A stretch of 64,000 bases of DNA from Calditrichaceae bacterium (GTDB lineage Bacteria > Calditrichota > Calditrichia > Calditrichales > JBFXGD01). Location: contig JBFXLE010000002.1 of assembly GCA_050173015.1 (NCBI GenBank), forward strand, positions 64,001-128,000, written 5' to 3'. The translations under genes were made by a program, and so were the position numbers. Below are positions 1-64,000 of this stretch, in pieces. Each line of letters begins with the position of its first letter. Position 1 is the first letter of the stretch. The notes beneath the pieces were generated by a model, which worked only from the letters and a program-made list of their open reading frames with translations, had not been told where the DNA came from and did not search any database.

Positions 1-1873
1 AATGATTTCTGGATTCGACCCGGGATTGCTCAATATTTTGATAGGTCCAGAAATCATCGAAATCAACCGCGAGATTTCGATTGTATTCTACCGCGTCATC
101 AAAATGATTGATAAAATTTCTGTCAAGTCTGATCTGAAATCGGCGATTCTCGAATGTGCCAAATAACAAATCGCCTCGCTGAGTCCATTCAGGGTCGAAT
201 GTCGCGCCAATAAATGATGTCATTTTGTATGACCGTATCGGCTCAGATTGCGATAGACTTTTTAGAGGCTCACTGACCAGATAAATATTGTATGAACCGG
301 CAACATCCGATGTATAGGCAAGATACTTCCCATCCGGAGAAAAGACAGGGGACTGGTCTTTTTGGAGCCCGGCGGTGATATAATAGATTTCGCCTGAATT
401 TTTATTCAATACAAATATGTTTTTCGCGCCAAGTTTTCCAAAATTGGTCCGGTCAGATGAGAAAGCGATAAAATTTCCGTCAGGTGACCAGGATGGATCC
501 GTGTCATCATAAAAATCGTTTGTCAGTCGTATTAATTCCGTGTTCTCAAGCCTAAACAGGTAGAGATCTTTGTATCCAGATTTATCCAGTCCGCTGAACA
601 CAATCTCTTTTCCGTCCGGAGACCAGGCGGGGGACAATATAGCGACCAGACCCTTAAAATAGTGTTTGGAGATAATCTCTTTTCTGTTTATGTCAAATAC
701 ATATAGCGCATCGGTTTCCCCGCTCTTGGAGGTAAAGGTTAACAATCCTTCGTCGTTAACATCAATTTTTGAGTAGAAAATGTGAAATGCCTCAAAATCC
801 GAACTTGTTTCGCCCTTGACTAAAAGCTCTACTTCATCTTTTTCATCGGGATCAACCGGTTTTATTTGCTTACGGTAAATACTGGAATAGCCCGTCCGGT
901 TCGCAACAAAAACAACGTACTCTTTTTGCCCGTCATGATAATAAGCCGGTTTAAAATTATAACCGTCTCTTACGATGGTTTCGGTAACCTGGTCCGAAAA
1001 ATCATCATCACCAAGCATAGGATAATATGTTTTTTTCAGGTGATACAGGTATTCTCTGTCAAATTGTTTATAATTCAGACCGGTCGCGTCTGTGAAACTG
1101 AGCTCAAAATAATCATATTTCCAGGCGTTTTCCATCATCAGAAGGATTTTGTCTTCGCCGAAATTGTCGGCAACATAGTTAAGGATGTTTTGACCGAATT
1201 TATACATGGAGTAGGTGCCCTGGATCAGATACATTCGTTCCAGTCCAACCGCATAATTGTTCAAAACAGCATCCTTAACAACCATTTCGCCCTGAGCGTC
1301 CCATTCACCGGACCAAAGCTCTGCAAGTCCTTCGGTAAACCATAAAGGAGGATACGCGCCGTCACCTTTTCCATGACCATAAATCACATTAAATATTTTC
1401 GAGTGCATAAAGACATGAACCAGTTCGTGCCGAATCACTCTTTTGAACTGAAATAAATCTCCATTACTGGGGATAACCACTCTTCCTTTTAAAAATTCAA
1501 AAAATCCTCCGACTCCTTCGGGTATAAATCCCGGTGTGATATTGGTCTGTTGGAAATGCAGATGAGAGCTGTAAAAAATGAGCGGAATTCTTCTTGTAAT
1601 TGAATAATTAAATTTTGTTTCAAGGAAGGCAAAACTTTCTTCGGCAAATCTGGCTCCTTTTTCTGCGATATCTTCCATTTCAGGATAATAATAAATATCA
1701 AAATGGGCGGTCTTCAAAACCTGCCAGTTAAAATCAGTATATTGGACTTTGTTACGGCCGTAATAAAATCCCTGAGCGGAAGTAACAGAAACCTCGAGAA
1801 GGATGAAGAAAAAAACAGGGGAGCCAATCAGAATATTTTTTTTGAATTTATTAAATTTTTCAATTATCTTCAT
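1..1873 (-). CDS. Secreted peptidase MA-like (HExxH) + TolB/PD40 beta-propeller protein, probably the family with a C-terminal BamA/Omp85-like barrel; 3' end outside window
   Basis: Not in the ORF track because it runs off the edge. Translation from ATG at 1873 (-): MKIIEKFNKFKKNILIGSPVFFFILLEVSVTSAQGFYYGRNKVQYTDFNWQVLKTAHFDIYYYPEMED..., then RVIRHELVHVF and PPLWFTEGLAE, then repeated PxWSPDG/PVFSPDG propeller motifs. The barrel is not visible in the window and is inferred from family knowledge. Confidence 0.8.
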   Translation of the reverse strand, partial: MKIIEKFNKFKKNILIGSPVFFFILLEVSVTSAQGFYYGRNKVQYTDFNWQVLKTAHFDIYYYPEMEDIAEKGARFAEESFAFLETKFNYSITRRIPLIFYSSHLHFQQTNITPGFIPEGVGGFFEFLKGRVVIPSNGDLFQFKRVIRHELVHVFMHSKIFNVIYGHGKGDGAYPPLWFTEGLAELWSGEWDAQGEMVVKDAVLNNYAVGLERMYLIQGTYSMYKFGQNILNYVADNFGEDKILLMMENAWKYDYFELSFTDATGLNYKQFDREYLYHLKKTYYPMLGDDDFSDQVTETIVRDGYNFKPAYYHDGQKEYVVFVANRTGYSSIYRKQIKPVDPDEKDEVELLVKGETSSDFEAFHIFYSKIDVNDEGLLTFTSKSGETDALYVFDINRKEIISKHYFKGLVAILSPAWSPDGKEIVFSGLDKSGYKDLYLFRLENTELIRLTNDFYDDTDPSWSPDGNFIAFSSDRTNFGKLGAKNIFVLNKNSGEIYYITAGLQKDQSPVFSPDGKYLAYTSDVAGSYNIYLVSEPLKSLSQSEPIRSYKMTSFIGATFDPEWTQRGDLLFGTFENRRFQIRLDRNFINHFDDAVEYNRNLAVDFDDFWTYQNIEQSRVESRNH

Positions 1874-2034
1874 GGTCTGACCTAATGCATCGGATTCTTT
1901 TAATTATCAACTTAAAAGTAGAGTCCGATGTTTCCATTTTATGGAAATTTTACTTATTTTATGCAGAGATTGAGTAAACAGACTCAATATAGCGGAAAAA
2001 AATGTTCAATACAAAGTCGATCGAAGGGAATAAT

Positions 2035-3042
2035 ATGAAGTCTATTCTGGTAACAGGCGGCGCCGGTTTTATAGGTTCTAATTTTGTGCGGTATATGCTG
2101 AATAAATACCCGGATTACAGAATCATCGTCCTGGATGCTCTCACTTACGCGGGCAACAGGGAGAACTTATCAGATGTTGAGAGCAACCCAAGATTCTTTT
2201 TTTATCATGGTAACATCTGTGATGAGAAGATTGTTGATAATCTGATGAGCAATGTGGATTCTGTTGTTAATTTTGCTGCCGAAACTCATGTTGACAGATC
2301 GATTCATGAAGCCGGGGAGTTTATTGATACAGATATTAAAGGCACATTCGTATTATTGGAAGCCGCAAAAAAGCATAAAATCGAACGCTTCCTGCATATA
2401 TCAACAGATGAAGTGTACGGATCAATCGATAACGGTTCATTCAAAGAAACGGATCCTTTAATGCCCAACAGCCCGTATTCTTCGAGCAAAGCCGGTGGTG
2501 ACCTTCTTGTCCGGTCCTACTTTGTTACTTACGGACTTCCTGTATTAATCACACGCAGTTCAAATAACTACGGACCTTTCCAGTATCCGGAAAAACTAAT
2601 TCCGCTGTTTGTCACCAATGCCATCGACGGGATGCAGTTGCCGTTGTACGGGGATGGCAAAAATGTCAGAGATTGGCTCTATGTGGATGATAACTGTTCC
2701 GGTATCGATACCGTCTTGCATAAAGGCGCGCTTGGAGAAATATACAATATCGGCGGCGGTAACGAACGGGAAAATATATTTATAACTGATTATATTCTCA
2801 ACAAACTCGGGAAGCCAAAATCATTGATAAAATATGTTAAGGATCGCCCGGGTCATGACCGAAGATATTCGGTGGATATCAGTAAGATCGAAACTCTTGG
2901 GTGGAAACCGATAATTGAGCTTGAAGACGGATTGAAAAAAACGGTCGAATGGTATATGAATAACGAAAAATGGTGGAGAATGATCAAGGAAAAGCAGGAA
3001 GATTATAAAAAGTTTTACGAAAAGCAGTACACAGAACGTTGA
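2035..3042 (+). CDS. rfbB: dTDP-glucose 4,6-dehydratase
   Basis: GGAGFIG, AAETHVDRSI, STDEVYG, YSSSK, RPGHDRRY. ATG 2035 is preferred (GAAGGGA upstream); the ORF track starts at 2002. Confidence 0.95.
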   Translation: MKSILVTGGAGFIGSNFVRYMLNKYPDYRIIVLDALTYAGNRENLSDVESNPRFFFYHGNICDEKIVDNLMSNVDSVVNFAAETHVDRSIHEAGEFIDTDIKGTFVLLEAAKKHKIERFLHISTDEVYGSIDNGSFKETDPLMPNSPYSSSKAGGDLLVRSYFVTYGLPVLITRSSNNYGPFQYPEKLIPLFVTNAIDGMQLPLYGDGKNVRDWLYVDDNCSGIDTVLHKGALGEIYNIGGGNERENIFITDYILNKLGKPKSLIKYVKDRPGHDRRYSVDISKIETLGWKPIIELEDGLKKTVEWYMNNEKWWRMIKEKQEDYKKFYEKQYTER

Positions 3043-3043
3043 T

Positions 3044-3068
3044 TGGCCACCGGTCTTACCGGAGGCCA
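3044..3068 (+). terminator. GC-rich hairpin after rfbB (terminator or mRNA-stabilising stem)
   Basis: TGGCC-A-CCGGT-ctt-ACCGG-A-GGCCA directly after the stop codon; U tract is weak. Confidence 0.45.
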
Positions 3069-3120
3069 TTATTCAACAAGGTATCCGGTATTCTTTGCAG
3101 AATTCTAACCCGGTTCAATT

Positions 3121-4386
3121 ATGATCAAAAAAACCGCCTGTAAAAATCATCCGGATACCTTAACCGCGAGAAAATGCTATTACTGCGCGGATTCAATATG
3201 TTCCGCGTGTCAGAAACATTTTGAAAATCATCTGTTTTGCGGCCGAAAATGTTTTTACAAATGGAAAATAGTAGAGTTTATATCAAAATTCTCAATTTCA
3301 GCCGATACTGTAATATTGTTTTTACTGCTGGCTTTTTTAAATATTTTTACCATTTTTTATCTTAATACCAAAAATTCTGACTCACCGGATATTTCAGATG
3401 TGAAAGATATCAAGCCCGTCGGCGAGGGCATCTGGAAACTGGATACACTCCGCTATGGCATCAGCAATTCGTACCAAATTCGAATTAACGGTGGCGCGGG
3501 GAGCCTGATAGGGTTATGGCGGGACGGAAAATTTGTGGAAAGCCGGATTCAGACGGATACTTCGACATTCACATTTGACAAGCAATATTTAAAAACCGGT
3601 ATCAATCGCTTCGCTATTTGGGCTTTAACTGAGCGTGGGAAGCGTGTACTCATCGATTCATTTGCAGTCACCTTTGATTCCCCCCGACTGAATTTTCTTA
3701 AAAATCCTGTTTATGAATTCCGCAATAGCGGAAAAAATATTGCGTTGACATTTGATGGCGGCTCTCTTAATTCAGGCACTGCCGAAATACTTACCGCGTT
3801 AAAAAAGGCGGATGTCCGGTGTACTCTTTTCCTGACCGGAAGTTTTATCCGCAGATATCCCGAGCTTGTCCGCAAAATGATTGAAGATGGTCATGAAATC
3901 GGAAACCATTCAATGACACACCCTCACCTGACAATGCTTGAAATCGATCGCTCAAATCATACCAGAAATGGTGTTACCCGGGAATTTGTACAGCATCAGC
4001 TTTTGTCCGTCGATAGTTTGTTCCGAACCGTAACCAATCATCAAATGGCGCCTTTCTGGAGGGCTCCCTTCGGGGAAATTAATGAACAGGTTGCCTTATG
4101 GGCCGCGGAAATCGGTTTTAAACATATCGGCTGGTCACAGAATTGCGATTCCAGAGACTGGGTCGCGGATGCGGGATCTTCTCTGTACCGGACAAATACT
4201 GAAATTTTGCAGCACTTTATTGAACAGGAAGAACAATCGGGCATGAGCGGTAAAATCATTTTGATGCATCTGGGGAGTGAGAGAAAAGATGATTTTCCTT
4301 ATTTGATATTACCGGATTTGATTGAGCAGTTAAAGCGACGCGGATACGGATTTAAGACGATAAGTCAAATGTTTTCAAATAATTGA
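3121..4386 (+). CDS. Membrane-anchored polysaccharide deacetylase (CE4/NodB) with N-terminal B-box-like Zn finger
   Basis: N-terminal C-x2-H-x8-C-x2-C-x4-C-x2-C-x9-C-x3-C, one TM helix, then CE4 motifs TFDGG, GNHSMTHP, RAPFG, ILMH. Confidence 0.85.
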   Translation: MIKKTACKNHPDTLTARKCYYCADSICSACQKHFENHLFCGRKCFYKWKIVEFISKFSISADTVILFLLLAFLNIFTIFYLNTKNSDSPDISDVKDIKPVGEGIWKLDTLRYGISNSYQIRINGGAGSLIGLWRDGKFVESRIQTDTSTFTFDKQYLKTGINRFAIWALTERGKRVLIDSFAVTFDSPRLNFLKNPVYEFRNSGKNIALTFDGGSLNSGTAEILTALKKADVRCTLFLTGSFIRRYPELVRKMIEDGHEIGNHSMTHPHLTMLEIDRSNHTRNGVTREFVQHQLLSVDSLFRTVTNHQMAPFWRAPFGEINEQVALWAAEIGFKHIGWSQNCDSRDWVADAGSSLYRTNTEILQHFIEQEEQSGMSGKIILMHLGSERKDDFPYLILPDLIEQLKRRGYGFKTISQMFSNN

Positions 4387-4425
4387 CAATATTAGTATTA
4401 TGTCTTTCTTAAATAGCGGGAAACA

Positions 4426-5700
4426 GTGATGAAGAAGTTTCTTTTCATTTTGGCCTTGACAATATCTACCATAAATTTTCTTAATGCGGATGAGATTCAT
4501 GAGAAACCCTATGTGCTTGTCGTCTCGCTTGATGGCTTTCGTTGGGATTATCCGGACAGGGGAATTACGCCAAATCTGAATAATATGATCGAAAACGGCG
4601 TCAGGGCGCTATCCCTTATGCCTTCATTTCCATCAAAGACTTTTCCGAACCATTATACGATCGCGACCGGTTTATATCCCGAGAACCATGGCATCATAAG
4701 CAACAAATTCAGTGATCCGTTTACAGATGATGAATATGCTCTGGGAAACAAATGCGCTGTAAAAGACGACAGGTGGTATAACGGGGAAACAATATGGGTA
4801 ACCGCACAGAAGCAAGGTATAAAAACGGCAAGTTATTTCTGGCCGGGTTCTGAAACGGCGCTTGATTATAAGCATCCGACTTATTTTATGGAATATGACG
4901 GTTCCATTTCTCATGACGAGAGAATAGAAGGGGTGATAAACTGGTTAAAATTGCCAGGGGAAGAACGTCCTCATCTGATTTTCTTATATTTTAGTGATAC
5001 AGATACGAAAGGGCATCGTTACGGCCCGGATTCAGAGAAACTAAATGAAGCGGTCAGCTTGCTGGACAGTAAAATCGGTTTACTGCGGAAAAAGCTGAAG
5101 GATATGAATATGTCCGGCAAAGTTAATCTGATCGTACTTTCTGATCATGGGATGACAAATGTGTATTCGGAAAAAAACATAATGATCGATTTTACTAAAA
5201 GTTATGACAATGTGAATTGGGATATTTCGGGAACATTATTGTCTGGTTTTACGGGGGACAAAGCTGTTCGAAAAGTAATTTATGAACGTCTGAAAAAAAA
5301 TGAACAGGGATACCGAGTTTATCTTAAGCAGGATGTGCCTGAATATTTACACTATAAAAACCATCCTTTCATCGGAGATATAATAGCTATCGCGGAGCCG
5401 GGTTATACTTTCCAAACAACAGAGGCAAAAAATAGTAATGGAAGTTATTCAAAAGGGAATCACGGATTTGATAATACGGTTCTGGATATGCACGGGATAT
5501 TTTTTGCCGCGGGGCCGGCTTTTAAGAACAACTATCGCACCGGCACGATAGTTAATGTCGACATCTATCCTTTAATATGTAAAATCCTGGGTATCTCGCC
5601 AAATCTTATGATAGACGGGAAATTTGAGAGAATCGAATTTATGCTTGACACGGAAGAAACGAATTCAGAAAAGAAACTCCCGGTATCAACAATAAAATAA
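4426..5700 (+). CDS. Exported nucleotide pyrophosphatase/phosphodiesterase (alkaline phosphatase superfamily)
   Basis: Signal peptide; SLDGFR, SKTFPNH, DTKGH, SDHGM, GNHG. Confidence 0.9.
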   Translation: MMKKFLFILALTISTINFLNADEIHEKPYVLVVSLDGFRWDYPDRGITPNLNNMIENGVRALSLMPSFPSKTFPNHYTIATGLYPENHGIISNKFSDPFTDDEYALGNKCAVKDDRWYNGETIWVTAQKQGIKTASYFWPGSETALDYKHPTYFMEYDGSISHDERIEGVINWLKLPGEERPHLIFLYFSDTDTKGHRYGPDSEKLNEAVSLLDSKIGLLRKKLKDMNMSGKVNLIVLSDHGMTNVYSEKNIMIDFTKSYDNVNWDISGTLLSGFTGDKAVRKVIYERLKKNEQGYRVYLKQDVPEYLHYKNHPFIGDIIAIAEPGYTFQTTEAKNSNGSYSKGNHGFDNTVLDMHGIFFAAGPAFKNNYRTGTIVNVDIYPLICKILGISPNLMIDGKFERIEFMLDTEETNSEKKLPVSTIK

Positions 5701-5726
5701 GCGGCTAGTTCAGAATAGCCGCTTAT
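5697..5726. terminator. Inverted repeat between convergent genes, probably a bidirectional terminator
   Basis: ATAAGCGGCTA-gttcagaa-TAGCCGCTTAT, a perfect 11-bp stem. Confidence 0.7.
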
Positions 5727-5751
5727 GGTTTATTCGATAATTTTAGATCTA

Positions 5752-6813
5752 TCAGGCTACGGTTATTTCTTTCGATAAATAAACATTCTGAATGGCGTTC
5801 AGGAGTTTCACGCCATCTGCCATTGGTTTCTGGAATGCCTTGCGTCCGCTAATTAATCCCATACCCCCCGCGCGTTTATTAATTACGGCTGTTTTAACGG
5901 CCTGCGCCAGATCATTTTCACCGGAAGCGCCTCCCGAATTAATCAGTCCCGCGCGCCCCATATAGGAATTAATGACTTGCAGACGGGTTAAATCGATCGG
6001 ATGGTCTGAAGAGAGCTCTGTGTACACTTTTTTATTTGTTTTCCCAAACTTAATGGCATTAAAACCGCCATTATTTTCAGGTTGTTTTTGTTTGACAATA
6101 TCCGCTTCGATTGTAACACCCAGGTGGTTTGCCTGGCCGGTTAAATCAGCGCTGACATGATAATCTACACCGCCCTTTTTAAATTCCGGATTGCGAAGAT
6201 AGCACCATAATATAGTCGCCAATCCCATTTCATGGGCGATTTCAAATGCTTCACTTACCTCAATTATCTGACGGCTCGATTCTTCAGATCCAAAATAGAT
6301 TGTGGCGCCAACAGCCACCGCGCCCATATCCCGCGCCTGTCTGACGCTTGCGAACATGATCTGATCAAATTTGTTCGGATAGGTGAGCAGTTCATTATGA
6401 TTTAATTTTACGATGAATGGAATTTTATGTGCATATTTCCTGCTTACAGCGCCGAGAACACCAAGTGTCGATGCCACACCGTTACAACCGCCCTCAATCG
6501 CCAGCTTCACTATGCTTTCCGGGTCAAAATAGATTGGATTGGGCGCGAAAGAAGCGCCGGCCGTGTGCTCGATACCCTGATCAACCGGTAAAATGGATAG
6601 AAATCCGGTGTTTGCCAGTCTGCCGTGACTAAATAAAGATTGAAGATTTCTTAACACCGGAGTAGGACGATCGGAGACAGAAAAAATTCGGTCAATAAAA
6701 TCCGGGCCGGGCAGATGAAGCAGATCTTTAGTCACAGTTTTACAGGTATGGTTGAGTAAACTGTCAGCTTCATTTCCAAGCAGACTTACTATTTGATCAA
6801 GTGTTTGTCCCAT
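5752..6813 (-). CDS. fbaB: Class I fructose-bisphosphate aldolase (DhnA/FbaB type)
   Basis: [17 protein letters not shown] (Schiff-base Lys), [23 protein letters not shown] on the - strand. Confidence 0.95.
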
Positions 6814-6863
6814 TATACCTCCAGTTTTTATTTGATTTAAATAATGTTTCCAGTCGGTATAAA

Positions 6864-6881
6864 TGTAATTTATAGATTACA
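6864..6881. promoter_or_regulatory. Palindromic operator or enhancer TGTAAT-N6-ATTACA
   Basis: Perfect 6-bp inverted repeat with a 6-bp spacer in the divergent fbaB/kamA intergenic region; resembles the TyrR-family box TGTAAA-N6-TTTACA. Confidence 0.5.
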
Positions 6882-7095
6882 CTGAATAACCTTAACCGGG
6901 TACAATTTATTGTTATTAAATTAATAAAATGAATTATAGAAAGAAAATATTATTTAAGTATTTTATTTGCCTCAAATCATGAATATTAGCATTTATGGCT
7001 AATATGACAGGATTTTTAGTGTTATTTTCAAAATAACGCAATTATTGCCGGAAAAAGGTACATTTATATTTAGATATCTCTTTTTTTAACAAAAA

Positions 7096-7112
7096 TGGGC
7101 ATGGAATTTGCA
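7096..7112 (+). promoter_or_regulatory. Sigma-54 (-24/-12) promoter
   Basis: TGGGCATGGAATTTGCA gives GG-N10-GC and matches YTGGCACGRNNNTTGCW at most positions; 60 bp upstream of the radical SAM gene. Confidence 0.65.
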
Positions 7113-7172
7113 ATAAAAATCATTTTTTCCTATCTTGTATTCTGAAAAAAATACAAAACGAGGGAGACTAAT

Positions 7173-8465
7173 ATGTTCTATTCACTTTCTAGATTCCTCA
7201 AGTCACCCTACGCCACTAATCTGACTGCTACAGATCTGGATGACCTGAGGTATTTAACAAAGATATTTCCTTTCAAAGTCAGTACGTATGTTCTTAAAGA
7301 ACTGATTGACTGGTCAAACTGGAAGGATGATCCGATATACCGTTTAGTGTTTCCAAGAAAAGAAATGTTAACACGGGAAAACTGGGAACTGCTTAAAAAC
7401 GCCGGAAATCTAACAGAAGAAAAAGAAATAATCAGAAAAATACGCCATCATTTGAATCCGCATCCCGATGGACAAAAGGACAATATCCCTTCGATAGGAG
7501 ACCGATCATTTGGCGGTATTCAGCATAAGTATAAAGAAACTGTTTTATTCTTTCCCGCGCAGGGGCAAACCTGCCATTCGTATTGTACCTACTGTTTTCG
7601 ATGGGCGCAATTTGTAAATCTCGATGAACATAAATTCAGATCAAAAGAACATAACGATCTTTTTGATTATCTTTCCGCCAATAAAGGGGTTACGGATATT
7701 CTATTTACAGGTGGTGATCCACTCTATATGACCAATGAGACTCTGTTCAGCTATCTTGATATCATCATGATGCCGGAACTTGAGCACATACGGAATATCC
7801 GTATCGGATCGAAAGCCATGGCCTTTCATCCTTCACGTTTTCTTGGTGATGAAGGTGATGATCTTATGGAAAAATTTGATCTCATAAAAAGAGGTGGAAA
7901 GAATGTTACTCTGATGGCTCATTTTAGTCATCCCAGAGAACTGAGTACCGAGAGAGTCGCTAAAGCGGCAAGAAGGTTGAAATCAGCGGGTGTTACGATA
8001 AGAACGCAGGCGCCGTTGATAAGAAATATAAACGACAACTCCGAAATTTGGCGGGAGATGTGGAACAAACAGGTGAGCATGGGGATGATTCCTTATTATA
8101 TGTTTATTGAAAGGGATACCGGCGCTCATAATTATTTCTCGGTACCGCTGTACAGGGCATATGAAATCTTTACCGAGGCTTATTCACAGGTGTCCGGTCT
8201 TGCCAAAACGGTACGCGGACCATCAATGTCCGCTCATCCGGGCAAAATACTGGTTGATGGAATCGCTGATGTGAACGGCGAAAAGAAATTTATACTCAAG
8301 TTCATACAGGCAAGAAATCCAAAAATGATCAATAGACCATTTTTTGCCAAATATGACGAGAAAGCTACCTGGCTTAATGAGTTAACTATTGAAGCTCCTC
8401 TTCAATTTTCAGCTAGCGGAATGATTGATCATGAGGAAGATATTGAAGCTAATGGAGTAGCCTGA
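7173..8465 (+). CDS. KamA-family radical SAM/PLP aminomutase (BlsG-like subgroup; substrate unknown)
   Basis: QHKYKETVL, CHSYCTYCFR (CxxxCxxC), FTGGDP, RGPSMSAHPGK (candidate PLP Lys); GGGAG RBS. Confidence 0.88.
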   Translation: MFYSLSRFLKSPYATNLTATDLDDLRYLTKIFPFKVSTYVLKELIDWSNWKDDPIYRLVFPRKEMLTRENWELLKNAGNLTEEKEIIRKIRHHLNPHPDGQKDNIPSIGDRSFGGIQHKYKETVLFFPAQGQTCHSYCTYCFRWAQFVNLDEHKFRSKEHNDLFDYLSANKGVTDILFTGGDPLYMTNETLFSYLDIIMMPELEHIRNIRIGSKAMAFHPSRFLGDEGDDLMEKFDLIKRGGKNVTLMAHFSHPRELSTERVAKAARRLKSAGVTIRTQAPLIRNINDNSEIWREMWNKQVSMGMIPYYMFIERDTGAHNYFSVPLYRAYEIFTEAYSQVSGLAKTVRGPSMSAHPGKILVDGIADVNGEKKFILKFIQARNPKMINRPFFAKYDEKATWLNELTIEAPLQFSASGMIDHEEDIEANGVA

Positions 8466-8492
8466 TATCTTTGATTAATTTTGAAATGGGTT

Positions 8493-8524
8493 GTCTAAAT
8501 TTTTTGAGATCAAATTATTTAGAC
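8493..8524 (+). terminator. Hairpin after the radical SAM gene
   Basis: GTCTAAAT...ATTTAGAC stem followed by ttcctgttttctt. Confidence 0.4.
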
Positions 8525-8695
8525 TTCCTGTTTTCTTAATAATTCTTCAATAATTTCATTCTTATTTACCGATCATACAAATACCTCAAATATGTCCCCA
8601 CAAATATTATTATATATGCGTCGCCTTTTTTATAATATGATATAATCCGATTCATAAAATAAATCAAAAAAAATCATTTTTTTCTTTGATGATTC

Positions 8696-8722
8696 TGAAG
8701 TATTCCAAATATCTACCGATAT
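8696..8722 (+). promoter_or_regulatory. Possible sigma-28 (FliA/SigD-type) promoter of the pilus operon
   Basis: TGAA-N15-ACCGATAT versus consensus TAAA-N15-GCCGATA(A/T); 41 bp before the ATG. Confidence 0.4.
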
Positions 8723-8763
8723 AGGGTAAATGACAGATACGACTAGCAGAAAGTAGATTCCCG

Positions 8764-10938
8764 ATGAAAGTTCAAAACACAAATAATTTTAAGGATAAAT
8801 GGCTTGTCGATGCTTTGCTCTATTATCAGATTATTGAGCCGGAATTTTATGATGAGTTGGTCCAGCGTAATCCTGAAGAGTCGTACATATCTGATGTTTT
8901 AATCAGTAATAATTTTTTGAACGCGGAAGAACTTTCCCTGTTTCTGGAAAAGGCTCTCAAGATACATACATTGAATCTAGATCAGGTTGATATAGACCCG
9001 GATATTATCAAACTTATTCCGGAAGATGTTTGCAGAAAACATTTCCTGGTCCCGCTGCAGATGAACCGCAAACATGTGGCCATCGCTTCGTTTAATCCTT
9101 CTGATCTTGACGCGGAGAAGGAAATAGAGTACCTGACCGGTAAATATGTGAAAACATATTTCGCTTTTAGAGAGCAGATTCTTGAAAAGATAAACCGCTT
9201 CTATTCACCTGAAAAATTTATTGATTCGTTTGTGGACAATAACAAAGAAAAAGCCAATGTCAGGATTTTCGGTGAAAAAGTATCAAATTCGGATTCACCG
9301 GTTATAAAAATGGTAAATCAGATTTTGTCAGAAGCGGTAAGGGAAGAGGCAAGTGATATCCATGTTGAGCCGAAAGAAGAGGATGTTGTTGTTAGATTGC
9401 GCATAGATGGTGTGTTGAGAAATTTACTGGAAATACCGCGTTCTCTGCATGCTCAGCTTATCAGCCGTATAAAAATTATATCAAATCTGGATATCGCCGA
9501 GACAAGAAAACCGCAGGATGGTAAATCAAGAATAAAAGTTGATAATGCAGAAATTGATCTTCGGGTTTCGATACTACCCACAAATTTTGGTGAAAAAGTA
9601 GTTATCCGCCTCCTGGACAAAAGAAAAACGGCCATGTCGTTTGAAAAACTTGGTATTCACGGATATAACCGCGATCGTCTGGAAGATTGTTTCGGATTTA
9701 AACAGGGAATGGTCCTGGTGACGGGTCCGACAGGCTCGGGTAAAAGTACTACATTGTATGCCGCGATTAACAGGCTCCGCTCAACTACCAATAATATTCT
9801 GACCATCGAAGATCCGATCGAATATATGCTGGACGGGATTAATCAGGTACAGGTAAACGAGAAAGCCGGAATCACCTTCGCGACCGCGTTAAGATCATTT
9901 TTGAGACAAGATCCTGATGTGATTCTTGTCGGTGAAATCAGGGACAGGGAGACCGCCGAAACATCTATTCAGGCGGCCTTAACCGGACATTTAGTGCTGA
10001 GCAGTCTTCACACAAACGATACATTTACCACTATTACCCGTCTAAAAGATATTGGAATCGATAAATTCAAAATCACAGAATCATTGGGCGGGATCATCGC
10101 GCAGCGTCTTGTGAGAAAATTGTGCACTCATTGCAAAGTTGAAGTGAAGCCGGAAAATGTTGATCCTAAACTCACATATTTGATTGATCAACTCGGATAT
10201 GACACGCATTTTTATGAAGCGAAAGGTTGCGCCAGGTGCGGTTTTAACGGATATAAGGGGCGTATCGGAGTCTACGAAATTCTGATTTTAAATGATAAGC
10301 TGAAAGAGATGATCTCAAGTGATGCTCCAATACAGAGTATTCGTAAAGCTGCCAGAGATGATGGATTCAGGAATCTTTTTGAAGACGCTTTATCCCTGAT
10401 TGCCGGCGGGATCACAGATTATAAAGAGATATTAAGGGTGGTTAATCCGGGATCAGATCATTTGGAAGGACGTGCAGCAAGCACTGCTGAAACAGATGAC
10501 AGTCCGGATGAGACAGTTAAAATAACAGAAAAAGAAAGCACTAATAAAACTATAAAAGTTAAAAAAACCGCTAAAAATATACTCGTTGTCGAAGACACAC
10601 GGGTTACCAGAATGATGATCAAAGGGATAATCGAGAAAAAGACAAAATGGACTGTTTCTGAAGCGGAGGATGGTGCTGTCGCTCTCAAAAATATACAACA
10701 GAGTCCCCCGGATCTGATTTTACTGGATATAATGATGCCAAACATGGACGGATATGAATTTTTGCAGCATCTTCGGTCGGATGAAAAGACTGCCCGTATT
10801 CCCGTACTCATGCTGACGGCGTTAAAGACACCGGAAAATGAAATAAAAGTATTAGAACTTGGAGCTGATGATTTTCTGACAAAACCCATCAATCCTGATG
10901 TTTTAATAGCGCGGATTAAACGCAAATTAGATGACTGA
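8764..10938 (+). CDS. pilB: PilB/MshE/GspE-family extension ATPase fused to a C-terminal receiver (REC) domain
   Basis: ASDIHVEP, GPTGSGKST, TIEDPIEY, LRQDPDVILVGEIRD, SLHTND, CxxC...CxxC Zn site. After a charged linker: ILVVED...LILLDIMMPNMDG...MLTA...FLTKP. Confidence 0.9.
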   Translation: MKVQNTNNFKDKWLVDALLYYQIIEPEFYDELVQRNPEESYISDVLISNNFLNAEELSLFLEKALKIHTLNLDQVDIDPDIIKLIPEDVCRKHFLVPLQMNRKHVAIASFNPSDLDAEKEIEYLTGKYVKTYFAFREQILEKINRFYSPEKFIDSFVDNNKEKANVRIFGEKVSNSDSPVIKMVNQILSEAVREEASDIHVEPKEEDVVVRLRIDGVLRNLLEIPRSLHAQLISRIKIISNLDIAETRKPQDGKSRIKVDNAEIDLRVSILPTNFGEKVVIRLLDKRKTAMSFEKLGIHGYNRDRLEDCFGFKQGMVLVTGPTGSGKSTTLYAAINRLRSTTNNILTIEDPIEYMLDGINQVQVNEKAGITFATALRSFLRQDPDVILVGEIRDRETAETSIQAALTGHLVLSSLHTNDTFTTITRLKDIGIDKFKITESLGGIIAQRLVRKLCTHCKVEVKPENVDPKLTYLIDQLGYDTHFYEAKGCARCGFNGYKGRIGVYEILILNDKLKEMISSDAPIQSIRKAARDDGFRNLFEDALSLIAGGITDYKEILRVVNPGSDHLEGRAASTAETDDSPDETVKITEKESTNKTIKVKKTAKNILVVEDTRVTRMMIKGIIEKKTKWTVSEAEDGAVALKNIQQSPPDLILLDIMMPNMDGYEFLQHLRSDEKTARIPVLMLTALKTPENEIKVLELGADDFLTKPINPDVLIARIKRKLDD

Positions 10939-10983
10939 CACAAGTAATTTCACTATCTCAACTAAATATGCGACAATGACAGA

Positions 10984-11751
10984 ATGGGAATAATTTATAT
11001 ATTTTTATTTATTGCGGGTGCTTCCATCGGGAGCTTTATCAACGTTTGCATTTACCGCATCCCTCAAAATTTTTCTATAGTACGTCCCGGTTCTTACTGT
11101 CCGGAATGCAAATCGGAGATCGCCTTTTATCATAATATACCGTTGATCTCATATTTGCTTCTTCGCGGCAAATGCGTTTCGTGTGGCGTATCGATTTCAT
11201 TACGGTACCCTATAATAGAGCTACTAACCGGTATAATAACTATTTTTACATATTATAAATTTGGATTCAGTTATGAATTTCTATTCTATCTGAATTTTAT
11301 TTATTTCGCCATACTGATCGCGGTAATAGATTATTATACACAAAAAATCTATAATTCAGTTATCGCGGCGTTGTTGTTTTCGGGTATTCTGCTAAATCTG
11401 GCTTTTCCGGTAATCGACTGGAGTTTAGCATTATTCGGGATATTCGCCGGCGGAAGTGTTATGTTTCTTATTGCCATACTTGGAAAGGTGCTTTTTAAAA
11501 AGGAGAGTATGGGGATGGGAGATGTGAAATTTTCCGCGGCTGCCGGATTTTTTCTTGGATGGAAGATGGTCCTGATTTCTATTTACTTTGGATTCATTCT
11601 TGCCTTGCTGGCTATCATAATACTCAAAATCGGAAATAAAATTAAAAGCGGCAACTATATACCATTCGGACCATTCATCGCCGCCGGACTGATTATTTTT
11701 GTGTTTTTTGGAAATACGATTATCGGACTCTATTTGCGACTGGTACTATAG
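10984..11751 (+). CDS. pilD: Prepilin peptidase/N-methyltransferase
   Basis: GSFINVCIYRIP, CPEC/CVSC Zn motif, catalytic Asp in IDY and GMGDVK, IPFGPF. Confidence 0.93.
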   Translation: MGIIYIFLFIAGASIGSFINVCIYRIPQNFSIVRPGSYCPECKSEIAFYHNIPLISYLLLRGKCVSCGVSISLRYPIIELLTGIITIFTYYKFGFSYEFLFYLNFIYFAILIAVIDYYTQKIYNSVIAALLFSGILLNLAFPVIDWSLALFGIFAGGSVMFLIAILGKVLFKKESMGMGDVKFSAAAGFFLGWKMVLISIYFGFILALLAIIILKIGNKIKSGNYIPFGPFIAAGLIIFVFFGNTIIGLYLRLVL

Positions 11752-11769
11752 AAAGAACCCGGAAGAAAA

Positions 11770-12969
11770 ATGCCAAATTTTAAATATAAAGCGATGAATC
11801 ATGATGGCCGGCAGATTGAGAATATTATTCAGGCCGCTGATGAGAATGATGCCATCCGGCAACTTCAGAAACAGAATTTAATCCCTGTCGCCGTGCGTTT
11901 GGAAAAAACGGTTACAAAAAAGACCTCCAAAAAAATCAAGATAAAAAACGCGACCATCCTCTTATTTACAGAACAGCTTTATACTTTGCTGAAAGCCGGT
12001 ATTCCAATTGTCAGCAGTTTAAATGTAATACGAAGGCAAAGTCCGGATCCCGATTATCAGGGGATGATCGATGAAATCATCTCTGATATTAATGAGGGAA
12101 GCAGCTTTTCGGCTGCGCTGGATAAATTTAGCGGTGTTTTTTCGCGTATTTATGTGAACTCTGTTAAAGTTGGTGAGATAAGCGGCGCCCTGGAAGATAC
12201 GCTTTTGTATCTTCATAAATTTCTGGAGCAGGAAGGCCGAATTCGTGAGGAAATAACGAAAGCCGTCAGATATCCCATAATGGTTCTAATGGGTTTGGTC
12301 GGGGCATTTATTATCACCATGACAACAGTAATTCCAAATTTCATCCCGCTTTTTGAAAGAAGTCAGCATGAGCTTCCGCTTCCAACAAGAATATTAATTG
12401 GAATCAATACATTGTTTACCGACTACGGATTGCTGACTCTCACTGTTGTTGTTTTACTGGGTGTAGGGTTTTATTTTTACGCGAAGACAGAGGGTGGCCG
12501 CTACAATAAAAGTAAATTAGCATTAAATGTACCGGTCTTCGGCAGATTACTGAGACATTATTATCACTCGAGATTCGCCAGGCTGTTTCTAACAATGAAC
12601 AGGACGGGAATTCCAATTCTCAGGTCTTTCGAGATGATTCAGGAAACACTTGAGAATGAAGTTTACCGTAAAGTATTAAGAAAAGTGACCGATAGTATCG
12701 TCAGGGGTGAAGAAATAGCCCGAGCCCTGGGGAAAAGCGCTTATTTTGATGTCCTTTTAATCGAGATGGTATCAATAGGAGAAAAATCCGGATCACTGGA
12801 TCAAATGCTCCAAAGTGCGTCACAATATTATGATAATGAAGTATCAAAAACAGTCGGGAATCTGACATCTTTAATAGAACCTATAGTCACTCTGGTTCTC
12901 GGAATTATGGTACTGATCCTGGCGCTGGCAATATTTTTGCCGATGTGGGATCTCATGGATGTGTTCTAA
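11770..12969 (+). CDS. pilC: PilC/GspF/MshG inner-membrane platform protein
   Basis: LLKAGIPI, VKVGEISGAL, YP, LPLPT, IGEKSGSL, LIEP, FLPMW. Confidence 0.93.
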   Translation: MPNFKYKAMNHDGRQIENIIQAADENDAIRQLQKQNLIPVAVRLEKTVTKKTSKKIKIKNATILLFTEQLYTLLKAGIPIVSSLNVIRRQSPDPDYQGMIDEIISDINEGSSFSAALDKFSGVFSRIYVNSVKVGEISGALEDTLLYLHKFLEQEGRIREEITKAVRYPIMVLMGLVGAFIITMTTVIPNFIPLFERSQHELPLPTRILIGINTLFTDYGLLTLTVVVLLGVGFYFYAKTEGGRYNKSKLALNVPVFGRLLRHYYHSRFARLFLTMNRTGIPILRSFEMIQETLENEVYRKVLRKVTDSIVRGEEIARALGKSAYFDVLLIEMVSIGEKSGSLDQMLQSASQYYDNEVSKTVGNLTSLIEPIVTLVLGIMVLILALAIFLPMWDLMDVF

Positions 12970-13011
12970 TTACGTTTAAATAACCTTCAAAAAAGAAAAG
13001 GGAGGATTCTT

Positions 13012-13365
13012 ATGAATCTAAAATCTAATCAAAGCGGTTTTACATTGATGGAATTGGTAATCGTCATTGTGATTCTCGGAATTCTGGCTGCGGTAGCAGT
13101 TCCAAAATATTTTGATTTATCATCACAGGCTCAAACAGCTGCCCGTGAAGCAAACATCAGCGCCATTGAAGCGGCAATTATGATGAAGTTCGCGGAAGAT
13201 TTGGTGAACGATCCGACAACCACGCTTCAAAGCGTTGTTACGACCTATGCAGACGATCTTAGCCCATTGTTCTCAAACGGTGAAGCGCCGGTTGATCCGA
13301 TTACCGGGGGAGCGTATACCGTAACGTATGTGGCGGCAACCGGAACGATTTCTGTCACCCCATAA
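13012..13365 (+). CDS. Major type IV pilin (MshA/PilA-like)
   Basis: Class III signal QSG|FTLMELVIVIVILGILAAVAVPK; strong GGGAGG RBS, consistent with the abundant subunit. Confidence 0.9.
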   Translation: MNLKSNQSGFTLMELVIVIVILGILAAVAVPKYFDLSSQAQTAAREANISAIEAAIMMKFAEDLVNDPTTTLQSVVTTYADDLSPLFSNGEAPVDPITGGAYTVTYVAATGTISVTP

Positions 13366-13378
13366 GGGGAATAGATTG

Positions 13379-13780
13379 ATGCTGGATTATTTAAAAGAAG
13401 AGCAGGGCGCTTCCCTGATGGAATTGATTGTCATCATTGTCGTCATGGGTGTGATCCTGCCTTCTGTTTTTTTGATATTCAGCTCGGGTTCCGTGTTTCA
13501 TTCCCGTTATGAGGTACGAATACGTTGTAGTCAACTGGCTAATATGAGAACGGAAGAAATTCTTGCTTATAAATATGAGCATCCGGATTGGTATAAAAAC
13601 ATTGACAGCTATGCCGGAACAACAAAGACAGTTGATGATTATAGTGTAAAAACCGAGATAAGTTACATTTCAGGCTGGGGGAACGCGGGGCTTGAAGCAT
13701 ACGAGATTAAGATAACGGTATCCCACCAGCACTTACCCGATGGTTTAGTATTGATAACACGATTGACAAAGTATGCCTAA
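13379..13780 (+). CDS. Minor pilin (MshD/PilV-like)
   Basis: EQG|ASLMELIVIIVV prepilin motif. ATG 13379 follows AAGGGG; the ORF track start at 13328 overlaps the previous gene. Confidence 0.8.
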   Translation: MLDYLKEEQGASLMELIVIIVVMGVILPSVFLIFSSGSVFHSRYEVRIRCSQLANMRTEEILAYKYEHPDWYKNIDSYAGTTKTVDDYSVKTEISYISGWGNAGLEAYEIKITVSHQHLPDGLVLITRLTKYA

Positions 13781-14273
13781 AAAATTAAGAAACGAATCAA
13801 CCGCCGCATTCCATAATCAGCGGGGCGCAACACTGATAGAGTTGGTTCTGGTTTTGAGCATTTTAGGAATCATCACCTCCATCACGGGTGGAATTTTGCA
13901 TACGCAATCACGAATATTTGTGAAAATTTATGAACGATCAACCATGCTTTCCGATATGCACAAAGTGATGAATCAGGTTATTTCTGAAATTCAGGAAATC
14001 TCACCGGACAATATTTCTAAAATGAAGGATAATCAGTTAATATTTACAGATATTGATGGCCTGTCGGTGGAATACAAACTGAAAAATAATCAGATCACCA
14101 GGAATGGCTCTCTGATTCTCGATGGCGTTCAGGATGATCCGTTCGTGTATCTGGATGAATATGGAAATTCGGTAAATTCACCAGATGATTTAAAAATGAC
14201 GAAAATCATTCTTACCGTCCTGCAGAACGGGGAACTCTGCACTATGGAAGAAATAGCCTATGGCAGGAATTAA
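13773..14273 (+). CDS. Minor pilin (MshO/PilW/GspJ-like)
   Basis: QRG|ATLIELVLVLSILG prepilin motif; overlaps both neighbours. Confidence 0.8.
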   Translation: MPKKLRNESTAAFHNQRGATLIELVLVLSILGIITSITGGILHTQSRIFVKIYERSTMLSDMHKVMNQVISEIQEISPDNISKMKDNQLIFTDIDGLSVEYKLKNNQITRNGSLILDGVQDDPFVYLDEYGNSVNSPDDLKMTKIILTVLQNGELCTMEEIAYGRN

Positions 14274-15216
14274 TCTAAAATCCGAAGAGGGGATTTTACT
14301 TCCCGCGGTGATAGCAATTATCGCGTTTCTTACTGTGCTCGCAGGAATTATCTCCCTGTTGGTGTCCGCGGAAAATAAAATGCAAATAATTGATTCCGAA
14401 AGACAGAGAACATTATATGCAGCGCAATCCGGGCTGGAGTATAGTGTGAAACATATCTTAAAAACAGCGAATACGGGTAGCTGGAGTGAATATAATCTTG
14501 ATACCGGAACAGGAATAAGCTGTGATATTGAGGTCACAAGGATAAACAGTGATTCATTACGGATTATGGCCAGGGGAATTGGTTCGGTGACCATCAGAGA
14601 ATTGGAATTATTAATATTTGACATCGATTCCAGTGATGTTTCCCGATACTCAGTGTACGCGGCAGGGAATGTGAATAGTGTTGAAACCTCTGAAAATCCG
14701 GCATCACCATTTAATGACGGGCTTATTGTAAAAGACGCGACAGTTATGCCTGTTTTTGACCTTGATGAATTAAGGGCGATTGCTCAGACAAACGGAACGT
14801 ATTATTCCGGAGATCTGAAAATTGCCGGTACTTTTTCCGAGCCTTCAGGTTCGATAATTTTTGTGGAAGAGGACCTTGATCTTAATAAAGTACCTCACTG
14901 GACGAGTGAAGTTCATTTTGTTGTTTTGGGGGATATCGATATAGATCCCGAATTTAATAATGATTCCAGTGCTCCAATTACTCTTTATCAGCCGGATTCG
15001 AAATCCGATCTGAGTGTATCGAATCCTAAAGGTAAAAAAACATCCGATTGTTATATTACAGGCGGAATAATCACGTACGGCTCAGTTGACGGTTCTTATA
15101 AAAAGAACGATATGGTGATCTATCGGGATCAGGATGCCATGAGGGCATTTCTTTCGTATTCGCTCAACGAAGGCCCAATGGTATTATTAGGCAAAAGATG
15201 GAAGAGCACTATATAA
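14260..15216 (+). CDS. Large minor pilin (PilX/MshP/GspK-like)
   Basis: EEG|ILLPAVI lacks Glu5, as is typical of PilX/GspK; YAAQSGLE motif; beta-rich C-terminus. Confidence 0.75.
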   Translation: MAGINLKSEEGILLPAVIAIIAFLTVLAGIISLLVSAENKMQIIDSERQRTLYAAQSGLEYSVKHILKTANTGSWSEYNLDTGTGISCDIEVTRINSDSLRIMARGIGSVTIRELELLIFDIDSSDVSRYSVYAAGNVNSVETSENPASPFNDGLIVKDATVMPVFDLDELRAIAQTNGTYYSGDLKIAGTFSEPSGSIIFVEEDLDLNKVPHWTSEVHFVVLGDIDIDPEFNNDSSAPITLYQPDSKSDLSVSNPKGKKTSDCYITGGIITYGSVDGSYKKNDMVIYRDQDAMRAFLSYSLNEGPMVLLGKRWKSTI

Positions 15217-15243
15217 TCATATTCAGGAATTAAGGAATTAAGA

Positions 15244-17025
15244 ATGGCAAAGTCCGGCCAAAACATGGCGGAAAAAGGAAATAACACTGTTTCGGGTATA
15301 CAGAAACCAGGAACATCCCCTGAAAAAAGAATCAGCAATAATAAAGGGCCTGTGACGAATGATGTCAATGATCAATTTCACGCGTCCCTGCCGTTTATTA
15401 AATTATTATCCGCCCAAAAATGTCTTGCTCTCGATATAGATATGGATAAGATCAGATTTATTATCGTTAATAAATCCGGAGATTCCATAGACGTCAGAAA
15501 ATGGGGCGTACAGACCTTCCCATCGGATGAAGCCAATCGTTTCCGCGCCATGCAAAAAGCTCTTGAATTTATAAAAAACCATTTTTATAAATCCGGAATG
15601 GATGTGCATGCAAGTATCTTTAGCCCGGAACAAAATATCCGACAGGTCATTCTGCCAAAAATGAAAAAGAAATCGGACCTTGACAAGGCGATTTTTTATA
15701 AAAACAGAAGTGAGATTCAAAATTTTGATGAAAACTCATCCTGGTCGTATGATGTCCTGCAGGAGTTTAAAGAGGATGGAATAGATAAACTTCGTGTTCA
15801 GATACTGGTCGTTCCGGGAAGCATTATTGCAAGCTATTTGAGTGTATTTGAAAAAACCGGTCTTGAGGTTAAAACGTTAATCCCCAGACCGATGGCATTA
15901 CAGGAAGCTTATAACCGGATGCTGGATAAACCGGCAAGAGATCTTTTGATTGACGTTTCCTATGATTTTACTCAAATATTTTATCTAAATAACGGGCGTC
16001 TTGAGTATGTCCGGAATATGGGGATTGGCGCGCGGAATTTAGAAGCGACTATTAAAGATTCCGAAGCTGTTGAAAAAACCGATAGTCACAAATCTGTCCG
16101 GGATGAATTCGATGGGAAAGCGGGCGGCAGTCTTCTCCGAAACCGGTTAATTGGTAAAATTAACGATCTTGAAACCAAACAAAATCCGGTTTTACACGAA
16201 TTCTTTTCAGAAATATTGAGATTTATGGCTTTTTTGCAGGGCAGGGAAAACAAGCTGTATATCGATCGGATATTTGTCACCGGTTATGGTATTCGCAAGG
16301 AAAGTCTTATACCATATCTCCGGAGCAGGTTAAATATGCCCGTATTTGTTCTTGCTCCGCAGTTCGTTTCAAAAGTCCGGAAAACACTCGAGTACGGCGA
16401 ATTTTCATCGACCATCGGCGCGGCGCTTCAAACCGGGAAGCAATGCAATATGCTTCCTGCGGCCTATAAACGCCGAATGGCATTTATAAAATACAACTGG
16501 TTGCTCGCAGCCACATGTTTTGTCACTTTCTTTGCATTTTCATTTAACACGGTGGATCATTACAAAAAAAATCTGGATAAAAGGCAGATAGTCGAATCAT
16601 ATGAACTAAAATACTCAAAATACGATGAGTTTGAAAAACGATATAAAACGTACGCGGACAGGATAGCAAATATTAAGATAGAACAATCTGAACTTGCCGG
16701 GGTTGTGGAAAATTCCGCTCCGATTGTTCAGATTTTACAAATATTCAGTAATGAAACACCACCTGAGATACGATTACAAAAAATAGGCTTCAGGCATGTT
16801 GATTTGAAGAATAAAAAGTTATTGAAGGACAATCTGTCAAAATACAAATATCAGATTGATGTAACCGGTTATTTAAAAAAAACCGATTTGACAGATGATG
16901 TCGTATTAGTCAATTTTATCAATCATCTGAAGGATCTTAAATTTTTTAAAGATATTCAGATATCGAAAGTTGACAAGAACCGGGAAGACAATTTTACCGG
17001 ATTTGAATTTATAATTTATTATTAA
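15244..17025 (+). CDS. PilM-like actin-fold domain fused to a TM helix and PilN-like periplasmic domain
   Basis: LALDID, LLIDVSYDFT, IFVTGYG and IGAAL-x6-NMLP (PilN NLLP-like), then TM, coiled coil and IRLQKI...VTG...FINHLK...F pattern; lies directly before pilO. Confidence 0.7.
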   Translation: MAKSGQNMAEKGNNTVSGIQKPGTSPEKRISNNKGPVTNDVNDQFHASLPFIKLLSAQKCLALDIDMDKIRFIIVNKSGDSIDVRKWGVQTFPSDEANRFRAMQKALEFIKNHFYKSGMDVHASIFSPEQNIRQVILPKMKKKSDLDKAIFYKNRSEIQNFDENSSWSYDVLQEFKEDGIDKLRVQILVVPGSIIASYLSVFEKTGLEVKTLIPRPMALQEAYNRMLDKPARDLLIDVSYDFTQIFYLNNGRLEYVRNMGIGARNLEATIKDSEAVEKTDSHKSVRDEFDGKAGGSLLRNRLIGKINDLETKQNPVLHEFFSEILRFMAFLQGRENKLYIDRIFVTGYGIRKESLIPYLRSRLNMPVFVLAPQFVSKVRKTLEYGEFSSTIGAALQTGKQCNMLPAAYKRRMAFIKYNWLLAATCFVTFFAFSFNTVDHYKKNLDKRQIVESYELKYSKYDEFEKRYKTYADRIANIKIEQSELAGVVENSAPIVQILQIFSNETPPEIRLQKIGFRHVDLKNKKLLKDNLSKYKYQIDVTGYLKKTDLTDDVVLVNFINHLKDLKFFKDIQISKVDKNREDNFTGFEFIIYY

Positions 17026-17036
17026 ATGAGCAGGCT

Positions 17037-17579
17037 ATGGCAAAAAAGTTGTTTTTTATTCTTATAATCGCGCAGATTTTGATTTTTGGAATCGGATATT
17101 TTTTCCTTGATCCAATTTTAGATAAAAAGATTGAAAATACAGAGTCTGAGCTGGCGACACTCGTTGATAAGTTAAAAAACGCTAAAAAGGCACAGTCAGA
17201 AATGTTAAAAATTGAAGAACGTTTAAAGGAAGAGCAGGAGCAGCTGGAAAAAATCAAATTAAAATATGTCAAAAAAACAGAGCTCTCAAAAGTCACCGAA
17301 AAACTAAATATCCTGGCCCGTCAAAATAATGTATCAATCACTGATTTTTCTCCGATACTGAATAATTATTTTGAACAGGCCGGGAATTCAAAAATAAATC
17401 CAATGCCGTTTTTATTGGAGATGAAAGGCGGATATCTTGATACCGGAAAATTTTTGGAAAATTTAGAAAATCTGCCTTTTTATCTGGTTCCCGGAGAACT
17501 AATTATGGAAAAGGGCAATCGTTCTGACGGTACGATTGTCTCGAAAGTAACCGTAAAAATATATACATGGAATAACTGA
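17037..17579 (+). CDS. pilO: PilO/MshJ-like alignment protein
   Basis: N-terminal TM, coiled coil, MKGGYLDTGKFLENLENLP signature; operon position. Confidence 0.75.
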   Translation: MAKKLFFILIIAQILIFGIGYFFLDPILDKKIENTESELATLVDKLKNAKKAQSEMLKIEERLKEEQEQLEKIKLKYVKKTELSKVTEKLNILARQNNVSITDFSPILNNYFEQAGNSKINPMPFLLEMKGGYLDTGKFLENLENLPFYLVPGELIMEKGNRSDGTIVSKVTVKIYTWNN

Positions 17580-17592
17580 TTTAGGAAAACGA

Positions 17593-18051
17593 ATGCAGAT
17601 AACCAAAGAACAAAAGCGTCTTTTAATGGTACTGTCTGCGGTAGTGCTGTTCGCGGTTATTGATTTTACTATAAATTCTGATCAATACCTGGGTTATTAC
17701 TTTAATGACAGCCCCGCATCAGTGAATGTAAATAAGGTGGATCGTTCGAAAGAAATTGTGACACCGAAATACGTCTCGATCTTAAATTATAAAAAGGGAT
17801 GGGGAAAGGATCCGTTTTTTGATGTCCCTGTAAAAAAAACAAAAAAAAGATCAGCAACTCAAAAAGTTGAGCCGATACTTCTTTTACAGGCAATTAGTTA
17901 CAGCGGCGAAAATTCGGTGGTAATGATAAATAATATGACAGTCAGAGCTGGTGAGGATATTGAAGGTTATCGAGTACTAAAAATAGAACCACAAAAGGTC
18001 ACGCTTATAAAAGACGGGATTATAAAAACGATAACCTTAGGCCAATTCTAA
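17593..18051 (+). CDS. PilP/MshK/GspB-like accessory protein
   Basis: N-terminal TM; KDPF, LQAISYS, VMIN, GEDIEGYRVLKI pattern; directly upstream of the secretin. Confidence 0.65.
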   Translation: MQITKEQKRLLMVLSAVVLFAVIDFTINSDQYLGYYFNDSPASVNVNKVDRSKEIVTPKYVSILNYKKGWGKDPFFDVPVKKTKKRSATQKVEPILLLQAISYSGENSVVMINNMTVRAGEDIEGYRVLKIEPQKVTLIKDGIIKTITLGQF

Positions 18052-18060
18052 GGAGATTCA

Positions 18061-19341
18061 ATGAAAAGATTTAAGTTGTTTTTAATCATTTGTATAGGCA
18101 TTGTGTTGAGTGTGAACAGTTCTTCCGCGGGCCTGAATGAAACTCTTTCTCAAAGAGTGTCTCCGAAATTTTACGGAATTTCTTTAGACAACGCGCTTCG
18201 GTTATTTGCCAAACAATATTCACTTAATCTCGTTATCGGGGGTGATCCACAGGGCAAGATCACAGTAGAGCTGTATAATGTGACCCTGGAGGATGCTCTT
18301 AATACTATATTAAAAGCGCACGGATATCACTATGTCATTGACAATGAAGTGATATTGATCAAGCCGCTTAAAGTGAGCGTAAACGGCGAACTTCAGACAA
18401 AAGTATTCAAACTCAATTTTATTGACGGTTATCATTTAAAGACAGCAATTGAGCCGTTAATTTCTGAAAAAGGGAAAATTGAAGCGCTGCTTTCAGAACC
18501 GGAACAGGAAGAAAAATATCAAAGGTCAAATTTTATAGTGGTGACCGATTATTGGGAGAATCTGCAGAGAATCGATGAAGTAAGAAAAATCATGGATGTC
18601 CAGGGAAGACAAATGCAGATCGAAGTCCGACTGGTTGAGACACTGATGACCGATGAAAAACAGGTCGGATTGAATTTACCAAAAAGTATTGGCGTTACTA
18701 TGACCGGAGCAGAAACAACGGCGCCAATCACTAAATCACAATCCAGTACATCGGGTCAGTCAGTGCTGTCAGCCTGGTATCAGCTGCCCAGTGGGTCAGA
18801 TGAATTGACGTTGGGAGTGATCACTTTTGATGAACTAAAGGCGACCCTGGACTTTCTGGCGACTGACAACAATTCACGGCTGATTTCCAATCCAAAAGTC
18901 ACCGCTCTTAATAATAAAAAAGCTCTTATAAAAATCGGAACGACAGTGCCGATTCCGGAGTTATCCCGCGGGGTAGGAGGAGATTACATTTCTTACCGTG
19001 AAAAAGATGTGGATATGAGCGTTGAAGTCATTCCGTTAATTAGTGATGACGGAAATATCACCCTGAATGTACACCCCATTTTGGAAGAAATTATCGGTTA
19101 TACAGGCCCAACCGAAACACCGCAGCCGATCACATCCAAAAGAGAGGTCAAGACCACCGTGATGGTCAAGGATGGTGAAACGGTGGTGATTGGCGGATTA
19201 GTCAAAGAAAGTGAAAGCAAAATAGTGAATAAAGTATGGTTGTTGGGCGATATACCCTTACTCGGATATTTCTTTAAACATACATCGACGATAAAAGAAA
19301 AAAAAGATTTACTAATCTTTATAACCACCAAACTGATGTAG
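18061..19341 (+). CDS. pilQ: Secretin (PilQ/GspD/MshL family), compact form
   Basis: Signal peptide; QMQIEVRLVE, ISNPKVTALNN, VKDGETVVIGGL, VWLLGDIPLLGYFFK, LLIFIT. Confidence 0.9.
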   Translation: MKRFKLFLIICIGIVLSVNSSSAGLNETLSQRVSPKFYGISLDNALRLFAKQYSLNLVIGGDPQGKITVELYNVTLEDALNTILKAHGYHYVIDNEVILIKPLKVSVNGELQTKVFKLNFIDGYHLKTAIEPLISEKGKIEALLSEPEQEEKYQRSNFIVVTDYWENLQRIDEVRKIMDVQGRQMQIEVRLVETLMTDEKQVGLNLPKSIGVTMTGAETTAPITKSQSSTSGQSVLSAWYQLPSGSDELTLGVITFDELKATLDFLATDNNSRLISNPKVTALNNKKALIKIGTTVPIPELSRGVGGDYISYREKDVDMSVEVIPLISDDGNITLNVHPILEEIIGYTGPTETPQPITSKREVKTTVMVKDGETVVIGGLVKESESKIVNKVWLLGDIPLLGYFFKHTSTIKEKKDLLIFITTKLM

Positions 19342-19345
19342 GACT

Positions 19346-20377
19346 ATGGAAAAATTAATTCTTCAGGAGACCCTCAGATTCGCGGTTGAAAAAAAAGCTT
19401 CCGATATTCATTTCAGCAGCGGTATGCCGCCTGTCCTAAGGATTATGGGACAACTAAAAAAAGTGGACATGGCGCCGCTGACTAAAGAACATCTGACCAA
19501 TGAATTGACGGTGCTGTTGGATGAAACCCAGAAATCACTTTTAAAATCGGGGAAGGAAGTCGATTTCGCTATTGATATAAAGGATATTGCGCGTTTCCGT
19601 GTAAATATTTATAAACATATCAACGGTATCAGCGCCGCGTTTCGCGTCATTTATCCGGGAATTCGAACACTCGATGATCTTCAGATGCCGCCTGTTTTAA
19701 AACATATTCTGCAACGTCAGAAAGGATTGATTCTGATGACCGGCCCAGCGGGCAGCGGAAAATCCACAACCCTGACGGCAATGTTGCACGAGATAAATCT
19801 TTCGAAAAGAATGCATATAATAACGATAGAAGATCCGATCGAATATGTACATAAACCAATGAGTAGTCTGATTCATCAAAGGGAGGTGGGGGTACACACA
19901 AAAGATTTTGCTTCCGCACTGCGCGCGGCGATGCGCGAAGATCCGGATGTTATCCTTGTTGGGGAGATGCGTGATCATGAAACCATTGCAAACGCGCTTC
20001 ATGCTGCCGAAACAGGCCATCTTGTACTTTCAACACTGCATACAAATTCGGCGGCAGAATCCATTGACCGTATAATAAATGTATTCCCCGGTGAACAGCA
20101 GCCCCAGATTCGCGTTGTACTTGCAAGTACTCTAATAGCAGTGATCGCCCAGAGACTGGTTCCGAAAGCCGGCGCGCAGGAACGAATCGCCATGCTCGAG
20201 ATTCTGATCTCGACCGATGCGGTAAAAAATCTAATCAGAGAAAAGAAGAATCATCAGATAGATTCAGCTATCCAGACAGGCTCCGAGATCGGTATGCAGT
20301 CGTTTGCAAAAAGTCTGGAAAAATTAAAACAACAAAATTTAATTTCACCGGATTTAATCATAAGTGAATTTGTGTAA
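19346..20377 (+). CDS. pilT: PilT retraction ATPase
   Basis: ASDIH, GPAGSGKSTT, TIEDPIE, REDPDVILVGEMRD, GHLVLSTLHT, AVKNLIRE (AIRNLIRE), GMQS. Confidence 0.93.
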   Translation: MEKLILQETLRFAVEKKASDIHFSSGMPPVLRIMGQLKKVDMAPLTKEHLTNELTVLLDETQKSLLKSGKEVDFAIDIKDIARFRVNIYKHINGISAAFRVIYPGIRTLDDLQMPPVLKHILQRQKGLILMTGPAGSGKSTTLTAMLHEINLSKRMHIITIEDPIEYVHKPMSSLIHQREVGVHTKDFASALRAAMREDPDVILVGEMRDHETIANALHAAETGHLVLSTLHTNSAAESIDRIINVFPGEQQPQIRVVLASTLIAVIAQRLVPKAGAQERIAMLEILISTDAVKNLIREKKNHQIDSAIQTGSEIGMQSFAKSLEKLKQQNLISPDLIISEFV

Positions 20378-20387
20378 TTCATCACAA
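20370..20387. promoter_or_regulatory. CRP- or Rex-like palindromic site
   Basis: TTGTGTAATTCATCACAA matches TGTGA-N6-TCACA at 9/10 and TTGTGAA-N4-TTCACAA at 12/14. It overlaps the pilT stop and is about 210 bp upstream of the next gene. Confidence 0.4.
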
Positions 20388-20515
20388 CACATTTGCCATT
20401 CTTAGAATAAAATAGAATTGGCATGAATATCATTTTATCGGATATCAAAACGAATAAAAAATATTAATTCTTGCCGTTTGACCGGGTGTCTTTTACTTTG
20501 AGGTGAGAATTGCTT

Positions 20516-20550
20516 TAAAATTCCCCTGTTTTAATATGGGGGGGATTTTA
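20516..20550 (+). terminator. Hairpin between pilT and the signalling gene
   Basis: TAAAATTCCCC...GGGGGATTTTA stem with G-U pairing. Confidence 0.35.
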
Positions 20551-20596
20551 TCTAACATGATATCCAACTTAGGCTATTAACCATAGAAATTAAAAT

Positions 20597-22360
20597 ATGT
20601 CCGAAGAAAAATTTTCTGTTGGCATTATATATTCTCATGAATATGAACTTGAGATCATTAAAAAATCAATTCTGACATTAAAGCCGGATTCATTAAAATT
20701 TGACTATATCTATTTTAGTGATACAGACCGGATTTCTTCTGAAAGTGCAAAATTTGATTTGATTTTTTATTATGTCAGGGAAGAAAATCAATCGGGTATT
20801 GACCAATTCATCGAATTAACCAAAAAAATATCCGTATTGCCTGTTTCGGTATTATTTGATAAATATGTCGCCGGAATCTCAGATCAATTTCTAATACATA
20901 ATAACATTGAAACGCTCTACCTCGACCAACTGACCCGGTTGAACTTTCTTTCTTCAGTTAAACGAATAATCCGATTCCACAAACTGAATCTTGACTCACA
21001 GTATTTAAAGAGAAACCTGCATCAAAGTGATATCGTGTTTTTGAACTCCATACGAGGATATAATGACGGTATCATCATCGTCAATAAAAAAGGATTTGTG
21101 CATCTTATTAACCCGGCGTGTCAGAAAAAGTTTGGAATCCGTCCGGAAATCATACTCGGACAGACGTTATCGTCTGAACTGTTTTCCGATTCGGTAAGAG
21201 AAGTTGACGTAAGTGTTTTTGGGGGGGATAAGGGTATTGTTGAGATGCATGTTGGCAACCTCGTTTGGGATAATGAGGAATGCTATGTCTTAATATTGCG
21301 TGATATCAGTGATCAAAAGGAAACGGAGCAGCAACTCAGCGCCTTTAAGCTTGCCGTAGAGCATAATCCGACTCCTGTATTGATCACAGATAAAAAAGGG
21401 ATAATTATATATGTGAATCCCCAATTCACCGAAGTAACCGGATACAGGAAGAGCGAAATACTTGGCAAACTCCCCAGAATCCTTAATTCAGGTACGCATA
21501 CAAAAGAATTTTATGAAGAATTATGGAGTACCATTTTGTCAGGAAATATCTGGAGCAATGAAATTTGTAACAGAAAAAAAGACGGACAGATTTACTGGGA
21601 AAAACAAACTATTATTCCGGTAATAGACAACAATAAGGAACTTACACATTTTGTTTCACTGCGTGTCGATGATATGGAACGAAAAAGAGTAGAGGAGGCT
21701 CTGCGCAAGGCCGAGTCCCTTAAAAGTGTGCAGGAACTCGCCGGAGGGGTGGCGCATGAATTTTCTCAACCGCTTCAGGCACTGACAATCAGTATGTCTC
21801 TTATGGAACAATCGGCAGGGGCTTCACCATATTTCCCCAAAGCGCAGAAAATGATCCAGCGAATCATAGAACTGGTTGATAATTTAAAAAGTATTACAAC
21901 AATTAAAAAACAGGATTATCTGGATACAAAAATTATTGATATTAAAGCATCTTCCAATAGAAAAATTCTGGAAAACCAAAAGAAAAGAATTTTGCTGATA
22001 GATGATCAAAAGGAGGTTCTTGAGACATTGGTGGAAAGTCTCAACTTGGCCGGATTTATGTGCGACGGCGCGGCAGACGGATTGTCTGCTTTGGAATATA
22101 TAGGCAGTAATCAGTATCAGTTGATTTTGTCGGACGTTGATATGCCGGGTATGCACGGTATAGACTTGTTTAAAAAGATCAGGGAAATTAATTACCCGGC
22201 ATATTTTGTTTTTATGACCGGCTACGAAATTGATGAGGATATTAATGAGATTTTAAAACAGGCAGACGGTTTTATCAACAAACCATTTCAATTGAGTGAC
22301 TTGGTTAATCTTGTTTCCCGTTATATTGCAACGGATAAAAATAGTACAGGTAGTTCTTAG
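20597..22360 (+). CDS. Cytoplasmic signalling protein: pseudo-receiver - PAS - PAS/PAC - HisKA (DHp) - receiver, with no HATPase_c domain
   Basis: PAS motifs DGIIIVN...INP and ITDKKGIIIYVNPQF...GYRKSEILG...NRKKDGQIYW; H-box LAGGVAHEFSQPL; no N/G1/F/G2 boxes; REC ILLIDD...ILSDVDMPG...MTG...INKP. Confidence 0.85.
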   Translation: MSEEKFSVGIIYSHEYELEIIKKSILTLKPDSLKFDYIYFSDTDRISSESAKFDLIFYYVREENQSGIDQFIELTKKISVLPVSVLFDKYVAGISDQFLIHNNIETLYLDQLTRLNFLSSVKRIIRFHKLNLDSQYLKRNLHQSDIVFLNSIRGYNDGIIIVNKKGFVHLINPACQKKFGIRPEIILGQTLSSELFSDSVREVDVSVFGGDKGIVEMHVGNLVWDNEECYVLILRDISDQKETEQQLSAFKLAVEHNPTPVLITDKKGIIIYVNPQFTEVTGYRKSEILGKLPRILNSGTHTKEFYEELWSTILSGNIWSNEICNRKKDGQIYWEKQTIIPVIDNNKELTHFVSLRVDDMERKRVEEALRKAESLKSVQELAGGVAHEFSQPLQALTISMSLMEQSAGASPYFPKAQKMIQRIIELVDNLKSITTIKKQDYLDTKIIDIKASSNRKILENQKKRILLIDDQKEVLETLVESLNLAGFMCDGAADGLSALEYIGSNQYQLILSDVDMPGMHGIDLFKKIREINYPAYFVFMTGYEIDEDINEILKQADGFINKPFQLSDLVNLVSRYIATDKNSTGSS

Positions 22361-22547
22361 ACGCTTAATACCGGTTACGTGACTGAATGTGCAGTAATTT
22401 TACACTAATTCAGGCGTTCTGGAAGACAACCCTTCCTACTTAAAATTGGTATTATATTTGCATATTGTTTAAGAAATAGCTTATAGATTTAACATATTCA
22501 AAGTCTAAGAAAAGATTAAGTTTATTCTCTCACGGGGTTATCACAAA

Positions 22548-22595
22548 AAACCGGTTTTGTCTTTCCCAAGATCAACAAAGCCGGTTTAATTTTTT
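22548..22595 (+). terminator. Probable intrinsic terminator
   Basis: AAACCGGTTTTGT...ACAAAGCCGGTTT stem followed by aatttttt. Confidence 0.5.
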
Positions 22596-22641
22596 ACATG
22601 GAATTAAAAGCAGAATATATCATCAATTTCAATCCAATAAC

Positions 22642-22670
22642 TTGTTTGTTTTTAATAAATTCGTTATACT
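22642..22670 (+). promoter_or_regulatory. Sigma-70-type promoter of fbaA
   Basis: TTGTTT-N17-TATACT, 60 bp upstream of the ATG. Confidence 0.5.
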
Positions 22671-22730
22671 TCGCTTTCATTTCTTTTAAGTTTTTATAGA
22701 ATTTGACTGTCATACGCGAGGAGAATAAAA

Positions 22731-23759
22731 ATGCCAGTGGTTGATTATAATAAATATTTGGAGATGATCAAAAACGCGAAAAGAAATAAATTTGCATATC
22801 CGGCTATAAATGTGACCTCAGAAGCTTCCGCCAATGCTTGCCTCGCGGCTTTTGCCGAGATGAAAAGCGATGGCATTATTCAGGTTTCTACCGGCGGCGC
22901 GGAGTTTGCGTCAGGCCAGGGATTAAAAGACGCGGTGATCGGCGCAATCTCTCTTGCCCAACATGTGCACCTTGTGGCTGAAAAATATGATATTAATGTC
23001 GCGCTTCATACGGATCATTGTCCGCCTGATAAAGTTGAATCATTCTTAATACCATTGATTGCAGAATCCAGGAAAAGGGTTAATGCCGGCCTGAAACCAT
23101 TATTCAATTCGCACATGTTTGACGGCAGCTCTCTCCCGTTGAAAGAAAATATGGATATAGCGACCGGGTTATTAAAGGAATGCGCTGCGCTCGGGATCAT
23201 TCTTGAAGTGGAAGCCGGTGTCGTAGGCGGTGAAGAAGACGGTGTCAACAATGAGGGGCTTCCAGCATCAAAATTGTACACAACGCCGGAGGATATGCTC
23301 GAAGTGTATCGCAGGCTTTCTGAAGTTAAAGGAGGCATATATTTATTTGCGGCGACATTCGGCAATGTGCATGGAGTATACAAGCCCGGGAACGTTAAAT
23401 TACAGCCAAAAATTCTTAAAGAAGGACAGGCGGCGGTCATTTCAAAATATGGCGAAGATGCCGCGTTTTTTCTTGTTTTTCACGGCGGCAGCGGCTCATC
23501 CCTTGCTGAAATAAGGGAGACTCTGGATTATGGTGTTATCAAAATGAATGTGGATACCGATACTCAGTATGCTTTTACCAGACCGATTGTGGATCATATA
23601 ATGAAAAATTATGACGGTGTCCTTAAAATTGAAGAAGAAGTCGGTAATAAAAAAGTCTACGACCCGCGGTCATATCTGAAAAAGGCCGAAACCGGCATGA
23701 AAGAACGTGTAAAAAGAGCTATTATAGATCTAAGAACAGAGAATACCACCCTGGGATAA
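22731..23759 (+). CDS. fbaA: Class II fructose-bisphosphate aldolase
   Basis: ALHTDHC, SHMFDGS, GGEEDG, FGNVHGVYKPG, FHGGSG, KMNVDTD, YDPR; GAGGAG RBS. Confidence 0.96.
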   Translation: MPVVDYNKYLEMIKNAKRNKFAYPAINVTSEASANACLAAFAEMKSDGIIQVSTGGAEFASGQGLKDAVIGAISLAQHVHLVAEKYDINVALHTDHCPPDKVESFLIPLIAESRKRVNAGLKPLFNSHMFDGSSLPLKENMDIATGLLKECAALGIILEVEAGVVGGEEDGVNNEGLPASKLYTTPEDMLEVYRRLSEVKGGIYLFAATFGNVHGVYKPGNVKLQPKILKEGQAAVISKYGEDAAFFLVFHGGSGSSLAEIRETLDYGVIKMNVDTDTQYAFTRPIVDHIMKNYDGVLKIEEEVGNKKVYDPRSYLKKAETGMKERVKRAIIDLRTENTTLG

Positions 23760-23836
23760 GCGTTGTAGGTTGAAAATCGAGTTAATTTTAATTAAATTAA
23801 TCCGTTTTTATAAAATATAGCAGGTATGTGATTAAA

Positions 23837-24220
23837 ATGGAACGTACATTATTAAAATCGAAACTGCATCGCGCGACGATTACGGACGCCAATCTGAATT
23901 ATGAAGGCAGTCTGACGATTGATCAGGATCTGATGGATGCAGCGGATATTCTCCCTTATGAAAAGGTAGATGTTGTAAATATAAATAATGGCGCGCGTTT
24001 TACAACGTATGCGATTGTAGGAAAACGCGGGAGCGGTGATATTTGCCTTAACGGCGCCGCTGCCCGGCTCGGACAGATTGGTGACCTGGTGATCATCATA
24101 ACTTATGTCAATCTGTCAGCGGATGAGATTAATACACATCATCCTAAAGCTGTTTTGCTGGAAAAAGGAAATAAAATCAAATCTATACATAGTGAACCTG
24201 TTCCTCATGGATCAATATGA
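23837..24220 (+). CDS. panD: Aspartate 1-decarboxylase
   Basis: [16 protein letters not shown] autocleavage site, TYAI, NGAAAR. Confidence 0.96.
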
Positions 24221-26291
24221 ACCCGCCTCATTTTTTCATAAAATAATCAGAAACACAGCTGCAAAAGTTCTGAATTTAATCGATCGCGCAAAAATGACTG
24301 AGCATTCTTTTATCCTTGTCATCGCGGTTCTGATTGGACTTCTTGGGGGATACGGCGCTGTATTTATTCAATTCACCATAAAAGAATTTCAGAGATTATT
24401 CTGGCGGGGGGATTTTAATCTCGAAACCATATTCTCGGTACCCTGGTATTGGAAAATACTGATTCCCACTTTTGGCGGTTTTGTGGTTGGATTGATCATC
24501 CGGTTTTTTGCGAAGGAAGCGAAGGGGCATGGTGTTCCGGAAGTTATGGAAGCGATCGCTTTGAGAAATGGGCTTATCCGGCCGAGGGTTGTTTTTGCCA
24601 AACTTTTTTCTTCCGCGCTTTATATCGCTTCCGGTGGTTCGGTGGGAAGGGAAGGTCCCGTCATTCAAATCGGTTCTGCCGTTGGCTCGACCATTGGCCA
24701 GTTCTTTAAAGTGAATCCTAAAAGGATGCGGACATTTGTGGCATGCGGCGCCGCCTCAGGTATTGCCGCCGCTTTTAATGCCCCGGTTGCAGGCGCGTTA
24801 TTCGCTGTAGAAATAATCCTTGGTGATTTTGCGGTTCCGCAATTCAGTCCGATCGTTATATCTTCTGTTTCGGCGACAATCGTTTCACGACATTATCTGG
24901 GAGATTTTCCCGCGTTCCAGGTGCCGAAATATAATCTGGCTTCCCCGTTTGAGATTTTTAATTATATTTTCCTTGGATTTCTAGCCGGTTTAACCGCGCT
25001 CGCATTTATTAAAGTGTTGTATGGGGCGGAGGATTATTTTGATAAAATTAGCCTGCCTGATTACGTTAAAGGCGCGCTCGGTGGCCTGATGATCGGTATG
25101 ATCGGATTGGTTTTCCCTGAAATATACGGAGTGGGTTATGATACGATTGACGCGGCTCTGGCAGGGAATCTGATTTGGAAAATTGCTCTTATTCTCATCG
25201 CTGTAAAGATTATTGCGACATCCATAAGTCTCGGTTCAGGGGGATCGGGTGGTGTATTCGCGCCATCTCTGTTTTTAGGAGCAATGATGGGCGCGTTTTT
25301 TGGCGGTATTGTTCATCAAATTTTCCCAAACTGGACAGCGGAACCCGGCGCTTACGCGCTTGTGGCGATGGGAGGTGTGGTTGGAGCTGCCACTCACGGT
25401 CCGATTACCGCTATACTAATTATATTTGAGATGACAAATGATTATAAAATTATTCTGCCATTGATGATTACAACTATAATCGCTACTTTAATTGCCTCAA
25501 GATTACATAAAGATTCAATCTATACGTTAAAACTGGTCAGACGGGGAATTAATATCTTTGGCGGCCGAGAAGTTAATGTTTTGAGATCACTGAAAGTGGC
25601 TAATCTTGTCAAACAAAGTATAGAGCTGGTCTATGAAAACGATCCTTTTAGTGTTGTACTCGAAAAAATGGTGAACTCACCTCATAATAATATTTATGTC
25701 AGAAATAAACACGATAAGATTACCGGATATATTTCAATCCATGAAATAAGACAAACACTGATGGATTATGACGCTTTAAAAAATCTTCTCATCGCCCGGG
25801 ATGTGGCAAATTCCACTGTCATAACTGTTAAAGAGACAGACAATCTTGATTTTGTGATGAAGCAGTTCGGACGGAACGAATTGGATGAGATTGCCGTTAT
25901 TTCGTCCAACGGAGACGAAAAAATAGTCGGAACTATTTGGCAGATGGATGTTATAGAAGCGTACAACCATGAAATATTTCTCAGGGATATGTCAGGAGAG
26001 ATTGGCCAAAGCATAAAGAGTCTCACTGGCGAAAGAACTGTTCACGTGGTTGAACAGTATCATCTTAGTGAATTGGATGTACCCGAGCCATTGGTAGGTA
26101 AGTCATTTGAAGAGATTGGTTTTAGAAAAATCTATAATCTTGAAGTTTTATTGATCAAACGCAAAAAAAATACAGCCGGAGAATTAAAAACGGTTTATAT
26201 TCAACCTAGTGGTCAGACAAAAATGCAACGATACGATGTGCTTTTGGTATTTGGAATTAAAAACCATATTGACAAGTTTGGTAAAATATAA
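24207..26291 (+). CDS. ClC-family chloride channel/transporter with a CBS pair and a C-terminal RCK_C (TrkA_C) domain
   Basis: GHGVPE, GREGP, GVFAPSL, SIYT; two CBS domains; C-terminal [10 protein letters not shown]...LEVLLIKR...P...DVLLVFG. ATG 24207 overlaps the panD end. Confidence 0.9.
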
Positions 26292-26329
26292 AATTACTGG
26301 GAATTTTTGTTAACTCTAAAGGAGTAGCT

Positions 26330-27481
26330 ATGTTACAATTTACCGAAGAACAGCAGATGATCCGTAAAATGGTGCGTGATTTTTCCCAGAAAGAAATCGC
26401 GCCGATCGCCATTGAAGTTGATGAAGCTGAGCGTTTTCCTATAGAAAATTTTAAAAAAATGGCGGAACTGAACTTACTGGGATTACCGATCTCCGAAACT
26501 TACGGCGGTGCCGGTCTGGATGCGGTATCTTATATGATTGCTTTGGAAGAAATGGCCGGGGCATGCGCATCAACAGCATTGTCTTATTCCGCGCACATTT
26601 CACTGGCTTCTGTCCCTATTGAACAATTTGGCACAGAGGAACAGAAACGAAAATATCTGGTTCCGCTCGCCAGAGGAGAGAAATTAGGGTCTTTTGGCTT
26701 GACCGAACCATCCGCGGGCAGCGATGCCGGTGGAACAAAGACAACGGCCGTAAAAGATGGTGACAGCTTCATTCTTAACGGGTCAAAAGTTTACATTACA
26801 AACGCGGAATACGCGGATATTTTTGTCGTGACGGCGGTAACTGAGAAATCACGCGGCACAAGGGGAATTTCTAGTTTTATTATCGAGCGGGGAATGCCGG
26901 GATTTGAAGTGGGTAAAAAAGAGAAAAAACTGGGAATGCGGGCATCTCCAACTTGTATGCTTCATTTTAGTGATTGCCGGGTTCCGGCTGAAAATTTGCT
27001 GGGAAATATAAATGAAGGCTACAAACAGTTCTTAATTACGCTCGACGGAGGACGCGTGGGAATCGCTGCGCAGGCGGTCGGAATAGCAAAGGCTGCTTTT
27101 TCCCGTTCCATGAAATACGCACAGGAAAGAGAACAATTTGGTCAGAAAATCGGCAATTTTCAAGCAATACAGTTTATGTTGTCCAATATGGCGACAAATA
27201 TAGAGGCAGCCGAACTCATGGTTTACCACGCCGCTCAACTGAAGCAGGAAGGAAAACCGTATAAGAGAGAAGCCGCGATGGCTAAACTGTTCGCGTCTGA
27301 AATGACAATGGATGTAACAAAAGACGCGATTCAAATTCATGGCGGATACGGCTATATCAAAGAATATGAAGTTGAAAGATACTGGCGAGACGCGAAACTG
27401 CTGGAGATAGGGGAAGGCACTTCCGAGGTGCAGCGTTTAGTTATTTACAGAGAGTTGTTAAATAATATAGACAGGTTATAA
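26330..27481 (+). CDS. Acyl-CoA dehydrogenase (short/branched-chain type)
   Basis: FGLTEPSAGSD, NGSKVYITN, REQFG, QIHGGYGY, IGEGTSEVQR. Confidence 0.95.
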   Translation: MLQFTEEQQMIRKMVRDFSQKEIAPIAIEVDEAERFPIENFKKMAELNLLGLPISETYGGAGLDAVSYMIALEEMAGACASTALSYSAHISLASVPIEQFGTEEQKRKYLVPLARGEKLGSFGLTEPSAGSDAGGTKTTAVKDGDSFILNGSKVYITNAEYADIFVVTAVTEKSRGTRGISSFIIERGMPGFEVGKKEKKLGMRASPTCMLHFSDCRVPAENLLGNINEGYKQFLITLDGGRVGIAAQAVGIAKAAFSRSMKYAQEREQFGQKIGNFQAIQFMLSNMATNIEAAELMVYHAAQLKQEGKPYKREAAMAKLFASEMTMDVTKDAIQIHGGYGYIKEYEVERYWRDAKLLEIGEGTSEVQRLVIYRELLNNIDRL

Positions 27482-29811
27482 TGGAAATTAAAAAAAACTG
27501 GGATCTGTTTATCCAAAACCTGGATAAATACAAGGTTGGCGGGTCACCCGCAAGGGATATATTGATTAAATTGAGCTATTTTTTGGTTTTACTCTTTGTG
27601 ATACCGCTGCTCTTTTCGACGGAGAAATCCTTTAAGTACACGGACATGAAGGTTGGAAGCATTGCTACCAAAAAAGTGGTCGCGCCCTATAATTTCTTTG
27701 TGCTTAAAACAAAAGATGAATTAAAAGAAGAGCGCAAATCCGCGATAGAAGTAGTCCCGTATTATTTCGTTTATAATGATTCTATTACAACCAAAGTTAA
27801 ATATGTGACGGATAATTTAATTCCCTTTCTTCAGAGAAAAAAACCGAATGGAAACATAGAAAACCTGGTAAACCTGCAAGAGAGTGAGAATCCGTTGATT
27901 CAAATTCAGACAGGGGTTAAAAGACAATTTAATATTAATATCACCACTACCAACCTGATGGTATTGTATGATATCCTGAATAATGCCGCCAATAAATATG
28001 AATTTCAGGGAATTTTAAAAAACGCCACGGGGGACATCAAAGCAGGCATAATTAATATAAATTTAAAAGATGTCACCCGGCCAAATATCGTCGTACTGAA
28101 AAATGGGGTAGAAGAATCACTTCCGGAAAACTCCCGCACCGACATGTTGACTTTTAAGCAGGAATTAGAGCTTATTGCTCAAAAAAAATTCGATCCGAAT
28201 CAGGCAACAGTTATAAATTACCTGCTCAATCAGATTATTCAGCCTAACCTTATCTACGATGACGCGCTGACAAAAAGAGCGGAAAACGAGGCGTTTAACA
28301 GTGTTTCACTCACTAAAGATATGGTGTATGAAAACGAACGCATTGTAGACGCGAATGAAAGAATAAACGCTGAAATTTATCAAAAGCTCTATTCTCTAGA
28401 AGTATCCGAAGTCGAGCGCAGTAATCAGGAAGGAAACTGGCAGATACTATTTGCCTTTCTCGGAAAACTGATGTTGTTGGGAGCGGTGTTATTTATTGTC
28501 GGGCTATATTTATTTTCATATCGGAAAAAGATTTTCGCTGATAATAAAAAATTACTGATGATCAGTATGATCATATTAATTCAAATGGTTCTCGCCGCCA
28601 TTATTTCAGGACCGCTAAACTGGCCGGCCTATTTGATCCCAACTACCATTTCGTCAATGCTGCTCGCTATTCTGATTGATTCGGGGATCGGTTTTGTGGG
28701 AACGGTAGCTGTGGCGCTCATTCTCGGGGGTATTCAGGGCGGAGGGTACGATATTGTTCTTATTACGATCGTCAGCGGTATGATTGGTATCTATTCTGTG
28801 CATCATATCCGGAACAGGAATCAGATATTTAACGCAATTTCGTTTATAACGCTCGCCTATCTCTGGGTTATCATTGCTCTGAGCGCGCTCCGATTTGATT
28901 CATTTGCGGAAATTATTAAAATATTCGGATATAATTTTTTACCCAATGCCATATTTTCACCGTTCATCGCCTTCATGCTTCTTGGGCTTTTCGAACGTAT
29001 GTTTGATATAACCACCGATGTCACATTACTTGAGTTATCGGATCTAAATCATCCGCTATTGAAGAAACTTTCGATGCAGGCTCCGGGTACCTTTCATCAT
29101 AGCATGGTCGTTGGAAACCTGGCTGAATCTGCGGCAAAAGCCATCGGTGCAAATTCTTTGCTAGCAAGAGTCGGCAGCTATTATCATGATATCGGCAAGA
29201 TGGAAAAACCTGAGTATTTTGTCGAAAACCAGATGGACGCGGAGAACAGACATTCAAAATTATCACCAAATATGAGCGCCCTTATCCTTGCCTCACATGT
29301 TAAAAACGGCATCGATATGGCAAAAAAATATAATATTCCAAAGCTCATAAGGGATTTTATCCCTGAGCACCATGGCACCAATATTATGACATATTTTTAC
29401 CAGAAGGCTCTCGATTCAGCAAGTGACAAAGATGAGATTTACGCGTCCGATTTCAAATATCCCGGACCAAAGCCTCAGTCAAAGGAGACTGCGATTGTCA
29501 TGATCGCTGATGCCGTTGAAGCGGCCACAAGAACTATCCGCAACCCGACTCCTTCAAAATTCAGGTCATTTATTGAGACACTCGCTGATCAGCGTTTTCA
29601 GGACGGAGAATTAGATGAAAGCAGTTTGACATTCAAAGAACTGAAAATGATAATTGACGCGTTTATGCCGGTACTATCAGGGGTTTTTCAACACAGGGTC
29701 GATTATCCTGAGTCAGATAAAACGAAAGGTTCAGGAAAATCAAATAATCAAAAAGAAGAAAAAGAAAAAGTCGCTAAAAATGGAAATTCAAATACACCAG
29801 CTCAATCCTGA
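27481..29811 (+). CDS. pgpH: 7TM-HD (HDIG) membrane phosphohydrolase, PgpH-like c-di-AMP phosphodiesterase
   Basis: Extracytoplasmic domain, 7 TM helices, APGTFHHS, YYHDIGK, EHHGT, YPGPKP, ADAVEA; TAATG coupling to the upstream gene; adjacent to ybeY. Confidence 0.88.
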   Translation: MEIKKNWDLFIQNLDKYKVGGSPARDILIKLSYFLVLLFVIPLLFSTEKSFKYTDMKVGSIATKKVVAPYNFFVLKTKDELKEERKSAIEVVPYYFVYNDSITTKVKYVTDNLIPFLQRKKPNGNIENLVNLQESENPLIQIQTGVKRQFNINITTTNLMVLYDILNNAANKYEFQGILKNATGDIKAGIININLKDVTRPNIVVLKNGVEESLPENSRTDMLTFKQELELIAQKKFDPNQATVINYLLNQIIQPNLIYDDALTKRAENEAFNSVSLTKDMVYENERIVDANERINAEIYQKLYSLEVSEVERSNQEGNWQILFAFLGKLMLLGAVLFIVGLYLFSYRKKIFADNKKLLMISMIILIQMVLAAIISGPLNWPAYLIPTTISSMLLAILIDSGIGFVGTVAVALILGGIQGGGYDIVLITIVSGMIGIYSVHHIRNRNQIFNAISFITLAYLWVIIALSALRFDSFAEIIKIFGYNFLPNAIFSPFIAFMLLGLFERMFDITTDVTLLELSDLNHPLLKKLSMQAPGTFHHSMVVGNLAESAAKAIGANSLLARVGSYYHDIGKMEKPEYFVENQMDAENRHSKLSPNMSALILASHVKNGIDMAKKYNIPKLIRDFIPEHHGTNIMTYFYQKALDSASDKDEIYASDFKYPGPKPQSKETAIVMIADAVEAATRTIRNPTPSKFRSFIETLADQRFQDGELDESSLTFKELKMIIDAFMPVLSGVFQHRVDYPESDKTKGSGKSNNQKEEKEKVAKNGNSNTPAQS

Positions 29812-30214
29812 AATAAAAGTTACCGAAGAGCAATTATTGAAAGTATGCGAAGTCGTTTGCGCAGAATTGGCGCTTTCGGATGGAAGCTGCGATTTTATTT
29901 TTGTTGATGATACAACTCTGTCCAAAATGCACGACACTTTTCTTAATGACCCGGAGCCAACGGATGTGATCACCTTTAACCTTAGTGATGATGAGATTGA
30001 GGGGGAGGTCTATATCAGCTATGAAAGGGCAATCGAACACGCTGGTATATACTCAGTTAGCCCGGAGGAAGAAATTGTCCGTCTTATGATTCATGGTCTT
30101 CTTCATCTAAAGGGTTATGATGACCGGAGCGAAGATGATCAATCTGAGATGAAAAGAGTAGAAAATCATTTGATCGGGATCGCTAAAACACAGGTATTGC
30201 CCGGTATTCTATAG
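29780..30214 (+). CDS. ybeY: rRNA maturation endoribonuclease YbeY
   Basis: PTDVITF, GEVYIS, HGLLHLKGYDD. The third His of the usual H3XH5XH motif is Asp here. Confidence 0.92.
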   Translation: MEIQIHQLNPEIKVTEEQLLKVCEVVCAELALSDGSCDFIFVDDTTLSKMHDTFLNDPEPTDVITFNLSDDEIEGEVYISYERAIEHAGIYSVSPEEEIVRLMIHGLLHLKGYDDRSEDDQSEMKRVENHLIGIAKTQVLPGIL

Positions 30215-30357
30215 AAAAGCATATTTTTTTGTATTTTAGACAAAATACATATAAATTTTGGCAAGGATTTTTAAGAACTCCGGCATTCGGCCGGTGGGAC
30301 TTAATAAATTTATTTTATATTACAAGGTTGAACTTACAAAGGAGGAAATAACTGGTT

Positions 30358-31656
30358 TTGGACCCGTCATCGTCGTTTTATATACTTGTTTTTTTATTGT
30401 TATTGGTGATGTCAGCATTCTTTTCAGGCTCAGAAACTGCTTATTTTTCACTTACAAAATCCACAATAGCAAAACTATCCCATAGTAAACATGCCATGTC
30501 AAGGCAGGTTTCACAATTATTGAAAGAGCCCAAAAAACTATTGATAGCAATTATCATCGGAAATACAGTTGTAAACGTAGCTACCGCGTCTCTCGCGGCA
30601 ATTCTTGCTACCGGGTTAATTGCAAAGTATAGTCTGAATAAGATGCTGGTCCTAATGATCAATGTCTTTTTGGTCACCATTGTCATCTTATTTTTTAGTG
30701 AAATTCTACCAAAAGTGACGGCCATAAAGAGCAGCAAAAAAATTGCGATTAAGTTCGCTTATCCTCTGACCTTCTTCTACTATCTTTTTTATCCTGTTAC
30801 TATATTGTTTGATTTTCTGACACACGGATTATCAAGATTTTTATCAATCGATAAAGATAAATTCAGCCTGACGGAAGATGAACTTCGGACTCTGGTTGAT
30901 GTCGGCGCGGAAAAAGGTGCGCTGCAAAAAGATGAAAAAGAAATGATTCATAGTATTTTTGAAATGGGTGATACCATTGTCCGGGAAATTATGGTACCCC
31001 GAATGGATATGATCTGTCTTGAAAAAGGGGCAAGTCTTTTCCAGGTGCTTAAAGTGGTCAAGGATAAATTGCATAGCCGGATTCCCATTTACTCGGATAC
31101 GGTAGATAATATTGTTGGAATTTTGTTTGTAAAAGATCTTTTGCCGCTGATTAAAAGAAAAACTATTGACGATTTTGATCTGGCTAAACTGGCTCACCCG
31201 CCTTATTATGTTCCGGAACAGAAAAAGATCAATGAGCTGCTCAGAGAATTTCAGGCCGAAAAAATACACATGGCCCTGGTGGTCGATGAGTATGGCGGAA
31301 CCTCCGGTTTGGTAACTCTTGAAGATGTCATCGAGGAAATCGTCGGTGAAATACAGGATGAATATGACCGCGAAAAACCGCTATACAATGTAATAAATGA
31401 TAATACCTTCGTTGTCAATGGAAGTATGCAGCTGGAAGAAATTAATGATGTTCTTGATCTTGATCTTCCAACTGAAGAAGACTTCGAGACCCTCGCCGGA
31501 TTCTTACTCAGTCAGTTTGGATCTGTTCCTAAGGTTAAGGAGAAAACAAGCTGGAACGGATACGAATTTACGGTTGAAAAAGTTTATAGAAGAAGAATAG
31601 AACTGGTAAAAATTATAAAAAAAATAGAAGAGGTCAAGCAAATTAATAAACCATGA
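30358..31656 (+). CDS. HlyC/CorC (CNNM/DUF21-CBS-CorC) Mg/Co transport-associated protein
   Basis: SAFFSGSETA, SEILPK, VREIMVPR, SRIPIY, VDEYGG, TLAG; TTG start after GGAGG. Confidence 0.92.
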   Translation: MDPSSSFYILVFLLLLVMSAFFSGSETAYFSLTKSTIAKLSHSKHAMSRQVSQLLKEPKKLLIAIIIGNTVVNVATASLAAILATGLIAKYSLNKMLVLMINVFLVTIVILFFSEILPKVTAIKSSKKIAIKFAYPLTFFYYLFYPVTILFDFLTHGLSRFLSIDKDKFSLTEDELRTLVDVGAEKGALQKDEKEMIHSIFEMGDTIVREIMVPRMDMICLEKGASLFQVLKVVKDKLHSRIPIYSDTVDNIVGILFVKDLLPLIKRKTIDDFDLAKLAHPPYYVPEQKKINELLREFQAEKIHMALVVDEYGGTSGLVTLEDVIEEIVGEIQDEYDREKPLYNVINDNTFVVNGSMQLEEINDVLDLDLPTEEDFETLAGFLLSQFGSVPKVKEKTSWNGYEFTVEKVYRRRIELVKIIKKIEEVKQINKP

Positions 31657-31720
31657 CACTTCTGAACTGATTAACCTCTGATTCCCTTTAAGAATCTGAC
31701 TTCAAGGAAAAATATAACCG

Positions 31721-33127
31721 ATGCGCGACACCGGAATAATCGAATTACAGAAAATCCCTTCTGTGAACTGGTTTCTTGAGAAACTTTCCGGATCCTATCC
31801 CGGTGTTGATACTCAATACATCAAGAGAATCATCCAGATGCACCTGGATGATATCAGATCCCGGCCTAACCACTACAAGATTTCGAAAAAAAGCCGTGAA
31901 AATCTTCAGGATGACATCATCATCGCTATAACCGCGGAGATTCAGGCACTACTAAGAGGATCGTTAATGCCGGTGATAAACGCGACCGGTGTTGTCTTGC
32001 ATACGGGCCTGGGCAGGGCGCCTCTTAATCCTGAATTGTTGAAAAATTTAGATCAAATCGGCCGTTATACAAACCTTGAGATCCAGTTGGAAAACGGCAG
32101 AAGGGGACAGCGAAACGATCATTTATCACGATTACTCAGCATATTAACCGGGGCTGAGGATGGCCTTGCTGTTAATAATAATGCCGCCGCGGTAATGCTT
32201 ATGCTCCATAGCCTGGCAAATCGTAAGGAAGTCATTCTCTCGCGCGGCGAAATGATTGAAATTGGCGGCGCTTTCCGTATGCCCGAAGTCATAAAAATGA
32301 GCGGTTGTAAACTGCATGAAGTCGGCACTACAAATAAAACACATCTGGATGACTATGAAAAGGCAATTAATGAGCGCACTGCCGCCATATTAATTTGCCA
32401 TCCGAGCAATTTTGAAGTGAAGGGATTCTCTCAAAAACCTGATATTAAAGAAATTATTGCAATCGGGAAAAAATATAAAATTCCTGTGATCTATGATCTT
32501 GGAAGCGGATCGTTGTTAGATACCACTAAATTTGGATCTGATTCAGAACCTGTTGTTTCGGATATTATCGCCATGGATATCGATATGGTGTCCTTTTCCG
32601 GTGATAAACTTCTCGGAGGCCCGCAGTCAGGCATTATTGTCGGCAAGAGACGCTGGATCCGGAAGTGTGCCAAAAATCATTTGCTGAGAGCTCTCAGGCT
32701 GGATAAAATTATGATCAGCCTCCTGCAGAAAACATTAATTCAATATTTAGAGGGGGATGCTGTCCTTCAGAAATTGGATGCTCTGCAGTCCCTTACGTTA
32801 AAAGCTGAAAAATTAAAAAGTCGCTGTGAAAAAATTACAGAAAAATTACCGGAATCAGTAAAGAAAAGCATAAAAATCATTCCATCCTCAGGAAAAGTCG
32901 GGAGCGGGGCTTATCCCTTAATGCCGCTCCCCTCATATGTCCTGCAAATTAAATCTGAACATCTTCGCCCTGATAAACTGGCAAAGAAATTCAGAACCCG
33001 GGCGGTGCCTGTATTTGTGAGGCTTGAAGATGAATCAGTGCTGATTGATCTGAGAACTGTGAGCAGTGATGAAGAGGCGGAATTGAAATCCGCTCTGATT
33101 GATTTGATACCGCGAATAACTGAGTGA
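31721..33127 (+). CDS. selA: L-seryl-tRNA(Sec) selenium transferase
   Basis: VINATGVVLHTGLGRA, NNNAAA, EIGGAFRMP, EVGTTN, DLGSG, FSGDKLLGGPQ, RALRLDK. Confidence 0.96.
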   Translation: MRDTGIIELQKIPSVNWFLEKLSGSYPGVDTQYIKRIIQMHLDDIRSRPNHYKISKKSRENLQDDIIIAITAEIQALLRGSLMPVINATGVVLHTGLGRAPLNPELLKNLDQIGRYTNLEIQLENGRRGQRNDHLSRLLSILTGAEDGLAVNNNAAAVMLMLHSLANRKEVILSRGEMIEIGGAFRMPEVIKMSGCKLHEVGTTNKTHLDDYEKAINERTAAILICHPSNFEVKGFSQKPDIKEIIAIGKKYKIPVIYDLGSGSLLDTTKFGSDSEPVVSDIIAMDIDMVSFSGDKLLGGPQSGIIVGKRRWIRKCAKNHLLRALRLDKIMISLLQKTLIQYLEGDAVLQKLDALQSLTLKAEKLKSRCEKITEKLPESVKKSIKIIPSSGKVGSGAYPLMPLPSYVLQIKSEHLRPDKLAKKFRTRAVPVFVRLEDESVLIDLRTVSSDEEAELKSALIDLIPRITE

Positions 33128-33577
33128 TACCTATTATTTTAATCTAATATTCCCCGGATTTGAGCAGTTCCGGTCATTCCGCGAGAAAGATAAAAAAAAT
33201 CGCCTGATTAAAAATTCAAAATTTCAATGATTTATTCATCTTAGTGATTCCCCGTTCAATTACCGCACTTTTTTTAATCGATGTTTTGTCCCTGATTCAA
33301 GTCATATAAAAACAATGGTTAACAATGCTTTATTAATCGAATTCAGATAAAAATATTCTATGCGGACAATAATGTACCGCTTATTTGTCATTGTATGAAT
33401 AATCAGAGTAAAAAGTATGTGAAAAAAAATTTAAATTATAATGGAATTAATTGCTTACAGATTTGTATATTTTGTGTATTGATCCATGTTTAATTCAATT
33501 TTCGTCTTGGGATAGAATGAAAAGAAAAATTTCAATAAACGCCATTTTATCATGCTTTAGATGAGTAGGAGGTATTA

Positions 33578-34972
33578 ATGGATTCACCATTTTTCTTGAT
33601 TGGCGTCGTAATTCTGGTACTTGCACTGGGCTTTCTTATATTTTTCATGTTTCGGCAATACCAGAAAGTAGGACCTAATGAAATCTTAATTATTTCAGGC
33701 GGACGTAAAAATGTTGTGACCTCACCCGATGGTATTCAAAATGAAATCGGATTTAAATACAGAATCGGAGGGGGCGCTTTGGTAAATCCGTTCACTCAGC
33801 GGGTAGAAAGACTGCCTATTGAGGTGATCCCTGTCGGTGCCAAAATTCCCGAAGTATTATCCAAAAACGGTATTCCTATCACGGCGGAATTTACCGCGCA
33901 GGTTAAAATTGATACCAATGATTATTCATTATATCTCGCCATTACCAACTTTTTAAGCCGTGGAACCGAGGGCATTCTGGAAGTCTCCACAACCGTTCTT
34001 GAAAGCATGGTGCGTGAAGTTATCGGTACTTTCACTGTGGAAGAGATATTTACAAAACGGAACGAATTCTCAAAAAGAGTCAACGAAGCGCTTCGCGTGG
34101 ATTTTTCGAAAATGGGATTGGTTCTTATGTCGTTTGGTTTAAAAGAAATCAGTGATTCCCAGGGATATATCGAGGCGCTGAGCAAACCGCATATCACGGC
34201 AGCCAAATATCAGGCGGAAGTTGACCGGGCCGAAAAGGACAAAGAAATAACGATAAAATCAGCCCAGGCTAAAAAAGAAGGGGAAATCGCCAGACTTGCC
34301 GCCGAAGCCGAAGTTGCCAAAGCATCATGGAACAATGAAGCAAAAAAGGCTGAATCACAGGTCGATGTGAACCAGAAAAAAGCGCGCGCGGATATGGCTT
34401 ATGAACTTGAGCGATTTAAAATTCAGCAAAATCTCAAAAAAGAAGAATATGGCGTCAAAAAAATTGAAATGGAAGAAGCAACCAAGCTCGAAGAGATGAG
34501 TATCAGGAAAAAACAAAAAGAGCTGGAAGCGAATATTTTAAAACCCGCGGAAGCCAGAAAATTTCAGGTTAAAACGGAAGCAGACGCGGAACGTTACAGG
34601 ATTGAAACCGAATCCAAAGGAAAACTCGAAGTCAGAAAACAGGAAGATGCCGCTGACGCGGACAGGATTAAAATGATCGGTAACGCGGAAGCGGAATCAA
34701 TGGCTAAGAAGTCAAAAGCTTACGAATCATACAATCAGGCGGCCATGTATGAAATGATCATGGAGAAGATGCCGGAGATAGCCAGAGCGGTTTCTGAGCC
34801 CCTGTCAAAGCTGGATAAAATTGTGATGATTCAAAATGACGGCAAGTTAGGAACATCAAAACTGACCGGACAGATAACCGATATCATTGCTCAGTTGCCA
34901 GAGGTGGTCGAGGCGCTTACCGGGGCGGATATAAAAAAAATTATAAAGAAAAAAACATCGGATGAAGGCTAA
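33578..34972 (+). CDS. Flotillin-family SPFH protein
   Basis: N-terminal TM, PNEILIISG, SPFH domain, long Ala/Glu/Lys coiled coil, EPLSKLDKI, LTGAD; AGGAGG RBS. Confidence 0.92.
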   Translation: MDSPFFLIGVVILVLALGFLIFFMFRQYQKVGPNEILIISGGRKNVVTSPDGIQNEIGFKYRIGGGALVNPFTQRVERLPIEVIPVGAKIPEVLSKNGIPITAEFTAQVKIDTNDYSLYLAITNFLSRGTEGILEVSTTVLESMVREVIGTFTVEEIFTKRNEFSKRVNEALRVDFSKMGLVLMSFGLKEISDSQGYIEALSKPHITAAKYQAEVDRAEKDKEITIKSAQAKKEGEIARLAAEAEVAKASWNNEAKKAESQVDVNQKKARADMAYELERFKIQQNLKKEEYGVKKIEMEEATKLEEMSIRKKQKELEANILKPAEARKFQVKTEADAERYRIETESKGKLEVRKQEDAADADRIKMIGNAEAESMAKKSKAYESYNQAAMYEMIMEKMPEIARAVSEPLSKLDKIVMIQNDGKLGTSKLTGQITDIIAQLPEVVEALTGADIKKIIKKKTSDEG

Positions 34973-35076
34973 AAGGGACAAAACCTTTCTTTAGGTAATT
35001 ATAATTTTTAAACGCTGGTTCCGTTTTTGATATACGGGAGCGAATTTAAGGAATAATTTTTGACAAGGGGAAAAGA

Positions 35077-37422
35077 GTGGTCTCCGAACGGATAAAGAAT
35101 ATCAACATCTCGCCTACTATAAAAATTGCGGCAAAAGCGATCGCGATGAAATCAGAGGGAATAGATGTGGTGGATTTCAGTGTCGGCGAACCTGATTTTA
35201 CCACACCGCAGTTTATTAAAGACGCCGCGAAGAAAGCAATTGATCAGGATCTGACGAAATATACCATCAACAGGGGAATTGTCCCCTTGAGGAAGGCGAT
35301 TGCAAAGAAACTAAAGGAAGACAACAACCTTGAATATGATATTTCCGAAATTATTGTATCCAATGGCGCCAAGCAGGCTCTGTATAATGCAATTCTCTCA
35401 GTTGTAAATCCGGGTGATGAAGTCATTGTTCCCGCGCCCTATTGGGTATCATATCCCGAAATGGTGCTGCTCGCTCAGGGAAAGCCGGTCATCATTTCAA
35501 CAAAGGAGGAGAACGGATTCAAAGTGACTCCTGATGAACTTCGTAAGGCCATCTCCGCGAACACAAGGGCAATTATACTCTGCAATCCGTCAAATCCAAC
35601 CGGCGCGGCATATAAACGGAGTGAACTGCAAGCCCTGGCCGAAATAGTTGAAAGTGAAGATATCTTTGTTATTGCTGATGAAATATATGAGAAACTGGTC
35701 TATGATGATTTTAAATTTATCAGTTTCGCGTCACTAAGTAATAAAATCAGACAAAAGACCATATTGATTAATGGGGTCTCAAAAGCGTATGCCATGACAG
35801 GCTGGCGGATTGGATACGCGGCCGGACCTGCTGAACTTATCAATGGCGCGGAAAAAATTCAAAGCCACAGCACTTCGAACGCTTCAACTATTTCGCAATA
35901 CGCGAGCCTGGAAGCGTTAAACGGCCCGCAATATGAAATCTCCCGGATGACCAGTGAATTTCAGAAACGGCGTAATTACATCATGTATAAACTCGGAACA
36001 ATACCCGGTGTGTCCTGCCATAATCCTGAAGGCGCGTTCTATGTGTTTCCGAATATTTCTTCTTTCTTTGGGAAAGAATATAACGGCACTTATATACGTA
36101 ATTCTTACGGACTGGCCTACTATCTTTTAAGAGAAGCAAAAGTTGCGTTAATACCGGGAGCGGCTTTCGGAGCGGATGATTATATCCGTATTTCCTACGC
36201 GACATCGATGAAAAATATTGAAAAAGGCATGGAGCGCGTTACAGAAGCTTTGATGAAGCTGAAAACACCCGCGAGTGTAAAACATACAAAACTTAATAAC
36301 ATGGTCACCAGTCTTAAAAAACAGGTTTCAGTCGACTCAACCCTGAATATTGAAAAACGTGACGCTCTTGTGGCTGAAGCGGAAGCCCAGCTCAAATATG
36401 ATCGATATTTTGAATGGAACGCCAATATAAACGGGGTAATTGTGCAGTTAAGGACGAATAACGGGCATCTTTACGATTTCTGGATGGAGAACTGGTATCC
36501 GGCGCAGCTTGAAGCCGATATCGAGCCACACGGAATTATTTATGCCGTCGAAGGAGCCGTTGGAAGGGAGCCTTACGGATTTTACAATTCGGAAACAAAA
36601 ACGGGGATCCTGTTCAATAGCGATTATTACGGTTCTTTACGGAGCCTGGCATTAGGCCTGGTAACCGATGTTGGAGAACGTTTGTTTGATTTACACGCCC
36701 TGCGCGCCATGTCGGCTGATTATTCCGGGGCAGGATTTGCTGTGATGGGTCCGAAGGGAACGCATAAGACAGAGCTCTTCTACCGGCTTCTGCAGAATGA
36801 AAACATTGCCCTTCATTCAAACGATATAGTATTTGTGCGCTATGGGGGAGGATACGCTGCGGCGGATAATCCCGAACGGAAATTATACATCCCCACAAAT
36901 TCCGCCAGCGTGTTTCAAAGACTCGGTGAATTATTTGATCGCAGTAAATGTGAAAATGTGGTAATGAGCAAAGACGATTGCAAAAATCAAAAATGCCAGG
37001 CATTAGAAGAGTGCTCTCTTGACCGCGGCTATCCGTATTGTTATGAAGCGTCAAAAACCTCCGCCGCAATGCTCGATCCATACTGGATCGGCGGTATGCG
37101 CAAACATGTGAAACGCATTGATATCAGCACGGTATTCATATTAAAAAATGATCCAATCGGAAACGCCATCTCATTAATGGATCCTGATGAAGCGGTGCAG
37201 ATTCTGGAAGCCGGTTTTTCAAGCGGCGCCGTAATGGAAGAGGGACGGGGCAATTTGCCGTTCTATAATCCGCATTTATTATTGAAGACAACAGAGCGGC
37301 TGGAATTACAGAAAAAATCATTCCGCAAATTATTTAAGTCCGCCGCGTGTTATTCAGTAAATACCGGCGCCGGGAACTTGTCGGAAATTCAAAACCGTAT
37401 GATAGAAATTTTGTCAAAATGA
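35077..37422 (+). CDS. Aspartate aminotransferase (class I/II PLP, subgroup Ib) fused to a degenerate PEPCK/HPrK-like P-loop domain
   Basis: About aa 1-395: GEPDF, NGAKQ, PYWVSY, NPSNPTG, DEIY, SKAYAMTGWRIG, GAFY, RISYA. About aa 400-781: YYGSLR, GPKGTHKT, HSND, ERKLY, CENV, NP, VNTG. GTG start after AAGGGG. Confidence 0.85.
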   Translation: MVSERIKNINISPTIKIAAKAIAMKSEGIDVVDFSVGEPDFTTPQFIKDAAKKAIDQDLTKYTINRGIVPLRKAIAKKLKEDNNLEYDISEIIVSNGAKQALYNAILSVVNPGDEVIVPAPYWVSYPEMVLLAQGKPVIISTKEENGFKVTPDELRKAISANTRAIILCNPSNPTGAAYKRSELQALAEIVESEDIFVIADEIYEKLVYDDFKFISFASLSNKIRQKTILINGVSKAYAMTGWRIGYAAGPAELINGAEKIQSHSTSNASTISQYASLEALNGPQYEISRMTSEFQKRRNYIMYKLGTIPGVSCHNPEGAFYVFPNISSFFGKEYNGTYIRNSYGLAYYLLREAKVALIPGAAFGADDYIRISYATSMKNIEKGMERVTEALMKLKTPASVKHTKLNNMVTSLKKQVSVDSTLNIEKRDALVAEAEAQLKYDRYFEWNANINGVIVQLRTNNGHLYDFWMENWYPAQLEADIEPHGIIYAVEGAVGREPYGFYNSETKTGILFNSDYYGSLRSLALGLVTDVGERLFDLHALRAMSADYSGAGFAVMGPKGTHKTELFYRLLQNENIALHSNDIVFVRYGGGYAAADNPERKLYIPTNSASVFQRLGELFDRSKCENVVMSKDDCKNQKCQALEECSLDRGYPYCYEASKTSAAMLDPYWIGGMRKHVKRIDISTVFILKNDPIGNAISLMDPDEAVQILEAGFSSGAVMEEGRGNLPFYNPHLLLKTTERLELQKKSFRKLFKSAACYSVNTGAGNLSEIQNRMIEILSK

Positions 37423-37478
37423 AATAGTCACAAAGAAGTATGAATCTGAAATTTTGATCATTTAACGGGAAGTCTGAT

Positions 37479-39320
37479 ATGTCAAAAGATGTATATAACG
37501 AGGCGTATTACAAAAAATTTTATAATGAGCTTATCCCAATTCTCAATGGTAAAAATATTAGAACGGTTGATATGGGCTGGCTCGAACGACAGGCCAGGAG
37601 TTTCGCGAATAAGACAAATTATGGCTCCTATGTGTGGTCATCAAAGATATCAAACCGCCTCGCGGCCAAGACTGTTTACCTCGGGAGTGAAAAGGTTCGT
37701 CTGCCAAAGCCGACCGCAGAACATCTTAAACTGATTGAAAACGCGCCGGAGCAGCTTGAAAAAGTCCTGCATCTCGTAAAAACCCTGCCATTTGTCCACG
37801 TTCGCCGTCAAATGGGCAACAATGATAAGTTTAATCCCGTATGCGATTTTTATGTCAGCACAGTTGATCCAAAGAATGTCCGGCTGGCCTATATGTGGGG
37901 CAGCACCATGTTTGATGTCTCCTCAAGACCCGGACCTAATTTTATAATGATTCATATCCCCGAAGAACACATGCTAAGATCTCAAATCCTGGCGCTTCCG
38001 GAGTATAATCTTAATATCGCCCTTGGGTCTGACTACCTCGGGGAGGATAAAAAAGGCTTTTTGAGACAGGCTATGTGGAGAGCTGATGAGCAGGGGATGC
38101 TTGGATTGCATTCCGGCAGCAAGATTGTAAAAGTACGCGATCCCAGGGAAGGAAGATTAAAAAAGTACGGTGTATTCTTGTTTGGAATGACCGCGACCGG
38201 AAAATCAACATGGTCTTGTCACCAGTTGGGACTTGATCAAGAGAGAGGTGAAACTACTGAAGTCGGTCAGGATGATATAACGTTTCTCGCTCCCGACGGC
38301 TCGGCGCTCGGTTCTGAAAATAATTTCTATGTAAAAACGGATGTCATGCCCGATCAGCAGGAAGCCATGTACAACGCGTTAATAGACAAGTCCGCGCTGA
38401 TCGAAAATGTTATGCTGGATGCTAAGGGTGATCTTGATTTTCTGGATGAGAGCCTATGTGGAAACGGTCGCGCGGTAGTGTTCAGAGAAAAATTACGTGT
38501 AAAAAGGGGCAACAAGCTCATCAACATCAGCGCTCCTACAATCAACCTGCCGACTCTTGATGAAATGGACGGATTAATTTTCGCTTTCATTACTCGCAGA
38601 AATACCATCATGCCGTTTGCTCAGGAGTTAACTCCGGAACAAGGAGTTCTTGCCTATCTTTGGGGTGAATCGACGCACAGTTATGCTTCAAGCCCGGAAA
38701 AGGCGGGTGAATCGGTCAGAATAGTAGGAACCGACCCGTTTATTATCGGATCTCGAGGCAAGAAGGTAAATCGTTTTCATGATATTATCATGATGCTTGT
38801 CGATAAATATCCCGGCAAGATCCGTTTTATGATGTATAACACCGGCGGCATGGGTGAGATTATTGAAGACATCGAAGAGAACGGAAGCATCAGGAAAAAA
38901 ATGGTTAGAAAAACAGACAGGGTACCGCTGAGTCTTATGGCTGCCATTCAACGCGGAGATTTGAGAGGCACCAATACCTATGAAGATGGAATTCTAGGCA
39001 CAAAATCAATTGTGGCAGTAGAAGGAAAGCCGATCCCCGAATATGATATCAGCAATTTTTATACGCCTGAACAGATCGATTATTATATTAAAGATCTTGT
39101 GGATGGGCGAAAAAAATACACGAATCTCATCGCATCCGAGGGATTGAAGCCGGAAATCATCAGGGCCGCGGAGAAGTCATTCCGTATTGATCCTTCTCAG
39201 CGCAAAGAGATGTTCACCGTGCCATTCTCAACCGGTAAAGAAAAAGAACCTGTTGTGCTTATAAAATCGGATGAACCCGTCTCCCGACCAAGGAAACCCG
39301 GAAGCTGGCGGTGGCGTTGA
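37479..39320 (+). CDS. pckA: Phosphoenolpyruvate carboxykinase (ATP-type fold), divergent
   Basis: YLGEDKKG, GLHSGSK, FGMTATGKST, GQDD, SENNFYVKT, IENV, NGRA, GTDPF, YNTG. Confidence 0.82.
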   Translation: MSKDVYNEAYYKKFYNELIPILNGKNIRTVDMGWLERQARSFANKTNYGSYVWSSKISNRLAAKTVYLGSEKVRLPKPTAEHLKLIENAPEQLEKVLHLVKTLPFVHVRRQMGNNDKFNPVCDFYVSTVDPKNVRLAYMWGSTMFDVSSRPGPNFIMIHIPEEHMLRSQILALPEYNLNIALGSDYLGEDKKGFLRQAMWRADEQGMLGLHSGSKIVKVRDPREGRLKKYGVFLFGMTATGKSTWSCHQLGLDQERGETTEVGQDDITFLAPDGSALGSENNFYVKTDVMPDQQEAMYNALIDKSALIENVMLDAKGDLDFLDESLCGNGRAVVFREKLRVKRGNKLINISAPTINLPTLDEMDGLIFAFITRRNTIMPFAQELTPEQGVLAYLWGESTHSYASSPEKAGESVRIVGTDPFIIGSRGKKVNRFHDIIMMLVDKYPGKIRFMMYNTGGMGEIIEDIEENGSIRKKMVRKTDRVPLSLMAAIQRGDLRGTNTYEDGILGTKSIVAVEGKPIPEYDISNFYTPEQIDYYIKDLVDGRKKYTNLIASEGLKPEIIRAAEKSFRIDPSQRKEMFTVPFSTGKEKEPVVLIKSDEPVSRPRKPGSWRWR

Positions 39321-39391
39321 TTCGTGTGATCCGGGATATAAATGATAATATCAGACAGATTATGATCAAGAAAACCATGCAGGAATGATCG

Positions 39392-39808
39392 ATGGAGAGA
39401 ACGTTAGCTATTATAAAACCTGACGGTGTCGCGGCCGGACTTATCGGTGAAATCATCAGCAGAATAGAGAAGGAAGGTATTAATATTATCGGGATGAGGC
39501 TGGAACATCTCGACCGGCGGAAAGCGGAAGGATTCTATTTTGTTCACCGCCAAAAACCTTTTTTTAATTCACTCATAGATTATATGACTTCGGGACCGTG
39601 TGTCCTGATGATACTGGAAAAAAACGATGCTGTCAAAAGCTGGAGAAGCCTGACCGGTGTGACAGACCCGGCAAAAGCGGCCAGAGGGACCATTAGGGGG
39701 GATATGGGCACCAGCATCGAAAGAAATGTGGTACACGGTTCCGATTCGCAGGAATCCGCTTCATTTGAGATTAATTACTTTTTTAAAGGAACAGAAATTT
39801 TTAAATAG
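39392..39808 (+). CDS. ndk: Nucleoside diphosphate kinase
   Basis: ERTLAIIKPDG, MTSGP, GTIRGD, RNVVHGSD. Confidence 0.97.
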   Translation: MERTLAIIKPDGVAAGLIGEIISRIEKEGINIIGMRLEHLDRRKAEGFYFVHRQKPFFNSLIDYMTSGPCVLMILEKNDAVKSWRSLTGVTDPAKAARGTIRGDMGTSIERNVVHGSDSQESASFEINYFFKGTEIFK

Positions 39809-39898
39809 AACATTCGCCTTGACAATTGTTTGATTTCTTTCGATTTTTAATCCATTAAAATATTCAGATAACCTTTATTTATTAACTAGTCAAATATA

Positions 39899-41809
39899 AT
39901 GAATAAACATACAATCATTGGTATGGCCGGACATATCGACCATGGCAAAACCGCTATTATCAGAGCCTTAAGCGGCATCGAAACCGATCGTCTTAAGGAA
40001 GAGATAGAACGCGGGATTACGATCGATATAGGTTTTGCTTATTGGAAGAACAATGTAACTATTATTGATGTACCCGGGCATGAACGTTTTGTAAGAAATA
40101 TGATAGCCGGCGTTAGTACAGTTAATTTGTTTTTGCTGGTCATAGCTGCAGATGACGGTATCATGCCTCAAACGATAGAGCATCTGGAAATTCTAAAATT
40201 TTTTGGGGTGGGTAACGGTGTTGTCGCCTTAAACAAGTCAGATCTGGTGGATGATGATTGGTTGTCATTGGTACGGGAAGATATAGATCAATTTCTTTCC
40301 GTACACGGATTTAATAATGTACCCGTGATCCCGGTATCCGCCGTAAAAGGCGATGGTATCAGTGAACTGGAAATGGTACTCATGCAAAAAATAGAGGGAT
40401 TAAAGCATGTTGAAAATGAGAGACCATTCAGGCTGAATGTGGATCGCAGTTTTTCCGCAAAAGGCTTCGGATCTGTTGTAACCGGTACAATCTTATCATC
40501 GGTGATTAAAACAGGAGATCGCGCTGAAATTCTGCCGGCCTTTAATGAAACGCGCATTAAGGGTATACAAGTCCATCAGCATGAAGTCGTGGAAGCGCAT
40601 TCTGGTCAGCGGGCTGCTGTTAACCTGGCCGGTGTAAACAAAGAAGAATTACCGAGAGGGGTAGTGATAACAGAACCGGGTCTGATAGCCACCGCATCAG
40701 AATTTCTTGCTGTCATTACCACAGTATCAAATCTCAAATTTAAATTAAAGAAACATATGACGGTAAGAGTGCATCTTGGAACCGCTGAATACACGGGAAA
40801 AATATTTTGGTTTGATGACCAGCGTTCACCGGGAGCCAGTGAAATGCTGCATGTCCGGATTAAAGTAAATGAGACGGCTGTCACGGCACCGGGGGATCCT
40901 GTTCTAATAAGGAGCTTCTCTCCGGTCACGACGATTGCAGGTGGTCGGGTACTGGAAATCAATCCACCAAAACTAAGACGTGATCCAAAAGTCTGGGATG
41001 CTTACTTTGGGATTCTAAAAAATGGCGGTCTGAATGACAAAATTAAGCAGATGTTCAGTTTTTCTGGATACAGATCGATCACAAACAAAGAAATTCAGCA
41101 AGCATGGTTCGAAAGACCTGAAAAAATTGATGATATTTTACAGAAGCTCGTAAAACAGAATGCGCTCATTGTTTTCGAGCAAAAAAATATCCGGCATTTT
41201 ATTTCTACAAAGAAATTAGAAGAGGGGCAGTATCAGATAATAGATATGCTCGGAAAAGAATTGTCTGAAAAAAAATATAAAAAAGGGCTGAATTTTAAAG
41301 AAGTTTTTAATCTCGCAAAGAAAATGCAAATGAGTGAAGTATTTCTTGAACGCGTATTGGGAAGAGGCGTAAATACCGAATCCATCTTTTTCAACGGAGA
41401 AGTGTATTTCACGGAAAATATAAAAAAATCGCGGGAAATGGACGTTATCAGGGAAAAAGTTGAAACCCGTTTCAGACGTGACCGGTTTACCGTGCCGGAT
41501 CTTCCGGCATTAGCAAAAGATTTCAATGTTTCCCTGCAAGACGCCAAAACAATCTCAGGTGAGTTGGTTAAAGATGGTATTCTCATCTCAATCAATGGTC
41601 AGTTTTATATACACAAAGATTCACTTGGGGACCTGATTTCTTTTCTAAAGCAACATTTCGAAAAAAACGATGAATTAGAGGTCACCGGCCTGAAAGATTT
41701 TTTAGACAGCAGCCGAAAATATGTAATTCCCCTGATCGAATATTGTGACCGGGCGGGATATACTATTAGGAAAGGAAACAACAGGGTAAAAGGCGTTTTT
41801 CCGGAATAG
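39899..41809 (+). CDS. selB: Selenocysteine-specific elongation factor
   Basis: [35 protein letters not shown]-terminal winged helix [14 protein letters not shown]. Confidence 0.96.
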
Positions 41810-41878
41810 CGTAATAAAACGCGTTAAAGAAATTTCAAATTTATCATGTAAAAAATGTTAATATCGGTGTGGTCGTCA

Positions 41879-42703
41879 ATGAAATCTTTGATAAAAAAAA
41901 TCAGCCTATATATTATAATTCTACTGATTTGTATCTGGATTATCGCACCATATTTATGGCAGCTGCTGACTTCTTTCACACCAACATCGGAAATTGCCAA
42001 GTTACCACCGCTGATGCCTTCACGAATCGATATCACTCATTATGCCGCTGTTCTGAATGATATTAATTTCAGACATTTTATCATAAATAGTTTTATTGTC
42101 GCCACCATAACCGCTTTGTTTTCAATCGCCTTAGGTTCCATGGCATCCTTCGCTACCGCAAAACTCAAGTTTAGATTTAAACCGCTGGTTTTAAGTATTA
42201 TCCTCGCCGTATCAATGTTCCCACCGATTGCCATTGTGAGTCCATTGTATCTGATGATCCGATACGCGCAGCTGAGAGATACATATCTTGCGCTGATTTT
42301 ACCATATACATCATTTGCATTGCCATTTATGGTCTGGACTCTCCATAACTTTTTTCGGGAGATACCTGATGAAATTCTTGACGCGGGAAAAATTGACGGA
42401 TGCAACACAGGGCAATTATATTCAAAAATAATTATTCCGCTTACGCGACCGGCCATATTTACAACGGGAATACTTGTTTTTATTTTTGCGTGGAATGAGT
42501 TTATTTTCGCGTTGACTTTCACATCCACACCATCAGCGCAAACCATACCGGTTGGGATCGCCCTGTTTCCGGGTATTTATGAGGTTCCATGGGGTGACAT
42601 CGCCGCCGCATCCATAGTAATTACGCTGCCATTGATAATCCTGGTGATGATATTGCAGAAATATATAATTTCAGGTTTGCTCTCAGGATCAGTTAAAGGA
42701 TAA
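41879..42703 (+). CDS. Carbohydrate ABC transporter permease (MalG/SugB type)
   Basis: NSFIVA, SMFPP, EAA-like loop EILDAGKIDG, AWNEF, QKYIISGLLSGSVKG. Start is 41879 or 41855. Confidence 0.9.
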   Translation: MKSLIKKISLYIIILLICIWIIAPYLWQLLTSFTPTSEIAKLPPLMPSRIDITHYAAVLNDINFRHFIINSFIVATITALFSIALGSMASFATAKLKFRFKPLVLSIILAVSMFPPIAIVSPLYLMIRYAQLRDTYLALILPYTSFALPFMVWTLHNFFREIPDEILDAGKIDGCNTGQLYSKIIIPLTRPAIFTTGILVFIFAWNEFIFALTFTSTPSAQTIPVGIALFPGIYEVPWGDIAAASIVITLPLIILVMILQKYIISGLLSGSVKG

Positions 42704-42913
42704 GGCCGAAAACATCACATTTGGAGTCATTGAAGCAGATTGTTAATCCGGATTCTGAATTCCCGAAATAAAACACATGAGGATATGAGGACATAATGAT
42801 AAAGGCATCACGATTGAATGACAACAAATAAATTGTTCTTATAAAATAAATTGTTTCATAATCATTTTTTTTTATATTTGTAGGACCGCAAATATTGATG
42901 AGGTAAAGTTTTT

Positions 42914-43396
42914 ATGGATTTAAAAATCGTAAAAATCGATAAACCTGAAGATATGAACTTCATATTAGGCCATTCCCATTTTATAAAAACCGTTGAAGAT
43001 ATTCACGAAGCAGTCATGAACGTTAATCCTTCCATAAAATTCGGTCTGGCGTTTTGTGAAGCTTCTCAGGAGGCGCTTGTACGATTCAGCGGGACGGATG
43101 ATGATTTAATCGAGTTAGCCAAGAAAAACGCGCTTAATTTAAGCGCCGGACACAGTTTTATACTGTTTCTCGGAAATGCTTTTCCGGTAAATGTGCTGAA
43201 TACCATCAAAATGGTGCCGGAAGTAACGAGAATATTTTGCGCGACCGCAAATCCTGTGGAAGTTATCCTGGCTGAAACCGGACAGGGGAGAGCTATTTTA
43301 GGCGTCGTTGACGGCATGAAGACAAAAGGTATTGAACAGGAAAAAGATATCAAAAAAAGAAAAGATTTCCTGCGAATGATCGGATATAAATTTTGA
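42914..43396 (+). CDS. DUF355 adenosine-specific kinase family protein
   Basis: GHSHFIKTVEDIHEA, FGLAFCEAS, AGHSF, FCATANPVEV, GRAILGVVDG, IGYK. Confidence 0.88.
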   Translation: MDLKIVKIDKPEDMNFILGHSHFIKTVEDIHEAVMNVNPSIKFGLAFCEASQEALVRFSGTDDDLIELAKKNALNLSAGHSFILFLGNAFPVNVLNTIKMVPEVTRIFCATANPVEVILAETGQGRAILGVVDGMKTKGIEQEKDIKKRKDFLRMIGYKF

Positions 43397-43425
43397 GAAC
43401 ATGGCACGGTAATTCCGGGGAGTGA

Positions 43426-44046
43426 ATGGAAAATCTCTTAGACCTATATGAATTCTACATCCAAACGCAGCCATCATCGGGTAAAGTAAAAACTGCAACG
43501 ACAATGCTTATTCATGTGTGTAAAGCTCTTGATGTAAATGCTCCTGAAGAAGTAACCGTCGATTTATTTGAAGAAATACCACGCGCTATAGGCGAATTTT
43601 ATCAGTCATCCCCGGGTAAAGCGCTGCACGATAAAAGTGTGCTTGCGGAAATGATCGGTCATTACGGTCCAAGAGACGGATGGGAAAAACCTTTTGAATA
43701 TCTGCTAAATGATCCCGATGAAAACCTGCGTCAGTTCACATTATCTGCCCTGCAGTTTTACGGAGAAACGCATAGCGAATCGATTATTCCGTATATCGAA
43801 AGGTATAAAAACTCTGAAAACCAGCTCATTAAAGATGTAACCGCCAATCTCGTGGGAAAGCTGTTATGTTCAGAACATTCCGAGCCCCTGAAAATGAGAC
43901 TAAAAGAATGGGCGGAGAACGGTGACCGGGAATTTATAGATAATGTAGGCAGATTTCTGGAGAATCAACTCAGCAGAAATGAAAACATCACTAACACGGA
44001 TATAGGCGAGTGGTTCCGGGTTATGTTTGAGGACCATACTAAATAA
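43426..44046 (+). CDS. Hypothetical alpha-helical protein with HEAT-like repeats
   Basis: LLNDPDENLRQFTLSAL and KNSENQLIKDVTANLVG HEAT-like units; GGGGAG RBS. Confidence 0.6.
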   Translation: MENLLDLYEFYIQTQPSSGKVKTATTMLIHVCKALDVNAPEEVTVDLFEEIPRAIGEFYQSSPGKALHDKSVLAEMIGHYGPRDGWEKPFEYLLNDPDENLRQFTLSALQFYGETHSESIIPYIERYKNSENQLIKDVTANLVGKLLCSEHSEPLKMRLKEWAENGDREFIDNVGRFLENQLSRNENITNTDIGEWFRVMFEDHTK

Positions 44047-44080
44047 AACGCAATTATAATGCAGCTCAACCGGTATAACG

Positions 44081-45052
44081 ATGAATTCAATCACAAATAA
44101 AATCATATATGTCATGTCTCTGACGTTTCTGGTCTCCTGTTATCAAATGCCCGGAGAAAAAGAGCCGCCAAAAATCGAAGATACGGGCTATCAGTTTTAT
44201 TCAATGGCTTATGCTTCCTATCAGGCCGGGCAATTTGATAAGGCTTTGGAGCAAATTGATAAAGCTATCCGGTTGAACAGGTATATTGCTAAATTTTTTC
44301 ATCTTAAAGGTGATATATTCATTGCAAAAAAAGACCCGGATAAAGCGCTTACCGCCTATGAGCAGGCGGTGTCGTTAAGGTCTTTCAGCCCCGATATTTT
44401 GGAAAAGATGGCACAAATTTATATCGAAAAAGGTCAGTTTGCCGACGCGATACAGAGCAAGAAAAAAGTTCTTGTTAACCGGCCGGAAAAATATGACCAG
44501 CATCTTGATATTTCAGAGCTCTATTTAAAACTCAACCAATCAGATTTTGCCATGAATTCCGCGGGAGTTTATAAAAAAGAGATCACCGAAAAAAAATTAA
44601 TTCTAAGCGGCAGATATTTCCAGATCATGGGCCGGATATATTATGCGAAAATTGATTATGAAAATTCTATTATCTTTTATTTAAAAGCAGTTCAAACCGG
44701 ATTCAGTCTGGAGCCCGGCGATAATCAAAAATTTTTGTTTTCATATTTCGGGTTAAAACAGTATGAAAACGCGTATAATTATCTTCTGCGGTTAAAACCG
44801 GAAAACCTGCCGGAAGCGGATATTCATTTTTTCAGAGGATTATATTACTATAACAAACAGAATTATAAAGACGCTCAAACGCAGCTGGAACTTTCTCTGC
44901 AAAAAAAGACCGGTATCAATAAAGTCTATCTTTACCTCGCCAAAACCTACCTTAAAGTTGGAAAAAACACCGATTCGGATACCATGTTTGATGTTTATAA
45001 AAAAATAACCGGGTTCGATTCATGGAATGATGAATTCAGCGTTAATAATTAA
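44081..45052 (+). CDS. TPR-repeat lipoprotein
   Basis: Lipobox FLVS|C; multiple TPR-like helical repeats. Confidence 0.8.
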   Translation: MNSITNKIIYVMSLTFLVSCYQMPGEKEPPKIEDTGYQFYSMAYASYQAGQFDKALEQIDKAIRLNRYIAKFFHLKGDIFIAKKDPDKALTAYEQAVSLRSFSPDILEKMAQIYIEKGQFADAIQSKKKVLVNRPEKYDQHLDISELYLKLNQSDFAMNSAGVYKKEITEKKLILSGRYFQIMGRIYYAKIDYENSIIFYLKAVQTGFSLEPGDNQKFLFSYFGLKQYENAYNYLLRLKPENLPEADIHFFRGLYYYNKQNYKDAQTQLELSLQKKTGINKVYLYLAKTYLKVGKNTDSDTMFDVYKKITGFDSWNDEFSVNN

Positions 45053-45222
45053 TTGAGAATTTTATCATCTCTTACAATCTGACGATCCTATCCAAACCAG
45101 ATAATTTTTTCACAATTCTATCATTTTTTATTCTGTCAGGAAGTACTTGGAATATTGTTTAAATATTTTTAGATTATATTTTTATTTATCATTGATTTAA
45201 CAGAGATTATTACGATACTGAT

Positions 45223-46023
45223 ATGCCAGAATTACCAGAAGTCGAAACAGTCGCGGGTGAACTCAGATCCTTGGTTACAGGAAAAGTGATTGGCGATGTC
45301 AGGCCTTTTTGGGCTAAATCATTTCAAAACAAGTCTCAGGAACCGTTGACCGGCCAAAGGATTGAATCAATAGGACGTAAGGGAAAATACCTTATATTTC
45401 GGCTTTCGAATACGTTCTTAATTATTCATTTACGAATGACCGGCCAGCTTATTTATCAAACTAATACAAGTAGTATGTCAGAAAATCATGTTCGGGCTAA
45501 AATCAACTTTGATGACGGGAGTTCATTGAATTTTAAAGACACCCGTAAGTTCGGACGGATTTATCACGTGGATCACGATGAATCGTTTCTGGAGAAGGTG
45601 GGTTGTGATGCTCTCGATCCGAAAATGGACGTCGGTACATTTACAAAATTATTGACGCTCAGCAGGATGAGTATAAAAGCATTTCTTCTTTCTCAGAAAT
45701 ATATTTCGGGGCTCGGTAATATTTACGTTGATGAATCTCTTTTTCGGGCAGGGATCCATCCCGCGGCATCAGCGGCGGAAATTTCTGCTCAAAGCGCGGG
45801 AGAACTTTTTCGGGTTCTTCAGCAAGTTTTGAGAGCGGCTGTAAAAAATATGGGAACTACAATATCCGACTATCGGGATGCTTTTGGGAATTCAGGTAAT
45901 AATCAGCGTTTTTTGAAAGTTTACGGAAGACAAGGCTTACCCTGTAATGTATGCGGCACCCCGGTAAAGAAAATCAAATTGGCGGGAAGAGGAACTCATT
46001 TTTGTCCGATGTGTCAAACCTGA
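45223..46023 (+). CDS. mutM: Formamidopyrimidine-DNA glycosylase
   Basis: MPELPEVE, RKGKY, HLRMTG, GLGNIYVDE, C4 Zn finger. Confidence 0.97.
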   Translation: MPELPEVETVAGELRSLVTGKVIGDVRPFWAKSFQNKSQEPLTGQRIESIGRKGKYLIFRLSNTFLIIHLRMTGQLIYQTNTSSMSENHVRAKINFDDGSSLNFKDTRKFGRIYHVDHDESFLEKVGCDALDPKMDVGTFTKLLTLSRMSIKAFLLSQKYISGLGNIYVDESLFRAGIHPAASAAEISAQSAGELFRVLQQVLRAAVKNMGTTISDYRDAFGNSGNNQRFLKVYGRQGLPCNVCGTPVKKIKLAGRGTHFCPMCQT

Positions 46024-46040
46024 AAATGAGGATTAACAGA

Positions 46041-46835
46041 ATGGAAGATAGACAAATTGTAACTTTTTTGAGTGATTTTGGAACACTTGACGGCTATGCC
46101 GGCAGTGTCAAAGGCGTCATAAAATCACTCGCGCCGGCTGCTGAAATCATTGATATCACGCATGAAATTGCCGCCTTTGATATAAATGCCGCGGCATTCA
46201 CGCTGATGAATTTCTACTCTTATTACCCAAAGGATACCGTTCACCTCGCGGTGGTCGATCCCGGAGTTGGCGGGGCGCGCCGCGCTTTAATAATCCGGAC
46301 CGCCCATCATACCTTTGTCGGTCCTGATAATGGTATTTTTAAGTATATCCTGTCCAGGGAGGCATACACATCCTACGAAATAGATATCAATAAAATATCC
46401 GGTGGGGCCGAAAGTTCGACTTTTCATGCCAGGGATATCTTTGCTCCCGTTGTGGCGAAACTGTTAAAAGGCGTACCCATGCACAAACTTGGACGAAAAC
46501 TGGATAACAGGACGGAAATGCCTCATGCTTTTTTTGCAAAAGAAGGCGGAGAGTTAGCTGTTGAACCCATCGCCATCGATCGGTTCGGGAATATTATTAC
46601 CGGTTTTTCAAGAGCGGATCTGTTCAGGCTAAAAAAGGAAAAAATAACATCAATCACGACAAAAAAGTTTAAAACATCGGAGATAAACAGATATTATACT
46701 GAAAAAGAACCTGGAGAGCTTTTAGCCTTATGGAACAGTCAAAATTATCTTGAAATAGCTGTTTGCAGAGGGAGTGCCAGGGAAATACTGGATTTCAATC
46801 CTGTCAAAGACAGAATTTATTTAAAATTTGAATAG
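46041..46835 (+). CDS. SAM hydroxide adenosyltransferase (DUF62; fluorinase/chlorinase family)
   Basis: LSDFG, DITH, VVDPGVG, GPDNG, STFHARDIFAP, DRFGN, LEIA. ATG 46041 follows GAGGA. Confidence 0.92.
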   Translation: MEDRQIVTFLSDFGTLDGYAGSVKGVIKSLAPAAEIIDITHEIAAFDINAAAFTLMNFYSYYPKDTVHLAVVDPGVGGARRALIIRTAHHTFVGPDNGIFKYILSREAYTSYEIDINKISGGAESSTFHARDIFAPVVAKLLKGVPMHKLGRKLDNRTEMPHAFFAKEGGELAVEPIAIDRFGNIITGFSRADLFRLKKEKITSITTKKFKTSEINRYYTEKEPGELLALWNSQNYLEIAVCRGSAREILDFNPVKDRIYLKFE

Positions 46836-46859
46836 ATAAGGATTTATCTCAATACCGCC

Positions 46860-47810
46860 ATGAATAAACTGATTAAATATTTCAGAAAAAATTATAAGAT
46901 GCTCATGTCGTCCTTTATCCTGGCTTTTATTCTTTGGTTCGCGGTCACTACGGATAAGGAATACACTTATAAAATAGAAATACCTCTGAAAATCAACCGC
47001 GTTGCAAAAGACAGAGTTTTAAAGGAACTTCCTCCGGAAAAAGCGGTTGTGGAAGTTCGGGGTAAGGGCCGGTCACTCTTCAGTCTCTATTTTTACAATC
47101 CGGAAGTGGAACTTGATCTGCCGGAGGTGAATAATTCGACAACGATTCATCTAAAGGACTATATCAATCATTTTAATTTACCAATGGAATTTGGCGTTCG
47201 CATCATTGATGTCATCGAACCCAAAAACATCGAGTTACAGGTCGACCGTTTCGCGGAAATGATCAAATATATAAGCGTCAGCAGCGTTATAAAAACACAA
47301 CCGGGCTATGTATTGATGAACACAACTCCATCACAAGATTCAGTTATCGTCTCGGGGCCCATATCACTGATCAGGGAGCTAAAGGAAATTTCGACCGATA
47401 CTTTTTCAGTCGATAATGTTAAATATCCCTTTAAACGGAAGCAGCGACTTATCTCTCCCAATCCAAATGTGATTCATCTGGAGCCGTCTGAAATCGAAGT
47501 GAATTATAACATTGAGCAATTAGTTGAAAGAAAAATCTATAATATTCCAATTCAATTTGTGGGGCTTCCCGATAACCTTCTCGCGGAATCGACACCCGCG
47601 ATGATTTCCCTGAAAGTCAAGGGTGGGGAAAGTATAATAGCAGCTATAACACCGGATGAAATTTCCGCCACTTTCAATTTTACAAAAAATTATAAAGTCG
47701 GCAAGATAAAATATCCGGTCGAAATCGAAACGCCGCTCAATGTAAGCTGGCTGGAAGCCAGTCCTCAATTTTTTGAGCTGAAGTTAAAGAAGAAAGAAAG
47801 TAACTTATGA
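46860..47810 (+). CDS. CdaR/YbbR-like membrane protein
   Basis: SFILAFILWFAV TM followed by three YbbR-like repeats (VEVRG, VIVSGP, LKVKG). Confidence 0.75.
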   Translation: MNKLIKYFRKNYKMLMSSFILAFILWFAVTTDKEYTYKIEIPLKINRVAKDRVLKELPPEKAVVEVRGKGRSLFSLYFYNPEVELDLPEVNNSTTIHLKDYINHFNLPMEFGVRIIDVIEPKNIELQVDRFAEMIKYISVSSVIKTQPGYVLMNTTPSQDSVIVSGPISLIRELKEISTDTFSVDNVKYPFKRKQRLISPNPNVIHLEPSEIEVNYNIEQLVERKIYNIPIQFVGLPDNLLAESTPAMISLKVKGGESIIAAITPDEISATFNFTKNYKVGKIKYPVEIETPLNVSWLEASPQFFELKLKKKESNL

Positions 47811-48814
47811 TCGTTCTGGGTGTAGAAACATCCTGTGATGAAACATCCGCGGCGGTAATAGAAGATAACCGGGTATTATCCTCAGTGATCTCCTCTCAGG
47901 AAATACATTCTCAATTTGGCGGAGTGGTACCGGAACTTGCGTCGCGCGCGCATGTGCGTCTGATTGTTCCGATCGTCGAAAAGGCCGTAGCCGAATCCGG
48001 TTTGCCGAAAGACGAAATCGACGGATTCTCCGTGACTCACGGACCCGGACTTGTGGGGGCGCTGCTTGTAGGCGTGAATTTTGTCAAGGGATTGTCACTC
48101 GCGCTGAAGAAGCCTTTTGTAGGTGTGAACCATATCGAAGGACATATTTATGGAAATATTCTTTCGCAAAAGGAGGTCCGTTTTCCGATCATTTTTCTAA
48201 TCGTTTCGGGGGGACATACCCAAATTGTGCTTATGAAGGACCATTTGCGGTATGAGATCCTTGGCAAAACACGTGATGATGCTGTTGGGGAAGCGTTTGA
48301 CAAGGGAGCAAAAATGCTTGGGCTCGGATATCCGGGTGGTCCTCTCATTGATCAACTGGCAAAAAACGGTGATCCGCAGAAAGTTAGTTTTCCACGGGCA
48401 TTTTTAAAAAATACGGATTTTGAATTTAGTTACAGCGGTTTAAAAACATCCCTGTTGACCTATATAGAACAAAATGGTGTTGAATACATCAACGCGAACA
48501 TTCATGATATCTGCGCTTCTTATCAGGCGGCAGCAGTAGAAGTCCTTGTAAAAAAAACTATAAAGGCTGCAAAAATACATAATGCGAAACAAATTGGTAT
48601 CGCGGGCGGTGTGGCAGCGAATTCACTGTTAAGAAAATGGCTGGGTGAGGAAAGTGTGAAATCGGGTTTTGATCTTTATCTGCCGGATCTTAAATATTGC
48701 ACAGATAATGCCGCGATGATTGCCAGAGCCGGGCTGGAATATTTAAAGAGAAATATACATTCGGACCAGACTTTAAATGCTTATCCCGCGCTAAAACTAA
48801 AATCTCAATCCTGA
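47807..48814 (+). CDS. tsaD: tRNA N6-adenosine threonylcarbamoyltransferase
   Basis: GVETSCDET, GGVVPELASRAH, HIEGH, VSGGHT, GEAFDK, TDNAAMI. Confidence 0.97.
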   Translation: MIVLGVETSCDETSAAVIEDNRVLSSVISSQEIHSQFGGVVPELASRAHVRLIVPIVEKAVAESGLPKDEIDGFSVTHGPGLVGALLVGVNFVKGLSLALKKPFVGVNHIEGHIYGNILSQKEVRFPIIFLIVSGGHTQIVLMKDHLRYEILGKTRDDAVGEAFDKGAKMLGLGYPGGPLIDQLAKNGDPQKVSFPRAFLKNTDFEFSYSGLKTSLLTYIEQNGVEYINANIHDICASYQAAAVEVLVKKTIKAAKIHNAKQIGIAGGVAANSLLRKWLGEESVKSGFDLYLPDLKYCTDNAAMIARAGLEYLKRNIHSDQTLNAYPALKLKSQS

Positions 48815-48822
48815 TAGCGAAA

Positions 48823-50958
48823 ATGCAGAATCTTTTTCCTGAACTTATCAGACTTAATATTCCCTTTATCGTCCTGATTTTTCTGCTGGCGCTTTCTGTC
48901 CTCGCGGCGGTGTGGTTGTACAGAACAACGACGCCGCCAAGCAGCTCAAAAGTAAAATTTATTCTGGGGACACTGAGAGCAGCTGTTCTGTTTATTCTTC
49001 TGTTATTGTTTTTTTCCCCCCGTCTGTTTATTCGAAATTCAGAAACCAAAACTGAAGAAATATCAATCTATGTAGATAATTCAGCTTCTATGAAGGGCTC
49101 CGAAAGTGATCCTGAACGCTGGAAACAAGTTCTGGAAACAGCGAAACATCTAAAAAACCGGTTGGGTGAACAGGCTTCACTTCACTGGTACCGGTTTGCT
49201 TCAGAGACGGAGCCGGTTCTTCCGGATACTTTATCGATTAGCAACTCCGGGACTAATTTTTCGAATTTAATGAATCAGATTAACAGATTAGGCGGCGGAC
49301 AGGTATTTGTTATCAGTGATGGGAACATGACCGAAGGAGAGTCACCGCTCTCTGAAAGCCGTAAAAGTTCAGTTACTATACATACGATCGGGATCGGCAG
49401 AGAAGATTCAGGCGAGGATGTTCTTATCTCAAACGTGATCTTTAAACCGGTTGTTTATCAGGATAGTGAGCAGCAAATTGAGGTGATAATCAGCAATAAC
49501 AGTGTCAGCGGTCAAAGCCTTAATCTGAAACTAAGTTCAAACGGAAGATTAATTTCGACCAGAAAGATTACGATTGAAAATCCTAACACTGAGCAGAATG
49601 TGATTTTTAATTATACTCCCGGGGAGAACGGGCCGCATAAGTTTGAATTGAATCTTGATGGTTTTGCAGGTGAAAAAAACTCTGTAAATAATCATTTTGT
49701 GTTCGTACAGGATGTTCTGAAGAGTAAATTGAGAATTGGTATATTTGCGGGTTCGGTAGGATATGAGAGTAAATTTATCAAGTTGTTGCTGGATCGGCTG
49801 ATCAATGTGGAAACGTATCTGTTCGTTGAAGATAATACCGGAGATTATATTCAGTCACCCAATCTCCAATTTATTGACAGTCTCGATATTATAATATTTC
49901 AGGACTATCCGGGAAGATTTACCCGCGCGTCTTCGATAGAAAGACTTTCTTCAACGATGAGAAAAAATCAGCCCGCGTTTATTGTCTTCATAGGAGAGAA
50001 TACAAGTCTCAATTCACTTGATTTGTTCTCGGATTATCTGCCCTTCATCAGCGCGCCTGACAGGATGAGTCCAATCGCGATAACCGTAGGTGAGGGTTCC
50101 GTTGATTTAAGCAACGCTCTGACAAATGTGTTTCCTGAACCGGCAAAAAACAGCCTGTTTTGGAATAAAATTCCGCCTGTTATGCTTTCAGCGTATACTT
50201 CCAAATTAAAGCCAAAGGCAAAAATTCCTATTACAGGGAGCGGTGATCAGTCAGGATACAATATTCTGACAACATTTGACGAGCCACCGGTCAAATCCGC
50301 GGTTCTGAACGGCTCCGGTTTCTGGAAATGGCATTTTCTTATTCAGGACAGAGAGGATATCAAAGTGGGTTATAAAAATTTTTTGTCACATTTAATCCGT
50401 TGGGCATCTAATAAGAAAATGATTAAGCCGGTCAATCTTGAAATTTCCGGAACCGAATTCTATCTGGGCAAAAGGATTGACATTACCGGCCATTTATACA
50501 GCCCAGAATACAGGCCAATTACAGATGGAAGTTTGACTTTAAAAATTGAATGGGAAAAGCAGAATTTTACTATCGAAACAGAAAATGACAGTTCCGGTAA
50601 CTATACGGCGCATTTTATGCCGCCTGGGGAGGGAAGATACAGGATTACCGGGAACGGATATTTAAACGGGGTGGAACTTGGCTCAGATATGACAGAAATT
50701 GAGTTGATCCCATTTGAGAAGGAGTACCTGAAAACAGGTCAAAATTCTGATTTTTTAAGAAAATTATCAAAGATGGGAAACGGAATTTATGCCCCTGCCG
50801 AGAGAGTTGACTCTCTTCTCAGCATCATTGATACGGCTCCAAAAACAGTAAAGAATGACCGCGAAATAGATTTGTGGTACAAGCCTTTTATACTCTTTCT
50901 CATTATTGGGATCATAGTGTTAGAGTGGTTATTAAGAAAGAAATATTCATTGGTATAA
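48823..50958 (+). CDS. Membrane-anchored vWA-domain protein with Ig-like and GATase-like regions
   Basis: Two N-terminal TMs, MIDAS DNSAS...T...SDG, WKW motif, C-terminal TM ending EWLLRKK. Confidence 0.75.
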   Translation: MQNLFPELIRLNIPFIVLIFLLALSVLAAVWLYRTTTPPSSSKVKFILGTLRAAVLFILLLLFFSPRLFIRNSETKTEEISIYVDNSASMKGSESDPERWKQVLETAKHLKNRLGEQASLHWYRFASETEPVLPDTLSISNSGTNFSNLMNQINRLGGGQVFVISDGNMTEGESPLSESRKSSVTIHTIGIGREDSGEDVLISNVIFKPVVYQDSEQQIEVIISNNSVSGQSLNLKLSSNGRLISTRKITIENPNTEQNVIFNYTPGENGPHKFELNLDGFAGEKNSVNNHFVFVQDVLKSKLRIGIFAGSVGYESKFIKLLLDRLINVETYLFVEDNTGDYIQSPNLQFIDSLDIIIFQDYPGRFTRASSIERLSSTMRKNQPAFIVFIGENTSLNSLDLFSDYLPFISAPDRMSPIAITVGEGSVDLSNALTNVFPEPAKNSLFWNKIPPVMLSAYTSKLKPKAKIPITGSGDQSGYNILTTFDEPPVKSAVLNGSGFWKWHFLIQDREDIKVGYKNFLSHLIRWASNKKMIKPVNLEISGTEFYLGKRIDITGHLYSPEYRPITDGSLTLKIEWEKQNFTIETENDSSGNYTAHFMPPGEGRYRITGNGYLNGVELGSDMTEIELIPFEKEYLKTGQNSDFLRKLSKMGNGIYAPAERVDSLLSIIDTAPKTVKNDREIDLWYKPFILFLIIGIIVLEWLLRKKYSLV

Positions 50959-50974
50959 TCTGCCGGGGTAAGAG

Positions 50975-51619
50975 ATGCCGGAAAATAGTAAACGGAATAG
51001 ATTTAATGAGATTGCTACCGTCTGGGATGAGAGTCCGCGAAGGATTCAGACGGCAAACGCCGTATTTAAAGCAATTTTGAATGACGTCCCGCTTGCTAAA
51101 GAAATGAATATACTGGACTTTGGGTGTGGGACAGGACTTGTTGCCATCCCAATCCAACCATACGTAAATTCGGTTACGGCGGTGGATAACTCAGCCGGTA
51201 TGCTGAATGTTTTACGCGAAAAAATCGAGAACCGGAAAATAAAAAATATTCAAACCGTGCTGATAAACGACAATACCGTGTCCCTACCTGATGAAAAATT
51301 TGACCTTATCATGAGCAGCCTGACCCTGCACCATATACACGATTACCAAAATTTACTTTCGAAAATGTTTCATCTGTTAAATCCGGGCGCATACATCTGC
51401 ATTGCCGATCTGGAAAAAGAAGAAGGTGATTTTCATGATGAAAATACCGAGGCGGTTCATCACGGTTTCGATCCGGAAATCCTTAAAGAAAATTTAACGG
51501 AAATCGGATATCAATCGATCACTTATAAAAGAATTTACACCATTACAAAAGAGACAAAAGAAGGAAAACTGAAAAAATTTCCGCTCTTTCTAATCATCGC
51601 GCGGAATCCACTGACCTGA
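50975..51619 (+). CDS. Class I SAM-dependent methyltransferase
   Basis: ILDFGCGTG, VDNSAGML, FDLI, LHH, LNPG. Confidence 0.9.
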   Translation: MPENSKRNRFNEIATVWDESPRRIQTANAVFKAILNDVPLAKEMNILDFGCGTGLVAIPIQPYVNSVTAVDNSAGMLNVLREKIENRKIKNIQTVLINDNTVSLPDEKFDLIMSSLTLHHIHDYQNLLSKMFHLLNPGAYICIADLEKEEGDFHDENTEAVHHGFDPEILKENLTEIGYQSITYKRIYTITKETKEGKLKKFPLFLIIARNPLT

Positions 51620-51640
51620 CAAGAGGAGAGGACCTGTTCC

Positions 51641-52516
51641 ATGGATCAACAATTGAAAAAGTCTTTGCTAAAACTTCAAAAAAATGAGTTATCAGAGTAC
51701 CTGGTCTATAAAAAACTCGCGAGCCAAATAAAAGATAACCATAACAGGGAAGTTCTTGAGCGTATTGCCAATGATGAGTTTGAACATTTTAAATTTCTAA
51801 AAAAATACACTAATGAAGATGTAAAGCCAAGGCGGTTTAAAATTTACTGGTATGTGCTTATTTCAAAAATATTTGGTCTTTCTTTCGGGTTGAAACTAAT
51901 GGAAAAAGGAGAAGATCTGGCCTCCAGAATATATGATGACCTCGCAAGCCAAATTCCTGATATCGCATCTTTAAGCGTTGAAGAACAGCGGCATGAAAAA
52001 GAGCTGCTTGATATATTATCTGAAGAGCGGCTGGAATATGCCGGCGCTATGGTGCTCGGTTTGAATGATGCCCTAGTTGAGCTGACCGGCGCGCTGGCAG
52101 GATTGACATTCGCGCTGCAAAACGCGCAGCTTGTAGCGATTACAGGCTTCGTAACCGGTATCGCGGCTTCGCTATCGATGGCGGCATCCGGGTATCTTTC
52201 ATCTAAGGAAGAAGCGGATCAGAATGAGGCAAAAAGTCCTCTGAAAGCAGCGCTTTATACCGGAGTCGCATATGTCATTACGGTATTACTGCTGATCGCG
52301 CCGTATTTCATTTTTGAAAATATTTTTGTATCTTTATGGGTAATGCTTTTGGTTGGAATTATGATCATTTTTGGCTATACTTTTTATATTACAACCGCAA
52401 AAAATTTAAAGTTCTGGAAAAGATTTCTTGAAATGGCAGCCATTTCTTTAACAGTGGCGTTAATAAGTTTCTTTGTTGGTATCATTATGAAAAAGACCTT
52501 TGGAGTGGATCTGTAA
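51641..52516 (+). CDS. Rubrerythrin/ferritin-like domain fused to a VIT1/CCC1 metal transporter
   Basis: Diiron-type E...ExxH pairs (DEFEH, EEQRH); VLGLNDALVE, ASLSMAASGYLS; multiple TMs. Confidence 0.9.
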   Translation: MDQQLKKSLLKLQKNELSEYLVYKKLASQIKDNHNREVLERIANDEFEHFKFLKKYTNEDVKPRRFKIYWYVLISKIFGLSFGLKLMEKGEDLASRIYDDLASQIPDIASLSVEEQRHEKELLDILSEERLEYAGAMVLGLNDALVELTGALAGLTFALQNAQLVAITGFVTGIAASLSMAASGYLSSKEEADQNEAKSPLKAALYTGVAYVITVLLLIAPYFIFENIFVSLWVMLLVGIMIIFGYTFYITTAKNLKFWKRFLEMAAISLTVALISFFVGIIMKKTFGVDL

Positions 52517-53151
52517 TGCGGGTTTTGGATTTATCTCACTTGATGTCAAATCACATGCCCGTTTTTCCCGGAACTCCTGATCCTGATTTTAGCGATATCG
52601 GTCAGTTTGAGAGTGATGGATTCAGAGAAAAATTATTGCATATTAGTTCACATACGGGAACACATCTGGATGCTCCGGCCCATATGATTAAAAACGGGAA
52701 AACACTCGATGAATTTGACATGGATAGATTTATAGGAAGCGGTGTCGTTTTGGATGTTACTAATTTTAACCAGGGAGAAATTCCTCTTTCTGCTTTTGAA
52801 AACTCCATTCGGCTCCGGAATATCGATTTTATACTGTTTTATACGGGTCATTCAAAAAAATGGGGCAGCCCCGAATACTTTGAAAAGTCTCCGTTTATAT
52901 CACCTGAATTGGCTGAGATGCTGAGTATGGAAAAGATCAAAGGAATTGGGATCGATTCCATCTCGGTTGACGAAATCTCATCGACAGAATATTTTTCTCA
53001 CCACAAAATTTTGAGCAAAAATATTATTATCGTTGAAAATCTGACAAATCTCGGATTACTTACGGATCAAACCTTCACATTCATTTGTTTACCGTTAAAA
53101 ATTGAAGGTGGTGATGGCTCTCCCGTCCGGGCGGCAGCGCTTGTTTCATAA
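52516..53151 (+). CDS. Cyclase/kynurenine formamidase-family metal hydrolase
   Basis: HTGTHLDAPAH, GIDS, VENL, DGSPVRA; TAATG coupling. Confidence 0.92.
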   Translation: MRVLDLSHLMSNHMPVFPGTPDPDFSDIGQFESDGFREKLLHISSHTGTHLDAPAHMIKNGKTLDEFDMDRFIGSGVVLDVTNFNQGEIPLSAFENSIRLRNIDFILFYTGHSKKWGSPEYFEKSPFISPELAEMLSMEKIKGIGIDSISVDEISSTEYFSHHKILSKNIIIVENLTNLGLLTDQTFTFICLPLKIEGGDGSPVRAAALVS

Positions 53152-53169
53152 AATAAGGACATATCTCAG

Positions 53170-53745
53170 ATGAAAAAAAGATGCGGCTGGGTTCCTGAAA
53201 ATAACCGGCTTTATACGGATTATCATGATATTGAGTGGGGAGTGCCTGTACATGATGATCGAAAATTATTCGAATTTCTGATCCTGGAAGGCTTTCAGGC
53301 GGGATTAAGCTGGAGTACTATCCTGAACAAACGCGAAAATTTTAAACGGGCTTTTGACGAATTTGCCGCTGAAAAAATTGTATCTTATGATCAGCAAAAA
53401 CTGGATGAGCTAATGAATAATCCCGGGATCATAAGAAATAAACTAAAAATCAACGCCGCGGTGACAAACGCCCGGTCGTTTTTAAAAATACAGGATGAGT
53501 TTGGATCGTTCGACGCCTATATCTGGAAGTTTGTAAGTGGAAAAACGATTCAAAACCACTGGAAAACACTCAATGATATTCCCGCAATGACGGAAATATC
53601 AGACGCGATGAGTAAAGATCTAAAACAAAGAGGCTTTAAGTTTGTAGGCTCAACGGTGTGTTACGCTCATATGCAGGCGACAGGAATGGTCAATGACCAT
53701 ACTATAGACTGTTTCAGACATCATGAAGTTAAAATGATGAAATAG
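53170..53745 (+). CDS. tag: DNA-3-methyladenine glycosylase I
   Basis: RCGW, YHDIEWG, LEGFQAGLSW, GFKFVG, GMVNDH. Confidence 0.96.
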   Translation: MKKRCGWVPENNRLYTDYHDIEWGVPVHDDRKLFEFLILEGFQAGLSWSTILNKRENFKRAFDEFAAEKIVSYDQQKLDELMNNPGIIRNKLKINAAVTNARSFLKIQDEFGSFDAYIWKFVSGKTIQNHWKTLNDIPAMTEISDAMSKDLKQRGFKFVGSTVCYAHMQATGMVNDHTIDCFRHHEVKMMK

Positions 53746-53752
53746 GGGGAAA

Positions 53753-54676
53753 ATGAGGATCATCATTACCGGGGCAACGGGATTTATCGGGACTCACCTT
53801 ACCAAGAGATTGACCGACAGCGGTCATAAAGTTATTGCCTTGTCGCGAAATCCTAAAAATGCTCAGCGTATTTTGGGCAATGAAATTTCATGTTTGCAAT
53901 GGGCAGGGAAAGACACCACTCCCTGGTTGGATCAGCTAAATGGTGATTATGGGATTATCAATCTTGCCGGAGAAAATATTGCTGCCGGAAGATGGAGCGC
54001 GGATAGAAAACAAAAAATTCTGCGAAGCAGGGTGGATGCGGGTGAAATCATCGTAAATGCTGTTCGGCAGGCGGCAAAGAAACCTGAATTTGTGATGCAG
54101 GCCTCCGCGATCGGTATCTACGGATCATCCAGGGAGCTTATTTTTGACGAAGAAACTCTTCCGGGCAAAGGATTTTTGGCGGATGTCTGTAAACGCTGGG
54201 AAGAAAGCAGTAAAGAGATTGAGAACATGCGGATTCGCCGGATCATCATCAGAACCGGTGTGGTACTTGGGCAAAACGGCGGAATTATGAAAAAGATGTC
54301 GCTACCGTTTAAGCTCTTTATAGGCGGGCCCCCGGGGGATGGAAAACAGGGCTTCTCCTGGATTCATATGGATGATGAGGTAAGAGCAATTCAGTTTTTG
54401 CTTGAATCAAAACATCAAAAAGGGATATTCAATCTAACGGCTCCGAACCCTGTATTCATGACAGACTTTACAAAAATCTACGGGAAAGCGCTGAATCGTC
54501 CATCCTGGTTACCGGTGCCATCCTTTGTACTAAAAACATTATTTGGAGAAATGGCCGAAGAAGTGATTCTAAGCGGTCAGAAAGTCATGCCAAAGGCATT
54601 ATTGAAGGCTGGTTTTACATTTAATTTTCCTGATCTGAAGAATGCGGTGAATGATCTTACGGGATTGAACACGTAG
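53753..54676 (+). CDS. TIGR01777-family NAD-dependent epimerase
   Basis: TGATGFIG, INLAG, ASAIGIYG, RTGVVL, SWIH. Confidence 0.92.
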   Translation: MRIIITGATGFIGTHLTKRLTDSGHKVIALSRNPKNAQRILGNEISCLQWAGKDTTPWLDQLNGDYGIINLAGENIAAGRWSADRKQKILRSRVDAGEIIVNAVRQAAKKPEFVMQASAIGIYGSSRELIFDEETLPGKGFLADVCKRWEESSKEIENMRIRRIIIRTGVVLGQNGGIMKKMSLPFKLFIGGPPGDGKQGFSWIHMDDEVRAIQFLLESKHQKGIFNLTAPNPVFMTDFTKIYGKALNRPSWLPVPSFVLKTLFGEMAEEVILSGQKVMPKALLKAGFTFNFPDLKNAVNDLTGLNT

Positions 54677-54712
54677 GGTGATAACGATTACGAAAATTAA
54701 GGCGGATAAAGA

Positions 54713-56254
54713 ATGATTTCAAAAGTGTATTCAGCTGCGTTGATGGGTATTAATGCATATCAGGTTGAAGTAGAGACACATCTGGAAGGAAATGTTCCGT
54801 ATTTTGGGATTGTTGGACTTCCGGACAATGCTGTGCGGGAAAGCCGTGAAAGAGTCGTGGCAGCGATAAAAAATTCCGGTTATAAATTTGTGCATCAAAG
54901 ACGCATTACCATCAATTTAGCTCCCGCGGATATCAAAAAGGAAGGATCTTCATATGACCTGCCGATCGCGATAGGGATTCTCAGCGCTCAGGGAGATATT
55001 GCAGTAGATCGCATCAATAAATATATGATTTTAGGGGAGCTTGCTCTTGACGGAAGTCTGCGTCCCATTCATGGTTCTCTCTCCATTGCGGTAAAGGCAA
55101 AGGAATTGGGATTTAAGGGTATGATTGTCCCGGAGGAGAATGCCAGGGAAGCCGCGATGGGAAGTCCTGAATTAGATATCTACCCCATGGGTAATTTAGT
55201 AGATGTGGTAAATTTTTTAAATAATCTGGCTCCTTTTGACCCGATTAAAGTGGATATCAGGGAATTATTTCTTCAGGAACGGAAATCTAAACTAGATTTC
55301 AGTGATGTCCGCGGGCAGGAACATGTAAAAAGAGCGCTTGAAGTCGCCGCGGCGGGCGGTCACAATATTATTATGATCGGGCCTCCGGGTTCGGGAAAAA
55401 CAATGCTGGCAAAACGATTCCCGACGATACTGCCCCTAATGACCCTTGATGAGGCGATTGAGACCACAAAAATACATTCTGTGGCCGGTTTAATTCCATC
55501 AGATCACGGGCTCGTGGCGACACGCCCCTTTCGTTCTCCGCATCACACAATTTCCGATGCCGCGCTTGTTGGTGGCGGAAAATACCCGAGACCGGGTGAA
55601 GTGAGCCTCGCGCATCATGGCGTCCTGTTCCTCGATGAACTTCCCGAATTTAAAAAAAATGTGCTTGAAGTAATGCGCCAGCCGATGGAAGACGGCCGGG
55701 TAACTATTTCAAGGGCGGCGTTATCACTCACATATCCCGCGAATTTCATGTTAACGGCGGCGATGAATCCCTGTCCATGCGGTTATTTTGGCGATCCCGG
55801 CAGATCATGTTCATGCGCGCCAGCGCAAATCCAAAAATATCTAACCCGGATTTCCGGCCCGCTTCTAGATAGAATAGATATCCACGTGGATGTTCCCGCT
55901 GTTAATTTTAAGGAACTTTCATCGGATAGAAAAGGCGAATCCAGCGCGGTGATCAGGGAAAGAGTACAGGCCGCGAGAGAAATTCAGCTTGACCGTTTTA
56001 AGTCGGAGAAACATATTTTCAGCAATGCGGGGATGCTACCTTCAGAAATTAGAAAATACTGTAAAATTGATGAAGACGGCCAGGAATTACTCAAAATTGC
56101 CATAAATCGCCTGGGGTTATCCGCGCGGGCATACGATCGAATTTTAAAAGTATCAAGAACCATCGCGGATCTTGCCGGAAGCCATTCCATTCTTCCCGAA
56201 CATATCAGCGAAGCCATCCAATACCGAAGTCTTGACCGGGAACTTTGGCAATAA
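54713..56254 (+). CDS. comM: YifB/ComM Mg-chelatase-like AAA ATPase
   Basis: [59 protein letters not shown]. Confidence 0.95.
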
Positions 56255-56371
56255 ATCAGTAGAAATGTTAAAATTCCGGATTGTTAGTTGCTTTATAAAA
56301 TCCAGTTAGTTAAATTTAATAAAATGTAGAACTTAATGAATTAAATCACATAACCCTTAATTTTTTATAGG

Positions 56372-58222
56372 ATGGCTAGTATGAGTACCAAAGAAGTCAA
56401 AGAACTGGAACGAGTGACTATCCGTTTTGCCGGTGATTCAGGTGATGGGATGCAGTTGACCGGTGGCCAGTTCACGGACACAACAGCGCTTGAAGGCAAT
56501 GATCTGATTACATTACCGGATTATCCGGCAGAAATCAGAGCACCGGCCGGCACACTTTTTGGTGTTTCCGGATTTCAAATACAATTCAGTAGTGCGAAGG
56601 TTCACACACCAGGCGATTCCCCTGATGTGCTCGTCGCGATGAATCCCGCCGCGCTGAAGGTCAGTCTTAGGCAATTAAAAGACAATGGTATTATTATAGT
56701 TAATACGGACGCATTTCAGGGCAGGAATCTGGAACTTGCCGGGTACGAATCAAATCCTCTTGAAGATGATACTCTGAAGGGATTTCAGGTATTCCCTGTA
56801 CCCATCACAAATCTGACACGAGAGGCTTTAACAGAATCTTCTCTCACTGTCAAAGAAAAAGACCGTTGCAAGAATTTCTTTGCTTTGGGAATAGCATACT
56901 GGATGTTTTCAAGACCCATGGATAACACCCTGAACTGGATAAATACTAAATTTAAGAAAAACCCGGAATTGATTGATGCAAATACCAAAGCGCTTAACGC
57001 CGGCTATTCCTACGCGTTGTCAACTGAAATCTTCACAACTTCATACAAAGTGTCAAAAGCTCAAAAAACTCCCGGTACTTACAGAAATATTACCGGTAAT
57101 GAGGCGATCGCGCTTGGATTTATAACCGCGGCAAAAAAAGCAAATTTGGAGCTTTTTCTCGGAAGTTATCCCATAACTCCGGCCAGCGATATCCTGCACG
57201 AACTATCAAAATATCGTAACTATGACGTGAAGACTTTTCAGGCCGAAGATGAGATCGCCGGAATTGGATCTGCTCTCGGAGCATCATTTGCGGGGGATTT
57301 GGCGATTACAACCACAAGCGGTCCCGGTGTGGCGCTTAAAACAGAGTTCATAGGGCTCGCGGTAATGCTTGAGCTCCCGTTAGTTATTGTTAATGTACAG
57401 CGCGGAGGTCCGAGTACAGGACTGCCGACAAAAACAGAGCAGGCCGATCTGCTTCAGGCTGTTTATGGCAGGAACGGTGAAGCGCCTATACCCGTTATTG
57501 CGGCAGAAAGCCCGTCTGATTGCTTTGCGGCTGCATTTGAGGCGGCAAAGATTGCTCTCGAATTCACGATTCCGGTTATGCTTTTAACTGACGGTTATAT
57601 CGCCAATGGCGCTGAGCCCTGGTTACTTCCGAATGTTGATGAAATTCCTGAGATTAAAATGGAATTCGCGACAGATCCTGAGACCTTTATGCCATACAAA
57701 CGTAATCCTGAGACACTTGCCAGAATGCTGGCGCTCCCAGGAACGCCGGGGTTAGAACATCGAATCGGCGGTCTTGAAAAAGAAGACATCACCGGAAACG
57801 TTTCATACGATCCGGCAAATCATCATAAAATGATCAGCATTAGAGCTGAAAAGGTTAACCGTGTTGGTAATTTTGTGGATGAACCGGAAATTTTCGGAGA
57901 TCCTGAAGGAGATTTACTGATTGTCAGTTGGGGCAGTACATATGGTTCCATTTTTACGGCTATGGAAGAAATCCAAAAGAGAGGTCACAAGGTTTCCTGG
58001 TATCATCTGAGATGGGTACATCCGTTCCCGAAGAAACTGGGCGAATATATAAAGAATTTTAAACAGATTCTCGTTCCGGAAATTAATATGGGACAGTTGG
58101 TAAAATTAATTCGCTCGGAATATTTGGTGGATGCGCAGGGGTTGAATATTATGAGAGGTCTGCCACTCAGAACATCGGATATCATAGAAGGAATTGAATC
58201 AAAACTGAAAGGGGTTAAATAA
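56372..58222 (+). CDS. korA: 2-oxoacid:ferredoxin oxidoreductase alpha subunit (gamma-alpha fusion)
   Basis: AGDSGDG, YPAEIRAP, YPITPAS, QAEDEI, TSGPG, QRGGPSTGLPT. Substrate specificity cannot be determined from these motifs. Confidence 0.92.
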   Translation: MASMSTKEVKELERVTIRFAGDSGDGMQLTGGQFTDTTALEGNDLITLPDYPAEIRAPAGTLFGVSGFQIQFSSAKVHTPGDSPDVLVAMNPAALKVSLRQLKDNGIIIVNTDAFQGRNLELAGYESNPLEDDTLKGFQVFPVPITNLTREALTESSLTVKEKDRCKNFFALGIAYWMFSRPMDNTLNWINTKFKKNPELIDANTKALNAGYSYALSTEIFTTSYKVSKAQKTPGTYRNITGNEAIALGFITAAKKANLELFLGSYPITPASDILHELSKYRNYDVKTFQAEDEIAGIGSALGASFAGDLAITTTSGPGVALKTEFIGLAVMLELPLVIVNVQRGGPSTGLPTKTEQADLLQAVYGRNGEAPIPVIAAESPSDCFAAAFEAAKIALEFTIPVMLLTDGYIANGAEPWLLPNVDEIPEIKMEFATDPETFMPYKRNPETLARMLALPGTPGLEHRIGGLEKEDITGNVSYDPANHHKMISIRAEKVNRVGNFVDEPEIFGDPEGDLLIVSWGSTYGSIFTAMEEIQKRGHKVSWYHLRWVHPFPKKLGEYIKNFKQILVPEINMGQLVKLIRSEYLVDAQGLNIMRGLPLRTSDIIEGIESKLKGVK

Positions 58223-59259
58223 TGTCGGAGAATCTTTCAAAAGATATAAAACCTCTGGGTCTTACCCGTGAAGATTTTTCTTCCGATCAGGAAACACGCT
58301 GGTGTCCGGGTTGTGGTGACTATTCCATTCTGGCGCAAATGAAAAAAGTGTTGCCTGAACTTGGAATTCCCAGAGAGAAATTTGTTTTTGTTTCAGGAAT
58401 TGGTTGTTCAAGCCGGTTCCCTTATTATGTTAATACATACGGTATCCACAGTATACATGGACGCGCGCCGGTGATGGCATCGGGATTAAAACTTGCTAAC
58501 CCCGACCTGAAAGTATTTGTAGTCACGGGTGACGGCGACGCCTTAAGTATCGGCGGTAACCATTTTATCCATCTCTGCCGAAGAAATATCGATATTACGG
58601 TAATCTTGTTTAACAATCAGATATACGGTCTAACCAAGGGACAGTATTCGCCAACTTCTGAAAAAGGTAAAGTGACCAAATCTTCTCCCTACGGAACGGT
58701 CGAAAATCCGTTTAATCCTGTTCAGATGGCCCTTGCGGCCGGCGCCACCTTTGTGGCCAGATCGATTGACAGAGATCCAAAACATCTTGCGGAAATGCTT
58801 ATGAAAGCGGCAAATCATAAAGGGACCAGTTTTGTCGAAGTCTATCAGAATTGTAATATATTCAATAATGGCGCTTTTAGCGCGATGACGGACGCTAAGA
58901 CAAAAAAGGATAATGTTCTGTTGATGGAAGACGGAAAGCCTTATATCTTTGGCAATGATTCCGATAAAGCATTAAACTGGATGGGCACAAATTTTGAGAT
59001 TGTAAAGACAGGTGATCTCAAATCGCAGGAAGATTTGCTGAAACATGATGAACATGCGGGACGCGCGGCAATGGAATTTATGCTTGCCAGTCTGACGTAT
59101 GATCCCTCTTATCCGACTCCGATCGGCGTATTCAGAGATATAAAAGCCGATACCTATGATGATCTGCTAACGCGTCAGATCCAGTTCGTCAAAGATAAAA
59201 AAGGTGAGGGTGATTTGCACTCGTTATTGTATTCAGGAAGTACTTTCGAAGTTAAATAA
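58222..59259 (+). CDS. korB: 2-oxoacid:ferredoxin oxidoreductase beta subunit
   Basis: WCPGCG, SGIGCS, HGR, GDGD...NN TPP motif, YGLTKGQ. Confidence 0.94.
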   Translation: MSENLSKDIKPLGLTREDFSSDQETRWCPGCGDYSILAQMKKVLPELGIPREKFVFVSGIGCSSRFPYYVNTYGIHSIHGRAPVMASGLKLANPDLKVFVVTGDGDALSIGGNHFIHLCRRNIDITVILFNNQIYGLTKGQYSPTSEKGKVTKSSPYGTVENPFNPVQMALAAGATFVARSIDRDPKHLAEMLMKAANHKGTSFVEVYQNCNIFNNGAFSAMTDAKTKKDNVLLMEDGKPYIFGNDSDKALNWMGTNFEIVKTGDLKSQEDLLKHDEHAGRAAMEFMLASLTYDPSYPTPIGVFRDIKADTYDDLLTRQIQFVKDKKGEGDLHSLLYSGSTFEVK

Positions 59260-59287
59260 CAATAACATATATTCGGGTAAGAAATAC

Positions 59288-59323
59288 AAAAAAGGCAGGA
59301 ATATTCATTCTTGCCTTTTTTTT
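59288..59323 (+). terminator. Intrinsic terminator after korB
   Basis: AAAAAAGGCAGGAAT-attc-ATTCTTGCCTTTTTTTT. Confidence 0.85.
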
Positions 59324-59335
59324 AGTTTTTTTTGG

Positions 59336-59362
59336 TTAATAATTTTGTATTTTTTCCGATAA
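59336..59362 (+). promoter_or_regulatory. Possible sigma-28-type promoter
   Basis: TTAA-N15-TCCGATAA upstream of the HD-GYP gene. Confidence 0.3.
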
Positions 59363-59421
59363 GTAAATATGAATTAAAAATTTAATCACACCAGGTCATA
59401 TACATTAGAAGAAAAAATATT

Positions 59422-60399
59422 ATGGATGATAATTACATCTTGGCATCAGAGGCAGGAAGACCTAAGATACTTATTGTGGATGATTCCGCAGAAAATATAG
59501 AAATCATCGAGCATATTCTGGAAGATCTTAATTATGATATCAGTGAAGCATTTAACGGAACTGAGGCGCTTGAAAAAATAAATAAAATAAATCCTGATCT
59601 GATACTTTTGGATGTAGTTATGCCGGGGATGAGCGGATTTGAAGTCGCGAAGCATATAAAAAGTCGTCCGGATACAAGATTAATACCCATCATTATGGTT
59701 ACCGCGCTGGACGGACAACAAGACCGGTTGAAGGGACTAAATGCCGGAGTTGATGATTTTATCACGAAACCGGTGAATATTTTTGAACTCAGAGCGCGTA
59801 TCAATAATTTGCTTAGACTTCGTGATTATATAAGCGAACTGGAACACGCGGAACAAGTGATTTTTAGCCTGGCCAGAACAGTTGAAGCCAAAGACCGTTA
59901 TACCGAAGGCCATTGTGAAAGGTTGTCCACGCTGGCGGAAAAATTAGGTTCAAAACTTGGTCTGTCCGAACAGGATCTGACAATCCTGAGAAGAGGCGGA
60001 ATATTGCATGACATCGGAAAAATTGCCATCAGTGATGCCATTCTGTTAAAACCGGGACCACTTACATCCGGTGAATATGATATTATCAAGCAGCACCCGG
60101 AGATTGGTGAAAGGATTTGTGCTCCGCTCAAGACACTCCGCCCGGTTTTACCGACCATACGCTATCATCAGGAACGGTTTAACGGGAGCGGCTATCCGGA
60201 CGGGCTTGCTGGCCATGATATCCCTATCCATGCCAGAATAATAGGAATTGTGGATTGTTATGATGCTTTGACGACCAAGAGAACGTACAGGGGGGCGCTG
60301 AGTCATAATGAAGCCTTTAGAATCATGCGGGATGAAACGCGGCATGGACTCTGGGATCCGGAGATTATGAATGTTTTTGACAACATGATGCATTCCTGA
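59422..60399 (+). CDS. REC + HD-GYP response regulator (RpfG-like c-di-GMP phosphodiesterase)
   Basis: IVDD, LLDVVMPG, TKP; YTEGH, LHDIGK, YHQERFNGSGYP, DCYDA, RTYR. Confidence 0.92.
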   Translation: MDDNYILASEAGRPKILIVDDSAENIEIIEHILEDLNYDISEAFNGTEALEKINKINPDLILLDVVMPGMSGFEVAKHIKSRPDTRLIPIIMVTALDGQQDRLKGLNAGVDDFITKPVNIFELRARINNLLRLRDYISELEHAEQVIFSLARTVEAKDRYTEGHCERLSTLAEKLGSKLGLSEQDLTILRRGGILHDIGKIAISDAILLKPGPLTSGEYDIIKQHPEIGERICAPLKTLRPVLPTIRYHQERFNGSGYPDGLAGHDIPIHARIIGIVDCYDALTTKRTYRGALSHNEAFRIMRDETRHGLWDPEIMNVFDNMMHS

Positions 60400-60653
60400 C
60401 AAATCATAAATATCCGTAAACAAATTCTTTATAAATATATATTGCGAACTCAGATTCGTGCCGATCGACCTTATTTTCGGTAAATAAAATAATATTTGAG
60501 CGCAATGATGCATTCCCTTAACTTTATCATCGTTGACGGTTTATTATTGTATTCAAAATTCTTGTAATTAAAAGTAAAAATGTTTATTTTGTATAATAAA
60601 TTTCGGTTTGCTTTAGAAAAGTCGGAATCTCAACCATTTTTATGAGGCCACAT

Positions 60654-60986
60654 ATGCGCGTTATCAGTATCTTTTTCTGGATCATATTTGGTGCAATAAT
60701 TCTTTGGTTTTTTACCCTGAATCTCGGGTCAAGGGTTGATATTTATCTGTTCAATTCTTTATATGAACAGGTGCCTGTCGTTACCGTAATTTTTATTTCA
60801 TTATTTGTCGGAGTCGTTCTGGGCGCGCTTCTGCTTTCAACCCAGCTTCTCAAGGCCAAGGGACAGGTTTCAGGTATTCGTAAGGAAAATAAACGTCTCG
60901 TTAAAGAACTGGAGGGATTAAGAAATCTTTCCATCGATGAAATTCCTGATACGGATACGAGAATCGGACCGGATAAAGATAATTAA
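60654..60986 (+). CDS. lapA: LapA-family membrane protein
   Basis: Two TMs with FFTLN...V, C-terminal coiled coil ending LRNL; upstream of the lapB-like gene. Start is 60654 or 60642. Confidence 0.75.
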   Translation: MRVISIFFWIIFGAIILWFFTLNLGSRVDIYLFNSLYEQVPVVTVIFISLFVGVVLGALLLSTQLLKAKGQVSGIRKENKRLVKELEGLRNLSIDEIPDTDTRIGPDKDN

Positions 60987-61003
60987 TATGGCAGGATATT
61001 GAA

Positions 61004-62155
61004 ATGAGTGAGAACTTTGTTGCTCAATTTTGGATTATTACAACCCTGCTGCTTGCCGGGGCCGCTTTAGTTTATATTTTTTATTATTGGAAACGCGATG
61101 AAGATGCTCCGCCTCATAAGGACTCTTACCTGCTCGCCTTAAAATATATGGCTGAAAATGATCATCGCAGGGCTATTGAAAAATTTAAGGAAACCGTCAG
61201 GTATAATACGGAAAATATAGACGCCTACCTAAAATTGGGCGATATTCTTCGCAAGGAAGGGCTCTTTACAAATGCCGTGCGGATCCATAAAGATCTGACC
61301 CTCAGAGGTGATATAAATTCTGCAGAACTTCCAAAAGTCTGGTATAGTCTGGCGATGGACTATTTGGATTCTAAAAAAATGGATAATGCCGAAACTTACC
61401 TTGAAAAATTGATCAAGAATGATCAATATCATGAGGAAGTTTTGCCTTACCTCGTGAAAATATATGAGAGCAAGAATGATTATGAACGCGCCTTTAATTT
61501 ATTAAAGACCGTTAAATCAGGGGATTTAAAAAAAATAAAGCGGCGGATGGCGATTTACAAGATTCTGCAGGCTATCGAGGCGGGGAATAAAGGTGAAGGG
61601 AAAAATTCAAGAATCATCTTTAAGGAAGCGATAAAGATTGATCCTTCCTGTGCGGCGGCGTTTCTTTATATTGGTGATTCATATATGCGGGAAAACCGCC
61701 CTGACGATGCTATCGATACATGGACGGATTATTGTAAAAAGCATCCCAAAGAGGCTCATATTCTTTTTTCCAGGCTCGAAAAAGCCTGGTATGAAAAAGG
61801 ACAGTTTAGCAAAATTGAAGAACTGTATGAATCAATTCTGGCAAGTGATCCTGAAAATATAAAGGCATTGTTGTCCCTTTCAAGCATTTACAGAAAGAAA
61901 GGGGATTATCAATCCGCTCTGAATCTTATTCAGGATGGAATGAAACAGGATATGAATGACAAAATCCTAAAAGCTGAAATTGTTCATATTTTAACCGAAA
62001 AAGGTCAGTTCAAAGATGCGAGTAAACAGGCCCTGGAGTTGATCGATGGATATCTTGAAACATCTTCGAGCAAGTACTCGTGTCCATATTGTGACTATAA
62101 ATCCGATGAACTATTCTGGAAATGCCCGAAATGCAGCGAATTGAATATAGATTGA
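61004..62155 (+). CDS. lapB: LapB (YciM)-like TPR protein with C-terminal rubredoxin-type metal site
   Basis: N-terminal TM, TPR repeats (LGDILRKEG...AVRIH), YSCPYC...WKCPKC. Confidence 0.85.
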   Translation: MSENFVAQFWIITTLLLAGAALVYIFYYWKRDEDAPPHKDSYLLALKYMAENDHRRAIEKFKETVRYNTENIDAYLKLGDILRKEGLFTNAVRIHKDLTLRGDINSAELPKVWYSLAMDYLDSKKMDNAETYLEKLIKNDQYHEEVLPYLVKIYESKNDYERAFNLLKTVKSGDLKKIKRRMAIYKILQAIEAGNKGEGKNSRIIFKEAIKIDPSCAAAFLYIGDSYMRENRPDDAIDTWTDYCKKHPKEAHILFSRLEKAWYEKGQFSKIEELYESILASDPENIKALLSLSSIYRKKGDYQSALNLIQDGMKQDMNDKILKAEIVHILTEKGQFKDASKQALELIDGYLETSSSKYSCPYCDYKSDELFWKCPKCSELNID

Positions 62156-62802
62156 CAAAATTTCTTTTTATTGTTTTTTTATTGTCAGCATTCGCAAATG
62201 GCCAAGCGCAGAATAATAATGAACTTATCGAGCTTTATGAACAGCATGAATTTGCTCTGTTAAAAGGGAAAATTGAGGGGATTCAGGGTACTTACACCAC
62301 CACTCCCGAATATAGATTTTTTAAAGCGGTATTTATTGAAAACGGAGAAGAAGCACAGAAGGAGTATAAATATATATTTGATAATGGAAAAGGCCGGATA
62401 AAATATCATGCGGCATACAAGATGATGGATTATAACTTTGCGCGCGGTTATTATAATACGGCTGAAATTTATCAAAAATATGTATTGGATAATGAGCTCA
62501 GCCCGGGAGCAACTGTCGATAAAAGCAAAGATTCTACAGTCCCGGATTTACCTGAACCGGGAAAGAACGATGATGTAGTATTTATTCAGGTCGGAGCCTT
62601 TGGTTTTAGGGAAAACGCGGTTCAGCTGAGAAATATGTTAAGTACGCAGAATATTGACTCGAAGATCATAGAACGAGAAATAAACGACAAAAAATTATTT
62701 TGTGTATGGGTTGACGGTCTTGATAATTTAGATGATACGCTTAAATTTGCAAATGAAATAAAAGAAAAATATGATTTGGATTACCGTATTATCAAAAGGT
62801 AA
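62152..62802 (+). CDS. SPOR-domain exported protein
   Basis: Signal-like N-terminus from TTG 62152 (ORF track starts at 62122); IQVGAFGFRENA SPOR signature. Confidence 0.8.
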   Translation: MTKFLFIVFLLSAFANGQAQNNNELIELYEQHEFALLKGKIEGIQGTYTTTPEYRFFKAVFIENGEEAQKEYKYIFDNGKGRIKYHAAYKMMDYNFARGYYNTAEIYQKYVLDNELSPGATVDKSKDSTVPDLPEPGKNDDVVFIQVGAFGFRENAVQLRNMLSTQNIDSKIIEREINDKKLFCVWVDGLDNLDDTLKFANEIKEKYDLDYRIIKR

Positions 62803-62805
62803 AGG

Positions 62806-63489
62806 ATGCTTATGGACCTTTCAGTATTAAGGACAATTCCATTATTCTCCGAACTTAATGACGATGAATTAAATCAGATATCAAAATTTGCAGTCCGTCA
62901 GTATTATAAAAAAGACAACATGGTCCTTATCGAGGAAGAAGTGGGCTCAACCATGTTTGTTATTCTCAACGGACGGGTAAAAATATCCCGGATCAGCGAT
63001 GAAGGCAGGGAGGTAATACTCTCCATACTATGTGACGGGGATTTTTTTGGGGAGATGTCTATACTGGATGGGCAAACACGCAGCGCAAATGCAGTGACCC
63101 TGGAAGATACTGAACTGTTGATTATAAGAAGAGAAGACTTTTTAACAGTGCTTTATGATTACCCTCAGATCGCGATAAATTTATTAAAAGAACTTGCGCA
63201 CCGTCTGAGAAGAAGTGATTCACAAATAAAAAGTCTGTCCTTGCAGAATGCTTTGGGGAAAGTAGCATCTACTTTGTTACGTATCGCGGATGATTCCGGT
63301 ACCATAAAGCAGGGACAGGTTGAGATCTCACAACTTCCTCCTCAACAGGATCTGGCCAACATGGCGGGGACAAGCCGTGAGACTATTTCGCGGGTCATCA
63401 AATCGCTCAGTCAGCTCGGATATGTACGAAAAGAGGGAAGTAAGCTCATAATTATTGATTATAATCGATTCAGGCAGGATTTTTCATAA
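62806..63489 (+). CDS. Crp/Fnr-family transcriptional regulator (CRP/GlxR-like)
   Basis: FFGEMSILDGQTRSA cNMP pocket; HTH LANMAGTSRETISR; no FNR-type Cys cluster. Confidence 0.93.
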   Translation: MLMDLSVLRTIPLFSELNDDELNQISKFAVRQYYKKDNMVLIEEEVGSTMFVILNGRVKISRISDEGREVILSILCDGDFFGEMSILDGQTRSANAVTLEDTELLIIRREDFLTVLYDYPQIAINLLKELAHRLRRSDSQIKSLSLQNALGKVASTLLRIADDSGTIKQGQVEISQLPPQQDLANMAGTSRETISRVIKSLSQLGYVRKEGSKLIIIDYNRFRQDFS

Positions 63490-63510
63490 TTTCAGGATTT
63501 TTAGCATTTT

Positions 63511-64000
63511 ATGAATGCTACACAAACGAATATTGGACTGGTTTCGAACGACAAAGGGCGGATAGAAAAATATAGAACCATCTTATCGGATCCAACCAAC
63601 AAATTATTTATAAATTCTCTTAAATCGGCTTTTAAAAACGCCTTGATTGAATATCCTCTCGAAGTGGTGATAGTTGACGCGTTTTCGGAACCGGATTTTG
63701 ATTTTCGCTCTATTGAGGGTTTTCGCAATCAGAAAAAACTGGCAAACATTCCATTTATATTTTTACTCTCTTCCGGTCAGCAGGCCCTAAAAAGACAAAT
63801 TTTTAAAAATACCCATAATTTAATTCTCATCGAACCGGTCGATAAGTTCGAATTTCTTTCCCTGATCACGAGTACCATTTATTTAAGCCAGATCGAACGA
63901 CGCGTTCTTTTATATAAAGATATCGTTGATGGTGAAAAACGACTTATTTCATCCATGGATGAAATCCTTGAGATCAACAGAATCATCCAGATAAAAGACG
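63511..64000 (+). CDS. Signalling protein with a degenerate N-terminal receiver-like domain; 3' end outside window
   Basis: Open from ATG 63511 to the edge: MNATQTNIGLVSND...LEVVIVDAFSE...NIPFIFLL...LIEPVDKFEFLSLI..., then a helical linker. Not in the ORF track. Confidence 0.65.
   Translation, partial: MNATQTNIGLVSNDKGRIEKYRTILSDPTNKLFINSLKSAFKNALIEYPLEVVIVDAFSEPDFDFRSIEGFRNQKKLANIPFIFLLSSGQQALKRQIFKNTHNLILIEPVDKFEFLSLITSTIYLSQIERRVLLYKDIVDGEKRLISSMDEILEINRIIQIKD

Follow-up and report, generated by a model that had tools for sequence, protein, structure and literature searches.

An aspartate-type aminotransferase fused to a remodelled mini-PEPCK module, encoded next to a divergent PEPCK paralogue in a Calditrichaceae bacterium, points to a putative two-part enzyme at the aspartate–oxaloacetate–PEP junction

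At the PEP–pyruvate–oxaloacetate node, carbon is partitioned among gluconeogenesis, amino acids and the TCA cycle; one of its metabolites, oxaloacetate, is both labile and present in small amounts. ATP-dependent phosphoenolpyruvate carboxykinase (PEPCK) of the PckA type (PF01293, TIGR00224; PDB 1ii2, 1aq2, 1j3b) is a two-lobed protein of about 530 aa with the motif order Y-G...K, His position, P-loop, DD, E, ENV and NTG; its Mn2+ ligands Lys, His and Asp are K213, H232 and D269 in E. coli numbering. HPr kinase/phosphorylase (HprK/P; PF07475; 1jb1, 1ko7) has a P-loop-bearing C-terminal lobe of related structure. Eukaryotic phosphofructokinase and hexokinase I are duplicated enzymes in which one half has turned regulatory. 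A truncated PEPCK fold occurs as a non-catalytic assembly part in the respiratory complex I of Euglena gracilis, where it forms the accessory subunit NDUEG2 (PDB 8j9h chain E2; PMC10884005), a eukaryotic mitochondrial structural protein with neither an aminotransferase fusion nor a tie to a working PEPCK.

The window analysed here, a stretch of 64,000 nucleotides from a Calditrichaceae bacterium, carries on its plus strand an ORF of 781 aa with a GTG start (35077..37422), in which an aspartate-type class I aminotransferase (AspAT) domain (aa 1–395; 35077..36261; PF00155) is followed by a module of 381 residues (aa 401–781, numbered 1–381 below; 36277..37419), referred to as the mini-PEPCK module. 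A gene for a flotillin/SPFH membrane-scaffold protein of 464 aa (33578..34972, plus strand) ends 104 bp 5′ of this ORF, and its product matches both PF01145 (Band_7, 91.2 bits) and PF15975 (Flot, 28.7 bits) above the cut-offs. Separated from the fusion by a gap of 56 bp, and with no terminator-like site found between the two on the plus strand, the ORF of a divergent PEPCK-family paralogue of 613 aa (37479..39320, plus strand; PF01293) follows, which ends in the basic-aromatic tail RPRKPGSWRWR (39285..39317). The next gene on the same strand encodes a nucleoside-diphosphate kinase (NDK) of 138 aa (39392..39808) matching PF00334 over its full length (185.3 bits, model positions 1–135 of 135). 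No published description of an AspAT–mini-PEPCK fusion was found in the literature. The locus suggests a two-part enzyme, hitherto unstudied, that would act where aspartate, oxaloacetate and PEP meet.

In the aminotransferase half, PF00155 matches aa 30–387 with 255.5 bits and covers model positions 2–360 of 361. All 117 aligned fusion proteins carry Lys at position 236 (K236; codon 35782..35784, within SKAYAMTGWR), which corresponds to the PLP-binding residue of class I enzymes. The top NCBIfam models are aspartate transaminases, but because their equivalog cut-offs are missed (NF004769, 460 vs 617 bits; NF041091, 442 vs 550 bits), aspartate specificity is assigned here provisionally, from best hits. 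The same genome encodes four further class I aminotransferase paralogues with 30–36% identity.

The relationship of the C-terminal module to PEPCK is hidden from ordinary searches. A Pfam search with aa 401–781 gave no match, with PF01293 absent at E ≤ 1 and PF07475 absent too; BLASTP of the module against the neighbouring 613-aa protein gave nothing significant (best E 0.55), and phmmer against the PDB gave 0 matches at E ≤ 10. NF006821 aligned with module residues 103–210 at E 0.0014 and 17.4 bits, the cut-off being 369. When profiles of the two families were compared by hhalign, module residues 79–316 were aligned with residues 146–399 of the neighbour (97.0% probability, E 1.1e-10, 227 columns) at approximately 18% identity, pairing YYGSLR with YLGEDKK, LHALRA with GLHSG, GPKGTHKTE with GMTATGKST, HSND with GQDD and CENV with IENV. 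The remaining pair, VNTG and YNTG, lies beyond the profile alignment and within the structural alignment. An AF2 model of the module (pLDDT 92.9, pTM 0.92) was matched by Foldseek to ATP-PEPCKs with E values from 1.8e-17 to 3e-15 and TMq of 0.68–0.75 (0.73 at E 1.8e-17), and comparison by VIA with the Trypanosoma cruzi ATP-PEPCK (1ii2_B) aligned 343 of 381 residues (Z 28.0, rmsd 3.2). The predicted structure shows the entire PEPCK fold in compact form, with both the N-terminal lobe and the P-loop lobe. Alignment with 1ii2_B runs only to chain residue 444 of 514 and the module ends 17 residues past N362-T-G; thus, the C-terminal adenine-binding segment of PEPCK is missing. HprK/P covers only half of the module (Z 11–12, residues 138–381), whereas the N-terminal lobe matches PEPCK instead, and module relatives reach 17–26 bits with PF07475, under the cut-off of 33.3. 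Assignment of the module to HprK/P was rejected, given the lack of a PF07475 match and Z 11–12 against Z 28 for PEPCK. NDUEG2 aligns over 279 residues (Z 21.6, 11% identity).

Residue conservation was counted over 117 aligned fusion proteins, and 77 module positions are identical in at least 114 of them. The P-loop of the module (GPKGTHKTE, module 158–166; 36748..36774, aligned with GMTATGKST of the neighbour) has G158, P159, G161 and K164 in 117/117 proteins each; position 163 is Lys in 86, His in 9, Asn in 8, Gln in 7, Arg in 6 and Tyr in 1, and Gly in 0/117. The window sequence GPKGTHKT hence departs from the kinase-1a P-loop G-x-x-G-x-G-K-[ST], which is replaced at its third glycine. Two of the three Mn2+-ligand positions are replaced as well, Lys by Ser (S123, 109/117) and His by Arg (R143, 117/117), and the third is kept as D183 (110/117, Glu in 7 more). 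Further near-invariant residues are R122 and E200 (116/117 each) and E226/N227 (117/117). What remains of the PckA site is the Lys and Thr of the P-loop, a single Asp, the Glu and the ENV motif. In contrast to PckA, the shorter module carries a Cys-rich insert near CENV (C225, C235, C240, C246 and C255; 36949..37041). C225, C235 and C246 are Cys in 116/117 fusions, while positions C240/C255/A258 read C-C-A in 86 proteins and H-S-C in 21, a correlated ligand swap; the insert is probably a Cys/His metal site. Mean identity to the window protein over 116 homologues is 61% for the module and 66% for the AspAT half. Since the substituted residues are invariant and the conservation of the module comes near that of the AspAT half, the site has been remodelled and has not decayed. 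We infer that the module no longer performs the PEPCK reaction.

These results largely agree with a sequence-only reading of the locus, which had described a complete AspAT with a C-terminal domain of about 385 aa and PEPCK motif order, and had expected a PEPCK_ATP/HprK-like fold. All twelve motif strings it quoted are present in the translations, five of its six motif pairs were recovered by hhalign, and Foldseek returned a PEPCK fold. Its observation of altered catalytic positions also holds throughout the 117 fusions, with no Gly at position 163 and Arg always in place of the Mn-ligand His; its term "degenerate", however, does not suit substitutions that are invariant.

The 613-aa protein encoded downstream matches PF01293 with 74.7 bits (cut-off 26.5) over residues 166–400 only, and misses every equivalog and subfamily cut-off (TIGR00224, 22.7 vs 590; NF006822, 21.2 vs 806; NF006821, 278.2 vs 369). 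Its catalytic motifs Y-G-E-x-K-K, His, GxxGxGK[ST]T, DD, E, EN and Arg align with those of 1ii2, and 18 homologues all share Y186, E189, K191, K192, H211, G241, K242, S243, T244, D265, D266, E280, E309, N310 and R331. A canonical PckA is encoded elsewhere in the same genome (PF01293, 743 bits; passing TIGR00224 with 710 and NF006822 with 812) and shares 20% identity with the paralogue. Going by its sequence, the neighbour is a divergent PEPCK-family paralogue and not the housekeeping PEPCK, so that the earlier designation of this gene as PEPCK stands for family and intact motifs but not for the canonical enzyme. The motif RP[RKP][RKE] in the last 14 residues, together with a terminal R/K, is present in 119 of 120 bacterial homologues of the paralogue and in 0 of 88 archaeal forms fused to the module.

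These archaeal long PEPCKs are represented by 88 mainly archaeal protein clusters of about 890 aa, in which the module is N-terminal, PF01293 is C-terminal and the aminotransferase is absent; among the sources that are named are Asgard groups, Bathyarchaeia, Altiarchaeota and a few bacterial labels. They are annotated merely as phosphoenolpyruvate carboxykinase, and a characterisation was not found, as judged from source names only. They share the module signature WNANING..QLRTN..HL.DFW.ENW.PA, Arg at the His position and ERK, and their PEPCK part is of the same subtype as the window paralogue (40% identity over 544 aa for residues 366–892 of P0139, E 2e-130). The order, module then PEPCK, is that of the two genes in the window. 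The aminotransferase, the Cys-rich insert (as judged from the consensus) and the RP..WRWR tail, by contrast, belong to the bacterial split form. A quick tree did not recover AspAT-fused and PEPCK-fused modules as sister clades. An AF2 model of an archaeal fused protein reached a pTM of only 0.65 and thus does not establish a fixed module–PEPCK interface. A canonical GxxGxGK P-loop is found in 29 of the 88 archaeal modules and in stand-alone relatives of the module, which means that the family is not uniformly inactive; the stand-alone relatives also carry the His and DD motifs and, from sequence, look like working kinases.

A search for fusion homologues yielded 909 proteins at E ≤ 0.001, the best 120 of which are mostly 750–790 aa long. 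In other genomes, 54 of the 58 loci that are informative have the fusion in frame and free of stop codons, and module identity ranges from 41 to 96% across loci labelled Calditrichota, Ignavibacteriota/Bacteroidota, Acidobacteriota/Aminicenantes, Zixibacteria and TA06. At 37 of 51 bacterial loci the paralogue lies directly 3′ of the fusion on the same strand, with gaps of 15–505 bp. Among the other 14, the paralogue sits elsewhere in five genomes, and for 9/51 fusion genomes a PEPCK-type partner was not found (six without any PF01293, three with canonical PckA only), although these assemblies may be incomplete. According to this, docking the PEPCK-type partner is not the only role of the module, as the fusion persists in these genomes. 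Close paralogues, in turn, were found only alongside the fusion in both phylum surveys (35/35 genomes): in the phylum of the source organism the paralogue is present in 22 of 86 genomes and the module in all 22, with one extra module genome whose contig ends where the paralogue begins, and in a second phylum 13 of 151 sampled genomes have a close paralogue, all 13 with the module, and one genome (G201) has the module only. Fusion and paralogue are often located on opposite strands 1–7 kb apart, or on different contigs, in this second phylum, so that co-transcription is not general. A flotillin homologue is encoded directly 5′ of the fusion on the same strand at 44 of 46 informative bacterial loci, the exceptions being L040 and L044, and is thus a more constant neighbour than the paralogue. 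Where the paralogue is missing, the flotillin–fusion pair alone closes the same-strand run and the genes 3′ of it are on the other strand. Linkage, co-occurrence and the archaeal fusions support an evolutionary tie between the module and the PEPCK-type gene. The adjacency of the two genes noted in the sequence-only reading is frequent and not universal, and its inclusion of NDK in the candidate complex was not upheld: NDK lies 3′ of the paralogue at only three other loci (L003, L008, L049) and is a local addition in the source genus.

The most likely explanation, to which we assign about an even chance, is that the fusion combines AspAT with a rebuilt mini-PEPCK that serves the neighbouring PEPCK subtype as its partner or regulatory half. 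What was once the catalytic site would now bind an anionic ligand, whether a nucleotide, PPi, PEP or oxaloacetate. As class I aminotransferases form dimers, two PEPCK molecules could be held beside AspAT by the fusion, which would couple Asp + 2-oxoglutarate ↔ oxaloacetate ↔ PEP + CO2 in one direction or the other. The RP..WRWR tail, restricted to the split bacterial form, is a candidate for docking. The assembly may be located at the membrane, as the conservation of the flotillin gene suggests. As an analogy only, the logic resembles that of phosphofructokinase and hexokinase I, where a copy of the fold keeps a ligand site, drops catalysis and serves the active copy; those enzymes arose by comparatively recent tandem duplication, while module and PEPCK share only a low identity in the profile alignment. 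A bolder version, which we regard as rather unlikely as a whole, holds that the divergent PEPCK subtype obligatorily consists of two parts, a catalytic chain and the remodelled module as its regulatory half, joined in archaea and split in several bacterial phyla, the bacterial regulatory half being fused to AspAT and the catalytic half bearing the docking tail, in a flotillin-associated metabolon that shuttles oxaloacetate directly between the transamination and (de)carboxylation steps. If true, it would be the first case among microbes of a metabolon organised around a pseudo-enzyme version of one of its own members.

Retention of the fusion in the 9/51 genomes without a paralogue found would also fit a module serving as an allosteric sensor that adjusts the activity of the aminotransferase on binding a metabolite of the PEP/oxaloacetate/nucleotide pool, so that the linkage to the paralogue reflects shared pathway regulation and no physical complex. 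The old active site is lined by the invariant basic residues R122, R143, K164, R201 and K202, and its metal ligands were replaced and not randomised. This explanation leaves unaccounted for that no close paralogue turned up outside genomes with the module (35/35) and that module–PEPCK fusions without aminotransferase exist in 88 clusters; we consider it improbable to a similar degree as the metabolon. Many of the 77 near-invariant positions, among them K164, T165, D183, E200 and E226/N227, are polar, the stand-alone relatives have intact motifs and the Cys/His site could bind a catalytic metal, which is what would be expected of an active enzyme with a novel metal-independent or differently metallated phosphoryl- or carboxyl-transfer, the fusion then being bifunctional and acting on a product or substrate of the aminotransferase. 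But the long side chain in place of the P-loop glycine in 117/117 fusions, the loss of two Mn-ligand positions and the missing adenine-binding part, changes that in P-loop enzymes generally argue against NTP use, make this doubtful. It is quite unlikely that flotillin is the primary partner and that the module serves membrane localisation instead of catalysis or regulation, anchoring the aminotransferase, and the paralogue if present, to flotillin membrane microdomains: the constancy of the flotillin gene and the flotillin–fusion pair closing the same-strand run at loci without the paralogue speak for it, while two bacterial loci lack flotillin and none was found near archaeal fusions or stand-alone modules in the three archaeal loci examined. 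That no functional link exists, the fusion being an evolutionary accident in a neighbourhood of inherited synteny, is already disfavoured and hardly credible. Most loci do stem from a handful of related, little-sampled phyla, whose members are not independent; however, loci labelled with many different phyla keep the architecture at module identities of 41–96%, the substituted residues do not vary and an independent module–PEPCK fusion exists.

A widely conserved AspAT tied to a rebuilt PEPCK fold would represent a new organisation or regulation of the PEP–pyruvate–oxaloacetate node, as would a PEPCK subtype that seemingly never occurs without the module. The host lineages, Calditrichota, Aminicenantes, Ignavibacteria, Asgard and Bathyarchaeia, are abundant, uncultured groups of sediment and subsurface. 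In current annotation the fusions are named only "pyridoxal phosphate-dependent aminotransferase", the module belongs to no Pfam family, and the paralogue is counted as an ordinary PckA in metabolic reconstructions.

Within the window (C2:64001-128000 of a 4.34-Mb assembly with a completeness of 97.5%) four open reading frames lie on the same strand with short gaps and are bracketed by selA (31721-33127) and selB (39899-41809). They encode a flotillin (33578-34972), a 781-aa fusion of an aspartate-type aminotransferase (AspAT) and a C-terminal module (35077-37422), a 613-aa PEPCK paralogue (37479-39320) and NDK (39392-39808). The intergenic distances are, in this order, 104, 56 and 71 bp, and terminator-like sites were not detected on the + strand between the genes of the block. 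The top homologue of the fusion is 96% identical and carries the label Calditrichaceae.

The aminotransferase half of the fusion is covered by an end-to-end PF00155 match (aa 30-387, 255.5 bits). Its best NCBIfam models are aspartate transaminases, with scores under the equivalog cut-offs, and the PLP lysine is present in 117/117 aligned fusion homologues. The module (aa 401-781, numbered 1-381 below) matched no Pfam family and, by phmmer, no PDB sequence; its sole family-level signal was a weak match to NF006821 (PEPCK) with an E-value of 0.0014. An AlphaFold2 model of the module, calculated from a 45-row alignment, reached a pLDDT of 92.9 and a pTM of 0.92, and a Foldseek search with this model placed ATP-PEPCKs on top (E 1.8e-17 to about 3e-15, TMq 0.68-0.75). 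By VIA, 343 of the 381 residues were aligned with T. cruzi PEPCK (Z 28.0, 3.2 A), followed by NDUEG2, a truncated PEPCK-like subunit of Euglena complex I (Z 21.6), GTP-PEPCK (Z 21.4) and PPi-PEPCK (Z 14.6), while HprK/P was matched at just Z 11-12 and over residues 138-381 only. Since the PEPCK matches extend over the whole length and the HprK/P match is partial, the module is, according to its predicted structure, a compact version of the entire PEPCK fold and not an HPr-kinase domain. The sequence-only reading, which had described a complete AspAT with a C-terminal domain expected to have a PEPCK- or HprK-like fold, was confirmed.

Direct comparison of the module with the product of the downstream gene by BLASTP gave nothing significant; BLASTP and phmmer are both too insensitive at such distance, which accounts for the negative results. 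A profile-profile comparison related the two proteins (97.0%, E 1.1e-10, 227 columns) and recovered the first five of the motif pairs that had been proposed from the sequence. Module D116-Y-Y-G-S-L-R122-S123 is aligned with neighbour D185-Y-L-G-E-D-K191-K192, R143 with H211, G158-P-K-G-T-H163-K164-T165-E166 with G236-M-T-A-T-G241-K242-S243-T244, N182-D183 with D265-D266, E200 with E280, and E226-N227 with E309-N310. We take K191/K192, H211, K242/S243 and D265/D266 of the neighbour to be the counterparts of E. coli K212/K213, H232, K254/T255 and D268/D269, with K213, H232 and D269 (E. coli numbering) being the Mn2+ ligands. By this mapping the module lacks two of the three Mn ligands as well as the P-loop glycine. 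It stops 17 residues past the NTG motif, and therefore the adenine-binding C-terminal part of PEPCK is missing; the structural alignment of the module reaches residue 444 of the 514-residue PEPCK chain and then stops.

The altered positions had been read as signs of a degenerate domain. This view was not borne out by an alignment of 117 full-length fusions, comprising the protein of the window and 116 homologues, which remain of the 120 best hits once four with lengths outside 740-800 aa are set aside. The substituted residues are themselves fixed, with R122 in 116/117, S123 in 109/117 and R143 in 117/117 fusions. Within the P-loop K164 is invariant (117/117) and T/S165 is found in 113/117, while position 163 is occupied by K (86), H (9), N (8), Q (7), R (6) or Y (1) and never by Gly. 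D183 is present in 110/117 proteins, the other seven having E, E200 in 116/117, and R201, K202, E226 and N227 in 117/117 each. At 77 positions of the module, 114 or more of the 117 fusions carry the same residue. On average the modules are 61% identical to that of the window, and the aminotransferase halves 66%. As judged from this alignment, the module is remodelled and not decayed. A Cys-rich insert follows the CENV motif, in which C240/C255/A258 read C-C-A in 86 proteins and H-S-C in 21. C235 and C246 stay fixed alongside this correlated swap, a pattern that would be expected for a metal site. An origin as a recent duplicate of the neighbouring gene is ruled out by the 18% identity in the profile alignment and is also contradicted by the membership of the module in a family of its own that includes stand-alone members; an exhaustive search with the module returned 187 representatives of this family at E<=0.001.

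Many stand-alone relatives in this family (350-410 aa) combine a canonical P-loop (APTGTGKST) with the His and HSDDW, and some relatives show sub-threshold matches to Hpr_kinase_C or PEPCK_ATP. By these features, the module belongs to an unannotated family of the PEPCK/HprK superfamily, of which the AspAT-fused branch appears as a derived form. The nearest ESM Atlas clusters are labelled 'hypothetical protein', a minority carrying Hpr_kinase_C labels, and the Atlas gave no named function for the module. In a quick tree of 56 module sequences the AspAT-fused group falls into a starred (98) clade together with one stand-alone protein, P0122; alone it forms one side of a branch with a support of 69, and the PEPCK-fused modules described below form one side of a branch with a support of 100. 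The two groups form a polytomy, so that the order of events is not assignable. In two of three Thermoplasmata/Methanomassiliicoccales loci (L059:9049-10833 and L060:7995-10689) a stand-alone module homologue precedes genes for 2-oxoacid:ferredoxin oxidoreductase (POR_N, POR, TPP_enzyme_C) by 0.8-1.9 kb, a further 2-oxoacid setting for the module family. The genome of the window contains a weak third match to the module profile (C10:46170-46328, E 6.1e-4) in a 331-aa frame, which covers profile positions 156-209, the P-loop region, and may represent the HprK/P of this genome or another P-loop protein.

The PEPCK encoded downstream of the fusion retains all catalytic motifs and therefore looks catalytically competent by sequence. 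Its assignment to the PEPCK family held, but it is not the housekeeping enzyme. The canonical PckA of this genome is encoded on contig C11 (PF01293, 742.9 bits; above the TIGR00224 and NF006822 cut-offs), whereas the paralogue reaches 74.7 bits with PF01293, stays below every equivalog and subfamily cut-off and shares 20% identity with the canonical PckA over 262 residues. Homologues of the paralogue are 64-81% identical and carry the same phylum labels as those of the fusion, and the contigs of the two sets frequently agree in length. In three genomes the paralogue is found in two frames or pieces (G012:C17:52868-54732; G094:C1:1412375-1414132, with one TGA in the match of the first piece; G162, on two contigs), which may be due to frameshifts, pseudogenes or assembly errors. 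In another genome (G164:C8:24578-26269) a close homologue is part of an open frame of 1210 aa, which converges on the fusion gene ~0.9 kb away and may be an additional fusion.

With the single module sequence as query, 61 loci were found in a scan that took one genome from each species; the denominators for neighbourhoods include just those with enough flanking DNA. Aminotransferase and module are fused in frame, with no stop, in 54/58 loci. The other four are stand-alone genes of archaea (L059-L061) and a broken Zixibacteria copy (L062:5009-7135) with short ORFs of 141 and 154 aa and just partial AspAT and module matches, which is probably a degraded gene. Flotillin is encoded directly upstream of the fusion in 44/50 loci (44/46 bacterial; exceptions L040 and L044). 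The paralogue follows directly downstream on the same strand in 37/55 loci, i.e. 37/51 bacterial ones, so the expected adjacency holds for these and not for the other 14, where the genes past the fusion sit on the opposite strand. The whole genomes of these 14 were searched, and as their completeness is not given, not found does not equal absent: no PF01293 match was obtained in six (G001, G004, G005, G091, G092, G096), and a canonical PckA but no paralogue in three (G002, G003, G097). The remaining five carry the paralogue elsewhere, on other contigs (G093, G098), ~6.5 kb from the fusion (G095, G094) or about 3.4 kb upstream on the other strand (G099). NDK had been proposed as a nucleotide-exchanging member of the complex. 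This linkage is not conserved: ndk follows the paralogue in L003, L008 and L049 only, and in L003 alone among the 31 loci that extend 500 bp or more past the paralogue, which rules out NDK as a conserved partner.

Among 86 genomes of the window's phylum, its own included, 22 contain the paralogue and 23 the module, the latter including 22/22 paralogue genomes; in the extra module genome (G048) the contig ends at the paralogue start (L015). Of 151 genomes sampled from the phylum of locus L036, 14 gave the module. A close paralogue (56-68% identity) was found in 13 genomes, all of them among these 14, and G201 has the module only. Seven more genomes of this phylum, among them the unpublished G123, which enters into this count only, have distant paralogue relatives (35-42% identity) and gave no module match at E<=1e-20. 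All genomes in which a close paralogue was seen thus carry the module (35/35), whereas not every module genome has the paralogue. Both surveys therefore point to a one-way dependence, in which the paralogue implies the module and not the reverse. No statistic is given for these counts because kin are not independent.

Module and PEPCK are also found in a single archaeal chain. In P0139 (899 aa) the module occupies residues about 12-345 and PF01293 residues 371-850, the same order as that of the genes in the window. When its first 360 residues were used as query, 104 proteins were returned, 16 AspAT fusions and 88 proteins with PF01293 (median 894 aa), whose source names, where given, include Hod-, Hel-, Loki- and Freyarchaeota, Bathyarchaeia, Altiarchaeota, Hydrothermarchaeales and a few bacterial labels. 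The PEPCK half of P0139 is 40% identical to the paralogue of the window over 544 residues (E 2e-130). The archaeal module shares WNANING..QLRTN..HL.DFW.ENW.PA, the Arg at the His position and ERK with that of the fusion; it has no Cys insert, and GxxGxGK is retained in 29/88. An RP[RK]..WRWR-like basic-aromatic C-terminal tail, RPRKPGSWRWR in the window (39285-39317), is found in 119/120 bacterial split paralogues and 0/88 archaeal module-fused forms, and could serve as a docking element of the split paralogue. The AlphaFold2 model of P0139 (40 rows; pLDDT 83.4, pTM 0.65) is too low in confidence to claim a fixed module-PEPCK interface, and a complex prediction from the neighbour and module alignments, run without controls, gave a score of 0.01 (mark 0.32), which speaks neither for nor against a complex.

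The fusion is real, widely conserved and unannotated, and represents a new variant inside the PEPCK superfamily; in the full-text literature outside subscription journals no paper on the fusion or its module came up. The observation made from the sequence stands, and its interpretation, in which the module would dock to or regulate the PEPCK and channel amino-acid carbon, is partly supported. Most useful for this question are the identity of the neighbour as a paralogue beside a canonical PckA, its one-way dependence on the module, the restriction of the tail to the split form, the correlated swap of putative metal ligands and the position of ndk outside the conserved unit. The module folds like PEPCK but departs from it in sequence, P-loop, metal ligands and adenine site. 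In spirit, two kinds of protein come nearest to it. One is NDUEG2, an inactive subunit of Euglena complex I with a PEPCK fold (PMC10884005). The others are duplicated enzymes whose second half became regulatory.

The flanking selA matches PF03841 (446.9 bits), and selB contains GTP_EFTU, SelB wing and beta-barrel domains. selA is also found upstream of flotillin in L005, L006 and L011, and selB downstream in L003 and L011; the flotillin-fusion-PEPCK-ndk cassette looks inserted between two selenocysteine genes in several Calditrichota. Because of these flanking genes selenocysteine read-through of the TGA stop of the fusion was considered, and it is excluded by a further in-frame TGA six codons on and by the other frame of the next gene. 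Further upstream, a 7TM receptor with an intracellular HD hydrolase (27481-29811; PF07698, PF07697, PF01966) and a CNNM/CorC-type transporter with a CBS domain (30358-31656) are encoded. A 160-aa protein encoded three genes downstream (42914-43396) has a PF04008 'adenosine specific kinase' match of full length (248.7 bits) and probably has no relation to the fusion.
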